Part shown: piece after piece, positions 1-64,000 of the stretch
Layout of the letters: the number at the start of each line of letters is the position of its first letter
How positions within the stretch are numbered: the stretch's first letter is position 1
NCBI GenBank assembly: GCA_030602565.1
Contig: JAUVZL010000001.1
Coordinates: forward strand, 47,233-111,232
From: Candidatus Stahliibacteriota bacterium
Lineage (GTDB): Bacteria > Hydrothermota > Tepidihabitantia > SM23-42
DNA: 64,000 nt
Direction of reading: 5' to 3'
Program-made: the position numbers and the translations under genes
Notes under the pieces: generated by a model
Databases searched by the model: none
Seen by the model: the letters and a program-made list of their open reading frames with translations, nothing else
What the model was told of the DNA's origin: nothing

Positions 1-104
1 TGAATAAAGAGATTTTTAGAGGGTTGCACGTGATATTTTATGCACAACACCCACTTAACTCTGAACAAATCCTGAACATTATCAGGAAGTTTCAGGAGCA
101 TTGA
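1..104 (+). CDS. rnpA: ribonuclease P protein component, C-terminal fragment (5' end outside window)
   Basis: Frame 3 is open from the window edge to TGA at 102-104, which overlaps the yidD ATG as TGATG. The C-terminus DIVFIAR-like ...GLHVIFYAQHPLNSEQILNIIRKFQEH resembles RnpA ends. The rnpA-yidD-yidC synteny supports it. Confidence 0.4.
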   Translation, partial: NKEIFRGLHVIFYAQHPLNSEQILNIIRKFQEH

Positions 105-400
105 TGAAATATATAGCGATTATTTTAATCCGGGTTTATCAAATAACCCTCAGCAGGATACTACCTAGAACCTGTCGTTTTACACCGTCCTGTTCGCAAT
201 ACGCAATTAGTGTCTTGAACAATCACGGTGTGTTAAAAGGCAGTATCTTGAGTTTCTTGCGTATACTGAGGTGCCATCCCTTCTGCTCAGGGGGTTGGGA
301 TCCAGCACCAGCACCAGGTAGGGGCTTTATTGATATAGTGAGATGTAAACCCCATAGGATGTTTGATATCCAACAGGGTAAGGAGTACAGCAATGAGTGA
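104..400 (+). CDS. yidD: membrane protein insertion efficiency factor YidD
   Basis: Motif CRFTPSCSQYAI...HG..KG..L...RILRCHPF..GGWDP is diagnostic for YidD. GGAG sits 6 nt upstream of ATG 104. The listed ORF start at 101 is TTG. Confidence 0.85.
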   Translation: MKYIAIILIRVYQITLSRILPRTCRFTPSCSQYAISVLNNHGVLKGSILSFLRILRCHPFCSGGWDPAPAPGRGFIDIVRCKPHRMFDIQQGKEYSNE

Positions 401-1934
401 TCGAGTGCGTACCGCCATGGCATTTCTCTTAATAATAGTAATTCTTTTAGTCTGGAATCTACTGAGCAAATCCCAAAAAACCATTGAGCCAACTAAACCT
501 GACCGTCTCGATACAACGATTATCAAGAGCCCGTCGGCGGTAAAAGACCTGCCAGTATCTGCTACGATGCCCGAACATGCAGATACAATCGTTATCGATA
601 GTCCTGAAATTAGTGTTGTTCTTTCCACCGCAGGCGCTTCAGTCAAAGAATTCTACCTTAAAAAATACGACGTTAATATTGTTCCTGAAGGTGAATACCT
701 GTTTGTTTCCAGACTCAACAACAATGAAATCCCTGTTTATGATAGTGATATCAGCGGTGATTCAATTGTCTTTACGTACTTGTATAAGGGCAATACCTAT
801 AGGAAAATCTATTACTTTAACAATCCCCACGGTTTTAGGCTTAAAACAGATATGCCTAATATCGCAGACCAAATTTTGAGCCTTAAAGCAGGGTTACGCA
901 TAACCGAAGAGAAAAATAAGGGAGAAGACCTTAGACACTTCAATGTGTACGTCAAAAACGAACAAGTTGAACAGCTGAAAAAGAAGGTGAAAGATAAACT
1001 AAAATACACCGCTGATGTTGACTGGTTGGCGCTTAGAACCAAGTATTTTGTTCTAGTAATAAATAATCTGAATATAATTAACACTATCAATTTTTACAAA
1101 TTGTTAAAGGATAGTCCCAAAGCGACGGCTGATATTGAAGTGGAGCATATTGATATTCACCGCGCGATGTTTGGTTGTTTCTATATGAGGGGCGGCGGTG
1201 ACCGTTACGGCGCAGAGATCATAGGAGCTGAGACAATAGATGTCGAAGTGCTCTTGTTGCCAATCAAGTATTCTGAACTGGCTAAGTTCGAAAGAGGCTA
1301 TGAGAAAATGGCATCCGGTGGGATAATGGGACCTATTTCACGGATAATCCTCTTGATTTTCAACCTATTCTATTCAATTTTCAAGAACTATGGTTTTTCT
1401 ATTGTATTTTTTGCTATTTTAATAAAGACTGTGTTTTTCCCGCTTGCGAGGAAAATGATACTCTCACAACAAAAGATGCAGATGATTCAACCTGAGCTAA
1501 AGAAAATACAGAAGAAATATAAGGAGGATCCACAGCGGCTAAATCAGGAGATGATGCAGTTGTATAAAACCTACAAAGTCAACCCTCTTGGCGGATGTCT
1601 CCCGCTTTTGATACAGATGCCGATCTTCTTTGCACTATATCAGACGCTAATTGCATCAATTGAGTTCAGACAGGCTCCGTTTATCTTCTGGCTCGTCGAT
1701 CTGTCTATAAAGGATCCAACATACGTATTACCGATTAGCATGGGCGTTATTATGCTCGTTCAATCTCTTATGACTACGCTTGACCCGAGGCAAAGATTCA
1801 TGGTCATTGTCATGCCTATATTCATGGTTTTTATCTTCTTAAATTTTCCGTCTGGACTGCAACTTTATTGGTTTTCATATAATATTTTAACTCTGCTTGA
1901 GCACATCATAACTAAAAGAGGAGGTATTAAATGA
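393..1934 (+). CDS. yidC: membrane protein insertase YidC
   Basis: The C-terminal 60-kDa IMP domain (KYKEDPQRLNQEMMQLYKTYKVNPLGGCLPLLIQMPIFFALYQ) is present. The N-terminal TM is followed by a periplasmic domain. AGGAG lies 7 nt before ATG 393, which is preferred over TTG 363. Confidence 0.9.
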   Translation: MSDRVRTAMAFLLIIVILLVWNLLSKSQKTIEPTKPDRLDTTIIKSPSAVKDLPVSATMPEHADTIVIDSPEISVVLSTAGASVKEFYLKKYDVNIVPEGEYLFVSRLNNNEIPVYDSDISGDSIVFTYLYKGNTYRKIYYFNNPHGFRLKTDMPNIADQILSLKAGLRITEEKNKGEDLRHFNVYVKNEQVEQLKKKVKDKLKYTADVDWLALRTKYFVLVINNLNIINTINFYKLLKDSPKATADIEVEHIDIHRAMFGCFYMRGGGDRYGAEIIGAETIDVEVLLLPIKYSELAKFERGYEKMASGGIMGPISRIILLIFNLFYSIFKNYGFSIVFFAILIKTVFFPLARKMILSQQKMQMIQPELKKIQKKYKEDPQRLNQEMMQLYKTYKVNPLGGCLPLLIQMPIFFALYQTLIASIEFRQAPFIFWLVDLSIKDPTYVLPISMGVIMLVQSLMTTLDPRQRFMVIVMPIFMVFIFLNFPSGLQLYWFSYNILTLLEHIITKRGGIK

Positions 1935-2530
1935 AAACGGTCGAAGCATCTGGTACTAATCTAACCGAAGCAATCGAAAATGGAATAAATATATTAAGGG
2001 TGAGGAAAGAAGAGATTGACTACGAAATCCTATCAGAAACTGATGAAGAAACGCAAGTGAAAGTAACAATCAAAGAACCTCGCCAGCATCTTTCCGAACT
2101 AGCAAGCTTCATCCTTACCAGTTGCGGATTCAAGCCGAATATTACGATCAGTAAAGATGATAAAGGACTGTACCTAAACATAAAAACAAAGCACACCGAC
2201 GCAATTCTGATCGGGAAGAAGGGAGAAACGCTCTGGTCCCTACAATACCTGATTTCCCGACTTATGAAGCGGTTTCACCCAAACCTCAAGATTCTAGTTG
2301 ATGTTGGTGGCTACCGAATGCGCCGGAATAATTTCCTGAAAAAGAAAGCAGAAGCCATTGCGTGTATTGTTTTACAGACCGGCAGAGAGATGGCTTTGGA
2401 TCCTTTGACCAAAAAGGAACAACAGATCGTTGAGCATAAGCTGGCTGAGATAAAAGGGGTTAAGATCTACACGATCGGTAAAGGAGTGAGCAAGAATGTT
2501 ATTATTGCTCCGAATGATGAGTTTAAATGA
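1931..2530 (+). CDS. jag: Jag/KhpB-family RNA-binding protein (KH + R3H domains)
   Basis: Size and position immediately after yidC (ATGA overlap) fit Jag. The C-terminal R3H-like segment (GGYRMRRNNFLKK...LAEIKGVKIYTIGKG) is present. Confidence 0.75.
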   Translation: MKTVEASGTNLTEAIENGINILRVRKEEIDYEILSETDEETQVKVTIKEPRQHLSELASFILTSCGFKPNITISKDDKGLYLNIKTKHTDAILIGKKGETLWSLQYLISRLMKRFHPNLKILVDVGGYRMRRNNFLKKKAEAIACIVLQTGREMALDPLTKKEQQIVEHKLAEIKGVKIYTIGKGVSKNVIIAPNDEFK

Positions 2531-3875
2531 TACAATAGTAGCTTGTGCAACAGCAGCTGGATATTCAAGCATAGCAGTACTCAGAGTTAGTGGTCCCGAA
2601 ACAAAGCAATATATAAACAAAATATTTCAATCAAAAAACACCGACGCGGAGCTTATGCCGAACCGCGCTTATTATGGTATGATTGTTAACCCCCAAACCG
2701 GCGATCTGATTGATAGAGTATTAGTAACTTTTTTCGAAGGACCGTATTCTTATACGGGTGAAGATGTGGCTGAAGTATCCTGTCACGGAAACCCGGTGAT
2801 AGTAGAAAAAATAGTAGCCCTATTGACTAATCTAGGCGCGCGTCTTGCACAAAGTGGTGAGTTTACCAAGCGTTCCTTATTGAATGGCAAGATTGACTTA
2901 CTCCAAGCCGAAGCAGTACTTGATACTGTACAAGCTACTTGTGACGAAGCCAGAAAACTGGCAATCGCCCAATATGAAGGTAAGCTTTCAGAAAAGGTTT
3001 ATGAGCTGCGTTCACAAATTGTCGACCTTTTATCGCGTGTAGAAGCGAATATTGATTTTCCTGAAGAAGAAGAGGTACAAGATGTTTTGAATAGTTCAAA
3101 ATCACAGATAGCCGATAAGTTATCAGTAATAATCAGTGCCATCGACATTTTGCTGAAAGGAGCGGAGCTGGGTAGGAAAATAAAAGAAGGTTATAAGGTG
3201 CTCATAGTTGGCCGCGCCAATGTCGGGAAGTCAACACTTTTCAACAAAATGATCGGGTTTGACCGAGCTATTACTCATGAAGAACCAGGTACAACACGCG
3301 ACTATATTGATGCCTGCATTGAACTCCATGGATTGTGCATCTGGCTGTATGACACGGCAGGTTTTCTTGATAAAGCTACTGGTTCGAATATTATCGCTCA
3401 GCAAAGGAGTTTAAAACTCCTGGACCAGGCTGATCTTGTCCTCCTCGTTTTTGATGGCAGCGAACCCATAAATGAACAGGATATCTCCCTTTACAGCCTA
3501 ACAAAAGAGAAAAACAGGGTGCTTGTCGTCAACAAGATAGACATGAATGTCAGACTTAATGAAAGTACGATATTGAGTGATTCAATAAAACTATCTGCTA
3601 AAACAGGTGAAAATTTGGATATGTTAACGAAGTGTATCAATGAGAAACTTATTCGGACATCAATGCCTAAACAGGTTTTTCTGACGAAACAAAGGCACGT
3701 TGATGCATTGAAAAAAGTAAAGGACTACCTGGAAAAGGGTATGAGTGCTGTTTCACCAGAACTCGTGGCTTTCGAACTTCATTCAGCCCTTGAAACAATT
3801 GGTGAGTTAACTGGAAAGGTTATGCGTAAGGACATACTTGAAAAGATATTCAATGAATTCTGCATTGGCAAATAG
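2514..3875 (+). CDS. mnmE: tRNA modification GTPase MnmE
   Basis: N-terminus DTIVACATAAG and G-domain GRANVGKSTLFN...DTAG are present. The C-terminal CIGK tetrapeptide is diagnostic. The start is chosen at ATG 2514 (MSLND) rather than 2496. Confidence 0.9.
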   Translation: MMSLNDTIVACATAAGYSSIAVLRVSGPETKQYINKIFQSKNTDAELMPNRAYYGMIVNPQTGDLIDRVLVTFFEGPYSYTGEDVAEVSCHGNPVIVEKIVALLTNLGARLAQSGEFTKRSLLNGKIDLLQAEAVLDTVQATCDEARKLAIAQYEGKLSEKVYELRSQIVDLLSRVEANIDFPEEEEVQDVLNSSKSQIADKLSVIISAIDILLKGAELGRKIKEGYKVLIVGRANVGKSTLFNKMIGFDRAITHEEPGTTRDYIDACIELHGLCIWLYDTAGFLDKATGSNIIAQQRSLKLLDQADLVLLVFDGSEPINEQDISLYSLTKEKNRVLVVNKIDMNVRLNESTILSDSIKLSAKTGENLDMLTKCINEKLIRTSMPKQVFLTKQRHVDALKKVKDYLEKGMSAVSPELVAFELHSALETIGELTGKVMRKDILEKIFNEFCIGK

Positions 3876-3903
3876 TTGACTTTGACATTTTTTTACCTAT
3901 AAT
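3876..3903 (+). promoter_or_regulatory. sigma70-type promoter (TTGACT-16-TATAAT) positioned for leaderless transcription of the 3910 gene
   Basis: TTGACT at 3876-3881 and TATAAT at 3898-3903 are separated by a 16-nt spacer. The GTG start codon lies 7 nt after the -10, with no SD. Confidence 0.4.
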
Positions 3904-3909
3904 GATACC

Positions 3910-4815
3910 GTGATTATTGATCCGATTGATCTCAAAATAATACGCCTGCTTGAGTTGCACGGCAGTATCCCACTTCATGAGATCATTAGTAAGTTTCAGA
4001 TCACCAAAGAGGAAGTCCTGCTGCGTGTTAAGAATTTCGAAGACACTGGCTTCATAGAGAACTACGGCATCAAACTGTTCCTGCCAGGCATAATGGGCGG
4101 CAAGTGGTACTGGGGTTGCATCGCTGCGGAAACAACCGCCCGTTTTAAACCAGAACGCTCGATCCCGTGCCTTGAAGAAGTTGTTGAGAATCTAACATTT
4201 CCGCGGGGTGTCTGTCCCAATATCTCACTATTATTTTATACGAAGCAACTGAAGGAAACCTATCGAATCATAAATAAAACACCAGGTATTAAGTATGCCG
4301 AGATCTATAAGATCGACGAATATAATATAGCGGTGCCAAAGATAATGATAAAAGAAGGCTGGCAGCTCATTGCCCGATTGTATGATCAGCTACGTCAGTT
4401 AAACTATGAAAAAATAAATTCAATGGTGAATAACCCTATGTCAGAGAATGATATAAAGCTCTCACGGATGATCTGGTCGAGAAGGAATCGAAAGGGGATT
4501 ATCTCGATTTTCCCGAATTTCAATTGGTCAGCGTTAAAGAACTACGCCCACCTCCACCTGGCGTTAACGACGAAACTGAGGATTAAGGAACTGAGAAGAC
4601 TTGTTAACCGGGTGGGTTTTTCAGGAAACATCACCTCGCGATTCAAAAAGAGATTTATCCAGGTCGAATTCGATATATGGGGTTTTTCAGATATGCAGAA
4701 GATACTCAGTTCTCTTAAGGAAATAGGTGGACTGACTATCGAAGGGTATTCGTTAGCATATAAAAACACAATTAGAAATGCTTGGATTAAAAAATACATC
4801 AAAGAGAGCATATAG
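3910..4815 (+). CDS. hypothetical protein with N-terminal AsnC/Lrp-type winged HTH
   Basis: IDLKIIRLLELHGSIPLHEIISKFQITKEEVLLRVKNFEDTGFIENYG matches the Lrp/AsnC HTH pattern. The remaining ~240 aa are unrecognised. The start is GTG with no in-frame ATG upstream. Confidence 0.55.
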   Translation: MIIDPIDLKIIRLLELHGSIPLHEIISKFQITKEEVLLRVKNFEDTGFIENYGIKLFLPGIMGGKWYWGCIAAETTARFKPERSIPCLEEVVENLTFPRGVCPNISLLFYTKQLKETYRIINKTPGIKYAEIYKIDEYNIAVPKIMIKEGWQLIARLYDQLRQLNYEKINSMVNNPMSENDIKLSRMIWSRRNRKGIISIFPNFNWSALKNYAHLHLALTTKLRIKELRRLVNRVGFSGNITSRFKKRFIQVEFDIWGFSDMQKILSSLKEIGGLTIEGYSLAYKNTIRNAWIKKYIKESI

Positions 4816-5998
4816 TTACATCTCTCCGCTAGTATTCCTGTTCGCCCTGGTTTTAGGCTGTCCAGCTAAGGAAGATGTTACTGAGCAGGTTGTTCGTACT
4901 ACAGTATGTTATGTTGTCAAAAAAGGTGAAGTTCTGGAGGATATTCTCGATCGTGAGCTACCGCATCAATCAACTACTGAGGTGCTGAGTGCTATGAAGA
5001 ACGCCGGGTTTCCGTTCCGTTATTGTATACCTGGCGATTCAGTTACCCTGGCGTTTGAGGATAGTCTTTTCTTAAATCTTACATATAAACAAAGTATCAC
5101 ACGTGAATACTATGTCACAAAGGGAAGTCAACACCTGTGTGTTTCTATGAAACTACCATACATCGATACAGTGGTGTGCATTATCACTGGAGCGATTCAA
5201 TCAACCCTCTATGAAACTCTTTTAGAACAAGGAGAAACACCCAATCTGGTGTTTAGATTTGTGGACATCTTTGCATGGGAAATAGATTTCGTTACTGAAA
5301 CCCAAAAGCATGATTCTTTTTTCGTCCTATTGGAAAAGACCTTCTGTGATTCACGGTTTATTGGATATCAGAACATACTCGCGACGTGTTACAACGGCGA
5401 TATCGGTCTATACTATGGCGTATATTACATGGATGCCACTGGTCATGAGGACTATTACAACTTGAAGGGAGAGTCGCTCCGCAAATCCCTATTGAAATCG
5501 CCTTTAAGATTTTCATATATTAGCTCATATTTCTCAAAACGTAGGTTCCATCCGATTCTAAAGATCTGGCGACCGCACCACGGTTTAGACTACTGTGCAC
5601 CTATTGGTACGCCGATATCCTCAATCGGCGACGGCGTGGTGACTTATAAAGGATGGCGCGGTGGTTATGGCAACCTTGTTGAAATAAGACACAAAAACAA
5701 TTTCAAGACGCGTTACGGTCACCTTTCAAAATTCGCCAAGGGTTTGTACAAAGGGAAAAAAGTCAAGACGGGTGAATTAATAGGCTATGTTGGTTCAACC
5801 GGGCTATCAACCGGGCCACATCTTCATTTCGAGTTGCACAAAAATGGTGTGCCGATAAATCCACTAAAGGTCAAGATCCCTCGAGCACCATCAGTGGGAA
5901 AAAAATATATGACTGATTTCGAACAATATCGTGATTCCCTGTTAAAATATATCGAACAATTATCACAACCTGCTGGAGAAGAAATATCAAAAGATTAA
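4778..5998 (+). CDS. M23 family metallopeptidase (LytM domain), likely lipoprotein
   Basis: The C-terminal HHGLDYCAPIGTPI...GYVGSTGLSTGPHLHFELH carries the M23 HxxxD and HxH motifs. The N-terminal hydrophobic segment ends in LGC (lipobox-like). The start overlaps the previous ORF. Confidence 0.8.
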   Translation: MLGLKNTSKRAYSYISPLVFLFALVLGCPAKEDVTEQVVRTTVCYVVKKGEVLEDILDRELPHQSTTEVLSAMKNAGFPFRYCIPGDSVTLAFEDSLFLNLTYKQSITREYYVTKGSQHLCVSMKLPYIDTVVCIITGAIQSTLYETLLEQGETPNLVFRFVDIFAWEIDFVTETQKHDSFFVLLEKTFCDSRFIGYQNILATCYNGDIGLYYGVYYMDATGHEDYYNLKGESLRKSLLKSPLRFSYISSYFSKRRFHPILKIWRPHHGLDYCAPIGTPISSIGDGVVTYKGWRGGYGNLVEIRHKNNFKTRYGHLSKFAKGLYKGKKVKTGELIGYVGSTGLSTGPHLHFELHKNGVPINPLKVKIPRAPSVGKKYMTDFEQYRDSLLKYIEQLSQPAGEEISKD

Positions 5999-6068
5999 AG
6001 TGCGTTATAGTGAAAAATAAAAGCTTTTTCTTGTTTTTTGTGATTTGTCCCGTTACTTTTTATCATCT

Positions 6069-6135
6069 GTTTAGGTATTTACCCCATTTAGATAGTAAAC
6101 ATCTAACGGGGTTTAGGCATTTAGGTATTTGATTT
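6069..6135. repeat. CCTAAATACCTAAA-family repeat module (rc orientation) with embedded hairpin
   Basis: gtttaggtattta and gtttaggcatttaggtatttgattt flank the hairpin ccccatttagat...atctaacgggg. The same motif recurs at 12387, 28608 and 36771. Confidence 0.6.
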
Positions 6136-6191
6136 ATTTAAGGAGTAGTTGCCCAATTTATTGGGCTATTGGAGAGAAATGAGGAGGTTTG

Positions 6192-6905
6192 ATGCCCATA
6201 CATTTAAAAGCGAACAAAGGCGATTATGCGCCCACTGTGCTTCTGGTTGGAGATCCAGGTAGGGCTGATAGAATAAGTAAGCTATTAGATAAAACAAGAC
6301 TGGTCAATGACAACCGGGGGCTGTTTGGGTATACTGGACAATACAAAAGTAAAGAAGTATCGGTACAAACTACTGGCATGGGATGTCCTTCAGCTGCGAT
6401 CGTGGTTGAAGAACTGATCCAGCTCGATGTCAAAAGATTCATTAGGATAGGCACATGCGGTGGTATAGGTGAACACATAAGACCATTGGACATCGTTGCC
6501 GCGGTAGCTGCTTCACCTTTTGACGGAACAACTCAGACTTATTTGAGACATGAACCACTTGCACCCTATGCGACTTTCGAGATATTGAAGGCGGCACACG
6601 ATATTTCCAGGGCTCTGGACATTAAGGTATGTTTCAGCGGTGTTGCAAGTGTTGATGTGTTCTATAACCCCTTTCCTGATTATGTCGATAATCTCAGGAA
6701 AAAGGGTGTCGTTGCGGTGGAGATGGAGACTAGTCTAATATACTATCTGGCAAACCGTAGCAATAAAGAAGCAGCTTCTTTCTTACTTGTTTCGGATATA
6801 GTCGGTGGCGATGAACACTTCACTAAATACGTTACTGAGCAAGAACTGGCTGAAGGGATGGAAACTCTGATTAATTTTGTGCTTGAGGTTTTCATTAATT
6901 TGTAG
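6192..6905 (+). CDS. deoD: purine nucleoside phosphorylase, DeoD-type (PNP/UDP family 1)
   Basis: The N-terminus HLKANKGDYAPTVLLVGDPGRADRI...GYTGQYKSKEVSVQTTGMGCPSAAIVVEEL aligns with E. coli DeoD. A GAGGAGG SD is present. A perfect palindrome GCCCAATTTATTGGGC at 6151-6166 lies just upstream. Confidence 0.8.
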   Translation: MPIHLKANKGDYAPTVLLVGDPGRADRISKLLDKTRLVNDNRGLFGYTGQYKSKEVSVQTTGMGCPSAAIVVEELIQLDVKRFIRIGTCGGIGEHIRPLDIVAAVAASPFDGTTQTYLRHEPLAPYATFEILKAAHDISRALDIKVCFSGVASVDVFYNPFPDYVDNLRKKGVVAVEMETSLIYYLANRSNKEAASFLLVSDIVGGDEHFTKYVTEQELAEGMETLINFVLEVFINL

Positions 6906-6925
6906 TATTATTGCATAGGAGTAAA

Positions 6926-7123
6926 ATGGAGAAATGGCGTTGTTCAATCTGCGGTTATATATACGACCTGCAGCTCGGTGAAACTGAATCTGGCATAGAA
7001 CCAGGCCGCTTTTTTTCTGCATTACCTGAATACTGGGGGTGCCCGGACTGTGGTGCATCAAAAGAATATTTTGAACGAATTGATGATGATATAATATCCA
7101 ATAAGGATGATGGTGCTAGCTGA
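6926..7123 (+). CDS. rubredoxin
   Basis: WRCSICGYIYD...FSALPEYWGCPDCGASKEYF carries the two CxxCG knuckles and the conserved aromatic core. AGGAG lies upstream of ATG 6926. Confidence 0.85.
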   Translation: MEKWRCSICGYIYDLQLGETESGIEPGRFFSALPEYWGCPDCGASKEYFERIDDDIISNKDDGAS

Positions 7124-7550
7124 ATATCTTGCTAAAAACAGAATTCTGTTCGACCTTGATGTAGTAGACTACAAGCAGGTGATGGAACAGATGCTCCACG
7201 TCAGTGCAGTAGAAACATCTGAAGCGATTGAGCGAATTATGGAACGAGAGACGACCATGTCAACTGTTTTGGGTAACGGGGTTGCTCTGCCACGTGTTAT
7301 TCTTGAGAATAAGGCAAAAACCGAAGTCATTATGGCAATAATACCAAAAGGTGCAAAGTTTGAAAGTCTTGATCTATTGCCAATCAAAATAATAATCCTC
7401 CATCTTTTTTCGAAACAAGATGACCACGCTGCCATACTGGCGCAGACTTTAAGACTAATGAATGACGACAATCTTAAGAGCGAAATCATCAACTGTCGAA
7501 CAGGTAATGATGTAATAGAAGTCATTAGAGAATGGGAAGAGGATGAATGA
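7107..7550 (+). CDS. PTS EIIA type-2 (PtsN-like) domain protein, active-site His replaced by Arg
   Basis: ERETTMSTVLGNGVALPRV aligns to the EIIA-2 motif ...TgigngiAiPHg. The phosphorylatable His position reads Arg. Size is 147 aa. Confidence 0.5.
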   Translation: MMVLAEYLAKNRILFDLDVVDYKQVMEQMLHVSAVETSEAIERIMERETTMSTVLGNGVALPRVILENKAKTEVIMAIIPKGAKFESLDLLPIKIIILHLFSKQDDHAAILAQTLRLMNDDNLKSEIINCRTGNDVIEVIREWEEDE

Positions 7551-7897
7551 AGAAAAACACCAAGGTTCTTCTTTTGATATTCTGGATCCTAATTATATTC
7601 GTTCTCACCGGATATCCAACATTAAGAGTACCCACGATTAAAGATCTACCGATCGACAAATTGTATCATTTCATACTATTCTTTGTTTTGGGTATTTTGG
7701 AATACCGGCTATTGAAGACCTGTCTTTTTTTCGCAATCGGCTGCAGCGTTGCCTTTCTCGCAGAATTTCAGCAAATTTTTATACCAGGACGTGGTTTTGA
7801 ATTACTCGATATCGGCTTCGGCTTATTAGGCCTTCTCGTTTCATATATGATTTTCCACAGAAGGAGTGCAATTAGAAATGCTATATCAAAAACCTAA
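7547..7897 (+). CDS. VanZ-like family membrane protein
   Basis: A small multi-TM protein with the D...LYH and EFQQ-F-PGR-F...D..N..G motifs typical of VanZ-like proteins. It is translationally coupled (ATGA) to the upstream gene. Confidence 0.55.
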   Translation: MKKNTKVLLLIFWILIIFVLTGYPTLRVPTIKDLPIDKLYHFILFFVLGILEYRLLKTCLFFAIGCSVAFLAEFQQIFIPGRGFELLDIGFGLLGLLVSYMIFHRRSAIRNAISKT

Positions 7898-9116
7898 GGG
7901 GACAAGAGACATTTACGGTAAAGAGCTGAAAAGAATTGAAGCAGTATGTAATGCAGCCCGCAGTTTCTTTGTCAGGAATGGTTATCAAGAAATAAGAACT
8001 CCGGCGTTTGAAATGGCCGATCTCTTCATACGTTCAATCGGCGAACACACTGATATTGTCGAAAAAGAAAACTATACTTTCAAAGCCGGCAAAAGAGTAT
8101 ACATGCTTAGACCTGAAGGAACTGCATCAGTCCTGCGGGCAATTATCGAAAACAAAATCCCTTTGCCGCGTCGTTTCCTGTATATTGAGCCGATGTACCG
8201 AAAAGAGCGACCCCAGAAAGGGAGGTATCGCGAGTTCATCCAGATCGGTATTGAATTGATTGGTGAAGACGATCCTATATACGATGCGGAAATGATTGAA
8301 CAGGGAAAGAGATTTCTGGAGTCAGTCGGCGCCAGTGGCTTTACTATAGAAGTTAACTCAATAGGATGCCCGAAGTGTCGTTCTCTCTACAAAAAGGCTC
8401 TCAAAGATTTCTTGAGAGCTAAAACAAACGTGCTTTGTTCGAATTGCACGGTTCGGTTAGATAAGAATTTTCTGCGCATCTTTGACTGCAAAGAACAAAA
8501 ATGTCAAGAAATCTACGATACCGCGCCGAAGATCACCGACAACCTTTGTGCAAACTGTACCCAACACTACGCAACAGTCAAAAAGTTTCTTGCAGAATTT
8601 AGTATTGAATTCACGGAAAACAAAAAACTCGTGCGCGGACTTGATTACTACACCCGGACTGTATTTGAGTTCAAACACCAACTCCTTGGCGCGCGGGATA
8701 CGATACTAGCTGGTGGTCGGTACGACCTCCTCATGGAAGAACTCGGTGGTGTAAATGCACCGGCTTTAGGATGGGCAATGGGTGTTGATTGCGTAATTCT
8801 TAGTTTACCTGATGAACAACCGCCTCTTGTGCAGAGAAAAAGATTTTTCATTGCGACAATAGGGGAGGGGTTGATAACTGAGACCGTAGAATTGCGAAAT
8901 ACGATACAGAAAAATGATCACGTCTGTATTATGGGAAACCCAAAGGACTCGGTCAAACGCCAGCTCAAAAAAGCCAATCGTCTTCAAGTAGACTACACTA
9001 TTTTGTATGGAGAAGATGAAGCAAAGGCAAAAGTGTGCAGCATGAAAGACATGGAAAGCGGTGAGCAGAAACAAGTGGCTTTAAAAGACTTTGCGTCGTT
9101 TGTAAAAACTATCTAA
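7878..9116 (+). CDS. hisS: histidine--tRNA ligase
   Basis: Class II aaRS motifs are present (KGTRD, RPEGT, GGRYD). A Cys-rich insertion spans CPKCRS...CSNC...CKEQKC...CANC. AGGAG lies 11 nt before ATG 7878. Confidence 0.9.
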   Translation: MLYQKPKGTRDIYGKELKRIEAVCNAARSFFVRNGYQEIRTPAFEMADLFIRSIGEHTDIVEKENYTFKAGKRVYMLRPEGTASVLRAIIENKIPLPRRFLYIEPMYRKERPQKGRYREFIQIGIELIGEDDPIYDAEMIEQGKRFLESVGASGFTIEVNSIGCPKCRSLYKKALKDFLRAKTNVLCSNCTVRLDKNFLRIFDCKEQKCQEIYDTAPKITDNLCANCTQHYATVKKFLAEFSIEFTENKKLVRGLDYYTRTVFEFKHQLLGARDTILAGGRYDLLMEELGGVNAPALGWAMGVDCVILSLPDEQPPLVQRKRFFIATIGEGLITETVELRNTIQKNDHVCIMGNPKDSVKRQLKKANRLQVDYTILYGEDEAKAKVCSMKDMESGEQKQVALKDFASFVKTI

Positions 9117-9125
9117 GAACAAAGG

Positions 9126-9167
9126 GTTAGGAAAAAAGGGGCGGATTTCCGCCCCTTTTTTCCTAAC
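9126..9167. terminator. bidirectional intrinsic terminator (42-bp perfect palindrome) between convergent hisS and S8 protease
   Basis: gttaggAAAAAAGGGGCGGAtttCCGCCCCTTTTTTcctaac forms a GC stem flanked by an A-run and a T-run. Confidence 0.7.
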
Positions 9168-9176
9168 ATGACTACC

Positions 9177-11540
9177 TTACTTAATTACCAGTAGCTTATC
9201 TATTTGCTTTAGTCCTCCTGCGTCAATCTCAACGAAATACACACCGCAAGAAAGGTCAATAGGTTTATCGATTTTGTGAGTGCCCTGGGATATATTTCTA
9301 TTTATAAGGGCATCAACAACCCGGCCAGTTAGATCAAATATCCTTACGTTAAGGTCTGTCGTCGAACCGACGTATATTTCAAGATGTAGTCTATTCTTTG
9401 TAATCGTACTGAAATTACTGATTCTCATACCTGGCACATAAGTGTATGTGTTTTCTTCGATACCTGGATTGAAGCTAAGATCTCCAGTTACCGCATAAGC
9501 GAATCCCATTGGACCATTCGGAATACTCTGACCAATGACCGTAATATACCAAAGTCCGGTTTGCGGACTATTGATACGGGCACACTCTTCGACGTTTATA
9601 TTATCCCAGGTTGAAGGGTTTGCAGAGGACTCTCCACCACTGTAGATATTGCCTCGATAATAAGTACCACTCGGTGCAGTTAGTTCAAGATGCAAATTAT
9701 TGACGAGTGTGGAGGGTGCGCCAGATGATGCGGCAGTATCAGTCCAAGCCATGCAAACACGCAGCGGTATTGCCGAATTAACAACGAAGGAATCAGTAAT
9801 TGACATGCCTGTGGTGACACCAATAGTATCATCGATAAGGATCAAATTCCTGGAATTCCCAGCAAAGAATAGAACGCTATCAACATCAATTCTTCCCCAG
9901 CCTACATTAAAACTGGGGATCGTATAACCAACGTTTGGGTCAGCGGAAACCATTGTCATAGCCCTTAGCAAAGCAGCACTCTGATATTTGATTGAATCAG
10001 AGGTATTTGCTGTACCAGATGGGTAAAAACCGGCAAGCAGGTATTGTCGGATTAAACCAATTGCACCATTTGTCGCAGGCGTTGCCATGCTTGTTCCAGA
10101 CATGCCTTTATAGCCTGACGTGCCGGCGCCATTCGCTGACCAGAGTCCAGCCCATAGATTTGTGCCATCACCAGGTGCCATTATATTCGGTTTAATACGA
10201 TTATCCAAAGTAGGACCACGGCTGGAAAACGTGGCTATCTGATTTGAATTAGTGCTATTGAGCATCGCACCCACGGTCAGGATATTTTTTGCAATACCTG
10301 GGTTTCTAATTGTCCTACTCGAATATTCATTACCCGCTGCATAGAGATTGAGAAAATCAGGGTTTGCATAGATATAGGCATCAGTCGAAGCATCCTGTAG
10401 CAAATATGTACCACTTGAATTACCCCAACCCCAAGAGCCTGAATGCTGCAGAATTGTATAGGGTAGTCCACGACCAAGATGTATGGTATCATACATCGCT
10501 GTTAAGTTCTGGGGAACAACGAGTCCACCACTAGCATTGCCGATGTCGACGAAATAAATGCGCGCTTTCTTTGCCATCCCATCATAGGGCTGCGAACCCT
10601 GAGTAGTATCGTCACCAGCGACTGTACAGTTTACATGTGTACCATGATATCCACCTACATCACCAAAGGCCGCGCCTTGATAGTTCTTATATCCAACAAC
10701 TTTACGATGATTTGGATACACGCCCGTTCCTGTAATAGGATAGGAGGGATCATAAAACTGCTGGTGATTAGTAGTGATCCCAGTATCCGTGGTGTTGAGC
10801 ACGACACCATTACCGACCACACCATTATACCATACTTGCCGAGCGCCTGGGTTTGATGGGATACTTGAACGCCAGCCAGTTTGAGTGACCCATTGGCAAT
10901 TCTGATTTGCCACAGTAGGTTCAGACCACATCTGGATCCAGATTATGCCTGATATATTAGCGATGGTGCTGAGTTGTTCAGCATCGAGTATGATTTCCAT
11001 TGTTTTGCAAATAGGATGGTCGATTATCTCCGTAACTTCAAAGCCCATTTCCCTAATCTGCTGCGCTATGTCATTAATATCTTCATTTGGGAAAACCTGT
11101 ACTGTGGTATGGATAATACCTTTTTGATTCAGGATGTCCTTTTCGAGTTTGTACGCAGGTTGATATATCCCGGTCCATTGCACAAATGATTTTGTCTTAG
11201 CCTGTATGATCTGTTCAGCATCAACACGAACAATAAGCGCATAGTGCGGAGCATATCCAAGGATCTCAATTCCATCTGCTTTTAGTTCTTCAGTCCAGGT
11301 TTCATATATCGGACCAGTCATTTGGACCAGATAATACCCGCTTTTTTGGTAGCCACTAATCGTAAGAGCAGTCAGTAGCTGAGGTTCGCCATTACGCGTG
11401 TCAAATTCAATACCATTGGAAAACGAGATGATAGTAGCATTATCATCAGGGAATACCTCACGCGGCATTACCACACCGTGTTTGTGTATATTGGTAGCGC
11501 CCAAACATGTTATGACCAATAATAACGATACCAATTTCAT
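9177..11540 (-). CDS. secreted subtilisin-like serine protease (peptidase S8) with N-terminal propeptide and C-terminal T9SS-type sorting domain
   Basis: The Asp/His/Ser triad motifs DTGI, HGTHVNCTVAG and GTSMATP are present. The C-terminal ~75 aa (VRIFDLTGRVV...GVYFVEI...KLLVIK) matches the T9SS CTD pattern. The signal peptide reads MKLVSLLLVITCLG. The start is set at the second ATG (11540), preceded by GGAGG, rather than 11555. Confidence 0.85.
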   Translation of the reverse strand: MKLVSLLLVITCLGATNIHKHGVVMPREVFPDDNATIISFSNGIEFDTRNGEPQLLTALTISGYQKSGYYLVQMTGPIYETWTEELKADGIEILGYAPHYALIVRVDAEQIIQAKTKSFVQWTGIYQPAYKLEKDILNQKGIIHTTVQVFPNEDINDIAQQIREMGFEVTEIIDHPICKTMEIILDAEQLSTIANISGIIWIQMWSEPTVANQNCQWVTQTGWRSSIPSNPGARQVWYNGVVGNGVVLNTTDTGITTNHQQFYDPSYPITGTGVYPNHRKVVGYKNYQGAAFGDVGGYHGTHVNCTVAGDDTTQGSQPYDGMAKKARIYFVDIGNASGGLVVPQNLTAMYDTIHLGRGLPYTILQHSGSWGWGNSSGTYLLQDASTDAYIYANPDFLNLYAAGNEYSSRTIRNPGIAKNILTVGAMLNSTNSNQIATFSSRGPTLDNRIKPNIMAPGDGTNLWAGLWSANGAGTSGYKGMSGTSMATPATNGAIGLIRQYLLAGFYPSGTANTSDSIKYQSAALLRAMTMVSADPNVGYTIPSFNVGWGRIDVDSVLFFAGNSRNLILIDDTIGVTTGMSITDSFVVNSAIPLRVCMAWTDTAASSGAPSTLVNNLHLELTAPSGTYYRGNIYSGGESSANPSTWDNINVEECARINSPQTGLWYITVIGQSIPNGPMGFAYAVTGDLSFNPGIEENTYTYVPGMRISNFSTITKNRLHLEIYVGSTTDLNVRIFDLTGRVVDALINRNISQGTHKIDKPIDLSCGVYFVEIDAGGLKQIDKLLVIK

Positions 11541-11572
11541 ATGACCTCCTTTCATATATTTAAGTCTCTGAT

Positions 11573-11600
11573 ATTATACTGAATATTATTCTTGTGTCAA
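11573..11600 (-). promoter_or_regulatory. perfect consensus sigma70 promoter (TTGACA-16-TATAAT) for the S8 protease
   Basis: On the minus strand, TTGACA (rc of 11595-11600) is followed by a 16-nt spacer and TATAAT (rc of 11573-11578). A UTR with GGAGG and the ATG follow. Confidence 0.55.
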
Positions 11601-11744
11601 TGGCTTGCAATACCTAATATGTTGACTGGTCACATCAGGTGTGTATACTTTGAAAAGCCGTTTAAAACGGCAAAGTTATTGAGTTACTAAAAAACGTTTT
11701 GACCGTTGATTGAGTCACAAGTGATTAGAAGTGAGTTTACAGCT

Positions 11745-11782
11745 ACGCGGTTACGCTGATATTCAAAAAAAGGGGGAGAGGT
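11745..11782. repeat. left copy of a 39-bp inverted repeat pair (partner at 13118-13156)
   Basis: acgcggttacgctgatattcaaaaaaagggggagaggt matches the rc of 13118-13156 at about 36 of 39 positions. Its GGGGGAGAGG doubles as the SD for the 11783 gene. Confidence 0.6.
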
Positions 11783-12082
11783 ATGTTACGAATAAACGAG
11801 AACAATGAGGGACAAAATGAACATGCTCCCGAACTCGTCGTTGTACTCAGCACATTTAGTCTTGGTGACGTTGCAATCGTAAAATCAATACTTGATGCAG
11901 CTGATATCCAATACTTTTTCAAAGGTGAACGTTTTCTTGGTTTGGTCAAGCCATGGGCTGATCCAGCCAAGCTAATCGTCAAGAAAGCACAGGCTAAAAA
12001 GGTCAAAAGATTACTTAAAGACCTGAAACTACAGGACTGTAGTTTTTTCGCACCGTCTGGGAATAAAGGTGATACTACTTAG
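11783..12082 (+). CDS. DUF2007-like small protein (putative signal-transducing protein family)
   Basis: The pattern LVVVLSTFSLGDVAIVKSILDAADIQYFFKGE...LIVKKAQAKKVKRLL fits DUF2007. A strong SD is present. Length is 99 aa. Confidence 0.5.
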   Translation: MLRINENNEGQNEHAPELVVVLSTFSLGDVAIVKSILDAADIQYFFKGERFLGLVKPWADPAKLIVKKAQAKKVKRLLKDLKLQDCSFFAPSGNKGDTT

Positions 12083-12186
12083 TTATCTCCCTATTTTACA
12101 AGACTTTTTATCGATAGATTAAACAAAATTATAAGTATATCGAGGCAAAAAATTGGTTTTAATGCATTTCTATACAATCTCCACCC

Positions 12187-12293
12187 TTGATTTTCTTGGC
12201 AGGTTGAGTATAATTTATATAGAAGAGGCATTATTGCTTTTGCTTCTTTCTTGAACCGCAAACCTGTCCAGTATTGGATGGGTTTGCGTTTTT
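12187..12293 (+). ncRNA. candidate small RNA (~70 nt) with promoter (TTGATT-16-TATAAT) and Rho-independent terminator
   Basis: The -35 TTGATT lies at 12187-12192 and a perfect -10 TATAAT at 12209-12214. The predicted TSS is near 12221. A terminator stem CGCAAACC/GGTTTGCG (12257-12288) is followed by TTTTT (12289-12293). There is no ORF between. Confidence 0.4.
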
Positions 12294-12318
12294 AGTACAA
12301 TAAACAAGTAAGTCATTT

Positions 12319-12378
12319 GAATCCCAAGGGATTGGAAGAGATCACTACGTGTTGGAATCCCAAGGGGATTGGAAGAGA
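12319..12378. repeat. tandem pair of 23/24-bp repeats, each containing the palindrome AATCCCAAGGGATT
   Basis: GAATCCCAAGGGATTGGAAGAGA (12319-12341) and GAATCCCAAGGGGATTGGAAGAGA (12355-12378) are separated by a 13-bp spacer. Confidence 0.6.
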
Positions 12379-12386
12379 GAATGTAT

Positions 12387-12423
12387 CAAATACCTAAACA
12401 CCTAAATTCCTAAATACCTAAAG
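12387..12423. repeat. CCTAAATACCTAAA-family repeat module
   Basis: The sequence reads caaatacctaaacacctaaattcctaaatacctaaag. Confidence 0.6.
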
Positions 12424-12635
12424 ACAAATTCCAAGAAACAAAAAGAAATGGCACTGCCTCTCGAAAAACTCGAGACCTTCGGCTGGAACAGTTTTAATTC
12501 CCTTCATTTTAAATCATTCCATTCGAAGAATCCATTCCAGTGTGAAACACTCATTTCCATACGAAGTATCTCTTCTATGCTTAGCATCATTTCTCTTTGC
12601 CCTTTGTGCTGGAAGGGAGCTGCGCTGGAAATATA

Positions 12636-12756
12636 GAAACGGAGAATTGGAGAAACGGTGAAACGGAGTATAGTGAGTATCAGAGAATATCGTATTCGTA
12701 AATCGTGCATCGTACTCGTAAAAAAACGATAATAACGGAACTAACGGACGAAACGT
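12636..12756. repeat. CGTATTCGTAAATCG-family dispersed repeat (copy 1), with GAAACGG heptamer repeats
   Basis: gaaacggagaattggagaaacggtgaaacggag...gagtatcagagaatatcgtattcgtaaatcgtgcatcgtactcgtaaaaaaacgataataacggaactaacgg is homologous to the copies at 36860, 61190 (rc) and 62262. Confidence 0.65.
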
Positions 12757-13117
12757 CTTTTAATAACTAAATTACTTAGTTACCTAATAACTGTTTTGTT
12801 CAGTTACTCAATAAATCGGATGACTACATCTATAGTGTAATGAATACAGAAATACTGGAGGTCAATGATCACCATAAGGAATAACCAACGCAGACGATTG
12901 AATGCCGGCTTTCCGAGCTGCTTTTTCCTTATTTTGCAATGCTTTCAAGCGTATTCGCCTTCGATTTCTTGGGTCTGATAATGGTTATTATGCAAACTTG
13001 ATAATTTTCGAGTTCTGATGACCAGCAAAAGGCTATTGTCAAAGAAACAAAATATCGCCAAATATCCACATTAAAACCGTAAAACAAACTTCCTGTTATT
13101 TTTGAAATCTTGGATCA

Positions 13118-13156
13118 ACCTCTCCCCCTTTTTTTGAGTATCAGAGTAACCGCGTA
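13118..13156. repeat. right copy (inverted) of the 39-bp inverted repeat pair
   Basis: The rc reads acgcggttactctgatactcaaaaaaaagggggagaggt. It shares gagtatcagag with the 12668 repeat copy. Confidence 0.6.
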
Positions 13157-13253
13157 TTAGAGTAATGGCATAACACAAGCACAGAGAATTAGAGAGCAGG
13201 AGATTACCACGGTCATCTCTGATGACCTCGCAATGACATTTTGTCCTGATATC

Positions 13254-13439
13254 CTATATTTTTCCTGTATAATAGAATATCTTTTTACAGTCTTCGCATT
13301 TAAAAAGGTTTTCTGGTCTCTGCTTTTTCTTGATCGGTTTCGGATTGACTCTTGTGTTTTGCACAGGATACAGGTAGTTCACATTATTGCTGTTGCAATA
13401 CGGGCACTTCATTTTATCAGTGTGTTTCTTCTCAGACAT
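13254..13439 (-). CDS. small basic zinc-ribbon protein (61 aa, CPYC...CEDC)
   Basis: An AAGGA SD lies 7 nt before the ATG. Two CxxC pairs are present. It is driven by the perfect consensus promoter at 13467-13495. Confidence 0.5.
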   Translation of the reverse strand: MSEKKHTDKMKCPYCNSNNVNYLYPVQNTRVNPKPIKKKQRPENLFKCEDCKKIFYYTGKI

Positions 13440-13466
13440 AGTGATATCCTTATACCCTGCTATTGC

Positions 13467-13495
13467 ATTATACTTTCTCTTCTGATCAATGTCAA
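13467..13495 (-). promoter_or_regulatory. perfect consensus sigma70 promoter (TTGACA-17-TATAAT) for the zinc-ribbon gene
   Basis: On the minus strand, TTGACA (rc of 13490-13495) is followed by a 17-nt spacer and TATAAT (rc of 13467-13472). Confidence 0.55.
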
Positions 13496-13503
13496 GGTAT
13501 AAT

Positions 13504-13781
13504 CAGAAACTTGGACACATTGTTTAATAGACATTTTAGGAAACCCTCACCCTTACCCTCTCCCTTTCTAAGGGAGAGGGTGTCATTCTTTTTAGCTATC
13601 CTCTCCTCTCTGAGGAGAGGATAAAAGCCTGCCTTGAACCCTGAAAGTGTCATTCTGAACCATGCCCTGAACTTGTTTCATGGGTTGGTTCAGAATCTCT
13701 TCAGGGCAGGCTCTTTCCAGGGGTGAGGAGTTCATTTAATAAATTCCAAAATCAAGGGAGGAAGATATGTCTAAGTTTCTG
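13504..13781. mobile_element. MITE copy 1 (278 bp): 16-bp TIRs CAGAAACTTGGACACA / rc TATGTCTAAGTTTCTG, with 7-bp TSD GTATAAT/GTATAGT
   Basis: The left TIR is at 13504-13519 and the right TIR at 13766-13781. Flanking 7-mers at 13497-13503 and 13782-13788 match 6 of 7. The interior is packed with GA-rich palindromes (CCCTCTCCCTT..AAGGGAGAGGG, ATCCTCTCCTC..GAGGAGAGGAT) and a long imperfect hairpin, all enclosed by ccctcaccc/ggggtgagg. Confidence 0.65.
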
Positions 13782-13833
13782 GTATAGTACCAGTTCGATA
13801 GTTGTACAATTATGCAACTGTACAATTGTAATA

Positions 13834-14430
13834 TTAGTCTTTATGCTTTTTTCTTATTCTAATTAATGCGGCTTCGAGTTTTATAAATTTCTCTGTCTTA
13901 CGAATGAATTTATTAAGGTCGATTTTATGTTTTCTGGCGAGTTTTCTTACGATAGGCAATGGCTCTGGATCTGCCTTTTTCCAAACTGTTCGGAGTTCTC
14001 TCAAAAAAATATTTGCGGTCACTGGACCAATGCCCTTAAATGATTGTAGAATTGATTCTAATTCCTTTTTATCCTTTGCAATTTCATGAATCTTTGTTAA
14101 TGGCTTTTCACCGTATTTATCCAAGAGGTCTTTGCTTATCTCAAGCAATTTTGTTGCAGTACTGAAATCGTATCTGACATATCCACCTGCATCGAGCACT
14201 TGAACAAGCCTGTCCCATCCAGCCCTAAGGATCTCGCTTGGGCATAGAATACCTGCCTTCTCAAATTCTCGGTATGTTTTTATTGCAATATTCTCGCTAA
14301 TTCTTTTTCCAAAAAGAATGGATGCCAAAAACCATTTGAATGTCTCTTTTTCATTTTTGGTTTTGACGTTTATTCCGAGGTCTGTAGAATAGAGACAACC
14401 ATATTGAGAAATCAATTTTTTTATATCCAT
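13834..14430 (-). CDS. HhH-GPD superfamily DNA glycosylase-like protein (endonuclease III-like fold)
   Basis: FKGIGPVTANIFLRELR resembles the HhH motif (LPGVGxKTA). FLASILFGKRISENIAIKTY resembles the EndoIII helix. The start is set at the first ATG with a GAGGA SD (MDIKKLISQYG). The listed 14478 start is TTG. Confidence 0.5.
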   Translation of the reverse strand: MDIKKLISQYGCLYSTDLGINVKTKNEKETFKWFLASILFGKRISENIAIKTYREFEKAGILCPSEILRAGWDRLVQVLDAGGYVRYDFSTATKLLEISKDLLDKYGEKPLTKIHEIAKDKKELESILQSFKGIGPVTANIFLRELRTVWKKADPEPLPIVRKLARKHKIDLNKFIRKTEKFIKLEAALIRIRKKHKD

Positions 14431-14598
14431 CTTTTTCCTCACATCAATATTTTGTAATAGTTCCCGAAATTTTTTCAATGACTTTAGGAAGTCGGATTTT
14501 TGTGGCTATTTCTCCAAAAACAAAATCTGTGAAAACAATGATGCCGACAATTAGAATGGATTGCATATAATTTATCCTCTATTCATACTAAGTATTGT

Positions 14599-14626
14599 AT
14601 TATAAGAATGTATTTCCCTATGTCAA
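14599..14626 (-). promoter_or_regulatory. perfect consensus sigma70 promoter (TTGACA-16-TATAAT) upstream of the glycosylase-like gene
   Basis: On the minus strand, TTGACA is rc of 14621-14626 and TATAAT is rc of 14599-14604. It lies 4 bp from the TSD of MITE copy 2. Confidence 0.55.
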
Positions 14627-14636
14627 TATCTAAAAC

Positions 14637-14840
14637 CAGAGACTTGGACACAAATTTTAAACTGCAATAGTATAAAATCCTCTCCCCTTGCGGGAGAGGA
14701 CAAAGGTGAGGGGTGTATTAAATTATGAAAAAAATCACCCTCCCCCTTACCCCCTCCCGTTAAGGGAGGGGAAGTATGATGGGTTTGGATTGATGTTGAT
14801 GCAGTTCAAATTTGCTATCAAAGATGTGTCCAAGTTTCTG
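14637..14840. mobile_element. MITE copy 2 (204 bp): TIRs CAGAGACTTGGACACA / rc TGTGTCCAAGTTTCTG with perfect 7-bp TSD CTAAAAC
   Basis: The left TIR is at 14637-14652 and the right TIR at 14825-14840. The TSD is at 14630-14636 and 14841-14847. Internal palindromes include CCTCTCCCcttgcGGGAGAGG and CCCTCCCgttaaGGGAGGG. Confidence 0.7.
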
Positions 14841-14849
14841 CTAAAACAT

Positions 14850-14895
14850 CATATCGATATATGTACAATTGTGCATATGTGCATATATCGATATG
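14850..14895. promoter_or_regulatory. pair of 10-bp perfect palindromes ATATCGATAT (candidate operator) upstream of the DUF3795 gene
   Basis: CATATCGATATATG (14850-14863) and its exact rc CATATATCGATATG (14882-14895) are separated by 18 bp that contain TGTACAATTGT. Confidence 0.4.
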
Positions 14896-14981
14896 GTCGG
14901 TTGAGTGGGTGTGAATGTTCTCTTGATTCTTTTGAGAATTTGTGTATTTTTATTAGGTATTTAACTTCTTAAGGAGGTAAT

Positions 14982-15323
14982 ATGGAAAAAATGATTGCAT
15001 ATTGCGGGATTGAATGTTCAAAATGTCCTGCATTCATTGCCAAAAAAGAAAATAATGATGAATTAAGGAAAAAAACGGCTGAAGAGTGGTCAAAACAATT
15101 CAACGCGGAAATGAAACCAGAGGATATAAACTGCGATGGTTGTTTATCCACAGGCGTACTCGTTGGTTATTGCAATATATGTGAAATAAGAAAATGTGGT
15201 GTTGAAAAGAAAGTACAGAACTGTGCATATTGTGATGGCTATATCTGCGAGAAACTCGAAAAATGGTTCAAGAATGTACCTGACGCAAAACAAAGATTAG
15301 ATACAATAAAGAAGAATCTATAA
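14982..15323 (+). CDS. DUF3795 family cysteine-rich protein
   Basis: MxxxIAYCGIECSKCPAF... and further CxxC/CDGY motifs are typical of DUF3795. AAGGAGG lies 6 nt before the ATG. Confidence 0.7.
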   Translation: MEKMIAYCGIECSKCPAFIAKKENNDELRKKTAEEWSKQFNAEMKPEDINCDGCLSTGVLVGYCNICEIRKCGVEKKVQNCAYCDGYICEKLEKWFKNVPDAKQRLDTIKKNL

Positions 15324-15345
15324 ATATCCGGGTATACTTATCTTA

Positions 15346-18300
15346 TTAACGTACTAATACGATCTGTCTGGTCAGTGTTCTATTGTCTGCATTCAACTGA
15401 CAAAAGTATACACCATTAGGTACTACCCTTTCAAGCTCATCAGTACCGTTCCATGACACCGATGTCACAGATTCATTCATATCATACGGATCAACGTTGA
15501 ATACTCTAATAAGACGTCCAGTTACATCATAGATTTTCAGCGAAGCATTCGTTGTATTCAGTATTTGGCATCTAATAATAGTGTTTTGTTTAAATGGATT
15601 CGGATAAATACTGAGCTGGGTGACGATATCTGATAAACCGTGTTCCAGAACGCCGGTGCCAGTATTATAGAGAACTGTGACATTATTTGAATTGTAGTTT
15701 CCACAAGCAATATCAAGTGCACCATCCAGGTCGTAATCAGCAGACATTATCCCCCAAGGGCTCGTTCCAACAGTATACGTTGCCAAATTACCATACGTTC
15801 CATCACCATTATTCAGTAATACAGCAACAGTATTTGTGCCATTATTGCTGCCGATCAGGTCAATGTCACCATCGCCATCAAAATCACCACCGTGGAGAGC
15901 TCTGGTATTATTGCCTGTTGCGTATCCTGTCGGATTAGAAAAAGTACCGTCTCCATTATTAAGTATCACAGCGATATCATTGCCGCTATAATTAGCGGTC
16001 GCAAAGTCAACATAATTATCGCCATTAAAATCATTACCATAAACTGCGGTTGGATTATCACCAACTGCATAATTTGTGATTTCCGGGAAATTACCATCAC
16101 CATCATTCGACAATATTGAGATATTATCATTCCCAGCATTGGTTACACCAAGGTCCAGATCACCATCATTATCAACATCTTTAATAGCTACACCTCGTGC
16201 CCAGGTCCCGGCAGTATACGTGTACGGACCTGAATAACTACCATTACCATTATTTAACATTACCCGGACATTTGTTCCAGAACCCCATCCATCAGTCATT
16301 ACAAGATCAATGTCATTGTCAGCATCAATATCACCGCCAGCGAGATTCTGTCCAAGAATTGCTGGTGCATAAGTAGCAAATACCGTGAAAACGCCACTGC
16401 CATTATTTTTCAAAATAACCAGATGCGATGTGCCTGGCTGATTATGTGCTGAGGCGAGGTCTATGTCGCCATCACTGTCAAAGTCGGCACCAAATAGAGC
16501 GATCGGGTCACCCTCAATCGAAGTGTATACTGGTGCGGCAAAAGTCCCGTCACCATTATTAAGCAGAACGACAACACTGTTAGGATTAGACGTTGCCGCA
16601 ATATCGATATCCCAGTCACCATCAAAATCACCGGCAAACAGACCACGCGGTTGATTGCCTGCAGTAAAGTTGAGAGGATTTTCAAATGTTCCATCTGATT
16701 GGGTCGAAACAGCAGCTGTAAAATCCCAGATAAATCCATCCAGATAAGGCCCGATCAATGACTGTATATCCTTAGACAATATCGCAGTGACGACTTCACC
16801 ATCTATAAAATCGATATCAGGATCAAGACTGACTGTCGATGTGCCGCTACTATAAATAATAGTACCTGTGTGGATACCGGTCTGCACACCCTGCACTGTA
16901 AAGGTTGAGTTATTCAGGGTCAAACTGTCCACCTCAAGGCTGAAAGTGGCATTGATATCTGTTGATTGCGGAACATCTAATTGGTACTGAACAGGATCTG
17001 TCGATGTAACATTCAGTGCTGCCTCGTTAAGCAATACAGACATACTGTCAACGCTATAATCACCGGTCACTATGTCCATGTCACGGTCATTGTCAAAATC
17101 GCCTGATAAGAGACACGACGGGCTGCTGCCTGTAATAAAGTGGGTTGCGGTAGCGAAACCACCATTGCCATTTCCCAGCAAAATAGAGACTGTGTTTGCA
17201 TTCACATTAGAGACCGCAAGATCATGATTCCCATCAGCATCATGATCAGTAGCATATATTCCACTCGGACCATCACCCGCTGCAAAATGCACGGCTGATC
17301 CGAATGTACCGTCACCATTGCCGAGCAACCGCGACACATTATCCGAATCGAAGTTTGCGGTCGCGATATCAAGATCGCCGTCACCATTGAAATCTGCACT
17401 ATAGACACCATGAGGATTCGTACCAACAGAAAAGTTGTCAACCGCACCAAACCCGCCAGTGCCATCCCCTAGAAGGATAGAAATGTTGTTCGTTGTGCTG
17501 TTCGTGGTTACGACATCGAGATACCCATCATTATTAAAGTCTCCACACACAATTCTGAGCGGTGACCCACCAACTGTATAGTTCATCGGACCACTGAACG
17601 TGCCGTTGCCATCTCCTATGAGTATGGAAACCGTCCCCGAATTGCGATTAACTACAGCAATATCAAGGAGACCATCACAATTGAAATCCCCGCAACAGAT
17701 ACCCTGTGGTGCGATATCTGCAGCATACGAACTCCCAACCGTGAACGTGCCGTCCCCATTACCGAGTAGTATCGATACATCGTTGCTGCCTTCATTGGTG
17801 ACTGCAAGATCAAGCCATGGATCCACGTTGAAATTGAAATTACTCGTGCATATACCTGTCGGTCCAGATCCTACCGGGTAATTAACTGCGGTTGCAAACG
17901 TGCCATCTCCGTTACCGATTAGCACTGATACTTCATCTGAATAGTAATTGGCAAAGGCAACATCCAGGTTATCATCCCGATAAAAATCTCCTGTGACCCC
18001 ATCCAACGGACCGTCCCCAAGCATATACTGGTCACTGTGCGTAAACAATCCAGAACCGCTATCAACACGGCAAACGAACTGCCAGATAAAACCCTCAAGG
18101 GAATCACCAGAAGGAGTCCTGATATCCTTTGTAAGAACTGCGGTCACTATCTCTCCACAATGAAAAGTGCTATCAGGATCGATCGTGACAAAGCGCGCTG
18201 TGGTGTCATATGTAATCGTACTTGATATAAATCCCGTGAACTTTCCATGGATCTGCGTAGTGTTTACAGTAAACGATACAGGATCCATGTCGAGGTTGAA

Positions 18301-19242
18301 CATCGCTGAAGCACTTACCGTATCATAAATATTCTGCTCGTTCATTGCCGGGATCGTGAGCAGGACCACAGGAAAATCAGCCGTCGCACCCGGACCTCCA
18401 TAAGCACCCATATCGTTGCGCGATCCATCAGGGTCATTGTACTGTGCTGCAGGATTTCCTGAATCAATACACGGTGAGCCAGTCTGTAAATGGAAGTCAT
18501 TGGGTGGATCCACATAGAGTGGATCAGCTGAAATACTCCCGGTACCAGGTGAGCAATTCTGATAATTGGTAGCATTGTTCCATACATTGTTATAGGTAAG
18601 CACCGGGGGTGTCCCCACTGCATAAACGCCATATAGAGTACTTGACGTAACTATATTATTCATTACCGTTGCACCATAACCACCGCCATCATTAATACCA
18701 ATCCTATTTCCAACCACGGTATTATTGATAACTACAGGGTCAGCACTTATTACTATTCCATCAAAATTCTGATTAACTACAACATTATTGTGAATATACG
18801 CATTAGATTGATTCCAGGTAGCTATGCCAAAGTCATTGCCTTCAACTCGATTATTACTAATGTCTGGCTTGGCACCACTATTACAGAAAATCCCAGCACC
18901 ACCTGGCATACCGCCACCAGATACTGCACCGGTAACAGTAAATCCCTGGAACTTGGTATCATTGTCAATATCATTGCCTGAAGCAAACACAACGTCACCG
19001 CTATTGCCACCACCATCAATAATTGATAATCCTTCGCCAGTCCCTCGTACAACAACATCTGCTTTCAAGGTTATTTCTTCATTATATGTACCTGGTGCAA
19101 CGACAACAATGTCACCGCCATTGGCAGCATCAATGCCCTGCTGTATAGTCGGATAATCTTGCGGTACCCTTATTATTATCGCATGGAGCAATAGAGGGAA
19201 AAACGCAAAGGAAACAATTAGTATTGTAAAAAATTTCTTCAT
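15346..19242 (-). CDS. giant secreted protein (1298 aa): N-terminal right-handed beta-helix region, ~12 FG-GAP/VCBS-type repeats, C-terminal T9SS-type sorting domain
   Basis: A signal peptide is present. There are repeated GDFNGDGxxDI / GDFDxDGDxD motifs. The C-terminus reads YPNPFKQNTIIRCQ...IYDVTGRLIRVF...GVYFCQL...IVLVR. Confidence 0.85.
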   Translation of the reverse strand: MKKFFTILIVSFAFFPLLLHAIIIRVPQDYPTIQQGIDAANGGDIVVVAPGTYNEEITLKADVVVRGTGEGLSIIDGGGNSGDVVFASGNDIDNDTKFQGFTVTGAVSGGGMPGGAGIFCNSGAKPDISNNRVEGNDFGIATWNQSNAYIHNNVVVNQNFDGIVISADPVVINNTVVGNRIGINDGGGYGATVMNNIVTSSTLYGVYAVGTPPVLTYNNVWNNATNYQNCSPGTGSISADPLYVDPPNDFHLQTGSPCIDSGNPAAQYNDPDGSRNDMGAYGGPGATADFPVVLLTIPAMNEQNIYDTVSASAMFNLDMDPVSFTVNTTQIHGKFTGFISSTITYDTTARFVTIDPDSTFHCGEIVTAVLTKDIRTPSGDSLEGFIWQFVCRVDSGSGLFTHSDQYMLGDGPLDGVTGDFYRDDNLDVAFANYYSDEVSVLIGNGDGTFATAVNYPVGSGPTGICTSNFNFNVDPWLDLAVTNEGSNDVSILLGNGDGTFTVGSSYAADIAPQGICCGDFNCDGLLDIAVVNRNSGTVSILIGDGNGTFSGPMNYTVGGSPLRIVCGDFNNDGYLDVVTTNSTTNNISILLGDGTGGFGAVDNFSVGTNPHGVYSADFNGDGDLDIATANFDSDNVSRLLGNGDGTFGSAVHFAAGDGPSGIYATDHDADGNHDLAVSNVNANTVSILLGNGNGGFATATHFITGSSPSCLLSGDFDNDRDMDIVTGDYSVDSMSVLLNEAALNVTSTDPVQYQLDVPQSTDINATFSLEVDSLTLNNSTFTVQGVQTGIHTGTIIYSSGTSTVSLDPDIDFIDGEVVTAILSKDIQSLIGPYLDGFIWDFTAAVSTQSDGTFENPLNFTAGNQPRGLFAGDFDGDWDIDIAATSNPNSVVVLLNNGDGTFAAPVYTSIEGDPIALFGADFDSDGDIDLASAHNQPGTSHLVILKNNGSGVFTVFATYAPAILGQNLAGGDIDADNDIDLVMTDGWGSGTNVRVMLNNGNGSYSGPYTYTAGTWARGVAIKDVDNDGDLDLGVTNAGNDNISILSNDGDGNFPEITNYAVGDNPTAVYGNDFNGDNYVDFATANYSGNDIAVILNNGDGTFSNPTGYATGNNTRALHGGDFDGDGDIDLIGSNNGTNTVAVLLNNGDGTYGNLATYTVGTSPWGIMSADYDLDGALDIACGNYNSNNVTVLYNTGTGVLEHGLSDIVTQLSIYPNPFKQNTIIRCQILNTTNASLKIYDVTGRLIRVFNVDPYDMNESVTSVSWNGTDELERVVPNGVYFCQLNADNRTLTRQIVLVR

Positions 19243-19262
19243 TCCTGCCTCCTATTTAGTGA

Positions 19263-19290
19263 ATTATAAAGAGAAATAACCGTATGTCAA
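19263..19290 (-). promoter_or_regulatory. perfect consensus sigma70 promoter (TTGACA-16-TATAAT) for the giant FG-GAP protein
   Basis: On the minus strand, TTGACA is rc of 19285-19290 and TATAAT is rc of 19263-19268. A UTR with AGGAGG and the ATG at 19242 follow. Confidence 0.55.
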
Positions 19291-19323
19291 TAGTACAACG
19301 ATTTATGCTGTAATGAGAGAAAA

Positions 19324-20223
19324 TTAAGTGTTTGTAACCCTGGTATTCTTCTCTTTTTTAGAAAGGAAGTAGATACCAACCAGAAGAAGTAAAATACCAA
19401 GGAATTGCATTGAGGTAATTACTTCCCTTAAAACCAGATAGCCTAAAAAGATTGCGAAAAAAGGCGTGGTAAGTTCAAGTGCGGAAACTTGTGCAGCCTT
19501 AATTAGTCTTATACCTTCATAGTATAAAATGGTGCCGATACCAATGGTAAACCCGAGTAAGACCTGATAGATACTGACAATCTCAAGACCTCTAAAAACC
19601 AAAACATAACTAATAAAAATAATACCAGCAAAGAGAAATCGGTAAAAGGCGATTATCCCTGCATCGAGTGATCTCAAGTATTTTCGTGCAACTATTGCAG
19701 TCGTTGCCCAGGCTATTGTTGCTGACAAGACATAGATGTCTCCAATCGTACCAAACCTGAATCCGACAAAATTACTGAGTGTCTTTGTTGTAACCATGAT
19801 ACCAGCTAAAATCATGAATAGTATACCAAGATAGTCAGGTTTTGTGATCCTGTCTTGTTTGAGTACGAGAAATCCAAAGAATACAATGAAAATCGGTTGC
19901 ATATGACCGATTATAACTGCATTGATAACTGGCACCCGGGTTAAGGCATAGATATATATCAGATCGGCAAAGAGTGTCGCAATAAGGGATACGTATATTA
20001 GCTTGGGTATGTGCTGCTTCTTAACAGGAAGGTGTTTTATTTTGAAAACGATAACATATACTGCAATGATTACAAAAGCAAATATCGTTCGAGTGGCAAA
20101 GGTATTTATGAAATCAGTGTTTTGGTATGAGAGCTTTACCAGAATAGGCTCAATTGCCCACATCATACTCGCTCCTAATACAGCCAAGGTACCAAGCATT
20201 TTCCTATTGATCTTTTTAGGCAT
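19324..20223 (-). CDS. EamA/DMT-superfamily transporter
   Basis: A 10-TM hydropathy pattern with two EamA-like halves. Length is 299 aa. Confidence 0.8.
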   Translation of the reverse strand: MPKKINRKMLGTLAVLGASMMWAIEPILVKLSYQNTDFINTFATRTIFAFVIIAVYVIVFKIKHLPVKKQHIPKLIYVSLIATLFADLIYIYALTRVPVINAVIIGHMQPIFIVFFGFLVLKQDRITKPDYLGILFMILAGIMVTTKTLSNFVGFRFGTIGDIYVLSATIAWATTAIVARKYLRSLDAGIIAFYRFLFAGIIFISYVLVFRGLEIVSIYQVLLGFTIGIGTILYYEGIRLIKAAQVSALELTTPFFAIFLGYLVLREVITSMQFLGILLLLVGIYFLSKKEKNTRVTNT

Positions 20224-20263
20224 ATGCGTATTGTATTCATATATATCGATAATTCAAGACAGC

Positions 20264-20291
20264 TTGACAGCAAATCTTCGGAGAATATAAT
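20264..20291 (+). promoter_or_regulatory. perfect consensus sigma70 promoter (TTGACA-16-TATAAT) on the plus strand, in the intergenic region between two minus-strand genes
   Basis: TTGACA at 20264-20269 and TATAAT at 20286-20291. ATG 20297 lies 5 nt downstream in a leaderless arrangement. Confidence 0.45.
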
Positions 20292-20296
20292 ACTAT

Positions 20297-20416
20297 ATGA
20301 AAATATCCTGTAAACACGAAATCCTTTTGTACGCGATATTAGTTGTACCTCAGTTACTATTTGGCCGACTCCTTTTGGAGCACAATGGCATTGTTGAGAT
20401 GAATTATTTTTTGTAG
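20297..20416 (+). CDS. candidate leaderless small ORF (39 aa, hydrophobic: MKISCKHEILLYAILVVPQLLFGRLLLEHNGIVEMNYFL)
   Basis: It begins at the expected TSS of the perfect promoter and has no SD. It is absent from the ORF track because it is shorter than 60 aa. Coding status is unproven. Confidence 0.25.
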   Translation: MKISCKHEILLYAILVVPQLLFGRLLLEHNGIVEMNYFL

Positions 20417-20451
20417 CCCATTTATCCCCGTCCTGAAGGGCGAGGTATTAT

Positions 20452-21270
20452 TTAAGGGTACGGGGTAAAAGTAATAGAGAATTGATGGGCATTTGAGAAT
20501 TCTGTATATACGAAAGAATATCCGATTTCATAGCTTTCTACCAGGACAATGATACCACCTGAAAGATTTAGGTCAGAAATATGAAAGCCCTGGTATGTTT
20601 CACTGATAAGATCTTCAGGTTTTATGTACCTTGTTCCTACAAGTAGCTTAACATAGTGGTATTTGTACAACAACCCTGAATTTATCTCTAAATGCGGCAT
20701 TTTTGATTCAATGAAGAATGTAATATCCCTGGGTAAAGCTAGTTTTAAACCAAGTGCACTTGTAAACGGAATTGTGGTGTTTTCTCCAAATTCTTTACCT
20801 AAATTATCAATCTTGGCACCGATTGCGATATTGCCGAAATCAATGTATGAGCTGATTGCCAGACATACACCATACAGGGACTGGGTATCAACTTTTTCTC
20901 CAAAGGTCTTGATTGATAGTCCAAACAGACCGATCCTTCGTCCGAAAATTACACATATATCATAAGGCGTGAATTCATTAGTTGGCACGCCAAATTGATC
21001 ATAGCCCTGAATCCCGCCATAATTCAGGTAGCTGATGCCAATCACATTGTCTTTGTAAGTAGCGCCCAAAGAAAAATGGTTTGTCGAAGACAACCATCTC
21101 GATAAAGTAAAGTTAATCTGTGTTGAACCAATAATAGCAGGGTTATGAAATGCTGATAAGCCTTCATTAATCATTATTGATGCGCTGCCTAAACCTTGAG
21201 ACATAACGCCTGGGGATAGTCGCAAGAAGTAGGCAGAGCTGATTGAAACAAGGAATATTAATAATGTCAT
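20452..21270 (-). CDS. putative outer-membrane beta-barrel protein (possibly T9SS-associated PorP/SprF- or PorQ-like)
   Basis: The signal peptide MTLLIFLVSISSAYF starts at an internal Met. Amphipathic beta-strands alternate with Gly/aromatic-rich stretches, and the C-terminus is aromatic. The listed 21351 start would overlap the upstream gene. Confidence 0.45.
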   Translation of the reverse strand: MTLLIFLVSISSAYFLRLSPGVMSQGLGSASIMINEGLSAFHNPAIIGSTQINFTLSRWLSSTNHFSLGATYKDNVIGISYLNYGGIQGYDQFGVPTNEFTPYDICVIFGRRIGLFGLSIKTFGEKVDTQSLYGVCLAISSYIDFGNIAIGAKIDNLGKEFGENTTIPFTSALGLKLALPRDITFFIESKMPHLEINSGLLYKYHYVKLLVGTRYIKPEDLISETYQGFHISDLNLSGGIIVLVESYEIGYSFVYTEFSNAHQFSITFTPYP

Positions 21271-21295
21271 AGATATGATTGGTTCTCTGTATCCC

Positions 21296-22534
21296 TCATT
21301 GAACGATTGCCATTTTTGACTTATACCTGTAGGAATTAAAACGGGTTTCAACTACGACATACACAAAATAGATACCTACAGGTAGCAAACCCCGTCTCAG
21401 TAGAAATCCATCAGGATTATAAGTCATGTCTTCATATACCCGTTGACCAAGGATATTTGTCAGTGTTAGTGTCGCTTTTTCAAAATCATCAACCCGGGGG
21501 AATTCTATGTGTGCTTGATTCTGCATAGGGTTGGGCCAAATTTTAACTATCTTTTCAGGTGTGGTATGGAAATCTCCATCATTTATATCAACGAACACAG
21601 GTAAATGATCTGATGCGAAATATAAGGCATCAGCAATATTGGCTGGTACAACACTATTATACCCTTGATTAATCGAGATATCAAAATGATTGCCATCATT
21701 ACCGACTATCGTATATGAGTGATTCGATATGAACAAACCAGCACTATCAAGAAAACTCTGCGAGCACATAACCATATCAAATCGGTCGTCCAGACCACCT
21801 GCTGCACCACCGTCTTCAAGCTGCTCGTACCTTGTGGATTGAGTATGTATCGAGGCGAAATCGGCATTGTCATGCCAGTACCCTGAAGCATTCAGAGGAT
21901 CAAATAAACGACCGTTGTTGTTTGAAAAATCTCCAACAAGGTGTTGGTAAGCCGACTCTCGACTGTAATAGATATTAAAATCACCAAGCACTAAGAAATA
22001 CGAACCTTGGGCAAACTGACTGAGATATTCTCGCAACACCTTGGCTTCTTCAAAACGAATTGCCTCATTAGCAGAACCCTGTGAAGCTTTAAAATGGAGA
22101 GAGAACAAGCAGCATTCCTGTTGGCTCTCAGAAGACCTCAATCGATACTGTGCAATGTCCCGGTTTGTAGTTGACAGATACTGGTCATACAGGACCTCAA
22201 CCTTATCCGGTATGTAGAAAATAGCATTGTCAGTACCCGGACCATCATGAAAAGTGCCTGCATCGTAAATATCTTCTTGATAATTCATTATTGAATCCAG
22301 AAACAGATTGACACCTCCTTGACTCTGCATTTCCTGAACAATGAGGACGTCTGGCTGTACATACTCAACAACTGCACGTAAGTGATCAAGCCTTTGCATA
22401 CCCATAGCCTCTGGAAAGTTGAGGATATTATAAGACACAATTCTAATTGTTCCGCCGGACAAAAAACAGAACCCATAGACAATGACCAGTAATATCCGTT
22501 TGTATCCTTGTTCAGAATTCTGTTTCACTATCAT
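21296..22534 (-). CDS. endonuclease/exonuclease/phosphatase (EEP) family secreted nuclease-like protein with C-terminal T9SS-type sorting domain
   Basis: The N-terminal EEP core reads RIVSYNILNF...DVLIVQE. The C-terminus IWPNPMQNQAHIEF...LTNILGQRVYE...GIYFVYVV is CTD-like. Confidence 0.7.
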   Translation of the reverse strand: MIVKQNSEQGYKRILLVIVYGFCFLSGGTIRIVSYNILNFPEAMGMQRLDHLRAVVEYVQPDVLIVQEMQSQGGVNLFLDSIMNYQEDIYDAGTFHDGPGTDNAIFYIPDKVEVLYDQYLSTTNRDIAQYRLRSSESQQECCLFSLHFKASQGSANEAIRFEEAKVLREYLSQFAQGSYFLVLGDFNIYYSRESAYQHLVGDFSNNNGRLFDPLNASGYWHDNADFASIHTQSTRYEQLEDGGAAGGLDDRFDMVMCSQSFLDSAGLFISNHSYTIVGNDGNHFDISINQGYNSVVPANIADALYFASDHLPVFVDINDGDFHTTPEKIVKIWPNPMQNQAHIEFPRVDDFEKATLTLTNILGQRVYEDMTYNPDGFLLRRGLLPVGIYFVYVVVETRFNSYRYKSKMAIVQ

Positions 22535-24039
22535 TAACGGACAATGTCAGTAATTCTACTGTGAAGCGCCCCTTGTATTGGCGAGTGCTTTTTCACGTAT
22601 TCAGCAATGATGTTGCGCAGATAAAGGGATGTATCATTAATATCGGTCGCCTTCTTAAAGACAATGTACTCTCCCCCACCTGCAGCAAGGTATGAATTAG
22701 TTACAACTCTATATTCCTTAGTCAGATCGAGCTGTTCACCGTCTTCAGTGACAACTTCGATCATTCTTTGACCAATTGGTTTTTCTGAATCGTATTTCAA
22801 TTTGATACCAGATATCTGGAAAATAGCATGATGACCATTAAAGCCGATCTCAAGTACTTCGAGCAACACTTTGCCCGACATGTTCATGACTACCGCGGTA
22901 TTAGAAAGTCCATCGATATTATAGCAGTCACGATATGTTATTTCACCCTTTGGCATATTTGCTCTGATGCCACCAGAATTATGTATTGCAATATCAGCAG
23001 TGAGGTATTCTCGCATCGCATCAGTAATCAAGTTCCCTATGGTAGTTTCTTCGAAACCAGCCCTGGTCAATTCATCATTAGAATAACCGATTACTTCATC
23101 AAACCCTTTTTCAGTAACTGCCTCCCATTTTTTCACGATGTTTAGCATGTGCATATCACTCTCGATTTCTTCGCTCAAGAGATCAATCAGGGTTCCTTTA
23201 TAGCCGGCAATTCTCTTTGTCTCTGGGGCCACTAAAAGATCAAGAAAACCGATACTGCTGAGGTGACTGTAGGATTGACAGATTATCGTATGGTTGATTG
23301 AATCTTCGTATGGCGTCTGTAATGCAGAAGAGCTATGCGAACCGAATATTATATCAATGCCAAGTACGGAGCTGGCAACACGTTTATCGTGTTTCAATCC
23401 AATACCAGTTAAAGCGATTATTAAATCGACATCTTTAGTCTGCAGGATTTCCACATATTTCCTTGCTGTTGTTATTTCATCCAATACATCATGATTCTTG
23501 AATTTTTCTGGTGTTGTCATACCTTTCATATAATGGGTAAGTATGCTGAAAATGCCAATCTTCATTCCGTTACGTTCGATTATTGTAAAAGGTGTCAGGT
23601 AATCTACATTTTCGCGCGTTTTCTCATAAACAATATTACTACCCAAAAATATGGCATCAACACCTCCGACGAATTCCTTGAACACCTCAACGCCCATGTC
23701 ATAGTCGTGATTACCAGGTGCTACTACATCGTAACCACAATAATTGAAATATTCGACTACTGATTTGCCTTTGGAAAACTCACCGAGCGGCGAACCCATA
23801 AACATATCACCGCTGTCAAAAAGAAGAAATCCATAACCCAGGGTGTCGGCTTCTTGCTTTTTTGATTTGATGAAATGAGCTGCGGCAGCCGCATTGCCAA
23901 GGAGTGGTGGGAAATAGGGGTTCATCCACCAAGCAACACTCGGTGACAGCGCCCCTTCTATATCGTTTGTGTAAAGGATGTAGATGTGATCAGAGCTATT
24001 CGCGGCAGACAGGGTGAAGAGTAGAAAAAGACTAAACAA
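22534..24039 (-). CDS. bifunctional metallophosphatase/5'-nucleotidase (UshA-like), secreted
   Basis: ILYTNDIEGA, GNHDYDMG and GDMFMGSP metallophosphoesterase motifs are present, followed by a C-terminal 5'-nucleotidase substrate-binding domain. A signal peptide is present. Confidence 0.85.
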   Translation of the reverse strand: MFSLFLLFTLSAANSSDHIYILYTNDIEGALSPSVAWWMNPYFPPLLGNAAAAAHFIKSKKQEADTLGYGFLLFDSGDMFMGSPLGEFSKGKSVVEYFNYCGYDVVAPGNHDYDMGVEVFKEFVGGVDAIFLGSNIVYEKTRENVDYLTPFTIIERNGMKIGIFSILTHYMKGMTTPEKFKNHDVLDEITTARKYVEILQTKDVDLIIALTGIGLKHDKRVASSVLGIDIIFGSHSSSALQTPYEDSINHTIICQSYSHLSSIGFLDLLVAPETKRIAGYKGTLIDLLSEEIESDMHMLNIVKKWEAVTEKGFDEVIGYSNDELTRAGFEETTIGNLITDAMREYLTADIAIHNSGGIRANMPKGEITYRDCYNIDGLSNTAVVMNMSGKVLLEVLEIGFNGHHAIFQISGIKLKYDSEKPIGQRMIEVVTEDGEQLDLTKEYRVVTNSYLAAGGGEYIVFKKATDINDTSLYLRNIIAEYVKKHSPIQGALHSRITDIVR

Positions 24040-24044
24040 TGGAA

Positions 24045-25127
24045 TTATAAGGTAAAGCCAAGAGACATTAGAATTGTACTGGTTGATTCATCAAATTGCA
24101 GGTTGCTGAGGTTATTTAATCTATCAAAGTCACTACTAGTATAATCGCGTTTTGCATAACTGTAACCAAGGTTAAAATGTAACCTTTCTATTTGGAGTCC
24201 GAACCCAATCGACAAAACTGTTGTCCAGACAGCAGTCTGTTCGTAGTTAGGAAAAACACAAAACCCGTAGCGTATCGCGTACTTGCTGGCGAATTTATGT
24301 TCAATTCCTGCTTTGTAGATATTTATCGATGTTAGCCATGTTTCACGGCTAAATTCACCAAAGAACCTCGTTGGGATACGAGCCGCAGGTTGGTAATAGC
24401 ACCCAATTGTGTGTGTTGCTGGGTAATCAAAACTCGGACTATTTTCCTTTTCCTTAAGGGTATGTTTAGTCAGGTATACATATGCAAGAGCAAAATGCTG
24501 GTTGGCAAAGACAAGAATGCCCACGCTCGTAGCTTTGCCTTCACACGTGTTTTCTTGCACGTTAACTGAGTCGGGCAAATTCGGTCCGGTTATTGTGATA
24601 TTGGAATGTGTCTTACCCAATATGAAATGTTCTTTTATGCCGACACTGAAAAGTCTGCAGGAAAAACACACTACTGGTGCCAAGGAATAGATCGAACCGT
24701 CGTATTCATGAATTTCTGTTTTCGTCAACTGATAAAAATCATCGCGGTATTCGCGCCGAAAATAGTAGTCAAAATCCCACATCGGTGAGTACTGGAAACC
24801 GATCCTCAAACCTTTGAGAGGAAACACAGCCAAGCCTGCAGCGAGGTCGATGCTGGCATGCGTGCTGTTAGTAATAGTGGAAATACCCATATTATTACCG
24901 TATGAATCATAAACTCTCAGACCTCTGCGTTCGTTGGTTAACGTGAAAGCCGGTGTGATTGACACATATAGTCTGTCTATCAAGCCGAGACAGGCAGGAT
25001 TTGAACCAGTCTTTAAGACAGAAGTCACGCCACCTAAGCTAAGAGAAGGGGCATCAGTGTAATAAAAGCGATCGCCCTGGCTGTTCACCCCGGGTAAGGT
25101 TAGATAGAAAAGGTATATTATGATCAT
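24045..25127 (-). CDS. putative outer-membrane beta-barrel protein (360 aa)
   Basis: A signal peptide is present. The sequence is rich in alternating aromatic/Gly beta-strand segments. It is the first gene of the nucleotidase operon. Confidence 0.45.
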   Translation of the reverse strand: MIIIYLFYLTLPGVNSQGDRFYYTDAPSLSLGGVTSVLKTGSNPACLGLIDRLYVSITPAFTLTNERRGLRVYDSYGNNMGISTITNSTHASIDLAAGLAVFPLKGLRIGFQYSPMWDFDYYFRREYRDDFYQLTKTEIHEYDGSIYSLAPVVCFSCRLFSVGIKEHFILGKTHSNITITGPNLPDSVNVQENTCEGKATSVGILVFANQHFALAYVYLTKHTLKEKENSPSFDYPATHTIGCYYQPAARIPTRFFGEFSRETWLTSINIYKAGIEHKFASKYAIRYGFCVFPNYEQTAVWTTVLSIGFGLQIERLHFNLGYSYAKRDYTSSDFDRLNNLSNLQFDESTSTILMSLGFTL

Positions 25128-25158
25128 ACGCGAAAGCCTTAGACCCCTGGTTTAAGGA

Positions 25159-25704
25159 TTACGGTACAAAAACTGCAGCCGCGATAACTGTTGTCCACAA
25201 GCCATTCTTATTGCCGATCGCGGTTTGAGTAATAGCCGTTGTTTTAACGATTTCTCTGGAAATCCTCCAGATTTCTTTTCTCTCGTCATAACTTGTGTCC
25301 GGATTAAAGGGGACACCAAGAGTCGTCGCTAACATTTGCGCCGCCAGATCTTCGGCTTCATCTGCTACTTTGATTTCACTTTCTCCATACGAATGATATT
25401 CTGACAAATAACCGTATTGTGTACGGTCTTTGGGTATTGCGACGCCTATTGATGCAGCTATGAGACGATGTGGTTCATTAGTACTGCACTCAGCCATCAC
25501 TGTGTACGTTATTTCACCCGCTGATAAAGAACAAATGCCCTTGCTCTTGGATAGAATTTTTGCCTTGGGAGGTAAGATACTTGACACCCTCACAATATTG
25601 AAATGGGCAATACCAGCATCACGTAATGCAGCCTCAAAGCTAGCCAGTTTTGCTTTATGTCGGCCAACGCCTTTAGTAAAAAAGAGATTCTTTGGTACTA
25701 ACAT
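25159..25704 (-). CDS. pdaD: pyruvoyl-dependent arginine decarboxylase
   Basis: The N-terminus MLVPKNLFFTKGVGRHKAKLASFEAALRDAGIAHFNIVRVSSILPP matches PdaD, including the SS self-cleavage site. Length is 181 aa. Confidence 0.8.
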   Translation of the reverse strand: MLVPKNLFFTKGVGRHKAKLASFEAALRDAGIAHFNIVRVSSILPPKAKILSKSKGICSLSAGEITYTVMAECSTNEPHRLIAASIGVAIPKDRTQYGYLSEYHSYGESEIKVADEAEDLAAQMLATTLGVPFNPDTSYDERKEIWRISREIVKTTAITQTAIGNKNGLWTTVIAAAVFVP

Positions 25705-25716
25705 TTTATCCTCTTA

Positions 25717-25789
25717 TGGAGCAGACCAGAGTCGAACTGGCGGCCTTCTCGCTGCGAACGAGACGCTCTCCCAACTGAGCTACTGCCCC
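25717..25789 (-). tRNA. tRNA-Ala (anticodon CGC)
   Basis: The reverse complement folds as a cloverleaf GGGGCAG-TA-GCTC-AGTTGGGA-GAGC-G-TCTCG-TTCGCAG-CGAGA-AGGCC-GCCAG-TTCGACT-CTGGT-CTGCTCC-A. G3:U70 is the Ala identity pair and the discriminator is A73. CCA is not encoded. Confidence 0.85.
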
Positions 25790-25838
25790 TGATTTTTCGA
25801 TTATAAGGGAAAAGATTGCGAAGTCAAGACATGAACCA

Positions 25839-25960
25839 GTTAAATAGTTAAATGGTAATTGGTTAAATAAAACTCCGTTCAATAGCATATGTGATATTTA
25901 GTTATTTAACTTTTTAACCATTTCCCATTTAACCATTTATAACCATTCACAATTTAACCA
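25839..25960. promoter_or_regulatory. AT-rich region with phased AACCATT/AATGGTT repeats upstream of tRNA-Ala (putative UP-element/curved DNA or binding-site array)
   Basis: The sequence ttaaccatttcccatttaaccatttataaccattcacaatttaacca has repeats at 25916, 25931, 25941 and 25956 (10-15 bp phasing). Oppositely oriented copies lie at 25850-25866. Confidence 0.3.
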
Positions 25961-26529
25961 GGATTTATTTCTTTCTCAATAATTGATAGAATTTGTTTTA
26001 TTGTTTCTTCAAGTACACGGTTTTCAATAATATATTTATAATCATCTTTATACTTTAATTCTTCAAGTGCTCGCGCAAGTCTATTTTTTATTGCTTCGTT
26101 CTTTTCAGTGTTACGCTTCAAAAGTCTTTTCTCTAACTCTACAAAGTCTGGCGGCACAATAAAAAAATATATACCGTCTGGGTATGATTTCATTAAAATT
26201 TTCGCACCTTTGACATCTACATCCATTAGTACATGATACCCTTTATCTAAATTCTCCTCAAGATATTGTTTAGGAGTTCCATAAAATTTGGCATGGACCA
26301 CAGCATATTCTATAAACAGTCCGTTATCAATCCACTCTTTGAATTCTTTTTCTTGAAGGAAAATGTATTCTCTTCCATTCTTCTCACCCCTCCTTTTAGC
26401 CCTTGAAGTTGCTGAAATAGAATACAAGACATCTGAATGGTTTTCGAGTATTTTTTTGCAAATGGTTGTTTTTCCTACACCAGAAGGTCCCGAAAGAACA
26501 ATTAATCTACCCCGTTTATTCATAGTCAA
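25954..26529 (-). CDS. gmk: guanylate kinase
   Basis: GRLIVLSGPSGVGKTT P-loop. Length 191 aa. It lies downstream of yicC as in many bacteria. Confidence 0.9.
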   Translation of the reverse strand: MTMNKRGRLIVLSGPSGVGKTTICKKILENHSDVLYSISATSRAKRRGEKNGREYIFLQEKEFKEWIDNGLFIEYAVVHAKFYGTPKQYLEENLDKGYHVLMDVDVKGAKILMKSYPDGIYFFIVPPDFVELEKRLLKRNTEKNEAIKNRLARALEELKYKDDYKYIIENRVLEETIKQILSIIEKEINPG

Positions 26530-26537
26530 TTTGTCAT

Positions 26538-27413
26538 TTACTCAATATTCTGCACCTGCTCCCTGATTTTTTCGACCTCTTCTTTAATCTGGACTACAGA
26601 TTTACTTATCTCGAGGGAATTGGCTTTTACACTACAGGTATTGGCTTCGCGTTGAATCTCCTGGAGCAAGAAATTGAGTTTTCTTCCACAGTGTGTCTCT
26701 TTGTCTAAAGCCTCTTTGAATAGAACCAGGTGACTTGCTAATCTCTTGCATTCTTCATTCACATCTGTACGGTCAATAGTGTACAGCAATTCCTGATAGA
26801 ATCTATCCTCGTTCAGTTCTTTGTCGAATTTCTTCCCGATTTCTTCAAGGTGTTCCTTATAATCCTGGTTCCTTTTGGGTATTAGTTTCTCAACTACACG
26901 GATATTCTTTTCAATAACACGGATTGATTTCCTTACCTCCTTTTCGATATTCTCCCCTTCCTTGCGTTTCATTTGAAGAAAACCCTTAAGAGCTTTATTG
27001 AAGATTGGTTTAAACGCATCAAAAACACCCTTAGAATCGGTTGGTGGCTGGTTAAATTTTACCAATCCTTGTACTGATAATATAGTATTGATGTCAAGTT
27101 GTCCACCAACCTTGTGCTCTTTTTCCAGTTTATCAACAACTTTCATATACGCACGAAGCAATGTCTCATCTATTTCAACTGTAGCATCAAGGATTTCTCT
27201 ATCTTGCTGAATAAGTACCACAATGTGTCCCCTGGTTACCTTTTTCTGGATGCACGACCTGATCTTATCCTCAAAAGGCAGTAAAGTACTTGGGCATTTC
27301 ACGGAGATTTCGAGGAAACGATGATTGTATGATTTTATTTCTATATCAAACTTAATTTGCGGCTTTCTTATTATGCCACTTGCACGACCCATTCCAGTCA
27401 TACTGTAGGGCAT
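26538..27413 (-). CDS. yicC: YicC family stress-induced protein (YicC_N + DUF1732)
   Basis: MTGMGRASG...KSYNHRFLEISVKCP matches the YicC N-terminus. Length is 291 aa. Confidence 0.85.
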   Translation of the reverse strand: MPYSMTGMGRASGIIRKPQIKFDIEIKSYNHRFLEISVKCPSTLLPFEDKIRSCIQKKVTRGHIVVLIQQDREILDATVEIDETLLRAYMKVVDKLEKEHKVGGQLDINTILSVQGLVKFNQPPTDSKGVFDAFKPIFNKALKGFLQMKRKEGENIEKEVRKSIRVIEKNIRVVEKLIPKRNQDYKEHLEEIGKKFDKELNEDRFYQELLYTIDRTDVNEECKRLASHLVLFKEALDKETHCGRKLNFLLQEIQREANTCSVKANSLEISKSVVQIKEEVEKIREQVQNIE

Positions 27414-27851
27414 CTATTCCTCCATGATTATTGTTACCGGACCTCTATTTTCTAATGAAACGAGCATTCGTTCGCCAAAGATTCCGCCTTTTGTTGGGAT
27501 ACCTAAGCTATTGAGTGTTGAAATGAAATATTCGTATAGCTTCTTTGCATTTACTGGTCCTTCTGCATCAGTAAAAGAAGGCCTTCTTCCATGCGCTGTA
27601 TCAGCCAATAAAGTAAATTGAGAAACTACAAGTGCGTTACCGTTTACATCCTTAATAGAAAGGTTAAATTTTCCATCACTATCTTCAAATATACGCAAAT
27701 TAGCACACTTTTCAGCCAACTCTTTTGCATGGTTTTCTTTATCGCCCTTTTTAATTCCAATCAGAATCATTAATCCATTTCCAATTTCTGATACTAACTT
27801 ATCTTTCACAGTAACATGTGCTTTTGAAACCCTTTGAATCACTGCTTTCAT
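27414..27851 (-). CDS. dtd: D-aminoacyl-tRNA deacylase
   Basis: MKAVIQRVSKAHVTV...GLMILIGI and the C-terminal SQFTLLAD/GRRPSF motifs are present. Length is 145 aa. Confidence 0.85.
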   Translation of the reverse strand: MKAVIQRVSKAHVTVKDKLVSEIGNGLMILIGIKKGDKENHAKELAEKCANLRIFEDSDGKFNLSIKDVNGNALVVSQFTLLADTAHGRRPSFTDAEGPVNAKKLYEYFISTLNSLGIPTKGGIFGERMLVSLENRGPVTIIMEE

Positions 27852-27990
27852 TGATTAAAGATTCCTTATGCAAAGCCCAAGAGATTCTCTTTTAATTAAG
27901 AGTAGGGCGTTTACGCCCGTTAAGCTGGCTAATGGCCTAGAGCGAATGGCTGATGGAAATGTTGTTAAACATCTTTTTTTTATCATCATA

Positions 27991-28599
27991 TCATTGCTTT
28001 AGTGCATTTAATATCGTCGTGGCAAAATCCGTGGATGCTTTGGGATTTGAACCAGTAATAATATTGCCGCTTATTTCCACATCAGAGCCTGTATAACTTG
28101 CACCGCATTTTTCAATGTCGTTCTTAGATGTTGGATAAACAGTCGCTTTAATATTATTTAATATTACGGCACGGGCAAGGACAACAGGCGCAATACAGAT
28201 TTCCGCAATAGTTTTTTTTGTATAGTTAAAATTTTGTACTATTTTATGGAGTGTTGTATTATCCCAAAGAACCTGACATCCAGTGCCGCCAATAATAATG
28301 AGTGCATCAAAACTGTCTGGTTTCACCTGGTCAATCAAAATATCTGGTTTGACTGTCATCCCGAGCATTCCCTTAGCAGGTACAGTATCTATTGAGGCAA
28401 CAATTACTTTTATCCCTGAATTAGTAAATAAATCATAGGGTTCTTTAAACTCTTCATCACGAAAATCTTTTGGAGCGATCACCATTAAAACTGATTTATC
28501 AATCTGTATTGGTTTTTCTGGGGAAACTACTTGTGTTTGTTCTTCTCCCCCACCACAACATAATACCAAAAGCACTGCTAAAACAAAGACTTTCCTCAT
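27991..28599 (-). CDS. DJ-1/PfpI family protein, lipoprotein
   Basis: The signal peptide plus lipobox reads VLCCGGG. The core VLMVIAPKDFRDEEF...DALIIIGGTG has the DJ-1/PfpI fold pattern. Confidence 0.7.
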   Translation of the reverse strand: MRKVFVLAVLLVLCCGGGEEQTQVVSPEKPIQIDKSVLMVIAPKDFRDEEFKEPYDLFTNSGIKVIVASIDTVPAKGMLGMTVKPDILIDQVKPDSFDALIIIGGTGCQVLWDNTTLHKIVQNFNYTKKTIAEICIAPVVLARAVILNNIKATVYPTSKNDIEKCGASYTGSDVEISGNIITGSNPKASTDFATTILNALKQ

Positions 28600-28607
28600 A
28601 AAAACCC

Positions 28608-28657
28608 CCTAAAATATAAATGCCTAAAAATCCAAAATACCTAAATACCTAAACCTA
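28608..28657. repeat. CCTAAATACCTAAA-family repeat module
   Basis: The sequence reads cctaaaatataaatgcctaaaaatccaaaatacctaaatacctaaacc. Confidence 0.55.
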
Positions 28658-28730
28658 GACACCAAAGATAATTCCCCCTTGCCAAGATTTGCTTTATTAC
28701 CATATGCTATAAGCGATAAGCCATATGCCA

Positions 28731-28757
28731 CCCAGCACTTTTTTCAAAAGTGCTGGG
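28731..28757. terminator. hairpin (CCCAGCACTTTT/AAAAGTGCTGGG) immediately 3' of tRNA-Gly
   Basis: An 11-12 bp perfect stem with a T/A-run inside the stem. A U-tract follows on neither strand, so termination is tentative. Confidence 0.4.
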
Positions 28758-28760
28758 TAA

Positions 28761-28832
28761 AGCGGGAGACGGGATTTGAACCCGCAACCAACGGCTTGGA
28801 AGGCCGTGACTCTACCATTGAGTTACCCCCGC
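28761..28832 (-). tRNA. tRNA-Gly (anticodon TCC)
   Basis: The reverse complement reads GCGGGGG-TA-ACTC-AATGGTA-GAGT-C-ACGGC-CTTCCAA-GCCGT-TGGTT-GCGGG-TTCAAAT-CCCGT-CTCCCGC-T. The discriminator is U and CCA is not encoded. Confidence 0.85.
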
Positions 28833-28911
28833 ACGTATGAGTATTATATTAATCTATCTCAAAAAGTCAATACGAAGTAAGGAGACTTGAGAAAACAGAC
28901 CATGATTTTTA

Positions 28912-28939
28912 TTGACAGACATTATAAATTGGATAAACT
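28912..28939 (+). promoter_or_regulatory. promoter TTGACA-16-TAAACT followed by AGGAGG (SIMPL gene)
   Basis: TTGACA at 28912-28917 and TAAACT at 28934-28939. The architecture is identical to the 29659 promoter, including a spacer ending in gga. Confidence 0.4.
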
Positions 28940-29017
28940 GTCCTGAGGAGGTAAATTACGCCATTACTACTTATTTTATCACTTATTGCTCAGACTGGGA
29001 CAGGAATATATACTACT

Positions 29018-29620
29018 TTGCCTAACATTACAATTGATAAACCTGCCCTGTCAGTTACTGGACAGGGAAAGGCTTTGATCTCAGTCAAGGCAACAGAATA
29101 TAAAATTATTTTGTATGCTGATACCTATGCTGAAAATGCAAAAGAATCAAGAGAAGCTGCTGAATCAATGAGAAAAGCAATAATAAAAGCAACAAAAGAA
29201 CTTGGTGGAAAGGAAAAAGATGTGGTTCTTACTAATCTTGATACACTTGAGCCAATTGAAGAAGATCCGTATTTTCGTGTTGAGCAGGATGTCCAAATCT
29301 GGTTAAAAAATGTTAAAGACATAAATAAAACAAAGGAGAAATATCTGTTAATAGAGGATGTCCAGATTGGCTCAGTTATTCCGGTTATTGGCGAAACGAG
29401 TGATTATGCTCCAGCAATTGTAAAGGCGAGAAAAGATGCAATTAAAAATGCAAAATTGGAGGCAAAGGCATTGGCTTCAGAAATGGATGTTTTGCTTGGA
29501 GAACCAATCTATATAACTGAAGATATTGTATATCCTACTTATACTGGTTATGAAACATCGAATGAATCGGAAATCACAGTATCAGTGACAATATTTTATG
29601 GGATGGTTTACAAGAAATAG
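29018..29620 (+). CDS. SIMPL domain (DUF541/BP26-like) periplasmic protein
   Basis: Length and the pattern LSVTGQGKA...A.......A..A....A...G fit SIMPL. The listed start is TTG 29018. The in-frame upstream stretch from ATT 28955 encodes a hydrophobic signal-like segment directly after GAGGAGG, so the true start is possibly ATT at 28955. Confidence 0.65.
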   Translation: MPNITIDKPALSVTGQGKALISVKATEYKIILYADTYAENAKESREAAESMRKAIIKATKELGGKEKDVVLTNLDTLEPIEEDPYFRVEQDVQIWLKNVKDINKTKEKYLLIEDVQIGSVIPVIGETSDYAPAIVKARKDAIKNAKLEAKALASEMDVLLGEPIYITEDIVYPTYTGYETSNESEITVSVTIFYGMVYKK

Positions 29621-29658
29621 AATTGTTGATAACAAACATTTGACCCCACTCCAAGTTC

Positions 29659-29686
29659 TTGACATTCAATATAAGATGGATAAACT
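29659..29686 (+). promoter_or_regulatory. promoter TTGACA-16-TAAACT followed by AGGAGG (NCS2 permease gene)
   Basis: TTGACA at 29659-29664 and TAAACT at 29681-29686, then gaaaacgAGGAGGacctATG. Confidence 0.4.
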
Positions 29687-29703
29687 GAAAACGAGGAGGA
29701 CCT

Positions 29704-31005
29704 ATGCTCGAAAAAATATTTAAATTACAAGAACATGGGACCAATGTAAAGACAGAGGTCATAGCTGGACTTACAACCTTTATGACAATGGCATATATAA
29801 TAGTTGTAAATCCTGCAATACTTGAGGCTGCTGGTATACCAAAAGGTCCATCCATGGTCGCTACAATTCTCTCAGCCTTTTTTGGAACCCTTCTTATGGG
29901 AGTTTATGCAAAGCGTCCATTTGCCATTGCTCCATATATGGGTGAGAATGCATTTATTGCATATACTGTCGTCAAGATTCTTGGTTATTCCTGGCAAACA
30001 GCACTCGGTGCAATATTTATTGGTGGGGTTCTCTTTACCATTATAACTATCTTAAAACTCAGGTCGTGGCTTGCCAATGCAATTCCTAAAAGCCTGAAAT
30101 ACTCATTTGCCGTTGGAATTGGATTGTTTCTTGCATTCATAGGATTAAATGATGGCGGTATAGTACAAGTAGGCGTGCCTGGTGCTCCAGTGAGGATAGG
30201 AGATATCAGAAGTCAGGCAGTGCTTCTTGCCATCGCAGGTATTCTGATTATAGGCATTCTTATGGTGAAAAAGGTAAAAGGTTCAATCCTGATAGGAATT
30301 CTTGGAACTACCTTTTTAGCCTTTATTTTTGGTATTGCTAAACCTCCAAGCCAATTGGTAAGTCTTCCTCCTTCTCTCTCCCCCATTTTTTTGAAATTGG
30401 ATATTGTAGGCGCATTATCATGGGGGTTTTTTGCAGTAATACTTACAGTTTTTATAATGGATTTTGTGGACACGATGGGCACTCTTATTGGTGTATCTGC
30501 TCGGGCAGGCTTTCTTGATGAAAACGGGAATCTACCTGAAATTAAGAAGCCAATGCTTGCAGATGCTCTTGCCACTATGTTTGGAGCATTGGTTGGAACA
30601 ACTACAGCAGGAACATTTATTGAATCTGCCGCTGGTGTTGAAGAAGGAGGTAGAACAGGTCTTACTGCTGTGGTAACTGCGTTACTATTTCTGATATGCC
30701 TATTTTTTGCTCCTCTTTTTACATCAATTCCTCCACAGGCTTATGGGGCTGCACTTGTTATAGTGGGAATGCTGATGATTTCTGTAGTTACAAAAATTGA
30801 TTTTAAGGATTTCACAGAGTTAATCCCTAGTTTCTTTGTAATAATACTAATGAGCTTCACTTTTAATTTGGGTATTGGGATAACCGCAGGATTTGTGCTT
30901 TATCCTGTATTTAAACTCGTTACTGGAAGGTGGAAAGAGATACATCCTGGGTTATGGGTTCTTTTTGTTCTTTCGGTTCTTTTTTACATATTCTACCCAT
31001 ACTAA
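29704..31005 (+). CDS. NCS2-family nucleobase permease (AzgA/PbuG-type adenine/guanine/hypoxanthine transporter)
   Basis: The N-terminus KLQEHGTNVKTEVIAGLTTFMTMAYIIVVNPAIL is typical of the AzgA subfamily. The protein has 12-14 TM segments. The SD is strong. Confidence 0.85.
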   Translation: MLEKIFKLQEHGTNVKTEVIAGLTTFMTMAYIIVVNPAILEAAGIPKGPSMVATILSAFFGTLLMGVYAKRPFAIAPYMGENAFIAYTVVKILGYSWQTALGAIFIGGVLFTIITILKLRSWLANAIPKSLKYSFAVGIGLFLAFIGLNDGGIVQVGVPGAPVRIGDIRSQAVLLAIAGILIIGILMVKKVKGSILIGILGTTFLAFIFGIAKPPSQLVSLPPSLSPIFLKLDIVGALSWGFFAVILTVFIMDFVDTMGTLIGVSARAGFLDENGNLPEIKKPMLADALATMFGALVGTTTAGTFIESAAGVEEGGRTGLTAVVTALLFLICLFFAPLFTSIPPQAYGAALVIVGMLMISVVTKIDFKDFTELIPSFFVIILMSFTFNLGIGITAGFVLYPVFKLVTGRWKEIHPGLWVLFVLSVLFYIFYPY

Positions 31006-31184
31006 TTTAATATTAAGGATATATTGATCACCGACAATCGCAATGAGTCTATTAGTGCGCTCCTTGATACGTCAAGTAAGACTGCCGAATTCTTAAAAAA
31101 ACATTAAGCAGATAGATAAGCAAAAATCATTTGTATTTATGTTTATTTGGAGTTTGGTACTTGGGATTTGCTAATTAAAAAATA

Positions 31185-31565
31185 ATGCCTATTTTTGTCA
31201 TTCACAAACACCATGCTACGCATTTACACTGGGATCTCAGGCTTGAGATGGATAATGTCTTAAAATCCTGGGCAGTGCCAAAAGAACCGCCAGTAAAACC
31301 GGGGATTAAGAGACTTGCTCTACAAGTAGAAGACCATGCATTAGATTATGCTGATTTTGAAGGAGATATACCTGATGACCAATATGGTGCAGGTAAGGTT
31401 GAAATATGGGATACTGGTGAATATAATTTATTAGAGAGGCATGAAAACCGTATGAAATTTATGCTATTAGGAGATAAGCTTAAAGGAATTTATGTACTTT
31501 ACAAATTTCCAAAAGCAAGTAAGAATGCCTGGTTATTCTTTAAGATAAAAAAGTCAATCTCTTGA
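31185..31565 (+). CDS. stand-alone DNA ligase D 3'-phosphoesterase (LigD-PE) domain protein
   Basis: HKHHATHLHWDLRLE...VLKSWAVPKEP is the signature LigD PE-domain motif. Length is 126 aa. Confidence 0.75.
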   Translation: MPIFVIHKHHATHLHWDLRLEMDNVLKSWAVPKEPPVKPGIKRLALQVEDHALDYADFEGDIPDDQYGAGKVEIWDTGEYNLLERHENRMKFMLLGDKLKGIYVLYKFPKASKNAWLFFKIKKSIS

Positions 31566-31601
31566 CTATTCTCAATATATCAGTATAATAACCAAAGGAG
31601 A

Positions 31602-31895
31602 ATGAGAATGCAAGACGATAAAAAGCACATAGATATCGAACTGAGTGCTGAGCAATCTGAAGGGATCTATGCCAATGGTGTTGGTATTAGCCATACGCCA
31701 TCTGAATTTATCCTTGATTTTATGCGTTTTTTACCAGGTGCTCAGAAAGCCAAGGTCTTTGCAAGAATTATTATGACACCACAAAATGCCCATATCCTGA
31801 AACAGGCTTTGGAGCAGCATTTGCAGAAATACGAGGAACGATTTGGCAAAATTAAAATCTTTGGTAAACCAGCAAAAGAAATCGGTTTTAAGTAA
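31602..31895 (+). CDS. DUF3467 family protein
   Basis: YANGVGISHTPSEFILDFMRFLPGAQKAKVFARIIMTPQNAHIL matches the DUF3467 pattern. An AAGGAGA SD is present. Confidence 0.5.
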   Translation: MRMQDDKKHIDIELSAEQSEGIYANGVGISHTPSEFILDFMRFLPGAQKAKVFARIIMTPQNAHILKQALEQHLQKYEERFGKIKIFGKPAKEIGFK

Positions 31896-32994
31896 AACAA
31901 TCGATTTCTTTGTTAAATCGAAACATCACGCGTATCTAGTAGGCGGATATGTACGAGATACAACGCTCGGCATAGAACCTCGTGATATCGACCTGGTGGT
32001 TGAAGGTGACGCGATAAAGGCGGCCAAGCAGCTAAATGCAAAGTTGAAAGGCAGCCTTGATATACACAAAGAATTCGGTACTGCTTCTATTACCAAAGGA
32101 CAGACAAGGATTGACCTGGCAAGCGCTCGGTTCGAGAAATACGCCTCACCTGCAAAACTACCCCATGTTTATCCATCAACTGTTAATGAGGACCTTAATC
32201 GCCGAGATTTCACGATCAATGCTATAGCTATGTCTATCTCAAATGAAAATTTTGGGGAAATTTTCGATCCCTTTAACGGTTTGGATGATATCAAGAAAGG
32301 TGTAATTCGAGTTCTTCACAAGGAAAGTTTCAATGATGATCCAACACGGATTTTCCGTGCCCTTAGATATAAAAATCGTTTTCGTTTCAAAATAGGCAAA
32401 AGAACAAAATCATTAATGACTGAGGCAATAAATAAACGAATGATCCAATGTTTGAGCGGTCAGAGGATTATCAACGAAATAAGGTTAATCTTCAAGGAAA
32501 AGAACTATGTAGACATTATTAAAGATCTTTCAAATATGACATCACTGAAAATAAGGAAAAAAGACCTGGAACTATTGCCGGTTTTGGGACAAAACCGCAT
32601 GTATTTTTATTTATCCAGGGTCAAATCCGCCAGGTTTCCAATTACAAAGACAGAGAAACTCTTAGTCAAGGATTTTCATAACTTTGGCAAAACAATCGCA
32701 CGCTTGGACAAGGCAACCAAGCACAGTACAATCTTTGCAATTCTCTCGCCTATTTCAACTGAAGCCATCGATATTATACCTGTTGTGCTGCCTAAACTAA
32801 AACAAAAGGTCTGGACATTTAGACAGCTCAAGAAGAGAAAACTTCTGGTAACAGGCAGTGATTTGAAACGACTTGGTTACAAACCCGGGAGGAGATTCAA
32901 AACTCTCCTTAATAGGATGCGCGATTGGCAATTCGATAAAAAAATAAAAAACAGAAAAGAAGCCCTTGAGTATTTGAGAAACATAAAACACTAA
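31843..32994 (+). CDS. tRNA nucleotidyltransferase (CCA-adding enzyme)/poly(A) polymerase family protein
   Basis: The Pol-beta-like head reads HAYLVGGYVRDTTLGIEPRDIDLVV...RRDFTINAIA, followed by the RNA-binding region. The 5' end overlaps the previous ORF by 52 nt, with a possible alternative TTG start at 31861. Confidence 0.8.
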   Translation: MAKLKSLVNQQKKSVLSKTIDFFVKSKHHAYLVGGYVRDTTLGIEPRDIDLVVEGDAIKAAKQLNAKLKGSLDIHKEFGTASITKGQTRIDLASARFEKYASPAKLPHVYPSTVNEDLNRRDFTINAIAMSISNENFGEIFDPFNGLDDIKKGVIRVLHKESFNDDPTRIFRALRYKNRFRFKIGKRTKSLMTEAINKRMIQCLSGQRIINEIRLIFKEKNYVDIIKDLSNMTSLKIRKKDLELLPVLGQNRMYFYLSRVKSARFPITKTEKLLVKDFHNFGKTIARLDKATKHSTIFAILSPISTEAIDIIPVVLPKLKQKVWTFRQLKKRKLLVTGSDLKRLGYKPGRRFKTLLNRMRDWQFDKKIKNRKEALEYLRNIKH

Positions 32995-33626
32995 TGGGAA
33001 ATATTGTTTCCTTTTTGCTCTCTCTGCCGCCGATTCTGTTCGCCTTAACCATCCACGAATACTCTCATGGGTATATGGCACTCCGTATGGGTGACCCGAC
33101 CGCGAAGTTTGCTGGTCGGCTTACCCTTAATCCAATAAAACATATTGACATTATGGGTTTGTTCGCATTTATCATCTTCAGGTTTGGCTGGGCAAAACCC
33201 GTACCGATCAACCCTGGTAATTTCAGAGATTTAAAAAAGGGCATTCTCTACACTTCCTTAGCGGGTCCTCTCTCCAATTTCCTCATCGCAATCCCTTTTG
33301 GTCTAATAGCCAGGGGCATCCCGGTCCAGGTGGATTTTCTTTTGCCCTTACGGATACTGCTTGAATTATTTGTGTTCTACAACCTCATATTCTGTGCTTT
33401 CAATCTTATCCCAATCCCACCCCTTGATGGCTCACACGTTCTCTTTGCCTTGCTCCCGCCCCAATATCGGCACATTGAACTATGGTTAACACGCTACGGT
33501 TTTTTTGTCCTAATCGGACTCATCATGTTTGATAGGATCACTGGCATACCAGTTCTTTGGGGTTGGATTGGACCATTCGTGACTTTTTTCAGTACCCTCT
33601 TTGCTGGCAACTTAATAATCTTATGA
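32994..33626 (+). CDS. site-2 protease (peptidase M50) family membrane protein
   Basis: HEYSHGYMA HExxH zinc motif lies in TM1. A multi-TM protein of 210 aa. Confidence 0.75.
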   Translation: MGNIVSFLLSLPPILFALTIHEYSHGYMALRMGDPTAKFAGRLTLNPIKHIDIMGLFAFIIFRFGWAKPVPINPGNFRDLKKGILYTSLAGPLSNFLIAIPFGLIARGIPVQVDFLLPLRILLELFVFYNLIFCAFNLIPIPPLDGSHVLFALLPPQYRHIELWLTRYGFFVLIGLIMFDRITGIPVLWGWIGPFVTFFSTLFAGNLIIL

Positions 33627-33638
33627 TACGGAGGAGAA

Positions 33639-35915
33639 ATGAACAGATTTCTTAAAATCTTACTTATAATCATAGGTACAATCATCGTCATCCTGATTGC
33701 AGGCTATTTCCTAATAACGAGCTACCTAACGCCCCAAACAGTACGGAATATCGCTGGAAAGGTTGCTACTGAAGCTATCCAATATCCAGTTGAGATCGGT
33801 CAAGTTGGTTTGCATTTTGGATTCAAGGTGGGTATTACAATAGACGATGTCAAAATACCCAATGCCAAAGGTTTTAGCCGTGAACCTATGGTCGAAATTG
33901 ACCGAACCACCCTAAATTTAAAACTTCTGCCTTTATTTGGACGCCGGATAGTCATAAGTGGTCTGGATTTCTCAGGGATAAAGGTCAAAGTTGAAAGAAA
34001 TAAACAGAACAAACTGAACTTCGCAGCTATCATACCCAAAGAAGCACAGGGCTCGAGTTGGTCACTATCTCTGTCTTCAGTCACTATTTCCCAAGGTAAT
34101 CTATCCTATATTGATGCGCTGACCAAAACTGAAATAGAGGTTAAGGATATCGATCAAGAAATTAAATTTCAAGGCAGCACGATATCTGCGGCTGGTAAGA
34201 GCACGGTATACATCCTGAAAAACAAAACACTGCCAGAAATGATCGTGAAAGTCGGCAATAGCGTTGCGTACGACACCTTGAAAAAAAATCTCCGAATTAA
34301 GAAGCTTACGGCGTTGTACGATCCGATACATCTTTCAATCGATGGGACAATAAGTGAGTTAGAGAAACTCGATATCAATGCCAAACTTAAAGTCGACGAT
34401 ATGTCAAAACTTCCTACACTGATCCCGGCCAATTCACGTCCGGAAAAACTTAGCGGCACGCTCATCGCAACATGCACAGTAAGTGGTACAACTAAGAAGA
34501 TCGTTGTTGCTGGAAACAGTGAACTCAAAAACGTATCTTTCACACCAAAAGGATTGAACCGAGGATTTACAAAAATCTACGGTTCTTTATCATTTACGAG
34601 TAAAGCAATTAGAGATATATCACTACATGCGATGTTCGGAGATACAAAGTTGGAACTTAGCGGAGCAGTAAATAACCTTAATAACCCGATATTGAACCTC
34701 AAGACTAAAGCAGTAGGAGACCTCCAGGATTTAGAGATGCTCATAACCGACATGAAAGGCATACAATTGAAAGGTCCACTTACCCTCAATCTAAAGATCA
34801 AAGGCAGCGCTAAGAAACCATCATACCATGGAGATTATAACATAAACAACGGATTCATAAATGGCATCGGCTTAGCGAAACCGATAAGCAATTTTATCCT
34901 TAAGGGTACGATAGAGAACAGCGTTGCCAGAATCAGCAAGTGTGGCGGCAGCATTGGGGGTTCGGATTTTTCATTGACTGGCAAGATAACCGACTTAAAA
35001 AAACCAGTAATTGAGATCAACAATACCTCACATCTTATTGATCTTGACGAAATTCTACCAAAGCCAGAAGAACGCAAGCAACAACAAGGAAAGACAGCAC
35101 CTATCACACTCCGTGGTAATACCAAAATAAACAAGTTTGTCGGCGCAAACATGGAGTTCAAAAACATAAACACAAGTTTCTCCTATGAAAATGAAGTAAT
35201 AGATTTAAGAAAATGTACGGCAGATGCTTTTGATGGCAAAGTGCAGTTTGATCTTTATTATAATGCAAATAGCCCTGAACCCTATCGTATCAACACGAAA
35301 ATGACTTCGGTATCAACCAAGAAAATCCTAAAACGCTTCTTGAATTTTGAGAATCTGGAAGGCAAACTAACTGGCGTCAGTAACTTCCAAGGCCGCGGTT
35401 TCAGTAAAAATGATGTTATCGTCAATCTCAGTGCCTCGGGTAATATCAAGTTAATTAACGGTGTATTCAGAAATTTCGATTTCATTACGAAACTCCTTGC
35501 TTGGCTCGGTATAAAAGACTACAAAGTACTGAATTTCAACGATCTGCTGGTCAATTTCAATATTGATAAGGGTAAAACAAAAGTGAAAGACTGGGCGCTA
35601 TCATCAAAAGTCGGTACTTTTCTTACGAATGGTTTCATCGGGCTAAATGGAAACGTGAATTTGAACGTAACGACTACGCTCAAGAAGGAATACTCAGATA
35701 TTGTGAAAAAGTACCACGGAGATTGGATATTCCCGATTGATAACAAAGGACAGGCAACAATCGATATTAAGATCACCGGAAAACTCAGCTCACCTAAATT
35801 CAGTCTTGATAAGAATAAAATTAAGCAGCGCATCAAAGGTAAGCTGAAGAATGAATTCAATAAGAAAAAGAAAGAATGGGAAAATAAGATAAAAGATCTT
35901 TTAAAAGGAAAATGA
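33639..35915 (+). CDS. AsmA-family protein (N-terminal TM anchor, long beta-rich periplasmic region)
   Basis: The N-terminal TM reads ILLIIIGTIIVILIAGYFLI. The 700-aa body resembles AsmA/TamB-like architecture and the C-terminal tail is Lys-rich. The SD is strong. Confidence 0.55.
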   Translation: MNRFLKILLIIIGTIIVILIAGYFLITSYLTPQTVRNIAGKVATEAIQYPVEIGQVGLHFGFKVGITIDDVKIPNAKGFSREPMVEIDRTTLNLKLLPLFGRRIVISGLDFSGIKVKVERNKQNKLNFAAIIPKEAQGSSWSLSLSSVTISQGNLSYIDALTKTEIEVKDIDQEIKFQGSTISAAGKSTVYILKNKTLPEMIVKVGNSVAYDTLKKNLRIKKLTALYDPIHLSIDGTISELEKLDINAKLKVDDMSKLPTLIPANSRPEKLSGTLIATCTVSGTTKKIVVAGNSELKNVSFTPKGLNRGFTKIYGSLSFTSKAIRDISLHAMFGDTKLELSGAVNNLNNPILNLKTKAVGDLQDLEMLITDMKGIQLKGPLTLNLKIKGSAKKPSYHGDYNINNGFINGIGLAKPISNFILKGTIENSVARISKCGGSIGGSDFSLTGKITDLKKPVIEINNTSHLIDLDEILPKPEERKQQQGKTAPITLRGNTKINKFVGANMEFKNINTSFSYENEVIDLRKCTADAFDGKVQFDLYYNANSPEPYRINTKMTSVSTKKILKRFLNFENLEGKLTGVSNFQGRGFSKNDVIVNLSASGNIKLINGVFRNFDFITKLLAWLGIKDYKVLNFNDLLVNFNIDKGKTKVKDWALSSKVGTFLTNGFIGLNGNVNLNVTTTLKKEYSDIVKKYHGDWIFPIDNKGQATIDIKITGKLSSPKFSLDKNKIKQRIKGKLKNEFNKKKKEWENKIKDLLKGK

Positions 35916-35945
35916 TAAGAAAACGCAGGATCACTTCGTGTTATT

Positions 35946-36770
35946 ATGCCTGAACTCCCTGAAGTCGAGACTATCAAAAGAGAGTTGAAGCCCAATATCA
36001 TTAATAAAAAAATCCTGGCATGTATCCCTTTGCGTAGTGATGTAATTGCTTACCCAAAACCAAAGACATTTTGTAGAGCAATCATTGACGAAAGAGTGAC
36101 TAATGTAACGCGCAAAGCCAAATACCTATTTCTTGAGCTCACCAATGAAAAGAAAATTGTCTTCCATTTCAGGTTGTCTGGTACTATCTCATTGAGAAAA
36201 CTACACGTTAAACCTGAACGTTTTACTAGGGTAATAATAAAGATCAACGGCTACCAGCTTTTCTTCAATGAACCAAGGGTCTTGGGTAGAATCTACCTCT
36301 TGAAAGGCAAAAAGAGATTGCCGTTTTTAAAAGGACTGTACAACCTCGGACTTGAACCGATTGCTGATGCATTCGATTTACCCTATTTCCGCAACAAAAT
36401 AAAAGGAAGAAAGGCGAAAATAAAAGCCTTGCTTCTTGACCAGAGTATCTGTGCCGGAGTCGGTAATATATATTCTGATGAAGCACTTTTCCATGCCGGA
36501 ATAAGACCCTTGCGCCGTGCTAAGCGTATAACGATCAGAGAAACCGCAAAACTTGTGAGAACTCTGAAACACGTAATACAAAAAGGGATAGATAATTACG
36601 GAACATCGGTTTCTGATTATCACCGAACCGATGGCAAAGATGGGAATTTTCAAAAATTTCTGTATGTCTACGGCAAAGAGGATGAACCTTGTAAAGTCTG
36701 CGGGACAAAAATTGTCTTGACGAAACTCGGCAACCGGTCCACCAGATACTGTCCTAAATGCCAGAAATAA
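35946..36770 (+). CDS. mutM: formamidopyrimidine-DNA glycosylase
   Basis: MPELPEVETIKRELKP N-terminal catalytic Pro. A C-terminal zinc finger CKVCG...CPKCQK is present. Length is 274 aa. Confidence 0.9.
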   Translation: MPELPEVETIKRELKPNIINKKILACIPLRSDVIAYPKPKTFCRAIIDERVTNVTRKAKYLFLELTNEKKIVFHFRLSGTISLRKLHVKPERFTRVIIKINGYQLFFNEPRVLGRIYLLKGKKRLPFLKGLYNLGLEPIADAFDLPYFRNKIKGRKAKIKALLLDQSICAGVGNIYSDEALFHAGIRPLRRAKRITIRETAKLVRTLKHVIQKGIDNYGTSVSDYHRTDGKDGNFQKFLYVYGKEDEPCKVCGTKIVLTKLGNRSTRYCPKCQK

Positions 36771-37050
36771 ATACAAATTCCTAAATACCTAAACCCAGCT
36801 CGTTCATAACGGGCTTGGGTAAAAATCCAAAATACCTAAATACCTAAATGAACCAGATCAACGAAGAAACGGAGAATATCGTATTCGTAAATCGTACTCG
36901 TAAAAAACACGATAATAATTTATCCCGTGGAATGCGACCCGCCCTGCCTGTCCCGTAGCGTCAGCGTACGGGGTGGAGTGTGCACACTATTCCATGGGGA
37001 GCATATTCCATTGGGACGGACTAAACGATACTAACGTATCAAACGGTATT
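36771..37050. repeat. composite intergenic repeat element: CCTAAATACCTAAA modules + CGTATTCGTAAATCG-family unit (copy 2) with ~55-bp internal insertion
   Basis: cctaaatacctaaa occurs twice, then ...gaaacggagaatatcgtattcgtaaatcgtactcgtaaaaaacacgataataatttatcccgtggaatgcga...ccattgggacggactaaacg. It is colinear with 12636-12756 and with the rc of 61190-61375. Confidence 0.65.
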
Positions 37051-37063
37051 TCTGCCCTGTCAT

Positions 37064-37090
37064 TGACAGCAAAAGAAAATTGACTATAGT
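37064..37090 (+). promoter_or_regulatory. promoter TTGACA-15-TATAGT positioned for leaderless valS
   Basis: TTGACA at 37064-37069 and TATAGT at 37085-37090. ATG 37097 lies 6 nt downstream and no SD is present. Confidence 0.4.
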
Positions 37091-37096
37091 TATGCA

Positions 37097-39730
37097 ATGG
37101 ATGAATTCGGGAGCAAATATGACTCTCAGGGCATTGAAGACCAATGGTATGAGTTCTGGCTGAACGCGAATCTTTTCACGCCTGATCCACATTCCAAAAA
37201 ACCACCCTATACAATTATGATACCACTACCCAATATTACGGGTCGACTCACTCTGGGGCATACTCTGAATAACTCTATCCAGGATATTCTTATCAGATAT
37301 AATAAACTGACCGGGCATGAAACCTTATGGATGATGGGCATGGACCATGCTGGTATCGCTACTCAAGTTGTTGTCGAAGATAAACTTGCGGAAAAGGGTA
37401 TTAAAAAAGAAGATATAGGTCGGGAGAAATTCGTCCGAGAAGTTTGGAAATGGAAAGAGGAATACGCTACAATAATCCGGAAACAACTAAAAAAAATGGG
37501 GTTTGCGCTGGATTGGTCGCGTGAGCAATTCACGTTCTCTGAAGATTATTCAAAGAAAGTAATCAAAATATTCGTTGATTTGTACAAGAAAGGACTTATC
37601 TACCAGGGTGAATACATCATTAACTGGTGTCCGCGTTGTCTATCTGCTTTATCTTCTGAACAGGTTGAGACTGAAGAAGAACTGGGTAAGCTTTATTATA
37701 TCAGGTATCCGATAATCGGTACCGAGAATTTCATCACGGTAGCGACAACCAGACCTGAAACTATGCTTGGTGATACCGGAATCTGCGTCAATCCAAAGGA
37801 CCGCCGTTATAAGAAACTCATTGGCAGTGCTGCCTTATTGCCGATCATGAAGCGCGCCATCCCCATTATCTGTGATGATTATGTTGATCCGGATTTTGGC
37901 ACTGGTGCACTAAAGGTCACGCCAGCGCATGATCCTTTTGACTTTGATTTGGCTAAAAAACACAATCTTGAATTTATCAATATCATGAATCCTGATGCGA
38001 CCCTCAATGAAAATGCCGAAGAATACAATACATTAGACCGTTATAAAGCACGCGCCAAAATCATAGTTGCTTTGGAAAAAGAGGGGCTGCTTGAAAAAGT
38101 CGAGAAATATAAGTTACCCCTTGCTAAATGTCAACGCTGTCATACCGCGATTGAACCAAGAATTAGCAAGCAATGGTTCGTTCGCATGAAACCCTTGGCT
38201 AAACCCGCCTTAGAGGTAGTAAAGAATGAGACTGTGAAGCTGTATCCAAAGAGGTGGGTAAACCTCTATAATCACTGGATGGAGAATGTTCGAGATTGGT
38301 GTATTTCCAGGCAACTCTGGTGGGGACACAGAATACCGGTGTACTACTGTTCAAAATGCTATGACGCAGAAAGCACAGAAGTCAACAAAACACGACTGAA
38401 TGCAGAGACAAAGAATCCAAAAGGTATGTTTGTCTCAACAAGTAAGCCAAAGAAGTGTCCAGACTGTGGTTCTTGTGATATTTATCAGGACGAGGATGTT
38501 CTCGATACCTGGTTCAGTTCATGGATCTGGTCCTTTGCAACGCTTGGTTGGCCAAGTAAAACAAAAGATTTCAAGCGTTTCTATCCAACCCAAACCCTGG
38601 TAACAGCTTGGGATATTATTTACCTTTGGGTTGCCCGCATGATCATGGCGGGTTTAGAGTTCACTGGGCAAATACCTTTTTCCAGTGTTGTATTCCACCC
38701 CATGGTCCGGGATAAAAAGCGTAGAAAGATGTCAAAAAGCCTGGGTAATTCTCCAGATCCAATGGATTTGATTGCCAAATATGGAGCTGACGCATTGCGT
38801 TACGGGTTACAGCTTATTACACCGAAGGAACAGGATGTTCTGTACTCTGAGAAAGCAATCGATGTAGGTCGGAAGTTCTGTAATAAGTTGTGGAATGCAG
38901 CCCGATTAGTCTGGATGAATCACAAGAACGATAATGAAACAGCACCATCAAAACCCTCAATATATGATGCTTGGATCATTTCAGAATTCAATCAATTCAT
39001 TAAGAATACTAACAACCATTTTTCAAACTTTGAACTAAATGCCATTGCTCGGGACATATACGATTTTGTCTGGCATACGTTCTGCGACTGGTATCTTGAG
39101 ATTATTAAAATCTGCCCGTCAAAAGATACCCCAAAATACCTGCTAAAACAAATCATAATTATGCTCCATCCCTATATACCTTTTATCACTGAAGAAATAT
39201 ATCACAAATTCAATTTCTCAAAAAAGAGCATACTTCTCGAGGATTGGCCAAAGACAACGACTGTGAAAACTGATATCGTAAATGTCCAAATCATGAAACG
39301 TTTGATTGAGGAAATCCGAAATATCCGTGGTCTCTTCAATATTAATCCGAAAGAGGAACTTCAAGCAATAATAAACACGAGAAAAGGTTTCAGGGATTTT
39401 ATAGAAAGAAACGTCGCGGTCTTGCAGGGGCTTGCTGGTCTTGAAGTCATAGAATATGACAAGACCCCGGATCAATCCGCGGCAAGTATTATTATGCCAG
39501 ATGTCGAATGCTATGTCGTACTTGCCGGTATTGATATAGCAAAAGAGAAAAAACGTCTGACAAAAGAAATAACCGCACTCTCAAAGAGAATCGATGAAAT
39601 TAAATACCGTTTGAATAACCCAAACTACATACGCAAAGCAACTGCTGAAGTCAAGCAACGCGAGCAAGAACGCCTCGAATGTTTTTTGAGGAAAAAAGAA
39701 GGAATTGTTAGAGCAATAGAAAAACTATGA
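37097..39730 (+). CDS. valS: valine--tRNA ligase
   Basis: Class I HIGH (PNITGRLTLGHT) and KMSKS motifs are present. Length is 877 aa with a C-terminal coiled coil. Confidence 0.95.
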   Translation: MDEFGSKYDSQGIEDQWYEFWLNANLFTPDPHSKKPPYTIMIPLPNITGRLTLGHTLNNSIQDILIRYNKLTGHETLWMMGMDHAGIATQVVVEDKLAEKGIKKEDIGREKFVREVWKWKEEYATIIRKQLKKMGFALDWSREQFTFSEDYSKKVIKIFVDLYKKGLIYQGEYIINWCPRCLSALSSEQVETEEELGKLYYIRYPIIGTENFITVATTRPETMLGDTGICVNPKDRRYKKLIGSAALLPIMKRAIPIICDDYVDPDFGTGALKVTPAHDPFDFDLAKKHNLEFINIMNPDATLNENAEEYNTLDRYKARAKIIVALEKEGLLEKVEKYKLPLAKCQRCHTAIEPRISKQWFVRMKPLAKPALEVVKNETVKLYPKRWVNLYNHWMENVRDWCISRQLWWGHRIPVYYCSKCYDAESTEVNKTRLNAETKNPKGMFVSTSKPKKCPDCGSCDIYQDEDVLDTWFSSWIWSFATLGWPSKTKDFKRFYPTQTLVTAWDIIYLWVARMIMAGLEFTGQIPFSSVVFHPMVRDKKRRKMSKSLGNSPDPMDLIAKYGADALRYGLQLITPKEQDVLYSEKAIDVGRKFCNKLWNAARLVWMNHKNDNETAPSKPSIYDAWIISEFNQFIKNTNNHFSNFELNAIARDIYDFVWHTFCDWYLEIIKICPSKDTPKYLLKQIIIMLHPYIPFITEEIYHKFNFSKKSILLEDWPKTTTVKTDIVNVQIMKRLIEEIRNIRGLFNINPKEELQAIINTRKGFRDFIERNVAVLQGLAGLEVIEYDKTPDQSAASIIMPDVECYVVLAGIDIAKEKKRLTKEITALSKRIDEIKYRLNNPNYIRKATAEVKQREQERLECFLRKKEGIVRAIEKL

Positions 39731-40137
39731 AATACATTGGATGGATCGTAAGCCTTATTCTGTTAGCTGGAGTGTTTGCCGCATATAAAACTCAATACGT
39801 GCCAATAAAAAGGGATATTGATAAGCTTGAAAAAGAAATCGCGATGTGGGAAGATGTCCTCAAGAACGAAAAAGGGTTAATTGGCGACCGTAACCGCTTT
39901 CCCCTGGATCGATTTTTCAAGGACAACAAGCTCACCCCTTATGGTGAAGTCGAAATCCTTCGTAAATTCAGTATGGAGTATAAGAACCTCGAATTATACG
40001 TATCAGCACCACGAGCTTTGGAGCGAGCTGCCGATATAATGCGCTTCCTTGACGAGCAACGAATTGAATACAGGACTCTGCGCTGTATCGTGGTAATCGA
40101 TTCGGTCGAGCGCTTTGAATACAAGTTTTCCAAATAA
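39727..40137 (+). CDS. hypothetical membrane-anchored protein
   Basis: An N-terminal TM (IGWIVSLILLAGVFAAY) is followed by a soluble domain. It is coupled to valS by an ATGA overlap. Confidence 0.4.
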   Translation: MKYIGWIVSLILLAGVFAAYKTQYVPIKRDIDKLEKEIAMWEDVLKNEKGLIGDRNRFPLDRFFKDNKLTPYGEVEILRKFSMEYKNLELYVSAPRALERAADIMRFLDEQRIEYRTLRCIVVIDSVERFEYKFSK

Positions 40138-40240
40138 CGTGAAACCTGCATCGTTTAGAATTTGGAGATTGGTCATATTCTTGCTAATCGGCAGTATTGC
40201 CCTGGCTAATGGTTCCAAGAAAAAGGATGCCAGTTTGGCA

Positions 40241-40513
40241 ATGCTGCTCTGTGTCTTCCCTGGTTGTGGACAGTATTATACGGAAAGATATGTACCCGGT
40301 ATTGTTATCAGCGCAAGTGAATTGGCGATCGGATACTATGCTTACAAATACCATAAAGAAGAGGAGTATGAGAAAAGGAATTCCATGCTCTGGTGGGGTC
40401 TTTTTGTCTTTGGATACTCGCTCGCTGATGCCTATGTGGGCGCAAAAATGTACGGTTTTGATATTGAGGCGGACATAGATAAGGTATCACTAAGTTACAC
40501 ATTCAAATGGTAA
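40241..40513 (+). CDS. DUF5683-like small membrane protein
   Basis: LLCVFPGCGQYYT... and the C-terminal DAYVGAKMYGFD resemble the DUF5683 (PGxGQxYN ... DAxVxA) pattern. The start is uncertain: the listed 40115 start overlaps the upstream gene, and Met 40241 is used here. Confidence 0.35.
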   Translation: MLLCVFPGCGQYYTERYVPGIVISASELAIGYYAYKYHKEEEYEKRNSMLWWGLFVFGYSLADAYVGAKMYGFDIEADIDKVSLSYTFKW

Positions 40514-40586
40514 TTGTCGTTGAAGCCATATTCTTTCTCAGCTATAAATTCTTATCTATTATTCCACAGGGCACGTTTTTAATATA

Positions 40587-40859
40587 CTAGTGATTTGGGC
40601 TATTCTTGACCTGTTTTATGGCTTTAAGTAGTTCAACCATGACTTGTGTATGGAGCTGGTCTTTGGTGAGATGGTACATGGTCATTATGTGTCCAACATC
40701 GCTCGATACATACATCGGTGGCAGATTGTTTAAGGTTAAAGTCATGATGTCACGGTAGCAGACATCACACTTACATAAATCCTTATCATCTTCATACCTT
40801 CTGTTCAATTCTTGTCGGACTATTTTTTCAATATAGTTTTCATAGCTCGATTGCTTCAT
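40587..40859 (-). CDS. ComFB-family protein (late competence development protein ComFB domain)
   Basis: CKCDVCYRDIMTLTLNNLPPMY matches the ComFB Cys cluster plus the NxLPPxY motif. Length is 90 aa. Confidence 0.6.
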   Translation of the reverse strand: MKQSSYENYIEKIVRQELNRRYEDDKDLCKCDVCYRDIMTLTLNNLPPMYVSSDVGHIMTMYHLTKDQLHTQVMVELLKAIKQVKNSPNH

Positions 40860-40861
40860 AT

Positions 40862-42901
<2,040 letters not shown>

Positions 42902-42936
42902 TCAATAAGGATTAAGAACCCCTAACCTGTTGAATA

Positions 42937-42964
42937 TTGACATTTACGCAGTTTTGTATAGAAT
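42937..42964 (+). promoter_or_regulatory. promoter TTGACA-16-TAGAAT positioned for leaderless nadB
   Basis: TTGACA at 42937-42942 and TAGAAT at 42959-42964. ATG 42970 lies 5 nt downstream with no SD. The listed ORF start at 42937 is the TTG of the -35 box. Confidence 0.4.
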
Positions 42965-42969
42965 TTAAT

Positions 42970-44499
42970 ATGCTGAAAAAGGTGGATTTCCTTATTGTAG
43001 GATCAGGGATAGCCGGCTTGACGTTTGCCATCAACTCTGCACAATATGGTCAAATACTCATTCTGACTAAAAAGAACAGAGCTGATTCGAATACCAACTA
43101 TGCACAAGGGGGTATCGCATCAGTTTTTAGCGATGCGGATTCATTTGATTGCCATATCAATGATACAATCAAAGCTGGTGAAGGGTTGAGCCACCAAAAT
43201 GCTGTGAAAATAATGGTCGAGAATGGTCCAAAGCTAGTAAGTAAACTGTATGATAAGGGTTGTCGTTTTACCCTCGATGACCAAGGCAATTTCGCCCTCG
43301 GCAAAGAAGGTGGTCATTCCCAACGCCGTATTGTACATGCCAAGGACTATACTGGTTATGAGATCGAACATGTCCTCTTGGAGGAAGTCAAGAGAAAAAA
43401 CGTTATAATAAGTGAAAATGAAATTGCTCTTGATTTAATAATAATCGACGGCGAATGTTTGGGACTCTACTTTTTTGACGCTAACAAACAAAAGATTGAC
43501 TACATCTTAGCCAATGCTACAGTACTCGCGACCGGCGGCACAGGACAAATATATCTTCACACCACAAATCCACCAATTGCCACAGGCGATGGTATTGCCA
43601 TGGCTTTTCGTGCCGGTGCGAGAGTGGCAAATATGGAGTTTGTACAATTCCACCCTACATCAGTCTACAACATACAAACCGATGGTCGGGCTTTTCTGAT
43701 ATCAGAGGCGTTACGCGGTGAAGGCGGCATATTGAAAACAAAGAATGGTAAACCATTCATGGATAAGTACGACCCGGCTGGAAACCTCGCTCCCCGGGAT
43801 ATCGTAGCACGAGCTTGTGTTTCTGAAATGTATGCAACGAAGTCAAAATATGTACTGCTTGATATTTCGCATGTTAATGCTGGCTATCTGAAGAATAGAT
43901 TTCCGACGATCTATGAAACATGCATGAAGTGGGGTATTGATATGACTCGCGAACCAATACCAGTAGTACCAGCTGCCCATTATACATGTGGCGGGATCTT
44001 GGTTAACACCTGGGCTGAATCGTCCATCAACCGGTTATTCGCCCTGGGCGAATGCAGTTGTACTGGGGTACACGGCGCAAATAGGCTCGCGTCCAATTCC
44101 TTGCTTGAAGCCCTGGTTTTTTCAACTAGAGCATCGGAAAGAGCGAAAAAGATAAAATCTATTAGAACAAAAACAAGGATACCCGTGAAACAAACCGCGC
44201 AGTCCGGACCAGATTATAGATTACAGATTAAAGAAATCATGGATCAATACCTTGGCGTCATACGAACTGTAAAGGGATTGGAAATAGCACACGAATCCAT
44301 TAGTGACTTCTGCAGCAAGTATGATGATGGCATATACCTAAAAAACGCGGAAGCTCGAAATGTCGCCGACATTGCAATGCTCATAGTTAAATCCGCCATT
44401 ATGCGTACCGAATCCCGTGGTCTCCACTATATCAGGGAATACCCTAAGAAGAAAAGGGAGTTTTCAAAAGATACGGTAATCAGCAGGAAAGAAAGTTGA
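42970..44499 (+). CDS. nadB: L-aspartate oxidase
   Basis: FAD-binding VDFLIVGSGIAGL. It belongs to the fumarate reductase/succinate DH flavoprotein family. A ~510-aa single-subunit size fits NadB. Confidence 0.8.
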   Translation: MLKKVDFLIVGSGIAGLTFAINSAQYGQILILTKKNRADSNTNYAQGGIASVFSDADSFDCHINDTIKAGEGLSHQNAVKIMVENGPKLVSKLYDKGCRFTLDDQGNFALGKEGGHSQRRIVHAKDYTGYEIEHVLLEEVKRKNVIISENEIALDLIIIDGECLGLYFFDANKQKIDYILANATVLATGGTGQIYLHTTNPPIATGDGIAMAFRAGARVANMEFVQFHPTSVYNIQTDGRAFLISEALRGEGGILKTKNGKPFMDKYDPAGNLAPRDIVARACVSEMYATKSKYVLLDISHVNAGYLKNRFPTIYETCMKWGIDMTREPIPVVPAAHYTCGGILVNTWAESSINRLFALGECSCTGVHGANRLASNSLLEALVFSTRASERAKKIKSIRTKTRIPVKQTAQSGPDYRLQIKEIMDQYLGVIRTVKGLEIAHESISDFCSKYDDGIYLKNAEARNVADIAMLIVKSAIMRTESRGLHYIREYPKKKREFSKDTVISRKES

Positions 44500-44517
44500 A
44501 CAAATAAGGGAAGGAGA

Positions 44518-44817
44518 ATGGAACAAGGCGAGATTGAGGTTTTATTAGAATTAGGGCAATCATATCTCTTAAACAAAGAATATGAACATGCGATTAAGAA
44601 ATTCAACGAAGCCCTAAGCATAAACCCGCATGACGCCGAATTGTATTACAATTTAGGGCTTGCTTATGAAGGAGCCAATAAGCTTTTAAAAGCAATATCA
44701 ATGTATGAAAAAACATTATATCTGGACAAAACGTTCAGTAATGCCGAGATACGTCTTAATAAACTCAAGGAAAAAATGACTGAAGCAAAGGAGAAATCAA
44801 CCGAAAAAACAAAATGA
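44518..44817 (+). CDS. small TPR-repeat protein
   Basis: ELYYNLGLAYEGANK TPR motif. It is a paralog of the 58388-58645 gene. Confidence 0.55.
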   Translation: MEQGEIEVLLELGQSYLLNKEYEHAIKKFNEALSINPHDAELYYNLGLAYEGANKLLKAISMYEKTLYLDKTFSNAEIRLNKLKEKMTEAKEKSTEKTK

Positions 44818-44963
44818 AATGCCCACGTTGCGGTAGAGACATGAAAGAAACTAAAGGAACACACCACAAGAAAAAAAAATGGAAATGCCTGCATTGCGAC
44901 AAGATCCGCTTCACCAACTCAAGGAAAAACCATAGAAAAGTCTTGACAAACAACAATATTTAA
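44814..44963 (+). CDS. candidate zinc-ribbon microprotein (49 aa: MKCPRCGRDMKETKGTHHKKKKWKCLHCDKIRFTNSRKNHRKVLTNNNI)
   Basis: An ATGA overlap with the upstream TPR stop gives translational coupling. CPRC...CLHC and highly basic. Absent from the ORF track (shorter than 60 aa). Confidence 0.4.
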   Translation: MKCPRCGRDMKETKGTHHKKKKWKCLHCDKIRFTNSRKNHRKVLTNNNI

Positions 44964-44981
44964 TTATATTCTTCACATAGT

Positions 44982-45623
44982 ATGGAAACATTTTACTCAA
45001 TCTTAGAAGTCACGCTCAATTCGACGGCTGATGAAATCAAAAAATCCTATCTTAGATTAGCACAAAAATATCATCCAGATCGTCACTTTATCCCCGAGGA
45101 TAAAATCAAAGCCAATGAAAAATTCGCCAAGATCACTGAAGGCTACCGTGTTCTGTCAGATGAGAAACTCAGAGAAGAATACGATAAATCGCTAGAAAAG
45201 GGTGTTAAACCAAAGGATAAAGCTAAGGAAACACAAGCGGAAAATGCCTTCAAAAGGGCTATCGCATTCCTTAAACAAAACGATCCATGGCGAGCAGTTA
45301 ACCTTTTGCGCATTGCCTGTCGCTACCACGAACAACCCATGTACCTATCATATTTAGGACTTGCTCTGGTTTATACCAAGCAGTATCAAAAAGAAGGCTT
45401 TGAAAAACTCGAAATGGCAATCAAACAAGTCATGTTCAACCCGATATTCTATGTTAACCGTGGATTGGCACACGAACACATCGGCGATAAGTCAAGAGCG
45501 CTTGAATCATATTATGAGGCACTCAACTGGGACGCGAACAATCGGGCAGCGAAAAAAGGCATTGAAAGACTGCAACGCAAGAAAAAGGGGTTTTTAACGA
45601 AATTGTTTGGCGGTGATAAATGA
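44982..45623 (+). CDS. J-domain protein with TPR-like C-terminal region
   Basis: YSILEVTLNSTADEIKKSYLRLAQKYHPDRH is the DnaJ J-domain with HPD. Confidence 0.75.
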   Translation: METFYSILEVTLNSTADEIKKSYLRLAQKYHPDRHFIPEDKIKANEKFAKITEGYRVLSDEKLREEYDKSLEKGVKPKDKAKETQAENAFKRAIAFLKQNDPWRAVNLLRIACRYHEQPMYLSYLGLALVYTKQYQKEGFEKLEMAIKQVMFNPIFYVNRGLAHEHIGDKSRALESYYEALNWDANNRAAKKGIERLQRKKKGFLTKLFGGDK

Positions 45624-45928
45624 AAAAAACCAATATCCTCACCAGCTTTGAAAAACTCTGCCGCGATTTAGCGATAGTGGTAAAATACGATAGGTTTTTT
45701 GGTCGCGGCGGCTTTTGCAGACTCAGAGATCAATCCTATTTTATAATCAATGAGCGGCTCTCCAGTGAAGCTAAAGAACAGATATTTGTCAACGAACTAA
45801 AGGCATTCGACTTAGCTTCTACACAGATCCCCCTGCAATTAAAAGACCTGCTCAGCAAGCCGGTAGGGAAAAGGATAAGGGATTCTAATGGGGTTAAACA
45901 TCCTACGGGGTTTACTGTTCATCCCTAA
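45620..45928 (+). CDS. hypothetical protein
   Basis: It is coupled to the J-domain gene by an ATGA overlap. No recognisable motifs. Confidence 0.3.
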   Translation: MKKTNILTSFEKLCRDLAIVVKYDRFFGRGGFCRLRDQSYFIINERLSSEAKEQIFVNELKAFDLASTQIPLQLKDLLSKPVGKRIRDSNGVKHPTGFTVHP

Positions 45929-46838
45929 TCTCTCCAACCAATTCCTCAAGCAAGTCCTCTAAGGTCACAAGCCCAATCGCCATACCCTGGTTACTAAGAA
46001 CAATTGCCATGTGCTCACCTTTTTGTTTCATCGCGGTGAAAATCGTCATACAACGCTCTTTTGCATCGATAAAGAGTGGTTTTCTCAAAACAACTCTATT
46101 TTTGTAGAAGTAGTCTTTTATATTAAAAATGCCAACGATATTGGTTTTTTCACCTTGGTAAACAGGAATCCTTGTATATATCCTTTTGTGTTTTTCAGTA
46201 AGCGATTTCAATTCAGCCCCTTTGCGACACGTGAAGGCGGTATCCAAAGGTATTACTATTTCGCCGATTGTACGTTTGGAGAAATTGAAAAGCCTTGAGG
46301 TGAATTTCCTTGCCTCCTCTTCATATTCGCTCATCGCGTGGATAATATCAGATCTTCGTATCGAATCAGTTTTTACCTCAGTCCTGAAGAGGTGAGCCAG
46401 TCTTTTGGAGATAAAAGCATAAAAACTAACAATGGGATAAATGACGACTTCATTGTAATAAATCAAATTACTAAGGTGGCTCATAACCTTACTTGGATAA
46501 GAAAGGGCTATCGATTTAGGGATGAATAAACCAATCGTTAATGAAAGCAACGAGAGTACGATAGTTGAAAAAACTACTCCATTGTCGCCGAAAAGGTCAA
46601 TGAAGAACTTGGCGAAGAGAGTCGATGCCACCACAATAATGAAGTTATCGCTCACTGAAATTGTCGTGAAAAAACGCTCGGGTCGAGTTATAAAATTGCT
46701 AACCCGCACTGCCCAGAGTTTTTTTTCACGCTTTGCTCTAAGCACATGCATTTTTTCAAGACTAATTAAACCGGTCTCACTCGCCGCGAAGAAACCTTGT
46801 AGCACAACAAGCAATAGTGGTAGTATGAAGTATATCAT
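45912..46838 (-). CDS. DUF21 (CNNM-type) + CBS-pair membrane protein
   Basis: The N-terminal 4-TM DUF21 carries AASETGLISL, followed by CBS domains. It is a paralog of the upstream gene. Confidence 0.75.
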   Translation of the reverse strand: MIYFILPLLLVVLQGFFAASETGLISLEKMHVLRAKREKKLWAVRVSNFITRPERFFTTISVSDNFIIVVASTLFAKFFIDLFGDNGVVFSTIVLSLLSLTIGLFIPKSIALSYPSKVMSHLSNLIYYNEVVIYPIVSFYAFISKRLAHLFRTEVKTDSIRRSDIIHAMSEYEEEARKFTSRLFNFSKRTIGEIVIPLDTAFTCRKGAELKSLTEKHKRIYTRIPVYQGEKTNIVGIFNIKDYFYKNRVVLRKPLFIDAKERCMTIFTAMKQKGEHMAIVLSNQGMAIGLVTLEDLLEELVGEIRDEQ

Positions 46839-48094
46839 TGCCCCACCTTTTCAATAAGGGCCCGTTCTATTATTCGATCTCGCATCTCTTCGATTTCAAT
46901 CTTAAGACCCGGCAGTTTTATGCTCTCCTTTTCATTGGGGATCCTCCCAAAGTGATTTAGGATGAAACCAGATAACCTTTCTCCTTCATCAGCGAACGGT
47001 TCTACTCCGAGCACGCGGGCAAGCTCGCCAATGCTGATATCACCATCAAAAATATATCGATTGACACCAACCTTTTTATAGGGAAAATCAGTGACCTCAT
47101 CATATTCATCGACTATTTCACCAAAGAGAGATTCAAGAATATCCTCAAGCGTTACGATCCCGCTAAAACTACCAAATTCATCAACAATAATACTAATGTG
47201 AATGCCATTTCGCCTGAATTCACTGAGCAGGTTGTCAATCAACTTTGTCTCAGGGACAATATAAGGACCACGCATCAGTTCCTTCACAGTGACTTCTTCG
47301 TTGGTTTTGCTGTTCATATGACTGATAAAAACGTTCTTTGCATACAGGATACCAACAACATCATGGTTTTTGTTGAAAACACAAATTCTCGAGTGCTTTT
47401 CTGAAACCATTGTTTTCCGAACGTCTTGCAAACTGGCATCAACCGCGACCCCCACAACTTTATATCGCGGGGTCATAATATCGCTCACTCGCATCTTACC
47501 AAACTGGAGGATTTGATAACCGAATTTCTCTTCACCTTCATCTAACACGCTGCATTTTTTTGCCTCACTCAACATGATTCTAATCTCTTCATCTGAAATT
47601 GCAGTATGGTCCTCAGGAGGCTGTTTGCTAATAATCGCCTTGGTTAACACCATCATCAAAGATGATATCGGCCGAAAAACGCAGGAAATAATGCTAATTA
47701 TCTTGCTAAATTTGAGTGACAAATATTCCGCATTTGAAAACGCAATTGTCTTAGGAGTGATTTCTCCAAAAATCAAGAGCAAAGATGTCATGATTAAAAA
47801 GTAAACAATGAAAGAGAGTGTGGTATTTATTCGGCTGTTTGCAATTATTTGGATCAGGATGATGGCACCGATTGAGGAAGCAGCGATGTTCACGAGAAGA
47901 TTTGCTAGCAAGATAGCGGCAAGTGTTTTCCCCGATTCCTTTTTCAAGCGATCGAGTGTTTGAGCCCCTTTTCTCTCTTCGTAGATGAGGGTCTTAATAC
48001 GGAAACGCGACAAGGAGAAAATTGCGGTTTCTATACCTGAAAAAAAGGCACTCAAAACCAGAAATATCACTATTAGGACAAAGTATAATAACAT
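46835..48094 (-). CDS. HlyC/CorC family transporter (DUF21 + CBS pair + CorC_HlyC C-terminal domain)
   Basis: FFSGIETAIFSL DUF21 motif. CBS pair. The transporter-associated C-terminal domain is present. Confidence 0.85.
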   Translation of the reverse strand: MLLYFVLIVIFLVLSAFFSGIETAIFSLSRFRIKTLIYEERKGAQTLDRLKKESGKTLAAILLANLLVNIAASSIGAIILIQIIANSRINTTLSFIVYFLIMTSLLLIFGEITPKTIAFSNAEYLSLKFSKIISIISCVFRPISSLMMVLTKAIISKQPPEDHTAISDEEIRIMLSEAKKCSVLDEGEEKFGYQILQFGKMRVSDIMTPRYKVVGVAVDASLQDVRKTMVSEKHSRICVFNKNHDVVGILYAKNVFISHMNSKTNEEVTVKELMRGPYIVPETKLIDNLLSEFRRNGIHISIIVDEFGSFSGIVTLEDILESLFGEIVDEYDEVTDFPYKKVGVNRYIFDGDISIGELARVLGVEPFADEGERLSGFILNHFGRIPNEKESIKLPGLKIEIEEMRDRIIERALIEKVGQ

Positions 48095-48147
48095 GCTAAA
48101 CTGAAATTTGGAATTCAGACAATGTAACCATATACTGTGCTACATAC

Positions 48148-48555
48148 TCAACCGCGCTGTATTCGCTCACCGTCTCTCGTTGCATTCTTAAGATACTGAA
48201 GACATTTGCTTTCCATCGTCTTGGTTTCCGCTTTTGTCTTATGGTCATAACCTACGATATGCAGTAAACCGTGTATAATGTAATAGCATAATTCGTCAGT
48301 GTTGCTGACCCGGTCATATGATATATAGATTTCAGAAACCTCTTCCATACGAAATGAAATCACATTTGTTGGCTTATCTTTTTTAAGGAACTTTCTGTTT
48401 AATTCCTTAAGATAATTATCATTGGTTAGGATTATGTTGAGGTTTTTGAGCTCAGTTTCTTCGGCTACTAACGTCTTCTCAACAAGAACAATAATATTTT
48501 TTCTAACACTCAACGATAAACAACAGGCGACCTGGTTGAAAATATTAACTTGCAA
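48148..48555 (-). CDS. ybeY: rRNA maturation RNase YbeY
   Basis: HGLLHIVGYDH metal-binding motif. Length is 135 aa. Confidence 0.9.
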   Translation of the reverse strand: MQVNIFNQVACCLSLSVRKNIIVLVEKTLVAEETELKNLNIILTNDNYLKELNRKFLKKDKPTNVISFRMEEVSEIYISYDRVSNTDELCYYIIHGLLHIVGYDHKTKAETKTMESKCLQYLKNATRDGERIQRG

Positions 48556-50652
48556 TCAAAATTTTCTTTTTTTTCCGTCTGCCTTTTCGCTGGTCTTTTT
48601 TCTACTCTGATTATATTCTACACGGGGATGGAAAACACCAGTAAGGATTGACAGAAATGCGGTACTCACCTGGACCAGGTCCTGTCGCGTAATTGGACAT
48701 TCATCGAGTTGACCATCGACAAATTTCTTTTCAATATTATCTTTAAGCATTTTTTGCAATTTCGTGACGGTGATGTTTTTCTCACTCCTCGCTGCAGCCT
48801 CAACAGAATCGGCAAGCATGACCACTGCAGATTCCTTGGTTTTTGGCTTAGGACCTGGATACCGAAAAGTATCTTCGTTGATATCTGGAGAAGTATCCAG
48901 TGCTTTTTTATAAAACAATTCAATGGTTGTTGTACCATGGTGTTGTTCGATAATACTGATGAGCTTCTTTGGCAATTTCATTTTCTTCGCCATTTCCACA
49001 CCATCTTTGACATGGGATATGATAACCAGAGTACTCATTTGAGGCTTGAGCGTATCATGCGGATTTTTAACGCCGAGTTGATTCTCAATATAATACTCAG
49101 GTTTCTTCAGCTTACCGATATCATGATAGTACGCGCCGACCCTTGCCAGAATCGGATCCGCCCCAATCACCCGGGCGGCGGCTTCAGCCAGGCTACCGAC
49201 AACAATTGAATGATGATAAGTACCTGGTGCCTCCATAGCCATCTCTTTGAATAATGGCAGATTAAGGTTGCCTTGTTCAAGTAACGTTAGATCAGTACAG
49301 AAATCAAAAAGCTTTTCAAACAAAGGTAATAGAAGAACGAAAAGCACGCTTCCAAAAATGCTGTTTAGGACACCTTCACCAAGATGCAATAAGATGAGTT
49401 TGCCTTTCAATAAATACATATCGGCAAAGAGTATCGCCGCCATGTTGGCGATTGCAATATATATCATCGGTCTGTAAAGAGATAATCTAGAACTGATCGT
49501 TCGTGATGAAAAAGCAGCTACTACCCCACTGACTAACAAAAAAATGAATATCGACAGGGAATTTAGGGTAACACCAAACAAGGAAGCAAAGACCAAAGTT
49601 ATGATAATCGCTATGTAGAAATCAAAATACAGTGCAAACAACAGAATGAAAAAGGAAATTGGTAGGAGATATATTGTATCAATTGCATATGCAGTTTTAC
49701 CAACCAGCAAATAGATGGCTGAAAGTAAAGCAACGAAATAAATATTTTTCCCCTCGAAGAGTTTCACTTTCGCAACTAAACTTATATTTAGTAAAAGAAA
49801 TATTGCGGCAAAGTAAAGCAAATTCCGAAAGAGCATAGTTTTCAGTATTTCCCAGGTGCCAACCGATATATAAGTAGTTTCCAATGCCGCGATTATTTCT
49901 CTTGCTTCCTTGGTGACCCGCTTATGTTTCTCTACAATGATCTCGCCTTTCAGGATCTTCCCTTTTGTCTTGGATACGTTGCCAAAAACCCCATCTATTC
50001 TCTCTTCTGTTTTCTCTACGTTGTAGATAACATTCGGGATAAGCAGAAAACTAACCAACATTCGCTGTTCAGGCTTTTTTCGATAACTGAGTATACTCTC
50101 TGCCTCAGCAATTGAGTATAGCCTTTCTAAGGATTCAACTATCTCTTTATCGCCACTTGCGATCGTGATTATTCTAAACTGAGGGGGTTTTGCATCAACG
50201 ACGCCAGCTGCATATATGTTACCAAGTTCATCAATGAGGTCTTCGTAAGTGTTCCTAAATCGAGTTCTGGTCAGGTATCTTATTACAATACCGTCAAGAG
50301 CATATTCTTTCTGGGTTAAGAAAACCAGGGAATCTTCAGTGAGCGACGAAATATCACGGAGTGAATCAATGAGGTTTACAAGACCGTCCAACTTTTTCAT
50401 GACCATTTTGTATACGGTATTATCCAAATCAAAAACAGGTGGAATTCTTGCAGCAATTCCCTTTTTCTCTTCATATAGTTCCTGCTCGGTTCTGGGCACG
50501 AGAAAATCATAAGGGGCGATTATGTTCGAAGTTGCTATTTCGCCTTCGTTAATGGTATATTTTGTGGGTACTCTCGGCGGTGGGAATATTATATTTAGTA
50601 AGAAGAAAATACCAATGAGTATGAGGTATTTAGGTTGTATCTTTGGCTTCAT
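48556..50652 (-). CDS. 7TM-receptor with intracellular HD hydrolase (PgpH/YqfF-like)
   Basis: A 7TMR-HDED TM block is followed by an HD domain ([11 protein letters not shown]...YHDIGK). This is the conserved phoH-yqfF-ybeY arrangement. Confidence 0.85.
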
Positions 50653-51535
50653 AAGCTTTGATTATCTTCTGAACCAGATTATGCCTGGCTACATCTCTTT
50701 CATCCAAATACACAAATCGTATCGGCTGAATGTCTTTCAGAATATGTTGAATTTCAATCAAACCAGAATATATGTTAGATGGTAAATCGACCTGAGTGAT
50801 GTCACCGGTAATAACTACCTTTGACCTCCAGCCCATCCTCGTTAAGAACATCTTCATCTGTATGCTGGTCGTATTCTGTGCTTCATCAAGTATGATAAAT
50901 GAATCGTTGAGTGTTCTACCCCGCATGAAAGCAAGGGGTGCGACTTCGATAGTCTTCATTGTGAGGTATTTCTTGACACGATCATAGGGAAGAAAATCGT
51001 GGAGCGCGTCATAGAGCGGTCTCAGATAAGGGTCAACCTTTTCCTCAAGTGCACCGGGTAAAAACCCCAAGGACTCACCAGCTTCGACTGCTGGTCTCGT
51101 TAGGATTATTCGTTCAACCCTTTTAGACATCAAATACGATACAGCCTTTGCCACACCGAGATAAGTTTTACCCGTACCAGCTGGTCCTATACTGATTACA
51201 ATATCGTAGTCATCGATAGCTTTCAGATACCCTGCCTGTCCAGTGCTTTTTGCCTTAACCAACCGCTTTGGTGTGGTTACGCATGACGGGTCTTTTTCCT
51301 CCGCTTTACTAATCCTCTGGTGCTCGTCCTTTCTTGCCGTGTCCAGATCCCTCAACACTTTCTTCACCGCCTTGGCTGCCTTTTTGATATTTGCTTCATC
51401 GCCCTTTAAGTGAATACACTGATCGCGCATAGATGCAATGATGTTGAATTTGGTCTGGATGTTTTTGAGCAGTTCATCTTGGAAACCAAGAACTTCGGTG
51501 GGAACGTAGTCAGATATGGAGATTGATACTTTCAC
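50630..51535 (-). CDS. PhoH-like ATPase (YbeZ)
   Basis: [10 protein letters not shown] Walker A and the PhoH core. Length is 301 aa. Confidence 0.9.
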
Positions 51536-51574
51536 ATTTAAGGGAGGGGCAGCTAACTGCCCCTCCCATAATTT

Positions 51575-52171
51575 TTAGTCGTGTGGTATCACAAATTCCT
51601 GTCTTGGGTATATCCAATCAGGATCTTTGATTTTGTCTTTGTTTGCCTCATATATTTCAGGCCATCTTCTTGAATTCGAGTAGATTGAATAATATGAAGC
51701 AATTAACGTAAGACAATCGCCAGGTATTACGCTATAGTTCTCTAAATAGGGAATCATTAATACCCAACCCGGATATATAAGGTTTGGATTATTGATTTTA
51801 TCCTTGTTTGCTTCGAATATCATAGGCCATTTTGCGCCTGCATGATACACTTCCCTCATGCCGGCAATCTTGGACAACCAATCTCCCTCCACAACCTTAT
51901 AACGTCCGCACTGGCATATTTCCCAGGTTTCTTTTAATTCATCGAGCTTTGCCGTAAGTCCATCACGGGTTGTTTCTAGACCAGCAACCTCTGATCGCAG
52001 TGCTTCAACATCGGAAACGAGCTCCGATATTTTGGCTTCAGCTTCTGCAATCTGCTGTTGTAGGGCTAATAGCTCGACTTGAGCTTGTTCCTCGGTTAGC
52101 TTATCCTCGGCAAACATGAAGGCAGGAACCAATAAGAAAAGAACCAGACAAGTAGAAGCGATCTTTTTCAT
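51575..52171 (-). CDS. secreted coiled-coil protein with two C-terminal LysM domains
   Basis: The signal peptide reads MKKIASTCLVLFLLVPAFMFA, with AAGGAGG 6 nt before the ATG. An Ala/Glu/Leu-rich heptad region is followed by two YxVxxGDxL...IY..N...I..P..I motifs. Confidence 0.7.
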   Translation of the reverse strand: MKKIASTCLVLFLLVPAFMFAEDKLTEEQAQVELLALQQQIAEAEAKISELVSDVEALRSEVAGLETTRDGLTAKLDELKETWEICQCGRYKVVEGDWLSKIAGMREVYHAGAKWPMIFEANKDKINNPNLIYPGWVLMIPYLENYSVIPGDCLTLIASYYSIYSNSRRWPEIYEANKDKIKDPDWIYPRQEFVIPHD

Positions 52172-52181
52172 TTTATCCTCC

Positions 52182-52439
52182 TTATTTCTTGCAGCGTGTA
52201 TCGATCTTGTTCTGCAACTCATCGATTTGGCTATTGAGGTTAGCAATCTCGCTTTCGAGCGCCATTTTCATCGAGGGCAGTTCATCGAATTCAGCTTCAA
52301 GCTCAGCGATTTTTGATTGTGCAGCTTCCAGGGCGGCTCTAGCTTCCGCAAGTGCATCTAAAGTCTCCTGATTTGCCATTTTTGGACCACAACCAATAAC
52401 GACAATAGTAAGGAGAAGAACCGCAAGTATTTTTTTCAT
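52182..52439 (-). CDS. small coiled-coil lipoprotein, Lpp (Braun lipoprotein)-like architecture
   Basis: A signal peptide plus lipobox VIGC, a ~60-aa heptad coiled coil and a C-terminal ...TRCKK ending in Lys. GGAGGTG lies 6 nt before the ATG. Confidence 0.5.
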   Translation of the reverse strand: MKKILAVLLLTIVVIGCGPKMANQETLDALAEARAALEAAQSKIAELEAEFDELPSMKMALESEIANLNSQIDELQNKIDTRCKK

Positions 52440-52552
52440 AATGCCACCTCCTTATGGGCTTATTTATACTAAATCATATTCATAATTCCTCAAATGTCAA
52501 TAGGGAAATAGAGGTTCTCTTGACATTTCGCCTAATCTGACTATTATTTCCA

Positions 52553-53215
52553 ATGTGTAATTACGCTATTGTTGTTGCTGCTGGAAAGGGTAAGAGATTC
52601 GGGGCTGCCAAGCAATTCCACCTGATCCACGGTATCCCGATGTTTATCCACAGCATCCAGTCTTTTCATCAAAATAGACATATCCACACCATAATCGTTG
52701 TCGTGCCAAAGGGGGAAATAGCAGCTGTGAGACAGCTCATTAAAAGATTCAAACTGGAAAAGGTCAAGAAAATAGTCGCTGGAGGCAAGCGCCGTCAAGA
52801 TTCAGTATTAAAAGGTTTGAACCAACTGAAGCGACAATCTGGTATTGTACTAATCCATGACGGTGTCCGACCGCTGGTTGCTCAATCCTTGATAGATAAG
52901 GGTATAAAACTATGCAAAAGGTACAAGGCTATTATCTTCGGTACGGCGATTGGCGATACTGTAAAAGAAGCAAAAAACCGCCGCGTCGTACGTACCGTAC
53001 CGCGGCACAACCTATTCCTCGTTCAGACCCCTCAGTTCTTTGATATAAAACTCCTAAAAAAAGCCTTCCGGCAGACTATACTATCTGAGGAGTACACGGA
53101 TGAAGCAGCAATACTTGAGGCACAAAGTATCCCCGTATATATCTTCCAGGGTCAACGCAACAATATCAAAGTAACGAGAAAAGAAGATCTCGGACTAATC
53201 GAAAAGCTATTGTGA
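52553..53215 (+). CDS. ispD: 2-C-methyl-D-erythritol 4-phosphate cytidylyltransferase
   Basis: AIVVAAGKGKRFG N-terminal motif. Length is 220 aa. Confidence 0.9.
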   Translation: MCNYAIVVAAGKGKRFGAAKQFHLIHGIPMFIHSIQSFHQNRHIHTIIVVVPKGEIAAVRQLIKRFKLEKVKKIVAGGKRRQDSVLKGLNQLKRQSGIVLIHDGVRPLVAQSLIDKGIKLCKRYKAIIFGTAIGDTVKEAKNRRVVRTVPRHNLFLVQTPQFFDIKLLKKAFRQTILSEEYTDEAAILEAQSIPVYIFQGQRNNIKVTRKEDLGLIEKLL

Positions 53216-54339
53216 AAAAGGTCATCCTGCTTGGCTCAACTGGTTCCATAGGACGTAACGCAATAAAAGTTATTAAAGACCTTCATGATTTCAAAATCGT
53301 CGGGTTAGCCGCCTACACTAATTATCAAATGCTTTCTGAACAAACCAAGTACATAAAACCGCGTAGTGTTACCTTGGTTGATAAGAAACACTATTCAGTA
53401 CTCAAGGGTGAAATAAGTAGAACCAAGGTTTTCTGCGGTGAATCTGGTATCACCGAGATGATTGAGGCTACAGAGGCAGATGTTCTGATTGCCGCGTTTG
53501 CCAGTGCAGTCGGCATCCTCGGTATAAAAAGGGCAATCGAGAAACGTCTGCGTCTCTGTCTTGCGACCAAAGAAATACTGGTTAGTTTCGGCGATGTCAT
53601 CATGCGTGAAGTTCACCGGCATAACATAGATCTCATACCTATTGACAGCGAACATTCGGCAATATATCAATGCCTTGAAGGTAGAAATAGTGATGAAGTC
53701 AAGGCAATAATATTAACTGCCTCAGGCGGACCATTCCTTAAAAAATCGATGAAGGCTGTAACAAAAGCTGACGTGCTGAATCATCCAGTTTGGAAAATGG
53801 GTGCTAAGATTACCGTAGATTCAGCAACGATGATGAACAAAGGGCTCGAAGTTATTGAAGCACACCATCTCTTCAAGATGCCAGCTGAGCGCATCAAGGT
53901 TGTGATACACCCTGAAGCAATATGTCACTCGCTCGTGCAGTTTGTCGATGGCACAATGCTTGCTCAAATGTCCACACCAAACATGCAATTACCTATCCAA
54001 CATTCACTCACATATCCCAAGCGTCGTCCATCAATGGTGCAACACTTGGATATAAGCCAGGTGAAACATTTGAGGTTTATGCCTCCTAACCATAGGAAAT
54101 TTCCATGTCTTACATTTGCCTATGATGCTCTTATTATAGGTAAGAGCATGCCTGCCGTGCTCAACGCCGCAAATGAAGAAACAGTCAAGTTATTTCTCGA
54201 AGATAAGATTGAATTTCACCAAATTCCGCGTATAATTAAGAAAGTCATGAGTGAACATAAACCCCAAAAAGGTTCTATTGAGCACTACATAGAACAGGCA
54301 TCATGGGCTAAGCAAACAGTTAGGAGGATAGCTTGTTAG
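53212..54339 (+). CDS. dxr: 1-deoxy-D-xylulose 5-phosphate reductoisomerase
   Basis: VILLGSTGSIGRNA NADPH-binding motif. Length is 375 aa. Confidence 0.9.
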   Translation: MKKVILLGSTGSIGRNAIKVIKDLHDFKIVGLAAYTNYQMLSEQTKYIKPRSVTLVDKKHYSVLKGEISRTKVFCGESGITEMIEATEADVLIAAFASAVGILGIKRAIEKRLRLCLATKEILVSFGDVIMREVHRHNIDLIPIDSEHSAIYQCLEGRNSDEVKAIILTASGGPFLKKSMKAVTKADVLNHPVWKMGAKITVDSATMMNKGLEVIEAHHLFKMPAERIKVVIHPEAICHSLVQFVDGTMLAQMSTPNMQLPIQHSLTYPKRRPSMVQHLDISQVKHLRFMPPNHRKFPCLTFAYDALIIGKSMPAVLNAANEETVKLFLEDKIEFHQIPRIIKKVMSEHKPQKGSIEHYIEQASWAKQTVRRIAC

Positions 54340-55694
54340 AACTAGCAACTTCAGGCTTTTGGTCTCCAATAGCTGATTTCGTAATATATCTAATATTACC
54401 ATTTATGTTGCTGCTTGCCTTTTGTATAACAATTCATGAGTTTGGCCATTTTTTGTTTGCCAAAATATTTGGCATACCGGTGGAGAAATTCTCAATAGGC
54501 TATGGTCCACCTCTTATAAGAGCGAAGATCGGTGAGACTGATTTTCGAATTGCTTATTTCCCGTTGGGTGGTTACATAAAGATGGCTGGCGAAGATGAAG
54601 GTAAAATTCTAAAACATGATAATGAACCGTTGCCAGAACCAAAAACCAAACTACCTTCAGAAGAAAAGGCTGGTTTCTATGATGCGCCCATATACAAACG
54701 TATTATCGTGGTGGCCGCCGGACCAATGTTCAACATAGTATCTGCAATTATTGTCATGGCATTCACCTTTAGCATACTAGGCATTGCGGTTGATTATTCA
54801 ACAACGATAGAAGTTGAAGAAAACGGCTATGCTGCACAGGTGGGATTTATGAGCGGTGACTCAGTTATATCGGCAAATGACATCCCAATTAATAACTGGG
54901 ACGAATTCATTGAAATCCTGTCAAAAAATATTGGTGATGAAATCACAGTTAGCATAATAAGAGATGGCGAGGAAATTACACGTGCACTGAGAGTTGTCCC
55001 TGACTCGCTCGGGTTGACGAATTTCGTTGAACCACGTGCAGGTGCTGTAAAAAAAGGTGGTCCCGCTCACAAGGCAGGTATGACAGCAGGTGATAGGGTA
55101 CTGACAATAGATGGGTGCGATGTGCAGTCATGGAGCGAGATGGTTAATATTGTAAGAAATTCTAAAAAGCCCGAGCTTCTATTTGAATGGGAACATAATG
55201 GTGAAACTAAAACTGCATACATCGCGCCAGAATCAGACTATGATTTTCGGTTAAATGATACGATTCGGAAAGTTGATATTCTTAAACCTCATAAACGTCA
55301 CTTCATTTCAATCCTTAGAGCATTTAGACTTTCATTTACCCGTACTCATAACTTGATTGGGCTCACGTTGGATATGTTATATCAAATGATTACAGGTAAA
55401 ATATCAAGAAAGGCACTCGGCGGTCCGATTGCGATTGCGAAATTAAGCAGGGAATCTGCTGAGTGGGGATTTGAGTTCCTGCTCGGTCTTCTGGCAGTTA
55501 TTTCCGTAAATCTTGGGCTTGTAAACCTCTTTCCTATCCCGGCACTTGATGGTGGTCACATTCTTATCGGTATAATAGAAGCGGTAAGACGTAAGCGCTT
55601 CAGCAAGAAAACAATACTTATTATGCAACAGATTGGCTATGCGCTCATTCTCCTTCTCATTTTGTTCGTTACATTCAACGATATCACAAGATGA
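54333..55694 (+). CDS. rseP: RIP metalloprotease RseP (M50 with PDZ domain)
   Basis: HEFGHF zinc motif in TM1. A PDZ domain is present. The C-terminus LFPIPALDGGH is typical of RseP. Confidence 0.9.
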   Translation: MLELATSGFWSPIADFVIYLILPFMLLLAFCITIHEFGHFLFAKIFGIPVEKFSIGYGPPLIRAKIGETDFRIAYFPLGGYIKMAGEDEGKILKHDNEPLPEPKTKLPSEEKAGFYDAPIYKRIIVVAAGPMFNIVSAIIVMAFTFSILGIAVDYSTTIEVEENGYAAQVGFMSGDSVISANDIPINNWDEFIEILSKNIGDEITVSIIRDGEEITRALRVVPDSLGLTNFVEPRAGAVKKGGPAHKAGMTAGDRVLTIDGCDVQSWSEMVNIVRNSKKPELLFEWEHNGETKTAYIAPESDYDFRLNDTIRKVDILKPHKRHFISILRAFRLSFTRTHNLIGLTLDMLYQMITGKISRKALGGPIAIAKLSRESAEWGFEFLLGLLAVISVNLGLVNLFPIPALDGGHILIGIIEAVRRKRFSKKTILIMQQIGYALILLLILFVTFNDITR

Positions 55695-55799
55695 TTGACA
55701 TCATCTTTGGATGCAAACAGATTATAGCAGATGCAGACGGATGCTTATATCTGTTTGAATCTGTTTCAATCCGTGTGAATCAAACAAAATTTTAGCAGT

Positions 55800-57104
55800 A
55801 TGCGAATATTATTCTACAACCCGGCAACAACCCAGAAAAGATATGAGTCCTACGAGGCAATAAAAGGAAGCGCCTTTTTCCGCAGACCCAATTATGACGC
55901 AATGCGTCTTTCTTTTCTATCAAAAGCACATGACTTCAGATATTATGATGAACGTATTGAAAAAAAGCCCGAGTTCACACCCGATATGGTCGTTGTCAAC
56001 GTACCTCTTAACCTTTCGCGCTACGTTTCATCGACAATAAGAAAAAACTGGCCGCGGGATACCAAGGTGATCTCATATGGATTTTTCCCAACGCTCTTTC
56101 CTGAACTCAACAAGAAATTCGCCGATAGTACAATAATCGGTGACGTAGCTAATATCTGGAAAAGGATTCTTGCACACGCAGCAAGCGGCAAGCTTTTAAA
56201 GGTATACAACTCAAATCGGAAAGACCAGTTCAGCATTGACCGCACAATCGAAACTAAGTATGGCTTAACCCCGGTACTATCACAACTGAGAACATCCTTT
56301 GGCTGCACGTGCGTCAAACGCAATAAGGATTTCTGCTATGAGAACATCATGTACAAAAAACTGATCCAGTGGGATCTCAACGAGGCAATCCATGCAGTCG
56401 CGCATATAAAGCGGAAAATTGTTTTCTTGCGTGATGATGGTTTCTTTCATGATATTGACTATGCAATTAACTTTATAGAAAAGTGCTGGCGCTTCAAGAA
56501 AATGTGGATATGTCAAAGTACAGGACGATTGTTCGAGCACCCTAAATTGTTTCCTTTACTACGCGACAATGGCGTCCGCATCATACATCTAAAAGAAGAC
56601 TGGTTAGGCAAGGATCTGGTGCACAAAATTGATGACCCAGATTTCCTTAAGGATAAGAAGCGTCAAACCGAACTACTCCATAGTAACAGAATAGCATGTG
56701 GTCTTTTGTTAAGACTTGGTTTTGAAGGTGAAGATTTTACTTTCTATCGAAAATTGCTAAAGTTTCTTCTGAATGTTAAAGTCGATATGGTCAAGGTTAC
56801 TGTCCAGACACCGATGCCGAATACTGAGACCTTTCGGCGATATCAAAAGGATAGTTTCATCGCACAAGACCTGACCCTCTACGATCAATGGATGCCGGTC
56901 GTTCAAATCCCGGGTATGAGCCCACAAGCCCTTTATTCATGGATGGAGTGGTTGCGTGATAGGTTTTATTCCTGGGATTCTATTCTCTACAGAAACATCT
57001 CAGTTTCACCAAGACTCGGCCTTTACAATACTATGCTGTTCAACCTTTTACCTAATCTCTCATATCGTAACAATTTCCTTGAGAAAGTGGGCTATCCGCC
57101 CTAA
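55800..57104 (+). CDS. B12-binding/radical-SAM-like protein with noncanonical cysteine motif
   Basis: The N-terminal architecture resembles B12-binding radical SAM enzymes (MRILFYNP...). At the expected CxxxCxxC position the sequence is GCTCVKRNKDFC (CxC-x7-C). Confidence 0.5.
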   Translation: MRILFYNPATTQKRYESYEAIKGSAFFRRPNYDAMRLSFLSKAHDFRYYDERIEKKPEFTPDMVVVNVPLNLSRYVSSTIRKNWPRDTKVISYGFFPTLFPELNKKFADSTIIGDVANIWKRILAHAASGKLLKVYNSNRKDQFSIDRTIETKYGLTPVLSQLRTSFGCTCVKRNKDFCYENIMYKKLIQWDLNEAIHAVAHIKRKIVFLRDDGFFHDIDYAINFIEKCWRFKKMWICQSTGRLFEHPKLFPLLRDNGVRIIHLKEDWLGKDLVHKIDDPDFLKDKKRQTELLHSNRIACGLLLRLGFEGEDFTFYRKLLKFLLNVKVDMVKVTVQTPMPNTETFRRYQKDSFIAQDLTLYDQWMPVVQIPGMSPQALYSWMEWLRDRFYSWDSILYRNISVSPRLGLYNTMLFNLLPNLSYRNNFLEKVGYPP

Positions 57105-57132
57105 TTACCCGACAAGAACATCGGGCTTAACC

Positions 57133-57816
57133 CTAGGCAAGACCTAGATACTTGTGGACCTGAGGTATTATCCTCACATCATTTAGTCGCTCAAGTGCAG
57201 TCTTCTGAATATCAAGGATATTTGGTATAACACGTTCAAAGACCGGCTGAATAATAAGTGGTATGTTTTTATCTACACCGACGATGATTTCACACACTTT
57301 GTCCAATTCTTGAGGCAATAGATTTTCATTAATCACCATCTTCACGAACACGTTTTTACAGGCGGCTATCATAAGACATTTCTTATGTTCATCCCAGAGT
57401 TTGGGACGTCCTGTTGCCGTAGGGATCTTGAAATCCAGTGATACCGTATTTATGTACTTAATGAGCTTCTTAAGTTCACCAGGCAAAGCACCGTTGGTGT
57501 CGATACAGATATCCTTTTTCATCTGCCGAATCTTCTTACATAAGCCGTCAAGAAACTCTATTTGCAACAAGGGTTCCCCACCGGTGATACTGATTTCGTC
57601 AGCATCCAGTTTATCAAGGAGAAAATCTACTTCAACCGGGTTAGGCGATAGTTCTCCAGCATAGACAAAAGGACCTTCCATTTTTTGAGTGTTTGGTGTA
57701 TCGCAATAATTACAGGAAAGGTTACAGCCCAAGAATCTTATAAAGGTCTGCCGCTTCCCCACCTTAATGCCTTCACCCTGGATAGATGTAAATATTTCTT
57801 TAATATAACCCTTCAT
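57133..57816 (-). CDS. queE: 7-carboxy-7-deazaguanine synthase
   Basis: IFTSIQGEG and CNLSCNYCDT match the QueE radical-SAM cluster motif. The start is set at Met 57816 (MKGYIKEIF), which aligns with QueE N-termini and has an AAGGAA SD. Confidence 0.8.
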   Translation of the reverse strand: MKGYIKEIFTSIQGEGIKVGKRQTFIRFLGCNLSCNYCDTPNTQKMEGPFVYAGELSPNPVEVDFLLDKLDADEISITGGEPLLQIEFLDGLCKKIRQMKKDICIDTNGALPGELKKLIKYINTVSLDFKIPTATGRPKLWDEHKKCLMIAACKNVFVKMVINENLLPQELDKVCEIIVGVDKNIPLIIQPVFERVIPNILDIQKTALERLNDVRIIPQVHKYLGLA

Positions 57817-57833
57817 ATTTCCTTGAAAAAATC

Positions 57834-58391
57834 TCATTTAACCCATTTTACTTTACAACGTGCCTTATCAATGTTTGCATGCTCATCTTTGTACTTAGCC
57901 ATGACTTGTTCGGCAAACTTGTGCGGATCAATATCAAAGTCTTTCAAACCCTTTGTCTTCACCGGCGTATTATCAGACACAATATTAATACCAAAGTGTA
58001 TGAGTGAAGATAACGGGGTTACTGTTGCAATGGAAATCGACAGCTTGGCATCGCCATCATACAAATCACTACCTCGCCTTGTAATGTTAGTGTCACGGCA
58101 CATCTCATCCAAGACTTCGCCAATAATGGTGGTCAAGACAAGTTGCCTCAGTACTGCTTTTTCAAGATCCGTATCATGGTGTTCTATAATGAAATGCAAC
58201 ATCGACTCAGAGTATATTTTTGCATCGGCTTTGACATCTTCAATATCAGCCATCTGCTCAGTCGGAATATCACACTTGCCACAAAAAGCAATGATTGAAT
58301 CGCCAAACAAGTCAAATTCAGTATATGCATAATTGCTGTGTAATTGTGCACCAGTATAGGCTATCTCTTGCTTAATATATTTCGTTTTCAT
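57834..58391 (-). CDS. hypothetical protein (185 aa) translationally coupled between TPR gene and queE
   Basis: An ATGA overlap with the upstream TPR gene. No QueC/QueD/FolE motifs are recognised. Confidence 0.4.
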   Translation of the reverse strand: MKTKYIKQEIAYTGAQLHSNYAYTEFDLFGDSIIAFCGKCDIPTEQMADIEDVKADAKIYSESMLHFIIEHHDTDLEKAVLRQLVLTTIIGEVLDEMCRDTNITRRGSDLYDGDAKLSISIATVTPLSSLIHFGINIVSDNTPVKTKGLKDFDIDPHKFAEQVMAKYKDEHANIDKARCKVKWVK

Positions 58392-58645
58392 TCTTCAACT
58401 AACTTAATAAGGTGTTCCTGAGCTGATTTGTAATCCGGGTTTAGCTTCAAGACGAGCCTGAACGAATCACGTGCTTTGTCTTTTTCGTTCAAGCCTTCGT
58501 ATGCCATACCCAAATTGTAGTACAGCTCAGGATTCATCTTGTTTATCTTTTCAGCTCTTTTCAGAATCTTGATAGCCTCTTCAAACTTTTGGCTCAGAGT
58601 ATAGAAATTGCCCAGCTCAAGGAGATCATCGAATTCTTGATTCAT
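58388..58645 (-). CDS. small TPR-repeat protein (paralog of 44518-44817)
   Basis: ELYYNLGMAYEGLNEKDKA matches ELYYNLGLAYEGANKLLKA. Confidence 0.55.
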   Translation of the reverse strand: MNQEFDDLLELGNFYTLSQKFEEAIKILKRAEKINKMNPELYYNLGMAYEGLNEKDKARDSFRLVLKLNPDYKSAQEHLIKLVEE

Positions 58646-59328
58646 AGCTTCTCGATCTTTTCGAGGTCTTCGTTTTTACCGAGCATGATCAATACGTCAC
58701 CTGATATTACCTCGTCATTACCACCCGGACCAACAACAATCTCCTCTTTGAAATCTGTTGAGCCATCGGGTAGGGTAATCGGCAACTTTCGCTTAATAGC
58801 AATCACACTTACCTTGAATTTCTCACGCATTTTCAATTCACTAAGGGTTCTATTAACAAGTTTCTTAGGGATAACCATTTCGATTATGCCATAGGTTTTT
58901 GAGAGCTCGATAAAATCAAAGATCTTTGGACTGGCAATACTCTCAGCGAGTCTTTCAGCCATTTCTCTTTCCGGGAAGATGATTCGATCAGCCCCAACTT
59001 TCCTTAAGATTTTAGAGTGCAGCTCACTTTTTGCCTTTACGATCACTTTCCTCAAACCCATTTCTTTCAATGACAAGGTGATCATAATACTATCTTCAAT
59101 AGTCTCACCCATACTCACTATTGCCGTGTCAAAATCAGTAATACCGAGTTCTTTCAAACCTTTTTCATCGGTTGCGTCCATGACCACAGCTTGGGAAACA
59201 ATGCCTTCCATTTCTTTAATGCGTTCTTCATCTTCGTCGATAGCCAGGACATCAAAACCTTTTTCGCTTAGTGCCTGGGCAATGCTTGACCCAAAACGGC
59301 CTAATCCTATAACGACAAATTGCTTCAT
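58642..59328 (-). CDS. trkA: Trk/Ktr potassium uptake system NAD-binding subunit (TrkA-N + TrkA-C)
   Basis: VVIGLGRFGSSIAQAL Rossmann motif. Length is 228 aa. Confidence 0.85.
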   Translation of the reverse strand: MKQFVVIGLGRFGSSIAQALSEKGFDVLAIDEDEERIKEMEGIVSQAVVMDATDEKGLKELGITDFDTAIVSMGETIEDSIMITLSLKEMGLRKVIVKAKSELHSKILRKVGADRIIFPEREMAERLAESIASPKIFDFIELSKTYGIIEMVIPKKLVNRTLSELKMREKFKVSVIAIKRKLPITLPDGSTDFKEEIVVGPGGNDEVISGDVLIMLGKNEDLEKIEKL

Positions 59329-59337
59329 TAATTCCTC

Positions 59338-59844
59338 CTAATTACTTGAGATACCGAGTTTTTTCTTCAAATATGGTATCAAACCATTGTTCGTAACTAT
59401 CTCCAAAATAAAATCCGGTAGTTTCTTTGCTTCAATGATTTCATTAGTGCGCATATTTTTAATTATACCGGTTAGTAGGTCAATTTCGATATCATCCTTG
59501 TGCTCAACCTGTTGCGTAATCCCCGGCGCGATAATCACTGGCAGACCCAAATTGATTGCATTCCTGTAGAAAATCCGGGCAAAGGTCTCCGCAACAACAG
59601 CTCTGATACCAAAGTACTTAAGGCAAGTTGCCGCCTGCTCACGGGATGAACCGCAGCCGAAGTTCTTACCGCCGACTATGATATCACCGGGTTTTGCATT
59701 TTTCAGGAATTCAGGATGGACCGCTTCAAAACAATGCTTTGCCATTTCCTCGCGATCTGCGGTAATAGATAGATACTTACCCGGATAGATCACGTCAGTA
59801 TTTATATTATCGCCGAATTTATATACATGTCCCTTAATCAACAT
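59338..59844 (-). CDS. aconitase-family dehydratase small subunit (LeuD-like, short type)
   Basis: MLIKGHVYKFGDNINTDVIYPGKYL. Length is 168 aa. It overlaps the large-subunit gene. Confidence 0.8.
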   Translation of the reverse strand: MLIKGHVYKFGDNINTDVIYPGKYLSITADREEMAKHCFEAVHPEFLKNAKPGDIIVGGKNFGCGSSREQAATCLKYFGIRAVVAETFARIFYRNAINLGLPVIIAPGITQQVEHKDDIEIDLLTGIIKNMRTNEIIEAKKLPDFILEIVTNNGLIPYLKKKLGISSN

Positions 59845-61085
59845 GGTTCAGTTATCTCCCCTTTCAGCGCTGAAGCCGCTACAGTCGCAGGTGATGCCAG
59901 ATAAATAAAAGCTTCAGGACTGCCCATCCGTCCCTTAAAATTGCGATTTGTCGTTGCCAGACAAACCTCTTCAGGAGCAAGTAAACCCTGATGTGCACCG
60001 AGGCAAGGTCCGCAACCTGGATTCAATAGAAGTCCACCGGCTCGGACAAAAATCTCAATGTAGCCTTCATGTAGAGCCTCAAGATAGACTCTGCGTGAAG
60101 CCGGGATCACTAATAACCGTGTGTCTGGATGTACTGTTTTACCCTCTAAAATCTCGGCTGCGGCAGCCAGATCTTCTAACCTCCCATTAGTACACGACCC
60201 GATTAATGCCTGATCAATCTTTAGGCCGGTTACTTCACTAACCGGTTTGACATTGTCAACTGAATGTGGACAGGCAACTTGACTCGTTAAGCTACTAACA
60301 TCGACATTCAATTCACCACTATATTCAACATCTTGATCAGGTAAGATAACCTGGAAATGCTTGTCGGTCCTCTGCTTTAGATAAGCTATGGTTTGTTCAT
60401 CCGGGGGCACAAACGCGACTTTTGCCCCCATCTCCATAGACAGGTTGGAAAGAACCAAGCGTGACGCGATAGTCATATGAGATATTATTTCACCATGGAA
60501 TTCTACTGCCTGGTAATTGGCTCCATCCGCACCCAATATCCCGATAATATGCAAGATAAGATCCTTTGCCGTTACACAAGGTTTGAATTTACCACTTACA
60601 TTAATCTTTATTGATTCTGGTACGCGCAACCATAGTTCTCCGGTTGCCCAAACGCCCGCCATTTCCGTAGCACCAATCCCGGTCGCAAAAGTGCCAAAAG
60701 CACCATGTGTTGTTGTATGAGAATCAGTGCCTACTAAGACCTCGCCAGGTAAATCATGCCCAAATTCCACTAAAACCTGGTGACAAATCCCTTCTTTCAA
60801 ATCATAGAAGTGTTTGATCTGCTGTTCTTTTACAAATGCCCGTAAACGACGATGAGTAGCTGCGGTCCTTTCACTATCTGCAGGTATACGGTGATCAAAG
60901 AGTATGACAATTCTCTCCTTATCCCAAACTTTTTTAACACCGATTTCATTAAACGACCTTAATACAACATCGGCATTTTCATGGGACATAGCCACATCAA
61001 CTCTTGCCATGACGATTTCGTTAGGAGATACTACTTTTTTACCTGACGCCTTAGCTAATATCTTCTCAGCGATAGTTTTATTCAT
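59838..61085 (-). CDS. aconitase-family dehydratase large subunit (LeuC-like, ~415 aa archaeal-type)
   Basis: N-terminus MNKTIAEKILAKASGKK. Cys ligand motifs are present (GSCTNGR, CGPCLG). Confidence 0.85.
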   Translation of the reverse strand: MNKTIAEKILAKASGKKVVSPNEIVMARVDVAMSHENADVVLRSFNEIGVKKVWDKERIVILFDHRIPADSERTAATHRRLRAFVKEQQIKHFYDLKEGICHQVLVEFGHDLPGEVLVGTDSHTTTHGAFGTFATGIGATEMAGVWATGELWLRVPESIKINVSGKFKPCVTAKDLILHIIGILGADGANYQAVEFHGEIISHMTIASRLVLSNLSMEMGAKVAFVPPDEQTIAYLKQRTDKHFQVILPDQDVEYSGELNVDVSSLTSQVACPHSVDNVKPVSEVTGLKIDQALIGSCTNGRLEDLAAAAEILEGKTVHPDTRLLVIPASRRVYLEALHEGYIEIFVRAGGLLLNPGCGPCLGAHQGLLAPEEVCLATTNRNFKGRMGSPEAFIYLASPATVAASALKGEITEPC

Positions 61086-61189
61086 CAGAAATCATTGTAG
61101 TCGCTCAATTCATTGAGCAGCCTGATAAACCTGTCCTGAACGCAGTTGAAGGATCAGGCAACTACATTTTTGAAAATCAGATTCATCAA

Positions 61190-61375
61190 AAGCGTTTAAT
61201 CCGTTAGTTCCGTCCCAATTGAATATGCTTCGCATTCCACGGGATAAATTATTATCGTTATTTTTTACGAGTACGATGTATCCCGATTTTTCATATTGAT
61301 ACATATAATGATCGGTAATCGAGGATCCCGCTTTGCGGGACGATTCACGAATACGATATTCTCCGTTTCGATCGT
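61190..61375. repeat. CGTATTCGTAAATCG-family dispersed repeat (copy 3, reverse orientation) with internal ~65-bp insertion containing hairpin TCCCGCAAAGCGGGA
   Basis: The rc reads cgatcgaaacggagaatatcgtattcgtgaatcg...tcgtactcgtaaaaaataacgataataatttatcccgtggaatgcgaagcatattcaattgggacggaactaacgg. Confidence 0.65.
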
Positions 61376-61480
61376 TTATCTGGGTTGTCTTCAGCCAAAG
61401 GCGTGCCTGCAGTCCGCCATATTGTGTGGCGGACGTGTCTTCAATCCGCCGTTGGTGGATGTGTCTCCAGCGCAGCGTGT

Positions 61481-62245
61481 TCATTCCGTTAAATCTCTTT
61501 CCCATGGTCCGTCGTAGGTAACTTCTTGTTCACACATACGGCGCATAGGTTTCTGCGTCGTCATTTCCTCGTACACATGTGCGATAAGACCAGCACATCG
61601 ACCAATTAAAAAGAAAGCTTTACCAAGTTTCCAATCAAACCCCATATCTGATATGATCGCGGCGATTGCGCCGTCGACATTTATGGGTAGTGCTTTTCCC
61701 TTAGCGAATTCTTCTTTCAGCGCAAGGCTCAGCTTCATGTGTTCTTTACTGATTTTTAAATCATCAGCCATTTCATAGAGCCGTTTGGTTCGCGGGTCGT
61801 TTTTATGGAGGCGATGACCAAATCCGGGCATGCGTCTACGTTGTTCTTTTAAGTCTGCCAATAATTTCTGTGCTGTTTGTTCAAAACTCCACTCATTTTT
61901 ATTCATCAATTTTACCCACTCCTGAAGGATTCTTGCACCATCTTCAATTGCTCCACCGTGGACATCACCAACTGCCAAAATTCCAGCAGCTACTGCACTA
62001 GGCAAAGGTACACCAGCTGAGGCAACGATGCGCGCGGCATGTGTTGAAGGTGGAGTAACACTGTGGTCAATTGAGGAAGTAATGATTGCATCGATCATTT
62101 TTGCTTCTTTTTCATCGGGCATTTCCCCCTTAATAAGTAAGAAAAAAACCGATGCAAAAGGAACAGTACCGATCAGATTCTCTTGTCGATACCCTCTCGT
62201 CACAATATGATCTGGTTCAACTTTTGAAATCTTTGTTTGCCACAC
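61481..62245 (-). CDS. citryl-CoA lyase / ATP-citrate lyase C-terminal (citrate synthase-like) domain protein
   Basis: WQTKISKVEPDHIVTRGY...LLIKGEMP...GFGHRLHKNDPR matches the CCL/ACL C-terminal domain. The start is GTG 62245 (MWQTKIS), with AAGGAGG 5 nt upstream. The listed TTG 62296 start would run through the repeat element. Confidence 0.7.
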   Translation of the reverse strand: MWQTKISKVEPDHIVTRGYRQENLIGTVPFASVFFLLIKGEMPDEKEAKMIDAIITSSIDHSVTPPSTHAARIVASAGVPLPSAVAAGILAVGDVHGGAIEDGARILQEWVKLMNKNEWSFEQTAQKLLADLKEQRRRMPGFGHRLHKNDPRTKRLYEMADDLKISKEHMKLSLALKEEFAKGKALPINVDGAIAAIISDMGFDWKLGKAFFLIGRCAGLIAHVYEEMTTQKPMRRMCEQEVTYDGPWERDLTE

Positions 62246-62261
62246 TTCTACCTCCTTAAAA

Positions 62262-62325
62262 ACGTACTCGTAAATCGTGCACCGTATTCGTAACAAATAC
62301 GATCTACGACATATGAATACGAATT
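62262..62325. repeat. CGTATTCGTAAATCG-family dispersed repeat (copy 4)
   Basis: The sequence reads cgtactcgtaaatcgtgcaccgtattcgtaacaaatacgatctacgacatatgaatacgaatt. Confidence 0.6.
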
Positions 62326-62449
62326 ATCCTCACATTTATTGCCTTCTTTTGTATTCTTCATTCTTCTCAAGCCATCCCCACATATTTCCCATCGCTCTTT
62401 GTCATTAATCGCCTTCTTAAGCCTTTTTCTGTACGTTCTCTGCGCCATC

Positions 62450-63343
62450 TTATGCCTTCTCATGCTTTGTTCTGCCTTCTAAAGCCCTCTTAATAAGTAC
62501 CGGTATCTCGCTCAGTGTTTCCGCAAGTATTGCGCCGTGCTTTTGTAAAGCCTCAATCTTGCTTTTCGCAGTACCCATATTACCCTCAATGATCGCACCA
62601 GCATGACCGAGCCGCTTACCTTGAGGTGCTGCCTTCCCTGTTATATAGGCAATAACTGGCTTTGACATATGTTCAATAAAAGGAGCTGCTAATTCTTCAT
62701 AAACCCCACCGATTTCACCGGCCATCACAACCGCATCGGTCCCAGGGTCATTTTCAAACAATCGCAATATATCCTCGTAGTTTGCTCCCAGGATTGGGTC
62801 GCCACCCAGACCGACTGAAGTCGATTCACCAAAGCCAGCAAGGTTTAGAGAATTTGCCAAATAATATGTCACTGCGCCGCTCCGTGCAACCGTACCTATG
62901 CGTCCAGGTTTGAAGGTGATTCTCGGCAGCATGCCAACGAGTGCTTTACCTGGTGAAATCACGCCCGGCGTATTGCCTCCTATAACAACGACGCCCTTTT
63001 CTTTAGCTTTTTGGCGTGCGTATAGCATATCGTGAATTGGGATGCATTCAGTTATCACAATAACCGTTTTAATACCGGCATCAACTGCCTCGAGTATTGC
63101 ATCCTTAGCAAAACGTGGCGGTACCCAAATGCTTGATACAGCAGCATCTGGATGTTCTTCCATGCACTGGTGTATAGTATCATACACTCTTACACCTTCA
63201 ACTTCCTGACCACCTTTGCCCGGCGTTACCCCACCAGCAATCTTTGTCCCGTATTCGAGCATGAACTTTGTGTGGAGCGATGCATTTCTTCCAGTAATCC
63301 CCTGGACTATCGTTTTCGTTTCATTATCAATAATAATACTCAT
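62450..63343 (-). CDS. succinyl-CoA synthetase alpha-subunit-like (CoA-binding + CoA-ligase; ACL alpha-like) protein
   Basis: IVQGITGRNASLHTKFMLEYGTKIAGGVTPGKGG matches SucD. The phospho-His loop GHAGAI is present. No beta-subunit gene is adjacent. Confidence 0.85.
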   Translation of the reverse strand: MSIIIDNETKTIVQGITGRNASLHTKFMLEYGTKIAGGVTPGKGGQEVEGVRVYDTIHQCMEEHPDAAVSSIWVPPRFAKDAILEAVDAGIKTVIVITECIPIHDMLYARQKAKEKGVVVIGGNTPGVISPGKALVGMLPRITFKPGRIGTVARSGAVTYYLANSLNLAGFGESTSVGLGGDPILGANYEDILRLFENDPGTDAVVMAGEIGGVYEELAAPFIEHMSKPVIAYITGKAAPQGKRLGHAGAIIEGNMGTAKSKIEALQKHGAILAETLSEIPVLIKRALEGRTKHEKA

Positions 63344-63430
63344 AATTGCTTAGTTAAATAATTCAATCATATTTCCACCTTTTATTTCATGCGTTTTAGA
63401 TACTTAATATAGCCATTTATACCTTTGAGC

Positions 63431-63470
63431 AATTTAACCTTTTAACCATATAACCATTCAACCATTATAG
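63431..63470. promoter_or_regulatory. tandem AACCATT repeats upstream of the sucD-like operon (same motif family as 25916-25960)
   Basis: The sequence reads aatttaaccttttaaccatataaccattcaaccattatag. Confidence 0.3.
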
Positions 63471-63537
63471 TCTTTTTCCCCTGTTCCTTCTATTATGACC
63501 AACGCGTTGCATTTTATCATCGAATTCGTGTTACAGA

Positions 63538-64000
63538 TTATTTGATTATTACGATTTTTTCAACCACACGTAGGTCATTATCGTTTTGGATATCAACAAA
63601 GTATACGCCACTGGGTAGATTCTTCCCTCTTCTATTGCAGATGTTTACACTACCAGAGAAGCCTTTTTCAAATGTCAGTTCTTGCCTATCAATAACTCGC
63701 CCCGTGCAATCATATATCTTCACAATAAGGACATGACTGCCTTCGGGAACCACAAGCACTAGCTGTCGAATATCTTTTATGACTGAGTTTCTTACAAATG
63801 GTGGTGAGTTTTTGTCTTGATCTTTTTGAATTACGTCTATACGTACACTGTCGGAAAATTCCGATTCGTTGCCTAAAGAATCATAAGCGGTAAGCTTATA
63901 TTCATATCTATACATACGCTGGACAGTTGTGTCAAGATGAGTGGTATCTGTTGGGCTGCTATTTTCGGCTATTATCCCCCAGCTACTCCATTGGGGTGGA
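63538..64000 (-). CDS. secreted protein with C-terminal T9SS-type sorting domain, partial (5' end beyond window)
   Basis: The reading frame is open from the window edge (…PPQWSSWGIIAENSSPTDTTHLDTTVQR MYRYEYK…). The C-terminus LVVPEGSHVLIVKIYDCTGRVIDRQ...GVYFVDI...IVIIK is CTD-like. The track's Met at 63915 is internal. Confidence 0.7.
   Translation of the reverse strand, partial: PPQWSSWGIIAENSSPTDTTHLDTTVQRMYRYEYKLTAYDSLGNESEFSDSVRIDVIQKDQDKNSPPFVRNSVIKDIRQLVLVVPEGSHVLIVKIYDCTGRVIDRQELTFEKGFSGSVNICNRRGKNLPSGVYFVDIQNDNDLRVVEKIVIIK

Follow-up and report, generated by a model that had tools for sequence, protein, structure and literature searches.

A role for REP/BIME repeats in mRNA stabilisation was reportedly described by Newbury et al. 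in 1987, and the small dispersed repeats (SDR) of Nostocaceae that Elhai et al. reported in 2008 (a paper cited in PMC5861425) are said to be hairpin-forming mobile units of tens of nucleotides that encode no transposase; their insertions were reportedly recognised by presence or absence inside other repeats, at specific short targets. REP sequences are 20-40-nt imperfect palindromes with a conserved GTAG or CGTC head (PMC3733652), and in BIMEs they alternate regularly in orientation, with conserved linkers between them (PMC2817692). Both mRNA stabilisation and protein binding have been proposed or shown for REP/BIME (PMC2817692, PMC3733652, PMC3184786). Much shorter units also form arrays, such as the TAACTGA arrays of Beggiatoaceae, Cyanobacteria and Bacteroidetes (PMC4679880). 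For WOR-3, an almost uncultured phylum, a literature search gave metabolic and taxonomic papers only, and its non-coding DNA is not known to have been described. Here we analyse intergenic repeats in the window, by which we mean the whole 64,000-nt stretch of DNA under study. The elements are best read, from their sequence, as a BIME/BOX/heptamer-array-like repeat system, of a kind already known and in a version specific to this lineage, with a presumed transcription and function.

The sequence-only reading of the window had proposed a dispersed, modular family of intergenic repeats whose copies differ by clean, nested indels, and alignment and self-BLAST bear this out. The motifs it named (a core of CGTA words, CCTAAATA octamer arrays and GAAACGG/xAAACG words) are present at all six loci it gave, far above chance, and every copy in the window is intergenic, as first claimed. 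In self-BLAST of the window, 36891-36937 pairs with 61230-61277 (96% over 48 nt, E 7e-14), 36853-36895 with 61340-61383 (E 4e-8), 12683-12735 with 36872-36918 (E 3e-5), 12691-12725 with 62263-62297 (E 1e-4), and 28625-28653 with 36820-36848 (29/29, E 4e-8). The word CGTAYTCGTAA occurs nine times in the window with at most one mismatch against 1.4 expected, a count that 0 of 100 shuffles reach, and four copies of the family hold a pair of such words at an exact 20-bp spacing; CCTAAATACCTAAA occurs 12 times with at most two mismatches against 0.75 expected. TRF located period-8 arrays at 6112, 12388, 12635, 25838, 25904, 28617, 36775, 36830 and 63413. These head-to-tail arrays stand in intergenic DNA above chance, like the short-unit tandem arrays (units of 5-11 nt) of the LSSR/STRR/TAACTGA type. 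The element as a whole is not tandem repetition: its core, its linker and the inserts E1-E4 are unique sequence common to several loci.

The family extends beyond the window. Copies are also present in three or more related MAGs assigned to candidate phylum WOR-3; the contigs that carry the family are L022 and L079 (JBARXC01), L108 and L121 (Ca. Stahlbacteria CSMAG_2146), and further L120, L127, L128, L129, L171 and L173. The similarity is more than low-complexity AT-rich sequence, since unique, non-repetitive stretches are common to loci and genomes. A scan of genome contigs (596 Gb) with the 16-mer CGTATTCGTRAATCGT gave 118 matches, of which about four are real (L022, L079, L108 and perhaps L093) and the rest chance, and a metagenome scan with a 24-mer matched a single contig, L120. 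The viral contigs scanned held only unrelated simple arrays, without extended similarity, and gave no link to phage. A search with the pseudo-protein of a spurious ORF that spans the composite, meant to gauge copy number indirectly, matched the three orthologous loci only. Independent short-read contigs stop inside modules, at window positions ~6094 (a Logan contig), 12395 (Logan contig L130), 36978 and 61125, which points to a multi-copy or polymorphic nature. Against Rfam, at the gathering threshold and at E<=1, three composite regions matched no family; only tRNAs passed, and the sub-threshold matches were eukaryotic snoRNA or miRNA noise.

The fpg>valS composite reads along the plus strand. 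Its 5' module (36778-36848) comprises a CCTAAATA array (36778-36793), a 26-nt CCC...GGG hairpin insert (36794-36819; fold z -2.8) and a second array (36820-36848). The linker TGAACCAGATCAACGAAG and then the CGTA-word core AAACGGAGAATATCGTATTCGTAAATCGTACTCGTAAAAAACACGATAATAA occupy 36849-36918, as seen by alignment, self-BLAST and motif counts; a 47-nt query of array plus linker matches L121 9825-9869 over its positions 3-47 (36822-36866) at 95.6% over 45 nt. Next comes E3 (TTTA plus TCCCGTGGAATGCGA...AGCATATTCCATTGGGA; 36919-37016), whose arms at 36919-36937 and 37000-37016 enclose in their loop the 62-nt E4 (36938-36999). The 3' xAAACG words CGGACTAAACGATACTAACGTATCAAACGG (37017-37046), which are kept in L127, close the composite, and the valS promoter, TTGACA-16-TATAGT at 37063-37090, lies 3' of it.

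Another composite follows a 99-aa ORF (11783-12082), also on the plus strand. It opens with a CCTAAATA octamer array (12386-12422) and ends in a 3' module (12636-12793) made of a GAAACGG array (12636-12668), the CGTA core (12683-12735), xAAACG words (12736-12755) and a TAATAACT/TAGTTACT array (12761-12793), an order that recurs in L079 and L022. This stretch had been taken as one copy from 12387 to 12756. The motifs are indeed present, but the CCTAAA array at 12386-12422 and the core at 12683-12755 are ~210 nt apart, with non-family sequence between them. A 39-bp inverted repeat at 11744/13118, suggested as the family's terminus, proves not to be one: it flanks this one copy only, from more than 360 nt away; it has one 11-mer in common with the family, and each of its arms is a leader and RBS abutting a start codon. 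Within the same region, a 25-nt pair at 12318-12378 (37 nt apart; sub-threshold Rfam DR match, E 0.5-0.8) was considered as a CRISPR and rejected, there being two copies only, a 12-nt spacer and no cas genes seen. A true TIR-bearing MITE-like family lies nearby, at 13497-13790 and 14631-14850.

On the minus strand, the CCL>leuC composite starts at the CCL stop codon. Its 5' module (61385-61480) consists of ACACGCTGCGCTG and then an array of CTGRAGACAC words with hairpins, homologous to arrays in L022, L079, L108, L129 and L171, with two compensatory pairs. The rest (61193-61384) runs through the linker (61369-61384), core part 1 (61341-61368), E1 (61281-61340), core part 2 (61249-61280), E3 (61213-61248) and xAAACG words (61193-61212). 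Also on this strand, a 24-nt hairpin insert (site B, 61130-61153) sits in the loop of a conserved leader hairpin, GCCTGA^TTTATCAGGC. A 131-aa ORF at 61110-61505 and P0241-P0243 are spurious gene calls that stem from the elements. The CCS>CCL spacer holds a short CGTA-word copy (62258-62329, plus strand) whose end, on the gene strand, abuts the CCL Shine-Dalgarno; L079 and L108 carry the CGTA motif in the same orientation to the RBS. This spacer is 9 bp in L122 versus ~200 bp in the window, and it contains other repeats in L121, L171 and L173. Solo CCTAAATA arrays occur at two places. Those at 6070-6131 (minus strand; TTTAGGTA on the plus strand), split by a 30-nt CCCC...GGGG hairpin at 6082-6111, lie just 5' of the RBS of a PNP/deoD-like gene, and that at 28605-28663 (plus strand) lies directly 5' of a DJ-1/PfpI gene (minus strand, start 28599).

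Across loci, the composites keep one order: a hairpin/GAAGACAC or octamer array, then the linker, the CGTA core and the xAAACG words, to which some copies add TTACT octamers. The 5' array is built of CTGRAGACAC words with inserted hairpins and/or of GAGAAACG or CCTAAATA octamers. Module maps of 12 loci reveal a limited motif set combined differently from locus to locus, a mosaic in the manner of a BIME. All modules of one composite share the same orientation, and their hairpins are separated by direct CTGRAGACAC words rather than alternating as in BIMEs. Copies had been placed often in 5' regions; the long composites instead follow the direction of the upstream gene, and they begin at its stop codon or close to it. 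They are co-directional with that gene at five independent loci (window 12.3-12.8 kb, fpg>valS, CCL>leuC, L022 after an unannotated 378-aa ORF, and L079/L108), and in four of the five they begin at most ~30 nt from the stop codon. Solo modules (CGTA words, TTTAGGTA words) lie directly 5' of ribosome-binding sites. Two composites sit inside the CCS-CCL-aconitase (rTCA) operon.

When the composites were checked as promoters or terminators, the valS promoter, 3' of its element, was the sole result, and no promoter or terminator brackets any composite. On the gene strand, no sigma-70-like promoter was found for leuC or CCL, and no GC-rich hairpin with a T-run, the mark of an intrinsic terminator, occurs in 36700-37120 or 61060-62460. 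Because the composite hairpins lack a T-run, they are not canonical terminators; such terminators stand elsewhere in the window, those at 9126-9167 and 12257-12293 among them. The second, a predicted intrinsic terminator, precedes the composite at 12.3-12.8 kb, which may therefore not be co-transcribed.

The copies had also been called decaying, which their divergence contradicts. The CCL-leuC composite differs from that of relatives at 1 of 228 positions where the flanking genes differ by 7-9% at third codon positions (binomial P ~1e-7), and at 3 of 228 where they differ by 15-27% (binomial P ~1e-12). Orthologous CCL-leuC composites are 98.7-99.6% identical, ~10-fold better conserved than synonymous sites. 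L079 and L108 have the same CGTA motif, without a difference over ~50 nt, against a background of 89%. The composite sequence that is retained appears constrained; recent allele exchange, not function, could also give such conservation. Indels are polymorphic among close relatives, indicating that turnover is ongoing.

The forms of this turnover are directly visible. Word arrays of 7-8 nt expand and contract, whole modules are swapped between copies at an orthologous locus, and palindromic 24-62-nt units insert or excise precisely in word arrays and hairpin loops, also inside one another. For four small hairpin inserts (24-62 nt), relatives showed both the clean empty site and the filled one; some of these inserts are nested, some lie in hairpin loops, and three of the four end in TCCCG...CGGGA. 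E1-E3 carry TCCCG.../...CGGGA TIRs of 5-11 bp, and the 24-nt insert at site B ends in TCC...GGA. A hairpin block had been placed at 61300-61365; a hairpin element is there, and its limits are refined to the 60-nt E1 at 61281-61340. L120 and L173, otherwise ~99% identical, have no E1, and L128 holds an E1-like hairpin with a compensatory stem change. The block at 36920-36985, thought exclusive to the valS copy, proved to be two elements, of which the nested 62-nt E4 is unique to that copy but E3 (36 nt) also occurs at 61213-61248. E3 stands without E4 there and in L120 and L173, and its empty site, ACGATA(A/G)TAA^CGGA, is seen in L127 and at 12727-12739 of the window. Together, E3 and E4 fold as nested hairpins; Logan contig L001 ends inside E4. 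Site B has four alleles: empty (L120, L173), 24 nt (window), the 44-nt E2 (L121) and 21 nt (L171). E2 recurs in another genome at another locus (L128), and TTTA flanks it on both sides in L121 and L128. No duplication was found at the insertion sites of E1 (GAATCG^TACATCG) and E3 (AATAA^CGGA). The window ORFs scanned and the Pfam-annotated genes of the inspected loci include no transposase, and no RAYT (Y1 transposase) gene was seen in the window or those loci.

The inserts fold with z of -2.2 to -3.1, and the CGTA core is predicted to be unstructured (z +0.4). In the GAAGACAC array, long units form stems of 6-8 bp and 12-nt units form no stable hairpin; a description of the array as a constant word that is always joined to a hairpin was thus only half right, as the 12-nt units do not fold. 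Stem asymmetries (G-U and A-C) gave no consistent strand signal. Neither of the class names used earlier suits the composites: as MITEs they lack terminal inverted repeats and consistent TSDs, and as REPs their palindromes lack a GTAG/CGTC head and do not alternate in orientation. Palindrome termini are conserved as TCCCG/CGGGA or CCC/GGG, and stem sequences differ. Readings as a CsrA sponge, PUF-like sites, IHF sites, DnaA boxes or rut sites were tried from the sequence alone, and none fits well.

We judge the chances to be about even that these elements are a lineage-specific, mosaic, non-coding intergenic family of the WOR-3 ('Ca. Stahlbacteria'-related) clade, with a presumed cis role on mRNA. 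The composites would be co-transcribed with their host genes (two of them lie within the CCS-CCL-aconitase operon, in which no promoter came to light), and they probably act in cis on the mRNA. Hairpin arrays would be barriers to 3' exonucleases or to processing, and unstructured word arrays putative platforms for protein binding; jointly, they would determine how stable, or how well translated, neighbouring cistrons are relative to one another, an effect that has been shown for enterobacterial REP/BIME. The small hairpins may be moved by a hairpin-recognising single-strand transposase in trans or by replication template switching. We consider it unlikely that they form a previously unrecognised class of strand-oriented intercistronic/3'-UTR RNA cassettes under strong purifying selection, remodelled by new hairpin mobile elements of 24-62 nt. 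If true, such cassettes would amount to a clade-wide layer of post-transcriptional control with an insertion mechanism at the level of ssDNA or RNA, and 'hairpin-in-hairpin' structures would result from precise insertion into loops and word arrays.

A different account, possible if doubtful, makes the word arrays (CGTA, TTTAGGTA, and GAGAAACGG with its SD-like GGAG) binding sites for global proteins in a host regulatory network, with S1, Csp, CsrA-like factors or a nucleoid protein as proposed partners and mobility as incidental. Conservation far above synonymous sites is consistent with such a network, as are the exact 20-bp spacing of CGTAYTCGTAA in four copies, the recurrence of GGAG at 8-nt steps in the arrays of L121 and L171, and solo words that lie, in fixed orientation, 0-15 nt 5' of the RBS of several genes (the window's CCL, a secreted-protein gene in L079/L108, and deoD-like, DJ-1 and DUF3795 genes). 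There is also precedent in the TAACTGA heptamer arrays 5' of start codons, for which a post-transcriptional regulator has been proposed (PMC4679880). Against it, module content is radically different at one orthologous locus (window, L120 and L173 vs L121 and L171) with equally diverged flanks, the same modules stand beside functionally unrelated genes in both orientations to the downstream gene, and at least five word families would each need a partner, with no candidate binding protein identified. The same high conservation argues against decaying non-autonomous transposons (MITE/REP-like) under neutral drift with the 39-bp inverted repeat as termini, a reading of the composites that is largely refuted and that we hold to be quite improbable: identity of 98.7-99.6% against a neutral divergence of 7-27% is the reverse of what decay would leave. 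The copies are scattered over intergenic DNA with nested indels, the inserts have 5-11-bp TIRs, TTTA stands on both sides of E2 at two sites and a TIR-bearing MITE-like family lies nearby, all as transposons would have it; however, the composites lack TIRs and consistent TSDs, E1 and E3 lack a TSD, the inverted repeat belongs to one copy and has leader and RBS as its arms, and decaying transposons would not be expected to keep so steadily to the direction of the upstream gene.

Independent sRNA genes, or 3'-UTR-derived sRNAs in which array and core form the mature trans-acting RNA, would likewise explain high conservation, hairpins and a fixed polarity 3' of genes, and a promoter-like site followed by a terminator (12187-12293) lies just 5' of one copy. 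This is highly improbable, given composites bracketed by no promoter or terminator and matching nothing in Rfam, a core without structure, and length and content that vary greatly among copies. Least credible of all, scarcely worth more than a mention, is that there is no homology and that AT-rich simple sequence converged by independent slippage. Unrelated viral contigs rich in AT do carry arrays of the TACCTAAA type alone, a Bacteroidales MAG (L033) has TCGTAAA arrays, and the 16-mer matches in 596 Gb are mostly chance. Yet loci, and also genomes, have unique stretches in common (a match of 48 nt that includes TTTATCCCGTGGAATGCGA, the array plus linker of 47 nt, and E2 with its 44 nt), and module order is conserved. 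For the core, the linkers and E1-E3, convergence is refuted; isolated short word arrays may have arisen in this way.

We return to the lineage-specific repeat family. Its combination of module turnover, precise hairpin insertion into the same loop in four lineages and high conservation resembles neither neutral junk nor classical MITEs. The family is a tractable case of the movement of very small repeats, and of possible expression tuning inside a carbon-fixation (rTCA) operon. The elements also break up short-read MAGs and create spurious gene calls.

Compared with known systems, the family is like REP/BIME of enterobacteria and pseudomonads in being multi-copy, extragenic, often within operons and transcribed (here presumably so), and in forming mosaics of palindromic units and conserved linker motifs. 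It is unlike them in its other palindromes without a GTAG/CGTC head or alternation, its lack of sequence similarity, its mostly unstructured arrays of 7-8-nt words, and in that no RAYT gene was identified. With pneumococcal BOX (boxA-boxB(n)-boxC) it shares a modular, ordered build in which the number of internal units varies, an intergenic and, here by presumption, transcribed position, and whole-module variation between strains (PMC3049150). BOX modules, in contrast, are 45-59-nt units that pair into one long stem, instead of word arrays with independent small hairpins, and belong to another phylum and another sequence. Like MITEs, the small inserts have short TIRs, and one of them, E2, has TTTA on either side at two sites; unlike MITEs, the composites have neither TIRs nor consistent TSDs, E1 and E3 lack a duplication, there is no known parent IS, and the copies are conserved rather than decaying. 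The inserts resemble SDR in being very small and hairpin-forming, in encoding no transposase, and in being seen by presence/absence inside other repeats and at specific short targets, but they have TCCCG...CGGGA termini, measure 24-62 nt, target hairpin loops and word arrays, and come from an unrelated phylum. Short-unit arrays (cyanobacterial STRR heptamers, LSSR (Mrazek 2007), TAACTGA) are likewise intergenic tandem units of 5-11 nt, often a few nt 5' of a start codon or RBS in one orientation, with mixed word types per spacer, unit-step indels and arrays at which assemblies break (PMC4679880). Words like GTAACTGA occur within the TTACT octamers, yet these octamers are not TAACTGA arrays. 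The dominant period in this family is 8 nt, not 7, and its arrays are embedded in an ordered composite with a non-tandem core, a linker and nested hairpin inserts.

At the fpg>valS locus, a repeat begins directly behind the fpg stop codon (36770), and its sequence (36771–37050) agrees with the sequence-only reading of this DNA, with block boundaries that we have refined. Two arrays of the octamer CCTAAATA (36778–36793 and 36820–36848), separated by a 26-nt CCC...GGG hairpin, are followed by a linker (36849–36866), a core of CG-initiated words (AAACGGAGAATAT-CGTATT-CGTAAAT-CGTACT-CGTAAAAAACA-CGATAATAA; 36867–36918), a 98-nt GC-rich block (36919–37016), and xAAACG words (37017–37046). Within the window, significant self-BLAST matches were confined to the loci which that reading had listed; for example, 36891–36937 aligned with 61230–61277 over 48 nt at 96% identity (E 7e-14), and 28625–28653 was identical to 36820–36848 at 29 of 29 positions. 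Over dinucleotide shuffles, the core word pair was enriched 7-fold and the double octamer 16-fold, and 0 shuffles reached the observed counts. All copies are intergenic, as claimed. Arrays with a period of 8, built from several word types, are a general trait of the window's spacers. Two spacers (25838–25960 and 63413–63466) hold octamer arrays of a different word family (words TTTAACCA/CCATTTAA and AGTTAAAT), and a CCATAAG heptamer array lies at 28700–28730.

The family extends beyond the window, with copies in other genomes. MAG JBARXC01 (contig L022) has two tandem copies of the 24-mer GAGAATATCGTATTCGTAAATCGT, and contigs L079, L108, L120, L121, L127, L128, L129, L171, and L173 carry related copies; the remaining matches of a 16-mer scan over 596 Gb were mostly chance. 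LeuC-like and Fpg homologues bear the names candidate division WOR-3, Ca. Stahlbacteria or TA06, and a LeuC 95% identical to the window's is found in GCA_030609135.1 (Ca. Stahlbacteria bacterium CSMAG_2146). In Logan SRR14872667, assembled independently from short reads of the same strain (ValS 100% identical), contigs end at window positions ~6094, 12395, 36978, and 61125, 4 of 4 inside a module.

Alignment of the copies (A1) and word maps of 12 loci show that the modules of the long copies, here called composites, are ordered. The 5′ start is often ACACGCTRCGCTG, followed by a CTGRAGACAC word array whose longer units hold perfect 6–8-bp hairpins and which is sometimes joined or replaced by GAGAAACGG or CCTAAATA octamers. 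The linker (A/C)CCAGAT(A/C)AACGA, the CGTA-word core, and the xAAACG words come next, and TAATAACT/TAGTTACT octamers close some copies on the 3′ side. The 5′ array is homologous at five loci in four to five genomes (A2); its linkers are invariant, and two stem pairs show compensatory change. No folding was predicted for its 12-nt units or for the CGTA core (z +0.4); the inserted blocks are predicted to form hairpins closed by their own termini (z −2.2 to −3.1).

The copies had been said to differ by clean, nested indels, a claim that stands as precise insertion of small hairpins, with block limits that needed refining. E1 (60 nt, TCCCG...CGGGA; 61281–61340) splits the core of the window's CCL>leuC copy, and its site is empty in L120 and L173 (GAATCG^TACATCG); an E1-like hairpin in L128 carries a compensatory stem change, CCCGC/GCGGG to CCCAC/GTGGG. 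E3 (36 nt, TTTA+TCCCGTGG...TTGGGA) fills AATAA^CGGA in the valS and leuC copies, a site that is empty at 12727–12739 and in L127, and the 62-nt E4 sits in the E3 loop at valS only. Site B, the loop of a conserved leuC leader hairpin (GCCTGA^TTTATCAGGC), has four alleles (A3): empty (L120, L173), a 24-nt hairpin (window 61130–61153), the 44-nt E2 (L121), and a 21-nt hairpin (L171). E2 occurs a second time, inverted, within an element resembling E1 at valS in another genome (L128), and TTTA flanks it at both occurrences. Both interrupted CCTAAATA arrays contain a CCC...GGG hairpin at identical register, the hairpin sequences being unlike. The leuC-like gene encodes a homoaconitase/IPM dehydratase large subunit, and its leader (61086–61192, minus strand), which holds two hairpins, shows almost 100% conservation across five lineages that differ by 4–7% in their coding DNA (A3). 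This leader, without an obvious Shine-Dalgarno sequence or an Rfam match, is possibly an uncharacterised cis-regulatory leader.

The family had been described as decaying. With E1 left out, the CCL>leuC composite differs at only 1 of 228 positions from L120 and 3 of 228 from L173, against 7–9% and 15–27%, respectively, at third codon positions in CCL and leuC on either side (binomial P for composite versus third positions, ~1e-7 and ~1e-12), and mismatches reappear 5–28 nt into the CCL coding region. These figures contradict decay and reflect either purifying selection or else recent precise allele exchange. L173 carries the window's composite even though its flanking genes are as distant from the window as those of L121 and L171, so that allele distribution and flanks are incongruent. 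Modules at orthologous loci also vary. At CCL>leuC, the window, L120, and L173 have one composite in common. In L121, GAGAAACG octamers are combined with the CCTAAATA array and linker of the window's valS locus, and in L171, GAGAAACG words are combined with the hairpin array, both without core, while L122 (LeuC identity 84%) has A-rich words only. At fpg>valS, L127 (Fpg identity 96%) retains the core and 3′ words, with a different 5′ half and no E3, and L128 and L129 (Fpg identity 78%) are arranged in other ways, among them four repeats of a 33-nt hairpin unit. Another dispersed repeat, GGGTTTGGGTAAGGATGCTGGAAC...TTCCAAACCC, occurs in L173 (1–120, the CCS-CCL spacer) and in L129 (3180–3260), where it fills the DJ-1/tRNA-Gly spacer that holds a CCTAAATA array in the window. 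In the window, the DUF366 and radical-SAM genes abut or overlap (57834–57837); in L121 (13262–13466) and L171 (13508–13713), they are separated by a ~200-bp insert of a CGCAGGATCAC 17-mer array, then GATACTGCAA words with variable hairpins, which is a further module family in the style of the composites.

The composite and its upstream gene are co-oriented at five independent loci: the window's 12.3–12.8 kb copy (after a 99-aa ORF), fpg>valS, CCL>leuC, L022 (after a 378-aa ORF), and L079/L108. In four of the five, the composite starts no more than ~30 nt from the upstream stop codon; in the fifth (12.3–12.8 kb), it begins past a predicted intrinsic terminator (12257–12293). The valS promoter (TTGACA-16-TATAGT, 37063–37090) lies downstream of the repeat and is kept in relatives. 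Between the end of its −10 box (TATAGT) and the ATG at 37097 lie 6 nt, an arrangement conserved in L127, L128, and L129; valS appears to have little or no leader. No promoter-like site was found upstream of leuC or CCL on the gene strand, and relatives keep the CCS-CCL-aconitase order, with a CCS-CCL spacer down to 9 bp; together, these observations place the CCL>leuC and CCS>CCL copies inside an rTCA operon. Short solo modules of CGTA or TTTAGGTA words stand 0–15 nt upstream of the RBS at several genes, and a solo CGTA motif is identical over ~50 nt between L079 and L108 against a background identity of 89%. ORFs of 78–131 aa that run across the composite (window 61110–61505, minus strand; L121 9697–10017; L171 10001–10237), annotated as genes in public assemblies (P0241–P0243), are artefacts of non-coding repeat. 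On the plus strand at 12187–12293, a promoter-like TTGATT-16-TATAAT stands ~45 nt ahead of a strong intrinsic terminator (14-bp stem plus TTTTT); this could be a ~70-nt small RNA, or the hairpin may simply terminate the 99-aa ORF upstream. The convergent hisS and S8-peptidase genes are separated by a perfect 20-bp inverted repeat bordered by A and T runs (9126–9167), a textbook bidirectional intrinsic terminator, which shows that this genome uses canonical terminators.

A 39-bp inverted repeat (11744–11782 and 13118–13156, 95% complementary) had been suggested as the family's termini. It brackets one copy only, and each arm closes with an A-run and then GGGGGAGAGG (arm end, AAAAAAAGGGGGAGAGGT), directly ahead of a start codon: the ATG of a real 99-aa ORF in one case and the TTG of a 15-codon remnant in the other. 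What survives of the proposed kinship is one 11-mer common with the copy at 12675, not the role as terminus; 15 of 17 positions are like GAGTAACGG-type words of L127, and the repeat may contain a family word. As a whole, its appearance is that of a duplicated leader with RBS, not of transposon ends. A separate MITE-like family at 13497–13790 and 14631–14850 has 16–17-bp terminal inverted repeats (CAGARACTTGGACACA...TGTGTCYAAGTTTCTG; A4) and GC-rich hairpins inside. The left end of the 13497–13790 copy adjoins a perfect minus-strand TTGACA-17-TATAAT promoter (13495–13467), which lies upstream of a 61-aa zinc-ribbon-like ORF.

The family is best seen as a lineage-specific system of mosaic repeats, and the comparisons show three processes in it: word arrays grow and shrink, small palindromic units enter arrays and loops, and copies exchange modules. 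By analogy with REP/BIME and TAACTGA arrays (PMC2817692, PMC3733652, PMC4679880), composites would be co-transcribed with the host operon and might act in cis on the mRNA, the hairpin arrays as barriers to exonuclease or processing and the word arrays as platforms for proteins. Rfam gave no family matches, no link to viral contigs was found, and we found no literature on repeats in the uncultured host phylum. In a Bacteroidales MAG (CAYOZZ01, L033 5700–6140), TCGTAAA, TCGTATT, and TTCATAA heptamer arrays flank three copies of a GC-rich hairpin (CCCCTCTTATCCCCTAAAGGGGAAGAG); this is the same architecture of word array and hairpin in another phylum, and it is probably convergent.

The MITE/REP-like label does not hold. 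Classical MITEs have TIRs and TSDs, whereas the composites have no TIRs and no consistent TSDs and are not decaying; REP elements have a GTAG/CGTC head and alternating orientation, both missing from this WOR-3 family. Dispersed mosaic repeats, short-unit arrays, and very small mobile hairpins are already known kinds. The family itself appears to be undescribed, with no sequence relative among known repeat families, as does its combination of an ordered, oriented composite with loop-targeted nested hairpin insertion and strong conservation.

Follow-up and report, generated by a model that had tools for sequence, protein, structure and literature searches.

The two genes at positions 51575-52439 of the 64-kb window (the whole stretch of DNA analyzed here, 64,000 nucleotides) encode a small lipoprotein, LP, and a periplasmic LysM protein, LM, which are probably two subunits of one envelope stalk, that is, a disulfide-linked, split-chain tether between membrane and peptidoglycan. 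Our comparative data show that the genes are paired, and they argue for a parallel, in-register contact between the helices of their products and for contact of the two cysteines. That this last contact is an interchain disulfide, C83-C86 here, we infer from the sequences, and we likewise infer the outer-membrane location, the stoichiometry and the tethering function of the pair. In the proposed stalk, lipid anchor and wall binder are split over two chains, as opposed to the known tethers Lpp and Pal.

Two adjacent genes and their products

The source lineage of this DNA is candidate division WOR-3 / Stahlbacteria. The LM gene lies downstream of the LP gene, with a gap of 10 nt between the LP stop and the LM start. 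The features of the two genes and of their surroundings are as follows, with the basis for each in brackets.

52182-52439, minus strand: LP gene, encoding an 85-aa coiled-coil lipoprotein (ORF and 48 homologues)
52444-52453, minus strand: LP Shine-Dalgarno sequence, AAGGAGGTGG (read from the sequence)
52389-52391, minus strand: Cys17 codon, predicted acylation site, lipobox VIG-C (invariant in alignment A1)
52191-52370, minus strand: LP helix, residues 24-83 (AlphaFold2 (AF2) model md3ffd8bbd7c9 and heptad pattern)
52191-52193, minus strand: Cys83 codon, the sole free Cys of mature LP and predicted disulfide partner of LM Cys86 (conservation and co-variation)
52185-52187, minus strand: Lys85 codon, C-terminal Lys, candidate Lpp-like cross-linking residue (74/74 core-clade LPs)
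51575-52171, minus strand: LM gene, encoding a 198-aa periplasmic protein with a signal peptide, a 60-residue helix and two LysM domains (ORF, profiles and AF2 model)
52109-52171, minus strand: LM signal peptide, residues 1-21, SPase I type, without a lipobox (sequence; cleavage between FMFA and EDK)
51914-52093, minus strand: LM helix, residues 27-86 (AF2 model m387ab0443b86 and heptad register)
51749-51910, minus strand: LysM domain 1, residues 88-141 (best stretch of Pfam PF01476, 91-141; beta-alpha-alpha-beta in the AF2 model)
51581-51739, minus strand: LysM domain 2, residues 145-197 (second Pfam LysM stretch; PDB profile matches over 145-197)
52473-52500, minus strand: sigma-70-like promoter of the LP-LM operon, TTGACA, 16-nt spacer, TATGAT (11/12 consensus matches)
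52520-52547, plus strand: divergent ispD promoter, 11/12 consensus (sequence scan)
51542-51567, no strand assigned: GC-rich hairpin with an 11-bp stem and 9 GC pairs, between the LM stop and the phoH start (sequence)

The translation of LP reads MKKILAVLLLTIVVIGC, then GPK...TRCKK. Its predicted mature form has 69 aa and would begin with the lipidated Cys17, and the dipeptide C17-G18 is invariant across the 48 LP homologues in alignment A1, which share 54-100% identity and are mostly 85 aa long. Cys83 is kept in at least 90% of them. An AF2 monomer of LP, based on these 48 homologues, was a single helix at residues 24-83 with mean pLDDT values of 91-98 in 10-residue blocks over residues 31-80, and modeled as a coiled coil this 60-residue helix would be about 9 nm long.

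The start of LM was placed at the ATG at 52171, as opposed to the TTG at 52246 given in the ORF-tool listing. This is because a Shine-Dalgarno sequence, TAAGGAGGA, is located 6 nt upstream of the ATG and most of the orthologues listed are 195-199 aa in length. The cleavage region of the signal peptide, FA followed after the cut by Q/E-E/D-K-L-T-E-E, is kept in alignment A2, which comprises 34 LM orthologues with a mean column identity of 77%. LM also had a single helix in its AF2 monomer, at residues 27-86 (block mean pLDDT 87-95 over residues 31-80), which ends at Cys86 (codon 51914-51916), a residue at heptad position d that is invariant in A2. LM in this window has the motif CQC (C86, C88), and its relatives have CQY instead. 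The remainder of the protein matched Pfam PF01476 in two stretches (E 5e-12, 46 bits versus a cut-off of 20.9), and the first LysM domain had a PDB profile match to the LysM domain of Kbp (7pvc, E 4.8e-8). In Foldseek searches the LM model matched tandem LysM domains with probabilities of 0.93-0.99, including those of a Thermus thermophilus NlpC/P60 protein; in the PDB these matches were to LysM domains alone and none was to the whole architecture. Peptidoglycan binding by LM is a prediction made at the level of the LysM family, because the closest solved LysM relative, Kbp/YgaU, is cytoplasmic.

The original prediction for this DNA had claimed a lipobox, a coiled coil of ~60 aa and a terminal Lys for the small protein, and a signal peptide, a coiled coil and two LysM domains for its neighbor. 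Each of these claims agrees with the homologue alignments, profiles and models described above, and Lys85 is the last residue of LP.

Both genes are real based on their promoter, Shine-Dalgarno sequences and hairpin, and on protein-level conservation in >120 loci. The promoter precedes the LP start codon by ~34 nt. A hairpin was found at the same site in all loci examined, where its sequence differs with compensation and a T-run is often present, and we consider that it ends the bicistronic unit as a terminator or attenuator. The 11/12 promoter, the strong Shine-Dalgarno sequence on both genes and the conserved downstream hairpin fit with LP-LM being an autonomous, probably well-expressed bicistronic unit.

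Cysteine co-variation and the proposed stalk

Comparison of 114 unique LP-LM pairs from >100 genomes revealed that the cysteines of the two coiled coils vary together. Both partners had a coiled-coil Cys in 93 pairs and neither had one in 21, and there was no pair in which one partner alone had a Cys (Fisher 2e-23 over the 114 pairs, a value that ignores their kinship). The positions of the cysteines also matched. Counted from the mature N-termini, the LP/LM positions were 67/65, 58/59, 51/53-55, 48/50, 31/30-31, 17-18/16-22 and 15/14-15, and in the 73 pairs with a single Cys per partner they were related with r=0.998, a slope of 0.95 and a mean offset of 0.75 +/- 1.8 residues. A permutation at the level of the position states, through eight of which the two proteins track each other, gave p=1.25e-4. 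In two loci with two Cys in each partner the spacing was similar (7,21 / 32,45 in L093 and 7,22 / 29,42 in L143), and a few pairs had unequal numbers of Cys (L085, L111, L117, L128 and L135). In the long type of LM (~282 aa) the N-terminal Cys pair matched at 30/30 (L131 and L163), and the register at the C-terminal end, for example in L085, does not emerge from simple residue counting. Cys was lost independently in L038 and L044, which are nested among Cys-bearing relatives. In the heptad register, 53 of 63 LM cysteines fell at position d, and those of LP fell at d or e.

Within one genome, LP and LM are 11-30% identical when aligned in register, versus 40-52% identity between orthologues on either side of a Cys-state boundary. 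Based on this difference, LP and LM had already diverged when the Cys changed position, and each time it did so in both genes. Because presence and position of the Cys track between the two proteins, these data support a parallel, in-register heteromeric coiled coil. The disulfide would not be essential to the module, as 21 of the 114 pairs are without Cys, and the paired cysteines could alternatively be metal ligands or a redox switch. A regex search over ORFs of >120 codons found no DsbA-like CxxC motif in the window. The lineages that carry the pair are mostly anaerobic. This natural "cysteine scan" already fixes the orientation, the register and the contact residues of the predicted stalk, and paired-Cys co-variation of neighboring genes can in this way expose coiled-coil heteromers without structure prediction.

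We propose that LP would be lipidated at Cys17 and so have its N-terminus anchored in a membrane. That membrane is most likely the outer membrane, at its inner leaflet, because LP has no Asp at +2 and the organism is diderm, with the caveat that sequence cannot separate outer- from inner-membrane lipoproteins outside the Proteobacteria. Outer-membrane systems are present in this organism, as the window encodes two proteins with T9SS C-terminal sorting domains and one member of the AsmA family. LM would be exported via its cleavable signal peptide and would have no anchor of its own. The helices of LP (24-83) and LM (27-86) are equal in length in the AF2 monomers, 60 residues each, and each ends at its own Cys; they may lie side by side in a parallel, in-register arrangement that puts both N-termini at the membrane. 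A disulfide between LP Cys83 and LM Cys86 would lock the membrane-distal end of the stalk in this organism, and the two LysM domains, which are C-terminal to Cys86, would be held ~9 nm from the membrane, where they could bind glycan strands non-covalently. Such a complex would be tether and spacer in the manner of Braun's lipoprotein or Pal, with anchor and wall binder on separate polypeptides. Lys85 would then be at the peptidoglycan-proximal end, and it may add a covalent link like that of Lpp or LppB in the WOR-3 core clade.

The parallel arrangement is supported by the Krumholzibacteriota, in which LM also bears a lipobox, putting its N-terminus at the membrane, while the small LP gene is retained and both partners are lipoproteins. 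A reading of these LysM lipoproteins as fusions (Rosetta-stone proteins) was ruled out as the separate LP gene is still there. Tethering of a membrane to peptidoglycan, as had been suggested earlier for this locus, is still the best functional reading, and the idea that the two proteins work as a pair is supported. The Cys83/Cys86 co-variation indicates, however, one heteromeric stalk and not two tethers in parallel.

The terminal lysine and alternative functions

LP might instead work in the way of Lpp, by forming homo-oligomers whose Lys85 is joined to a stem peptide by an L,D-transpeptidase, with LM being separate or auxiliary. We regard this as rather unlikely, although several features are in its favor. 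LP has a lipobox, a 60-residue helix and a terminal Lys, and the heptads close to its N-terminus have an Ala-rich core that is reminiscent of the alanine zipper of Lpp and matches profile NF040598 weakly. Like Lpp and LppB, LP is small, N-terminally lipidated and nearly all one coiled-coil helix (mature lengths of 58 aa for Lpp and 69 aa for LP), with a C-terminus that would face the peptidoglycan and that, in the clade of the window, ends in Lys. In Salmonella LppB a penultimate Cys forms disulfides and the terminal Lys cross-links to peptidoglycan, which is a precedent for both residues in one protein; LP likewise has a Cys beside its C-terminal Lys, and an interchain disulfide is predicted for LP as well. 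All 74 unique LPs of the WOR-3 core end in Lys, across 17 different C-terminal tails in which Lys makes up 52% of the other positions.

Several lines of evidence, however, speak against LP acting as an Lpp. The two are not homologous, and the likeness noted in the original prediction does not extend to membership of the family. LP gave no significant match to the Lpp family (PF04728, NF040598 and PRK15396), with 19.1 bits versus a cut-off of 43 for NF040598, and hhalign of the 48-sequence LP profile against Escherichia coli Lpp gave a probability of 43.6%, with 18% identity over 34 columns. The match of LP to NF007428 (YqhH) had an E of 0.0097. Lpp is restricted to some Gammaproteobacteria, according to a published survey. 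Terminal Lys is present in 56 of the 114 unique LPs of the pair set and is absent from whole orthologous clades that share the lipobox, the helix length, the LysM partner and the paired Cys; the LPs of Hydrothermota end in GY, those of Krumholzibacteriota in GSGR, of Aegiribacteria in GGSR(Y) and of Zixibacteria in EGE. A consistent lack of the terminal Lys in homologues, which would have counted against the original prediction, was not observed in the WOR-3 core, where the residue is constant; in other clades it is absent. Since it is clade-specific, a covalent Lpp-like link is a possible add-on and not the shared mechanism. Lpp is, furthermore, a homotrimer that is bound to the wall covalently by itself, whereas LP has a LysM partner and pairs its Cys across proteins, and the co-variation of the Cys points to LP being in contact with LM and not acting alone. 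No ORF of >120 codons in the 64-kb window, which is a part of the genome, matched a regex of the YkuD active-site motif, S-x-G-C-[IVL]-R.

A role in peptidoglycan remodeling or division, in which the pair would recruit or activate a septal hydrolase in the manner of NlpD, EnvC, DipM or PcsB/CwlO, seems improbable. LysM domains and coiled coils occur together frequently in regulators of division-site hydrolases, several homologues have been named "peptidoglycan hydrolase CwlO-like protein" by JGI, and an M23 peptidase lipoprotein is encoded elsewhere in the window, at 4778-5995. There were also weak, sub-threshold matches to DivIC, FtsL, PcsB and ZapB, but these were far below the cut-offs and represent generic coiled-coil similarity. 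LytM/M23, NlpC/P60 and amidase domains are missing from both LP and LM, with LysM alone above threshold, and no hydrolase, FtsEX or division gene was linked to the pair at any locus.

Upstream of the pair is aspS or ispD, and phoH lies downstream of it. Among 80 genome loci from at least 6 phyla, phoH followed the LM gene in 76 and a 7TMR-HD gene followed in 69, and the same order was observed in Calditrichaeota and in the close relative L081. This order could mean that the pair serves the downstream genes phoH, 7TMR-HD (PgpH-like), ybeY and corC, for example as a periplasmic wall-sensing input to the HD phosphohydrolase through its extracellular 7TMR-HDED domain. We consider such a role very improbable, as a hairpin separates the pair from phoH in all loci examined, no sequence feature ties the proteins together, and the synteny could be a gene order inherited within one superphylum. 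The phoH-ybeY cluster is, moreover, common in bacteria that do not have the LP-LM pair. A tether role gives no explanation for the conserved place upstream of phoH-7TMR-HD-ybeY.

That LP and LM are independent proteins or homo-oligomers, with matching Cys only because their coiled coils are paralogous through duplication or gene conversion, is hardly credible: tblastn with LM does run on into the LP gene in L001, L047, L051 and L057, and WOR-3-type pairs have local LP-LM identities of 26-45% over 38-66 residues, but in register the identity is that low figure of 11-30%, the Cys moved after divergence in both genes, and the Cys positions match in at least 7 states, were lost in concert several times, and are one-sided in 0/114 pairs.

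Comparison with known tethers and distribution of the pair

How the outer membrane is fastened to the wall in diderms outside the Proteobacteria is largely a gap, for which a published survey covered Lpp, Pal, OmpA and OmpM. In that survey Pal, a non-covalent outer-membrane lipoprotein system, was the typical tether of Gracilicutes. The LP-LM stalk resembles Pal as a lipoprotein-based, non-covalent peptidoglycan tether, and differs in that Pal has its OmpA-like domain and flexible linker on a single chain and works with Tol, whereas LP-LM is without an OmpA-like domain or Tol genes. In the published outlines of OmpM, SlpA and Omp-alpha, the likeness is in the overall plan of a membrane anchor, a coiled-coil spacer stalk and a non-covalent wall binder at the far end. 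Compared with the OmpM type, which is found in diderm Terrabacteria and Thermotogae, the pair has a lipid anchor on one chain and tandem LysM domains on the other, and its lineage is within Gracilicutes/FCB. OmpM, SlpA and Omp-alpha are each a single polypeptide with a beta-barrel or transmembrane helix as anchor, and their SLH domains bind pyruvylated polymers or modified peptidoglycan. A Pfam scan at E<=10 found SLH and porin families absent from the 24 families matched by LM and from the best 25 of the 79 families matched by LP.

In Borrelia burgdorferi, BB0323 has a C-terminal LysM domain that binds borrelial peptidoglycan; the cells depend on this protein for a stable outer membrane and for fission, and it is cut into N- and C-terminal polypeptides that are both functional. 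Deletion of its LysM motif left fission and outer-membrane organization unchanged. Based on its published description, BB0323 differs from LP-LM in being one gene product with one LysM domain.

The closest sequence relatives of the LM LysM domains are those of E. coli Kbp/YgaU and of Leptospira LipL71/LruA, which are of the same LysM subtype (W-P-x-I-Y-E-A-N ... N-P-N-L-I-Y-P-G). Neither has a 60-residue helix or a partner lipoprotein, and Kbp, a cytoplasmic protein, has a BON domain. LM was rejected as a Kbp/YgaU protein as its score against NF008399 (PRK11198) was 89.9 bits versus a cut-off of 134, with the match in residues 74-142, the LysM part alone, and as it has a signal peptide and no BON match. 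It was rejected as LipL71/LruA as well, with 99.4 bits versus a cut-off of 600 for NF033163 and a best stretch of one LysM domain (residues 149-196, profile 412-459). A phage spanin of the Rz/Rz1 type was also rejected (TIGR03495 LysB, 18.9 bits versus 92.75), and the neighbors of the pair are housekeeping genes at every annotated or searched locus.

In our literature searches we found no description of an LP-LM module, and exact-sequence look-ups of this LP and this LM returned no record. We tentatively suggest that the module may be an undescribed class of tether, an Lpp-sized split stalk of parallel helices with, usually, a movable disulfide staple, which might be ancestral to a block of FCB-related phyla (WOR-3, Hydrothermota, Calditrichota, KSB1, Zixibacteria, Gemmatimonadota, Krumholzibacteriota, Aegiribacteria and Delongbacteria) and a main determinant there of outer membrane-peptidoglycan attachment and spacing, perhaps with a covalent link through Lys in the WOR-3 core as well. 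It would be a fifth tether design, in many uncultivated phyla, and the length of its stalk could serve to study how these lineages set the width of their periplasm.

The spread of the pair among relatives, which the original prediction had proposed to check, turned out to be wide, with conservation across eight phyla-level groups: WOR-3, Hydrothermota, Krumholzibacteriota, Zixibacteria, Gemmatimonadota, Aegiribacteria, Delongbacteria and Calditrichaeota, the last with the LP-LM pairing in one genome. In KSB1 the LysM partner alone was found. In 80 loci from species-representative genomes, retrieved with LM as the sole query, an LP gene was present ~10 nt upstream of LM wherever upstream sequence exists, and mature LP was 66-75 aa long with few exceptions, such as L066, in which it is shorter. 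An independent set of 80 metagenome loci also had LP upstream in most of those that could be resolved, with L123 and L142/L146 as exceptions. Public data hold at least 339 LM partners of the short type (E<=1e-5) and at least 1468 of the long type.

A lipoprotein-LysM gene pair and its distribution

Positions 52439-51575 of the minus strand hold two tightly packed genes, the first for a small lipoprotein (LP) and the second for a LysM-domain protein (LM). These genes and the features around them are as follows:

52182-52439, minus strand: LP gene, 85 aa, MKKILAVLLLTIVVIGC followed by GPKMANQ...IDTRCKK
51575-52171, minus strand: LM gene, 198 aa, ATG start at 52171, ten bases past the LP stop codon
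~34 nt upstream of the LP gene, minus strand: sigma-70-like promoter, 11/12 sequence match
51542-51567: GC-rich 11-bp hairpin, filling the gap between LM and phoH
48148-51535, minus strand: phoH, 7TMR-HD (PgpH-like), ybeY and corC, directly downstream of the pair

Every sequence detail of the original prediction, which had described an LP with a LysM neighbor, was confirmed (lipobox, terminal lysine, coiled-coil helices and two LysM domains). The LP lipobox is V-I-G-C17 and the protein ends in Cys83-Lys-Lys85. LM has an SPase-I type signal peptide (...FMFA/EDKLTEE), then a long helix and a pair of LysM domains, which match Pfam PF01476 in two stretches with 46 bits (cut-off 20.9). A TTG at 52246, reported by an ORF lister, was rejected as the LM start since orthologues start at the MKK... 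position; most of the orthologues listed are 195-199 aa. AlphaFold2, run with homologue alignments, predicted a single helix for each protein, exactly 60 residues long in both cases, at residues 24-83 of LP (pLDDT means of 91-98 for 10-residue blocks over residues 31-80) and 27-86 of LM (87-95 over the same range), with each helix ending at a cysteine. Both genes have strong Shine-Dalgarno sequences, that of LM (TAAGGAGGA) overlapping the LP stop codon. Based on these, the promoter and the hairpin, the pair is a predicted self-contained bicistronic unit.

Minor features were also noted. Back-to-back sigma-70-like promoters (both 11/12) lie at 52473-52547 within one 113-nt intergenic region, serving the LP-LysM operon on the minus strand and ispD-dxr-rseP on the plus strand. 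LM has a lineage-specific extra cysteine, Cys88 (codon 51908-51910), two residues past the paired Cys86, giving CQC here and CQY in close relatives, including the 97% identical L001. At position 55 of the LP helix, relatives have Thr, Arg or Asn in place of the Pro seen here.

Homologues of both proteins came from candidate division WOR-3/Stahlbacteria metagenome bins, the closest genome locus being L001 (Stahlbacteria; 96-97% identity, same gene order). Searching one genome per GTDB species with the LM alignment gave 188 relatives; the best 80 were taken and belong to WOR-3, Stahlbacteria, Hydrothermota, Delongbacteria, Gemmatimonadota, Zixibacteria, Krumholzibacteriota and Aegiribacteria. 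In these 80 loci a small lipoprotein gene lay directly upstream of LM wherever upstream sequence was present, typically with a gap of ~10 nt. Apart from a few loci, among them L066 with a shorter form, the LP orthologues are 66-75 residues long when mature; they consist almost wholly of helical heptads. An independent metagenome scan, ranked by a distant family member, placed LP upstream of LM in most resolvable loci among 80. The exceptions were L123, with an odd N-terminus and no LP found, and L142 and L146, which have a LysM paralogue without an upstream LP. The paralogue in these two is more distant, and the gene before it encodes a long coiled-coil protein ending in a hydrophobic segment. 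The pair is thus a module conserved across phyla. Public annotation labels LM-type proteins only as "LysM peptidoglycan-binding domain-containing protein", "YgaU" or "hypothetical".

KSB1 and Calditrichaeota have a long-type LM (~282 aa), of which public data contain at least 1468 members at E <= 1e-10; a small lipoprotein gene precedes it in the one Calditrichaeota genome looked at. Its N-terminal coiled coil is separated from LysM1 by ~75 additional helical residues, which might fold back onto the stalk; LP is still ~65 aa. Long-type loci in our set (LM ~277-287 aa) are L065, L067, L068, L085, L101, L125, L131, L140, L157-L161 and L163.

Cysteine co-variation and a putative membrane-peptidoglycan tether

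Mature LP usually has one cysteine besides the lipidated one, and the LM helix usually has one. The two positions change together between clades.

Cysteine positions in LP and LM, counted from the mature N-termini (signal peptides were cut by a crude rule, causing LP/LM offsets of up to 5 residues).
LP 67, LM 64-67: core WOR-3 clade (that of the window's own organism), including the window (C83/C86 in precursor numbering)
LP 58, LM 59: L032, L034
LP 51, LM 53-55: L062, L064, L083, L084
LP 48, LM 50: L046
LP 31, LM 30-31: L060, L114, L130
LP 30, LM 30: long-type pairs L131, L163
LP 17-18, LM 16-22: Hydrothermota (spread from the crude signal-peptide cut)
LP 15, LM 14-15: L036, L041, L055, L058
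LP 7 and 21, LM 32 and 45: L093 (two per partner, similar spacing)
LP 7 and 22, LM 29 and 42: L143 (two per partner, similar spacing)
LP none, LM none: L038, L044, Zixibacteria/Gemmatimonadota, Aegiribacteria and others

Among 114 unique pairs, both partners had cysteine in 93 and both lacked it in 21; no pair had it on one side alone (Fisher 2e-23, uncorrected for phylogeny). Across the 73 short-type pairs with a single cysteine in each partner, the positions correlated with r=0.998, a slope of 0.95 and a mean offset of 0.75 +/- 1.8 residues, again uncorrected for phylogeny; a permutation with one representative per state gave p=1.25e-4. Cysteine changes were scattered over the LysM-domain tree as many independent events, and within the Hydrothermota clade alone both partners lost their cysteines together twice, independently (L038, L044), and moved them together once (L046). 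The LM cysteine was at heptad position d in 53/63 cases, with that of LP at d or the adjacent e. Five pairs had unequal counts (L085, L111, L117, L128, L135). The LPs of L128 and L135 end in LKCGSGR and so have an additional cysteine, four residues from the C-terminus, that is not matched in the LM helix and may have a different bonding partner.

Gene conversion between paralogous helices does not explain this pattern, as LP and LM within a genome are only 11-30% identical in register, versus 40-52% for orthologues that differ in cysteine position. The simplest reading of the co-variation is that the two helices would pack against each other in parallel, their register matching from the N-termini onward, and bring their cysteines into contact. 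In Krumholzibacteriota LM also has a lipobox, which would independently place its N-terminus at the membrane, as a parallel model needs. Double-lipobox loci of this type are L069-L072, L074, L078-L080, L087, L088, L090, L093, L128, L135, L138 and L143; their LysM lipoprotein has ~25 extra N-terminal residues ahead of the paired cysteine. We consider a parallel hetero-complex of LP and LM very likely. That the cysteine contact is an interchain disulfide in the periplasm is probable, with the caveat that many carriers of the module are anaerobes. Since 21 pairs have no cysteine, the disulfide would staple a complex whose assembly does not depend on it.

An outer membrane is assumed here because the window encodes two proteins with type IX secretion (T9SS) sorting domains and one of the AsmA family. 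These three, and a predicted lipoprotein elsewhere in the window, are as follows:

9180-11555, minus strand: large secreted subtilase, 792 aa, with T9SS C-terminal sorting domain
15349-19242, minus strand: large secreted FG-GAP/Big_5 repeat protein, 1298 aa, with T9SS C-terminal sorting domain
33639-35912, plus strand: AsmA/YhdP-family protein, 758 aa
4778-5995, plus strand: predicted lipoprotein (LVLGC) with Csd3-like N-terminal domain and M23 peptidase domain

T9SS sorting domains and AsmA-family proteins are diderm features of the FCB group; the AsmA/YhdP family has been implicated in moving lipid to the outer membrane, and its member here is further evidence of a diderm envelope. The M23 lipoprotein is a candidate peptidoglycan endopeptidase, unlinked to the LP-LM pair. 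LP is likely anchored in the outer membrane because it has no Asp at +2 (C-G-P-K), a rule established for enterobacteria only.

Going beyond sequence, synteny and co-variation, we infer that LP would provide the lipid anchor and LM the two LysM domains, with the 60-residue heteromeric coiled coil (~9 nm, calculated at 1.5 Å per residue) fixing the distance between LysM domains and membrane. A C83-C86 disulfide at the membrane-distal end, directly before LysM1, would link the chains covalently, and the complex would tether membrane to peptidoglycan non-covalently. We favor this tether function, with somewhat less confidence than the disulfide.

Lpp, the terminal lysine and known tethers

The proposed likeness to Lpp did not extend to homology. 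The best Lpp-type profile, NF040598, reached 19.1 bits (cut-off 43), and hhalign of a 48-member LP family profile with E. coli Lpp gave a probability of 44% with 18% identity over 34 columns, the level expected for unrelated coiled coils. Matches to DivIC, FliJ, FtsL, LysB and others were sub-threshold coiled-coil noise. Lpp was limited to one Gammaproteobacteria subclade in the survey of Witwinowski et al.

The terminal lysine, also part of the original prediction, stood within the core WOR-3 clade only. There, all 74 unique complete LPs end in Lys, with 17 different tails after the cysteine (including KK, NK, MK, AK, KKK, KKWK, KKMKSTK and KKQGGGK); only 52% of the remaining tail positions are Lys, and the residue directly after the cysteine is variable. 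The partial locus L016 ends in CKKR. The 74 complete sequences are good evidence of apparent selection on the terminal Lys in this clade. Elsewhere, termini differ between clades yet are kept within each: GY in the Hydrothermota-type clade (24 unique pairs), GSGR (KKGSGR) in Krumholzibacteriota, EGE in Zixibacteria and GGSR(Y) in Aegiribacteria, where LM ends alike. The family as a whole therefore does not share a mechanism based on a C-terminal Lys. Among Aegiribacteria-like loci, the LPs of L073, L075, L076, L077, L100, L147 and L151 end in GGGSR(Y), GGTR or GGTGR, and in L073 and L075-L077 LM shares the GGSR(Y) tail, a C-terminal tag common to both partners.

In the core WOR-3 clade, the terminal Lys may serve as a point of covalent attachment. 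Salmonella LppB offers a precedent by analogy, as its penultimate Cys forms disulfides and its terminal Lys is cross-linked to peptidoglycan, less efficiently than that of Lpp. Together with the apparent selection, this would fit Lpp-like covalent linkage of LP to peptidoglycan in this organism; however, given that the Lys is not common to the family and that no YkuD motif was found in the 64-kb window, we regard such linkage as unlikely.

The non-covalent LP-LM complex would resemble Lpp in size and geometry, and LP shares its size, lipid anchor and C-terminal Cys/Lys with Lpp/LppB. Pal, a non-covalent lipoprotein tether of Gracilicutes, is similar in binding mode, and OmpM/SlpA/Omp-alpha in having an anchor, a coiled-coil stalk and a wall-binding domain. 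Borrelia BB0323, a LysM protein required for outer-membrane stability, is by its published description among the closest functional analogues. The closest sequence relatives of the LM LysM domains, Kbp/YgaU and LipL71, were far below family cut-offs; PDB profile and Foldseek searches found no solved structure matching the whole LM architecture, and no heteromeric stalk of a lipoprotein and a LysM protein turned up in full-text literature searches. Envelope tethers as a class are already known; what is new is the proposed design, split over two chains and stapled by a disulfide, together with its wide spread in FCB-related candidate phyla.

Downstream gene order

phoH follows LM in 76/80 genome loci from at least six phyla and the 7TMR-HD gene is downstream in 69/80, with ybeY and corC wherever annotated; L081 and L163 have this gene order too. 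The tether model does not account for the conservation of the order across phyla, which would fit a functional link between the pair and the 7TMR-HD protein's extracellular domain. Against such a link, a GC-rich hairpin directly follows the LM stop codon in 37/37 loci looked at, its arms differing with compensatory changes and a T-run in many; thus the pair is probably a separate, perhaps attenuated, transcription unit, and we give the link a low probability. In the core clade the hairpin ends only ~5-8 nt ahead of the phoH GTG start, with no visible phoH Shine-Dalgarno sequence, a placement that suggests attenuation or occlusion of phoH expression. Upstream of the pair, aspS is found in Krumholzibacteriota and Calditrichaeota.

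Follow-up and report, generated by a model that had tools for sequence, protein, structure and literature searches.

Does a gene for a SucD-like ligase subunit that lies beside a gene for a citryl-CoA-lyase-like protein (CCL), with no beta subunit next to it, belong to a system acting on citrate? The question is raised by a 64,000-nucleotide stretch of a Candidatus Stahliibacteriota contig (hereafter, the window), near one end of which the two genes are followed by genes of LeuCD type. The features concerned are these:

59338-59844, minus strand: leuD-type small subunit, 168 aa; specificity loop YLSI; TIGR02087 206.6 bits
59838-61085, minus strand: leuC-type large subunit of an aconitase-family [4Fe-4S] dehydratase, 415 aa; PF00330 338 bits
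61086-61480: ccl-leuC spacer, 395 bp; carries a repeat element of about 156 bp at 61206-61361
61481-62245, minus strand: ccl, 254 aa; GTG start preceded by AAGGAGG; carries GFGHRLHKNDPR; citrate-synthase C-terminal fold
62246-62449: sucD'-ccl spacer, 204 bp; one dispersed-repeat copy at 62258-62297 with a CGTAYTCGTRA pair
62450-63343, minus strand: sucD', 297 aa; RLGHAGAII; Pfam CoA_binding and Ligase_CoA domains
63344-63537: junction left by an insertion, 194 bp; AGGTGGA at 63374-63380, then the mini-ORF MIELFN
63350-63370, minus strand: mini-ORF MIELFN, 6 codons, ending 6 nt before the sucD' ATG
63538-64000, minus strand: 3' end of the inserted gene, encoding a T9SS C-terminal sorting domain (Por_Secre_tail hits); continues past the window

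Open reading frames and profile scores bear out the four gene identities (sucD-, CCL-, leuC- and leuD-like) given in an earlier note on this DNA, and the phosphohistidine loop, the citrate-synthase-type motif and both spacer lengths that it reported are as described. The spacers do contain repeats, as it said: CGTAYTCGTRA is found in both, and its eight copies in the window (0.06 expected) are all intergenic. The block of about 156 bp in the ccl-leuC spacer has further copies at 36853-37020 and 12683-12760, and three related loci (L008, L002 and L003) keep the flanks of this spacer and lack the block, which is a dispersed intergenic repeat element inserted there; it has no significant fold (z = -0.52). 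The 204-bp spacer is kept in L004 (88%) and in L049, inside a continuous 93% alignment, and has no match in Rfam.

The earlier note found no beta or ATP-grasp partner. This holds within the 64-kb window, where tblastn detects no SucC-like sequence and sucD' is immediately preceded by a gene whose product has a T9SS sorting tail. It does not hold for the genome: the ATP-grasp subunit for which the note proposed a search, SucC' (P0248, 394 aa), is encoded just past the window end, so that its apparent lack is an artefact of the window edge. The record for P0248 gives a contig of 147,975 bp, a length equal to that of the contig recorded for the SucD', CCL and LeuC proteins of the window. P0248 is also encoded on Logan contig L054; the run that gave L054 also gave L001, a contig matching the window at 100% identity. 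On L054, the genes leuC2-leuD2-HD-sucC' lead up to a secreted-protein gene, of which the signal-peptide end is present. A single contig, L055, which is 96.7% identical to window positions 62444-64000, joins the two sides: sucC' is followed by a 915-aa gene whose product ends in a T9SS tail, and this in turn by sucD'-ccl-leuCD-trkA. The inserted gene is extended to 637 aa by L001 and is complete at 915 aa in L055; the N-terminal 170 aa on L054 match L055 residues 1-163, and L001 matches residues 280-915. Conspecific strains with 97-98% nucleotide identity downstream have sucC' 16 bp upstream of sucD', and sucC' precedes sucD' in every close relative with enough upstream sequence. Homology with the insertion-free strains L049 and L052 ends exactly at the sucD' ATG (63343), and the 194-bp junction, including its mini-ORF, is conserved in L055. 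Thus the insertion consists of one secreted-protein gene (about 2.75 kb, about 915 codons), which entered precisely at the sucC'-sucD' boundary, replacing the 16-bp junction and pushing sucC' out of the window, to about 3.1 kb upstream of sucD' and roughly 2.4 kb beyond the window end.

Both ligase genes are intact despite this event. The possibility that sucD' is now decaying, or that its product acts with no beta subunit, would fit the lack of sucC in the window and the loss of the native ribosome-binding site at the insertion, after which no obvious Shine-Dalgarno sequence stands at the usual distance from sucD'. We regard it as very improbable, and in practice refuted by the sucC' found on L054 and L055 and as P0248: an intact sucC' with dN/dS of about 0.08-0.11 lies in the same genome, and sucD' retains its full length, its dN/dS being about 0.31 in comparisons with strains that carry or lack the insertion and about 0.3 between two diverged strains that both carry it.

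The genes described here make up the last two-thirds of an operon conserved in the uncultured phylum WOR-3 (Stahlbacteria-type), which in conspecific strains reads leuC2-leuD2-HD-sucC'-sucD'-ccl-leuC-leuD. Among 15 assessable WOR-3 loci, sucD' lies directly upstream of ccl in 13, and sucC' precedes it in 12. Gaps in compact versions are 3-30 bp (HD<46>sucC'<3>sucD'<27>ccl<21>leuC<8>leuD), and so conserved and tight an order supports a functional link between the SucD-like gene and that for CCL. In other phyla, other enzymes fill the slot upstream of ccl. In the CPR loci L044 and L046 it holds an alpha subunit and a CcsA/ACL-type beta subunit (GGVANFT, SGNPP), and in the archaeal loci L016 and L019 an HD gene and CitF (443 bits); the HD gene thus accompanies the module in WOR-3 and archaea alike. 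CcsA-type ligases and CitF form tricarboxylic acyl-CoA or acyl-ACP thioesters, and all of them are able to produce an acyl-CoA with citrate or a close analogue as substrate; their presence in this slot favours a partner for which citryl-CoA is product or substrate. Other loci have no ligase beside ccl: two in WOR-3 (L011 and L012, dapA-dapB-ccl-leuCD) and those of Methanobacterium, Zixibacteria and Ignavibacteria. Ligase-free ccl genes adjoin fumarase or 2-oxoacid:ferredoxin oxidoreductase genes. In Desulfovirgula (L033), a ligase-ccl trio stands beside a fumarase/mesaconase-like pair and methylaspartate ammonia-lyase.

The CCL-like protein is a good homologue of the Hydrogenobacter citryl-CoA lyase. 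It scores 310 bits with the citryl-CoA lyase model NF004866 (cut-off 245) and 149.6 bits with PF00285; in PDB comparisons, H. thermophilus CCL (6hxp) gives 229.9 bits against at most 73.6 for citrate synthases and 62 for the CCL modules of ATP-citrate lyase (ACL). It does not have the N-terminal part of citrate synthase and falls far below every citrate synthase cut-off. Equivalents of pig citrate synthase H238, H274, H320, R329, D375, R401 and R421 are all kept, and those that bind the oxaloacetate carboxylates (H238, R329, R401, R421) are conserved across the CCL family, L033 included.

The ligase has another ancestry. SucD' cannot be told from a housekeeping SucD by score (TIGR01019 370.6 bits, cut-off 353.2; NF004230 362 bits, cut-off 336), and it gives 329 bits with the succinyl-CoA synthetase (SCS) alpha subunit of M. 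jannaschii (2yv1), 174 with H. thermophilus CcsB (6hxq_A) and 108 with Chlorobium AclA (6hxj_B). SucC' likewise scores 226 bits with Thermus SCS-beta, 112 with CcsA and 79 with AclB, but stays below both NCBIfam SucC cut-offs (346.8 against 375.55 and 329 against 370). Its clade is isolated among 1.84 billion representatives (506 and 359 bits, the next at most 266) and has the invariant signature PGGAG[FY]GI / NFMDSGG[AG]P / GARFGGISRCDD; together with the sub-threshold scores, this indicates that SucC' is not an ordinary SucC. Where the SCS motif NGAGLAM has Asn, SucC' has Gly, as do CcsA-type beta subunits. It retains the SCS-type FGGISRCD (FGGI.RCD) loop and not the G-[ST/V]-A-N-[NF]-T loop common to CcsA and CPR beta subunits, which argues for a dicarboxylate (succinate, malate, citramalate) rather than citrate. 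A rough neighbor-joining tree also places it on the SCS side, apart from the CcsA/CPR clade. On this evidence the ligase is neither CcsAB-type nor ACL-type by descent, and its beta subunit represents an isolated, deep-branching SCS-like subfamily.

The earlier note took the two proteins for the halves of an ACL AclA or citryl-CoA synthetase-lyase system; the functional link is supported by the gene order, and the descent of the ligase does not, given its SCS-like scores and loops. It had also reasoned that functions would be unrelated if the SucD-like protein grouped with genuine SCS, a sucC was found elsewhere and the CCL-like protein grouped with small citrate synthases. SucD' does group with SCS and a sucC' exists; since the CCL groups with the H. 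thermophilus enzyme (230 bits against at most 74), unrelated functions do not follow.

The locus shares with H. thermophilus CcsA/CcsB and Ccl (6hxq, 6hxp) an ATP-grasp beta subunit, a phosphohistidine alpha subunit and a separate lyase of about 255 aa with the citrate synthase fold, homologous at 229.9 bits and with all catalytic residues kept. However, the WOR-3 ligase is closer to SCS (329 against 174 bits for alpha, 226 against 112 for beta), has FGGISRCD where CcsA has GGTANNT, and shares its operon with genes for LeuCD-type dehydratases and for an HD protein, in a host of a non-thermophile-type lineage for which the window does not indicate autotrophy. SucCD (E. coli 1scu, Thermus 3ufx, M. 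jannaschii 2yv1) is matched in domain architecture, SucD-model scores, the FGGI.RCD loop and the adjacency of sucC and sucD, 3-16 bp apart in relatives. Unlike it, the WOR-3 beta subunit is in an isolated clade below curated SucC cut-offs, with PGGAG[FY]GI for NGAGLAM, GG[AG]P for GGGA and a different C-terminal tail, and the ligase is fixed beside a citryl-CoA lyase, its subunit genes being here some 3.1 kb apart through the insertion. ACL (Chlorobium AclA/AclB, 6hxj; human ACLY) has the same set of components (beta, alpha and CCL module), but the WOR-3 alpha and CCL are unfused, their genes separated by the 204-bp spacer, scores are low (alpha 108, CCL module 62, beta 79 bits) and the ACL-type citrate loop is absent from the ligase. 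The archaeal CitF-CCL arrangement (L016, L019) has the same slot, with an HD gene, an acyl-CoA-forming enzyme and ccl, and in L016 a LeuCD-type gene next, which suggests that a CoA transferase may perform the same task there in place of a ligase; CitF belongs to an unrelated family and is ATP-independent. We found no experimental characterisation of this arrangement in the literature searched.

The LeuCD-type enzymes bear on the substrate. The LeuC-type protein passes the subfamily models NF001614 (593 bits) and TIGR01343 hacA_fam (582 bits) and is under the equivalog cut-offs for LEU2 (498 against 611) and HacA_Meth (529.5 against 550). The nearest solved relative of the LeuD-type protein is the small subunit of the M. 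jannaschii isopropylmalate/citramalate isomerase (3vba, 193.6 bits), with homoaconitase 2pkp at 150; the second LeuD-type subunit of the operon is closest to the same isomerase (about 174 bits) and has the loop YLP[IL]. Homoaconitase has in its YLRT motif an Arg that serves the third carboxylate; this residue is missing from both loops.

The reading that we prefer, with about an even chance of being right, is that an SCS-type ligase and CCL interconvert citrate with acetyl-CoA and oxaloacetate in a two-step process linked to ATP. Against it we count the LeuD-type subunits, with their isomerase affinity and missing loop Arg; the ligase-free ccl loci; an alpha subunit indistinguishable from housekeeping SucD and a beta subunit on the SCS side of the tree; and the missing Shine-Dalgarno of sucD'. 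TCA genes, moreover, are often clustered without sharing one another's products. There is a less probable but still serious reading, in which SucC'D' is a divergent SCS, CCL a minimal citrate synthase acting alone or with a partner elsewhere, and their adjacency that of genes in the same branch of central metabolism, with no handover of citryl-CoA. The SucD-model scores, the SCS-type beta loop and the ligase-free CCL homologues agree with it, as does the description of Methanobacteria as 'CCL only' (10.1101/2022.10.25.513756). It accounts poorly for the beta subunit, which misses both SucC cut-offs and has its own substrate-loop signature; for the CcsA-type ligases or CitF in the slot upstream of ccl in other phyla; for the HD gene that travels with the module; and for a CCL so unlike citrate synthases.

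Rather unlikely, though still a live rival, is the citramalate chemistry raised in the earlier note: a route in which citramalate or malate is the substrate of the ligase, citramalyl-CoA is formed or split by the CCL-like enzyme (acetyl-CoA and pyruvate), and the two LeuCD-type isomerases take citramalate to 2-oxobutyrate and isoleucine, making the whole operon one pathway. The affinities of both LeuD-type subunits, their hydrophobic or small loop residues (YLSI, YLP[IL]), the dicarboxylate-type loop of SucC' and the methylaspartate route at L033, which passes through citramalate, speak for it; CitF-type transferases are also part of citramalate lyase. Yet the residues binding both oxaloacetate carboxylates are conserved, even at L033, the closest characterised relative of the CCL, at 230 bits, is an established citryl-CoA lyase, and to our knowledge every characterised citrate-synthase-fold enzyme uses oxaloacetate. 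The earlier suggestion of a reductive-TCA module, with citrate cleavage for autotrophic CO2 fixation as in Aquificaceae, we consider improbable. It has the identical two-step enzyme logic, a CCL homologous to that of Hydrogenobacter and CCS/CCL reactions that run near equilibrium (PMC13147460), but nothing in the window speaks for autotrophy: there is no OGOR, PFOR, fumarate reductase operon or IDH gene in its 64 kb, the other genes there being housekeeping ones, and the ligase is not of CcsAB type. In the WOR-3 literature consulted, lifestyles are described as mostly heterotrophic or fermentative, and CCS/CCL go unmentioned (PMC12542636, PMC12285271).

In the preferred citrate interconversion, SucC' (ATP-grasp beta) and SucD' (CoA-binding alpha with the phosphohistidine) would form an ADP-forming acyl-CoA ligase of the SCS superfamily catalysing citrate + ATP + CoA <-> citryl-CoA + ADP + Pi, and CCL would catalyse citryl-CoA <-> acetyl-CoA + oxaloacetate. 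Thermodynamics allow ATP-dependent citrate cleavage equally; we favour ATP-conserving citrate synthesis, because an aconitase-family dehydratase directly follows and nothing points to autotrophy. The WOR-3 pair would then work like the Hydrogenobacter CCS/CCL, with a ligase from an isolated SCS-like lineage rather than from CcsAB or ACL, and may serve to feed 2-oxoglutarate and glutamate.

The region 59338-63343 is occupied by four co-directional minus-strand genes, whose coordinates, domains and profile matches agree with the earlier description of a SucD-like gene and a citryl-CoA lyase-like gene followed by a LeuC/LeuD-type pair:

62450-63343, minus strand: sucD', 297 aa; domains CoA_binding and Ligase_CoA, phosphohistidine loop RLGHAGAII
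61481-62245, minus strand: ccl (citryl-CoA lyase, CCL), 254 aa, GTG start after AAGGAGG
59838-61085, minus strand: leuC-type gene, passing archaeal-type aconitase-family subfamily models
59338-59844, minus strand: leuD-type gene, passing archaeal-type aconitase-family subfamily models

CCL obtains 310 bits with the citryl-CoA lyase subfamily model NF004866 (cut-off 245). It covers only the C-terminal half of PF00285 (profile positions 162-355), is short of a full-length citrate synthase (254 aa versus about 370-430 aa) and reaches no curated citrate synthase threshold, the best such model giving 104.9 bits for a cut-off of 421. Both LeuCD-type subunits pass at the subfamily level (large subunit, NF001614, 593.5 bits, cut-off 385; small subunit, TIGR02087, 206.6 bits, cut-off 109) and stay below the equivalog cut-offs that would fix a substrate, with LEU2 at 498 versus 611 and HacA_Meth at 529.5 versus 550 for the former, and leud at 195.6 versus 246 and HacB at 178-189 versus 230 for the latter. 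The specificity loop of the leuD-type protein is YLSI, not YLRT or YLVY. Outside the cluster the window content is housekeeping genes only, and Pfam annotation detects no OGOR, PFOR, IDH, aconitase or citrate synthase there. The sole other window gene with a possible connection to the TCA cycle stands alone at 42937-44499 (plus strand). Its 520-aa product, with the domains FAD_binding_2 and Succ_DH_flav_C, is the flavoprotein of a fumarate reductase or else an L-aspartate oxidase.

The earlier note had described this module as lacking a beta/ATP-grasp partner; such a gene, sucC', is present in the same genome, beyond the window end. CCL relatives assign the window to candidate phylum WOR-3/Stahlbacteria. 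Of the 15 WOR-3 loci that could be assessed, 13 have a sucD' orthologue immediately upstream of ccl, and in 12 of these 13 that orthologue is itself immediately preceded by a SucC-like gene. Two conspecific strains (L049 and L052), 97-98% identical to the window across trkA, DUF366, radical-SAM, M50 peptidase, dxr and ispD, carry the order leuC2-leuD2-HD-sucC'-sucD'-ccl-leuC-leuD, in which HD encodes an HD protein, sucC' encodes 395 aa and the sucC'-sucD' gap is 16 bp. Their homology to the window breaks off precisely where sucD' starts, at its ATG (63343); upstream of it the window holds the terminal (3') part of a gene whose product bears a type IX secretion (T9SS) sorting domain. By exact-sequence look-up, a 394-aa SucC' variant (P0248) was found on a 147,975-bp NCBI contig, equal in length to the one on which the window's SucD', CCL and LeuC are recorded, and also on a Logan contig (L054) from run SRR14872667; a second contig of that run (L001) matches the window end at 100% identity.

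The layout past 64000 was pieced together from L001, L054 and L055, the last being a JGI contig from another sample that is 96.7% identical to window 62444-64000. In L054, leuC2-leuD2-HD-sucC' is followed after 153 bp by that end of a secreted-protein gene which encodes the signal peptide. L055 shows, on a single molecule, sucC', a spacer, a gene for a 915-aa protein with a T9SS tail, then sucD'-ccl-leuC-leuD-trkA; residues 1-163 of this protein align with the L054 fragment and residues 280-915 with the L001 fragment. With the gene whole in L055 and its matching fragments in L054 and L001, it follows that in the window's lineage a single gene of ~2.75 kb was inserted between the ligase subunit genes; by extrapolation, sucC' falls at roughly 66.4-67.6 kb in window coordinates, ~3.1 kb upstream of sucD'. 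A mis-assembly at the sucD' junction was considered and rejected, since the identical junction is common to three independent assemblies, including L001 and L055. Both ligase genes are still intact, with dN/dS of ~0.31 for sucD' and about 0.08-0.11 for sucC'. Upstream of sucD', at 63350-63380 on the minus strand, AGGTGGA precedes a six-codon mini-ORF, MIELFN, whose end is 6 nt from the sucD' ATG. L055 keeps this arrangement, which might re-establish translational coupling once the native ribosome-binding site had been lost, or have arisen by chance.

The inserted gene occupies window 63538-64000 on the minus strand, continues as L001:1-1914 and corresponds to L055:11756-14503. Its ~915-aa product carries a signal peptide and a C-terminal T9SS sorting domain, along with an HEFGH motif (HExxH, zinc-protease-like); between strains, its N-terminal ~280 aa are 34% identical and the rest 87% identical. 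The spacing of sucC' and sucD' differs among WOR-3 genomes, some having 3-16 bp and others 95-270 bp; three of the genomes carry an additional ORF at the junction (101-143 aa, cluster c36). The junction, which varies in L005, L008 and L009 and also in L006 and L047, seems to be a recurrent insertion site. Nucleotide identity to L049 and L052 is uneven along the cluster (ccl 93-94%, sucD' 97.6-97.9%, downstream genes 97-99%), so that ccl and the spacer beside it may have undergone recombination or come under weaker constraint.

The spacers reported earlier, 204 bp between sucD' and ccl and 395 bp between ccl and leuC, were recovered, as were the repeats within them. The 11-mer CGTAYTCGTRA occurs in eight copies in the window (0.06 expected), always paired and always intergenic, both spacers included. 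The copies form a dispersed family with variable internal inserts:

12683-12760: paired CGTAYTCGTRA
36853-37020: paired CGTAYTCGTRA
61188-61369: paired CGTAYTCGTRA (ccl-leuC spacer)
62258-62297: paired CGTAYTCGTRA (sucD'-ccl spacer)

A ~156-bp block of the ccl-leuC spacer (61206-61361) recurs near 12.7 kb and 36.9 kb and is missing from the same spacer in related genomes, and thus represents a small dispersed insertion. An Rfam E-value search of 59000-64000 returned a chance snoRNA match only, with no riboswitch or known RNA in the spacers, and the repeat belongs to no Rfam family; the inserted block folds no better than shuffled sequences (z = -0.52), and promoter-like and terminator-like sites are no more frequent than in shuffles. 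One repeat copy lies in a 2.3-kb gene-poor stretch (11556-13833) that is flanked by a 39-nt inverted repeat (11744-11782 and 13118-13156, 95% complementary) and also holds tandem 8-nt CCTAAA-type repeats (12378-12422) and a duplicated GAATCCCAAGGGGATTGGAAGAGA motif at about 12318-12378. Further CCTAAA arrays are seen at 28617-28653 and 36765-36848.

Comparison with proteins of known structure places the lyase and the ligase differently. CCL scores 229.9 bits with the H. thermophilus citryl-CoA lyase 6hxp, 73.6 or less with citrate synthases and about 60-62 with the CCL modules of ATP-citrate lyase (ACL). All the residues that serve catalysis and oxaloacetate binding in citrate synthase have their equivalents in the window CCL and across the family (H238, H274, H320, R329, D375, R401 and R421 in pig numbering); the corresponding E. 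coli list is quoted in PMC13147460. SucD', for its part, exceeds the curated SucD cut-offs (TIGR01019, 370.6 bits for 353.2; NF004230, 362.2 bits for 336), has the GHAGA loop and scores 283-329 bits with bona fide alpha chains from succinyl-CoA synthetase (SCS), compared with 174 for CcsB of citryl-CoA synthetase (CCS; 6hxq_A) and 108 for Chlorobium AclA (6hxj_B). The conspecific SucC' gives 226 bits with Thermus SCS-beta, 112 with CcsA and 79 with AclB. The L049 protein falls below both curated SucC cut-offs (TIGR01016, 346.8 versus 375.55; NF001913, 329.1 versus 370), and this explains why PGAP names its orthologues variously as succinate--CoA ligase beta, ATP-grasp protein or acetate--CoA ligase family.

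C-terminal loops of the ligase beta subunit
Loop 1: E. coli SCS, NGAGLAM; WOR-3 SucC', PGGAGFGI (invariant); H. thermophilus CcsA, FGGGGSTV
Loop 2: E. coli SCS, GGGAT; WOR-3 SucC', GGAPT (invariant); H. thermophilus CcsA, GGNPPA
Loop 3: E. coli SCS, NIFGGIVRCD; WOR-3 SucC', ARFGGISRCD (invariant); H. thermophilus CcsA, CGGTANNT

RFGGISRCD and GGAPT are present in this genome's beta (L054) and in every WOR-3 orthologue. The WOR-3 beta thus keeps the SCS-type third loop (FGGI.RCD) and shares with the citrate enzymes a change of the NGAGLAM Asn to Gly in the first loop; we take these positions to have the structural meaning that they have in SCS and ACLY structures, and a literature search for a structural definition of the SCS succinate site found nothing usable. 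In two CPR genomes the loops of the beta beside ccl read SGGGAS, SGNPP and GGVANFT, which makes these betas CcsA/ACL type. A comparison with 1.84 billion representative proteins shows the WOR-3 betas as an isolated clade: two signature-bearing clusters score 506 and 359 bits, canonical SCS betas 266 or less. In a rough neighbor-joining tree, which carries no support values, CcsA, the CPR betas and a Desulfovirgula beta cluster together, and the WOR-3 clade falls on the SCS side, on a long branch of its own. Its nearest relatives outside WOR-3 are P0285, on a 2.4-kb contig, and P0292, in an unrelated cluster without ccl.

The WOR-3 system resembles the CCS/CCL of Aquificaceae in its stand-alone lyase (there about 260 aa, of citrate synthase fold, with catalytic His/His/Asp). 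However, neither ligase subunit is orthologous to its counterpart: SucD' is closer to SCS-alpha than to CcsB, and the GG[TSV]AN[NF]T and GNPP motifs of CcsA are replaced by RFGGISRCD and GGAPT. For this reason we do not file the system within the CCS/CCL family; it may function like CCS/CCL. Unlike AclA/AclB, in which alpha and CCL are fused, the two are here separate ORFs parted by a stop codon and the 204-bp spacer. CCL may itself have weak citrate synthase activity, a point that plays no part in our argument.

Neighbourhoods of ccl in the loci compared
CPR (L044, L046): CcsA-type beta and alpha, then ccl
Desulfovirgula (L033): CcsA-like beta and alpha, then ccl; PrpR-type regulator, two-subunit fumarase/mesaconase-like enzyme, methylaspartate ammonia-lyase
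Thermoplasmatales (L016) and Methanobacteriota (L019): HD protein and CitF (443 bits) by ccl; in L016 a fused LeuCD-type gene next
Zixibacteria and Ignavibacteria: ccl after a 2-oxoacid:ferredoxin oxidoreductase/NuoF-like cluster
Methanobacterium (L036): ccl after fumarase
WOR-3 (L011, L012): dapA-dapB-ccl-leuCD

The HD protein is common to the WOR-3 and archaeal versions, and the gaps of compact WOR-3 operons (46, 3, 27, 21 and 8 bp) fit co-transcription of HD, both ligase subunit genes, ccl and leuCD. The hypothetical genes flanking ccl in Zixibacteria and Ignavibacteria were considered as hidden ligase subunits and rejected as lipoprotein-like. The archaeal HD-CitF-ccl arrangement, located at L016:7976-12544 and L019:9980-12861 in metagenome-assembled genomes, suggests an ATP-independent citrate lyase in which a CitF-type CoA transferase and a lyase of citrate synthase fold replace CitDEF. 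In Desulfovirgula sp. (L033:3836-15275), where the regulator is a PrpR-like sigma-54 activator and the fumarase/mesaconase-like enzyme is of class I, the cluster also carries an amidohydrolase-like protein and an Oxidored_FMN/FlpD protein; it may represent a variant of the methylaspartate pathway, with the ligase-plus-lyase pair serving a C5/C6 hydroxy-acid cleavage step.

CCL needs an enzyme that makes or consumes citryl-CoA, and the slot that holds CcsA-type ligases or CitF elsewhere is filled, upstream of ccl in WOR-3, by a divergent, clade-specific SCS-like ligase; we therefore infer that this ligase and CCL may act together like CCS/CCL. The net reaction, which genomic context supports, would be citrate + ATP + CoA <-> acetyl-CoA + oxaloacetate + ADP + Pi. 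Since the individual CCS/CCL steps lie near equilibrium (values quoted in PMC13147460), either direction would be possible. Given an aconitase-family enzyme directly after ccl and a window without OGOR, PFOR or IDH, we lean towards an ATP-conserving synthesis of citrate that would feed 2-oxoglutarate. An autotrophic reductive TCA role finds no support, either in the window content or in the WOR-3 literature examined.

More speculatively, SucC'D' is possibly a citryl-CoA synthetase, either of separate origin from CcsAB/ACL or in an ancestral SCS-like state, which with CCL, and with LeuCD as aconitase, would run 'ATP-citrate lyase in reverse', saving thioester energy as ATP during citrate synthesis in energy-limited anaerobes. 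Against a citryl-CoA role count the ordinary-looking SucD alpha and the SCS-type third beta loop, and these same features favor a plain SCS beside an independently acting CCL, a reading that we regard as rather doubtful. A citramalate-type route, which would place every operon gene in one pathway and match the Desulfovirgula context, draws on the small isomerase subunits: the nearest relative of both LeuD-type proteins is the isopropylmalate/citramalate isomerase of M. jannaschii, and neither has the loop arginine of homoaconitase. The specificity loop does not separate the two LeuCD pairs, and the LeuD affinities too count against a citryl-CoA role. The citramalate route conflicts with CCL, whose oxaloacetate-binding residues are all conserved, and we consider it improbable. 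The alpha subunit, the beta loop and the LeuD affinities make these serious rivals to the citryl-CoA synthetase.

CCS/CCL homologues outside Aquificae are known from genome surveys of CPR, DPANN, Deltaproteobacteria and 'CCL-only' Methanobacteria (10.1101/2022.10.25.513756), so that a CCL in a candidate phylum is not new in itself. Our literature search found no account of the WOR-3 operon or a CCL-SCS module in WOR-3, of a bona fide CCL paired with an SCS-type instead of a CcsAB-type ligase, of the CitF-ccl arrangement in archaea, or of ligase genes split strain-specifically by a secreted-protein gene. Should the ligase be merely an SCS, the locus would amount to an ordinary cluster of central-metabolism genes that has received a strain-specific insertion. 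If it handles citryl-CoA, two-step citrate cleavage or synthesis would have come together on more than one occasion, out of different ligase lineages; the archaeal assembly from a CitF transferase would count among these origins, and the partner slot by ccl would be a useful genomic marker. Automatic annotation as 'succinyl-CoA synthetase' or 'citrate synthase' would then mis-state TCA completeness in WOR-3, which has been called controversial (PMC12542636). An SCS + CCL stage has been proposed in the evolution of ACL and citrate synthase; the enzymes would be an extant case of it and would offer a testable intermediate on the proposed path from SCS + CCL through CCS/CCL to ACL or citrate synthase.
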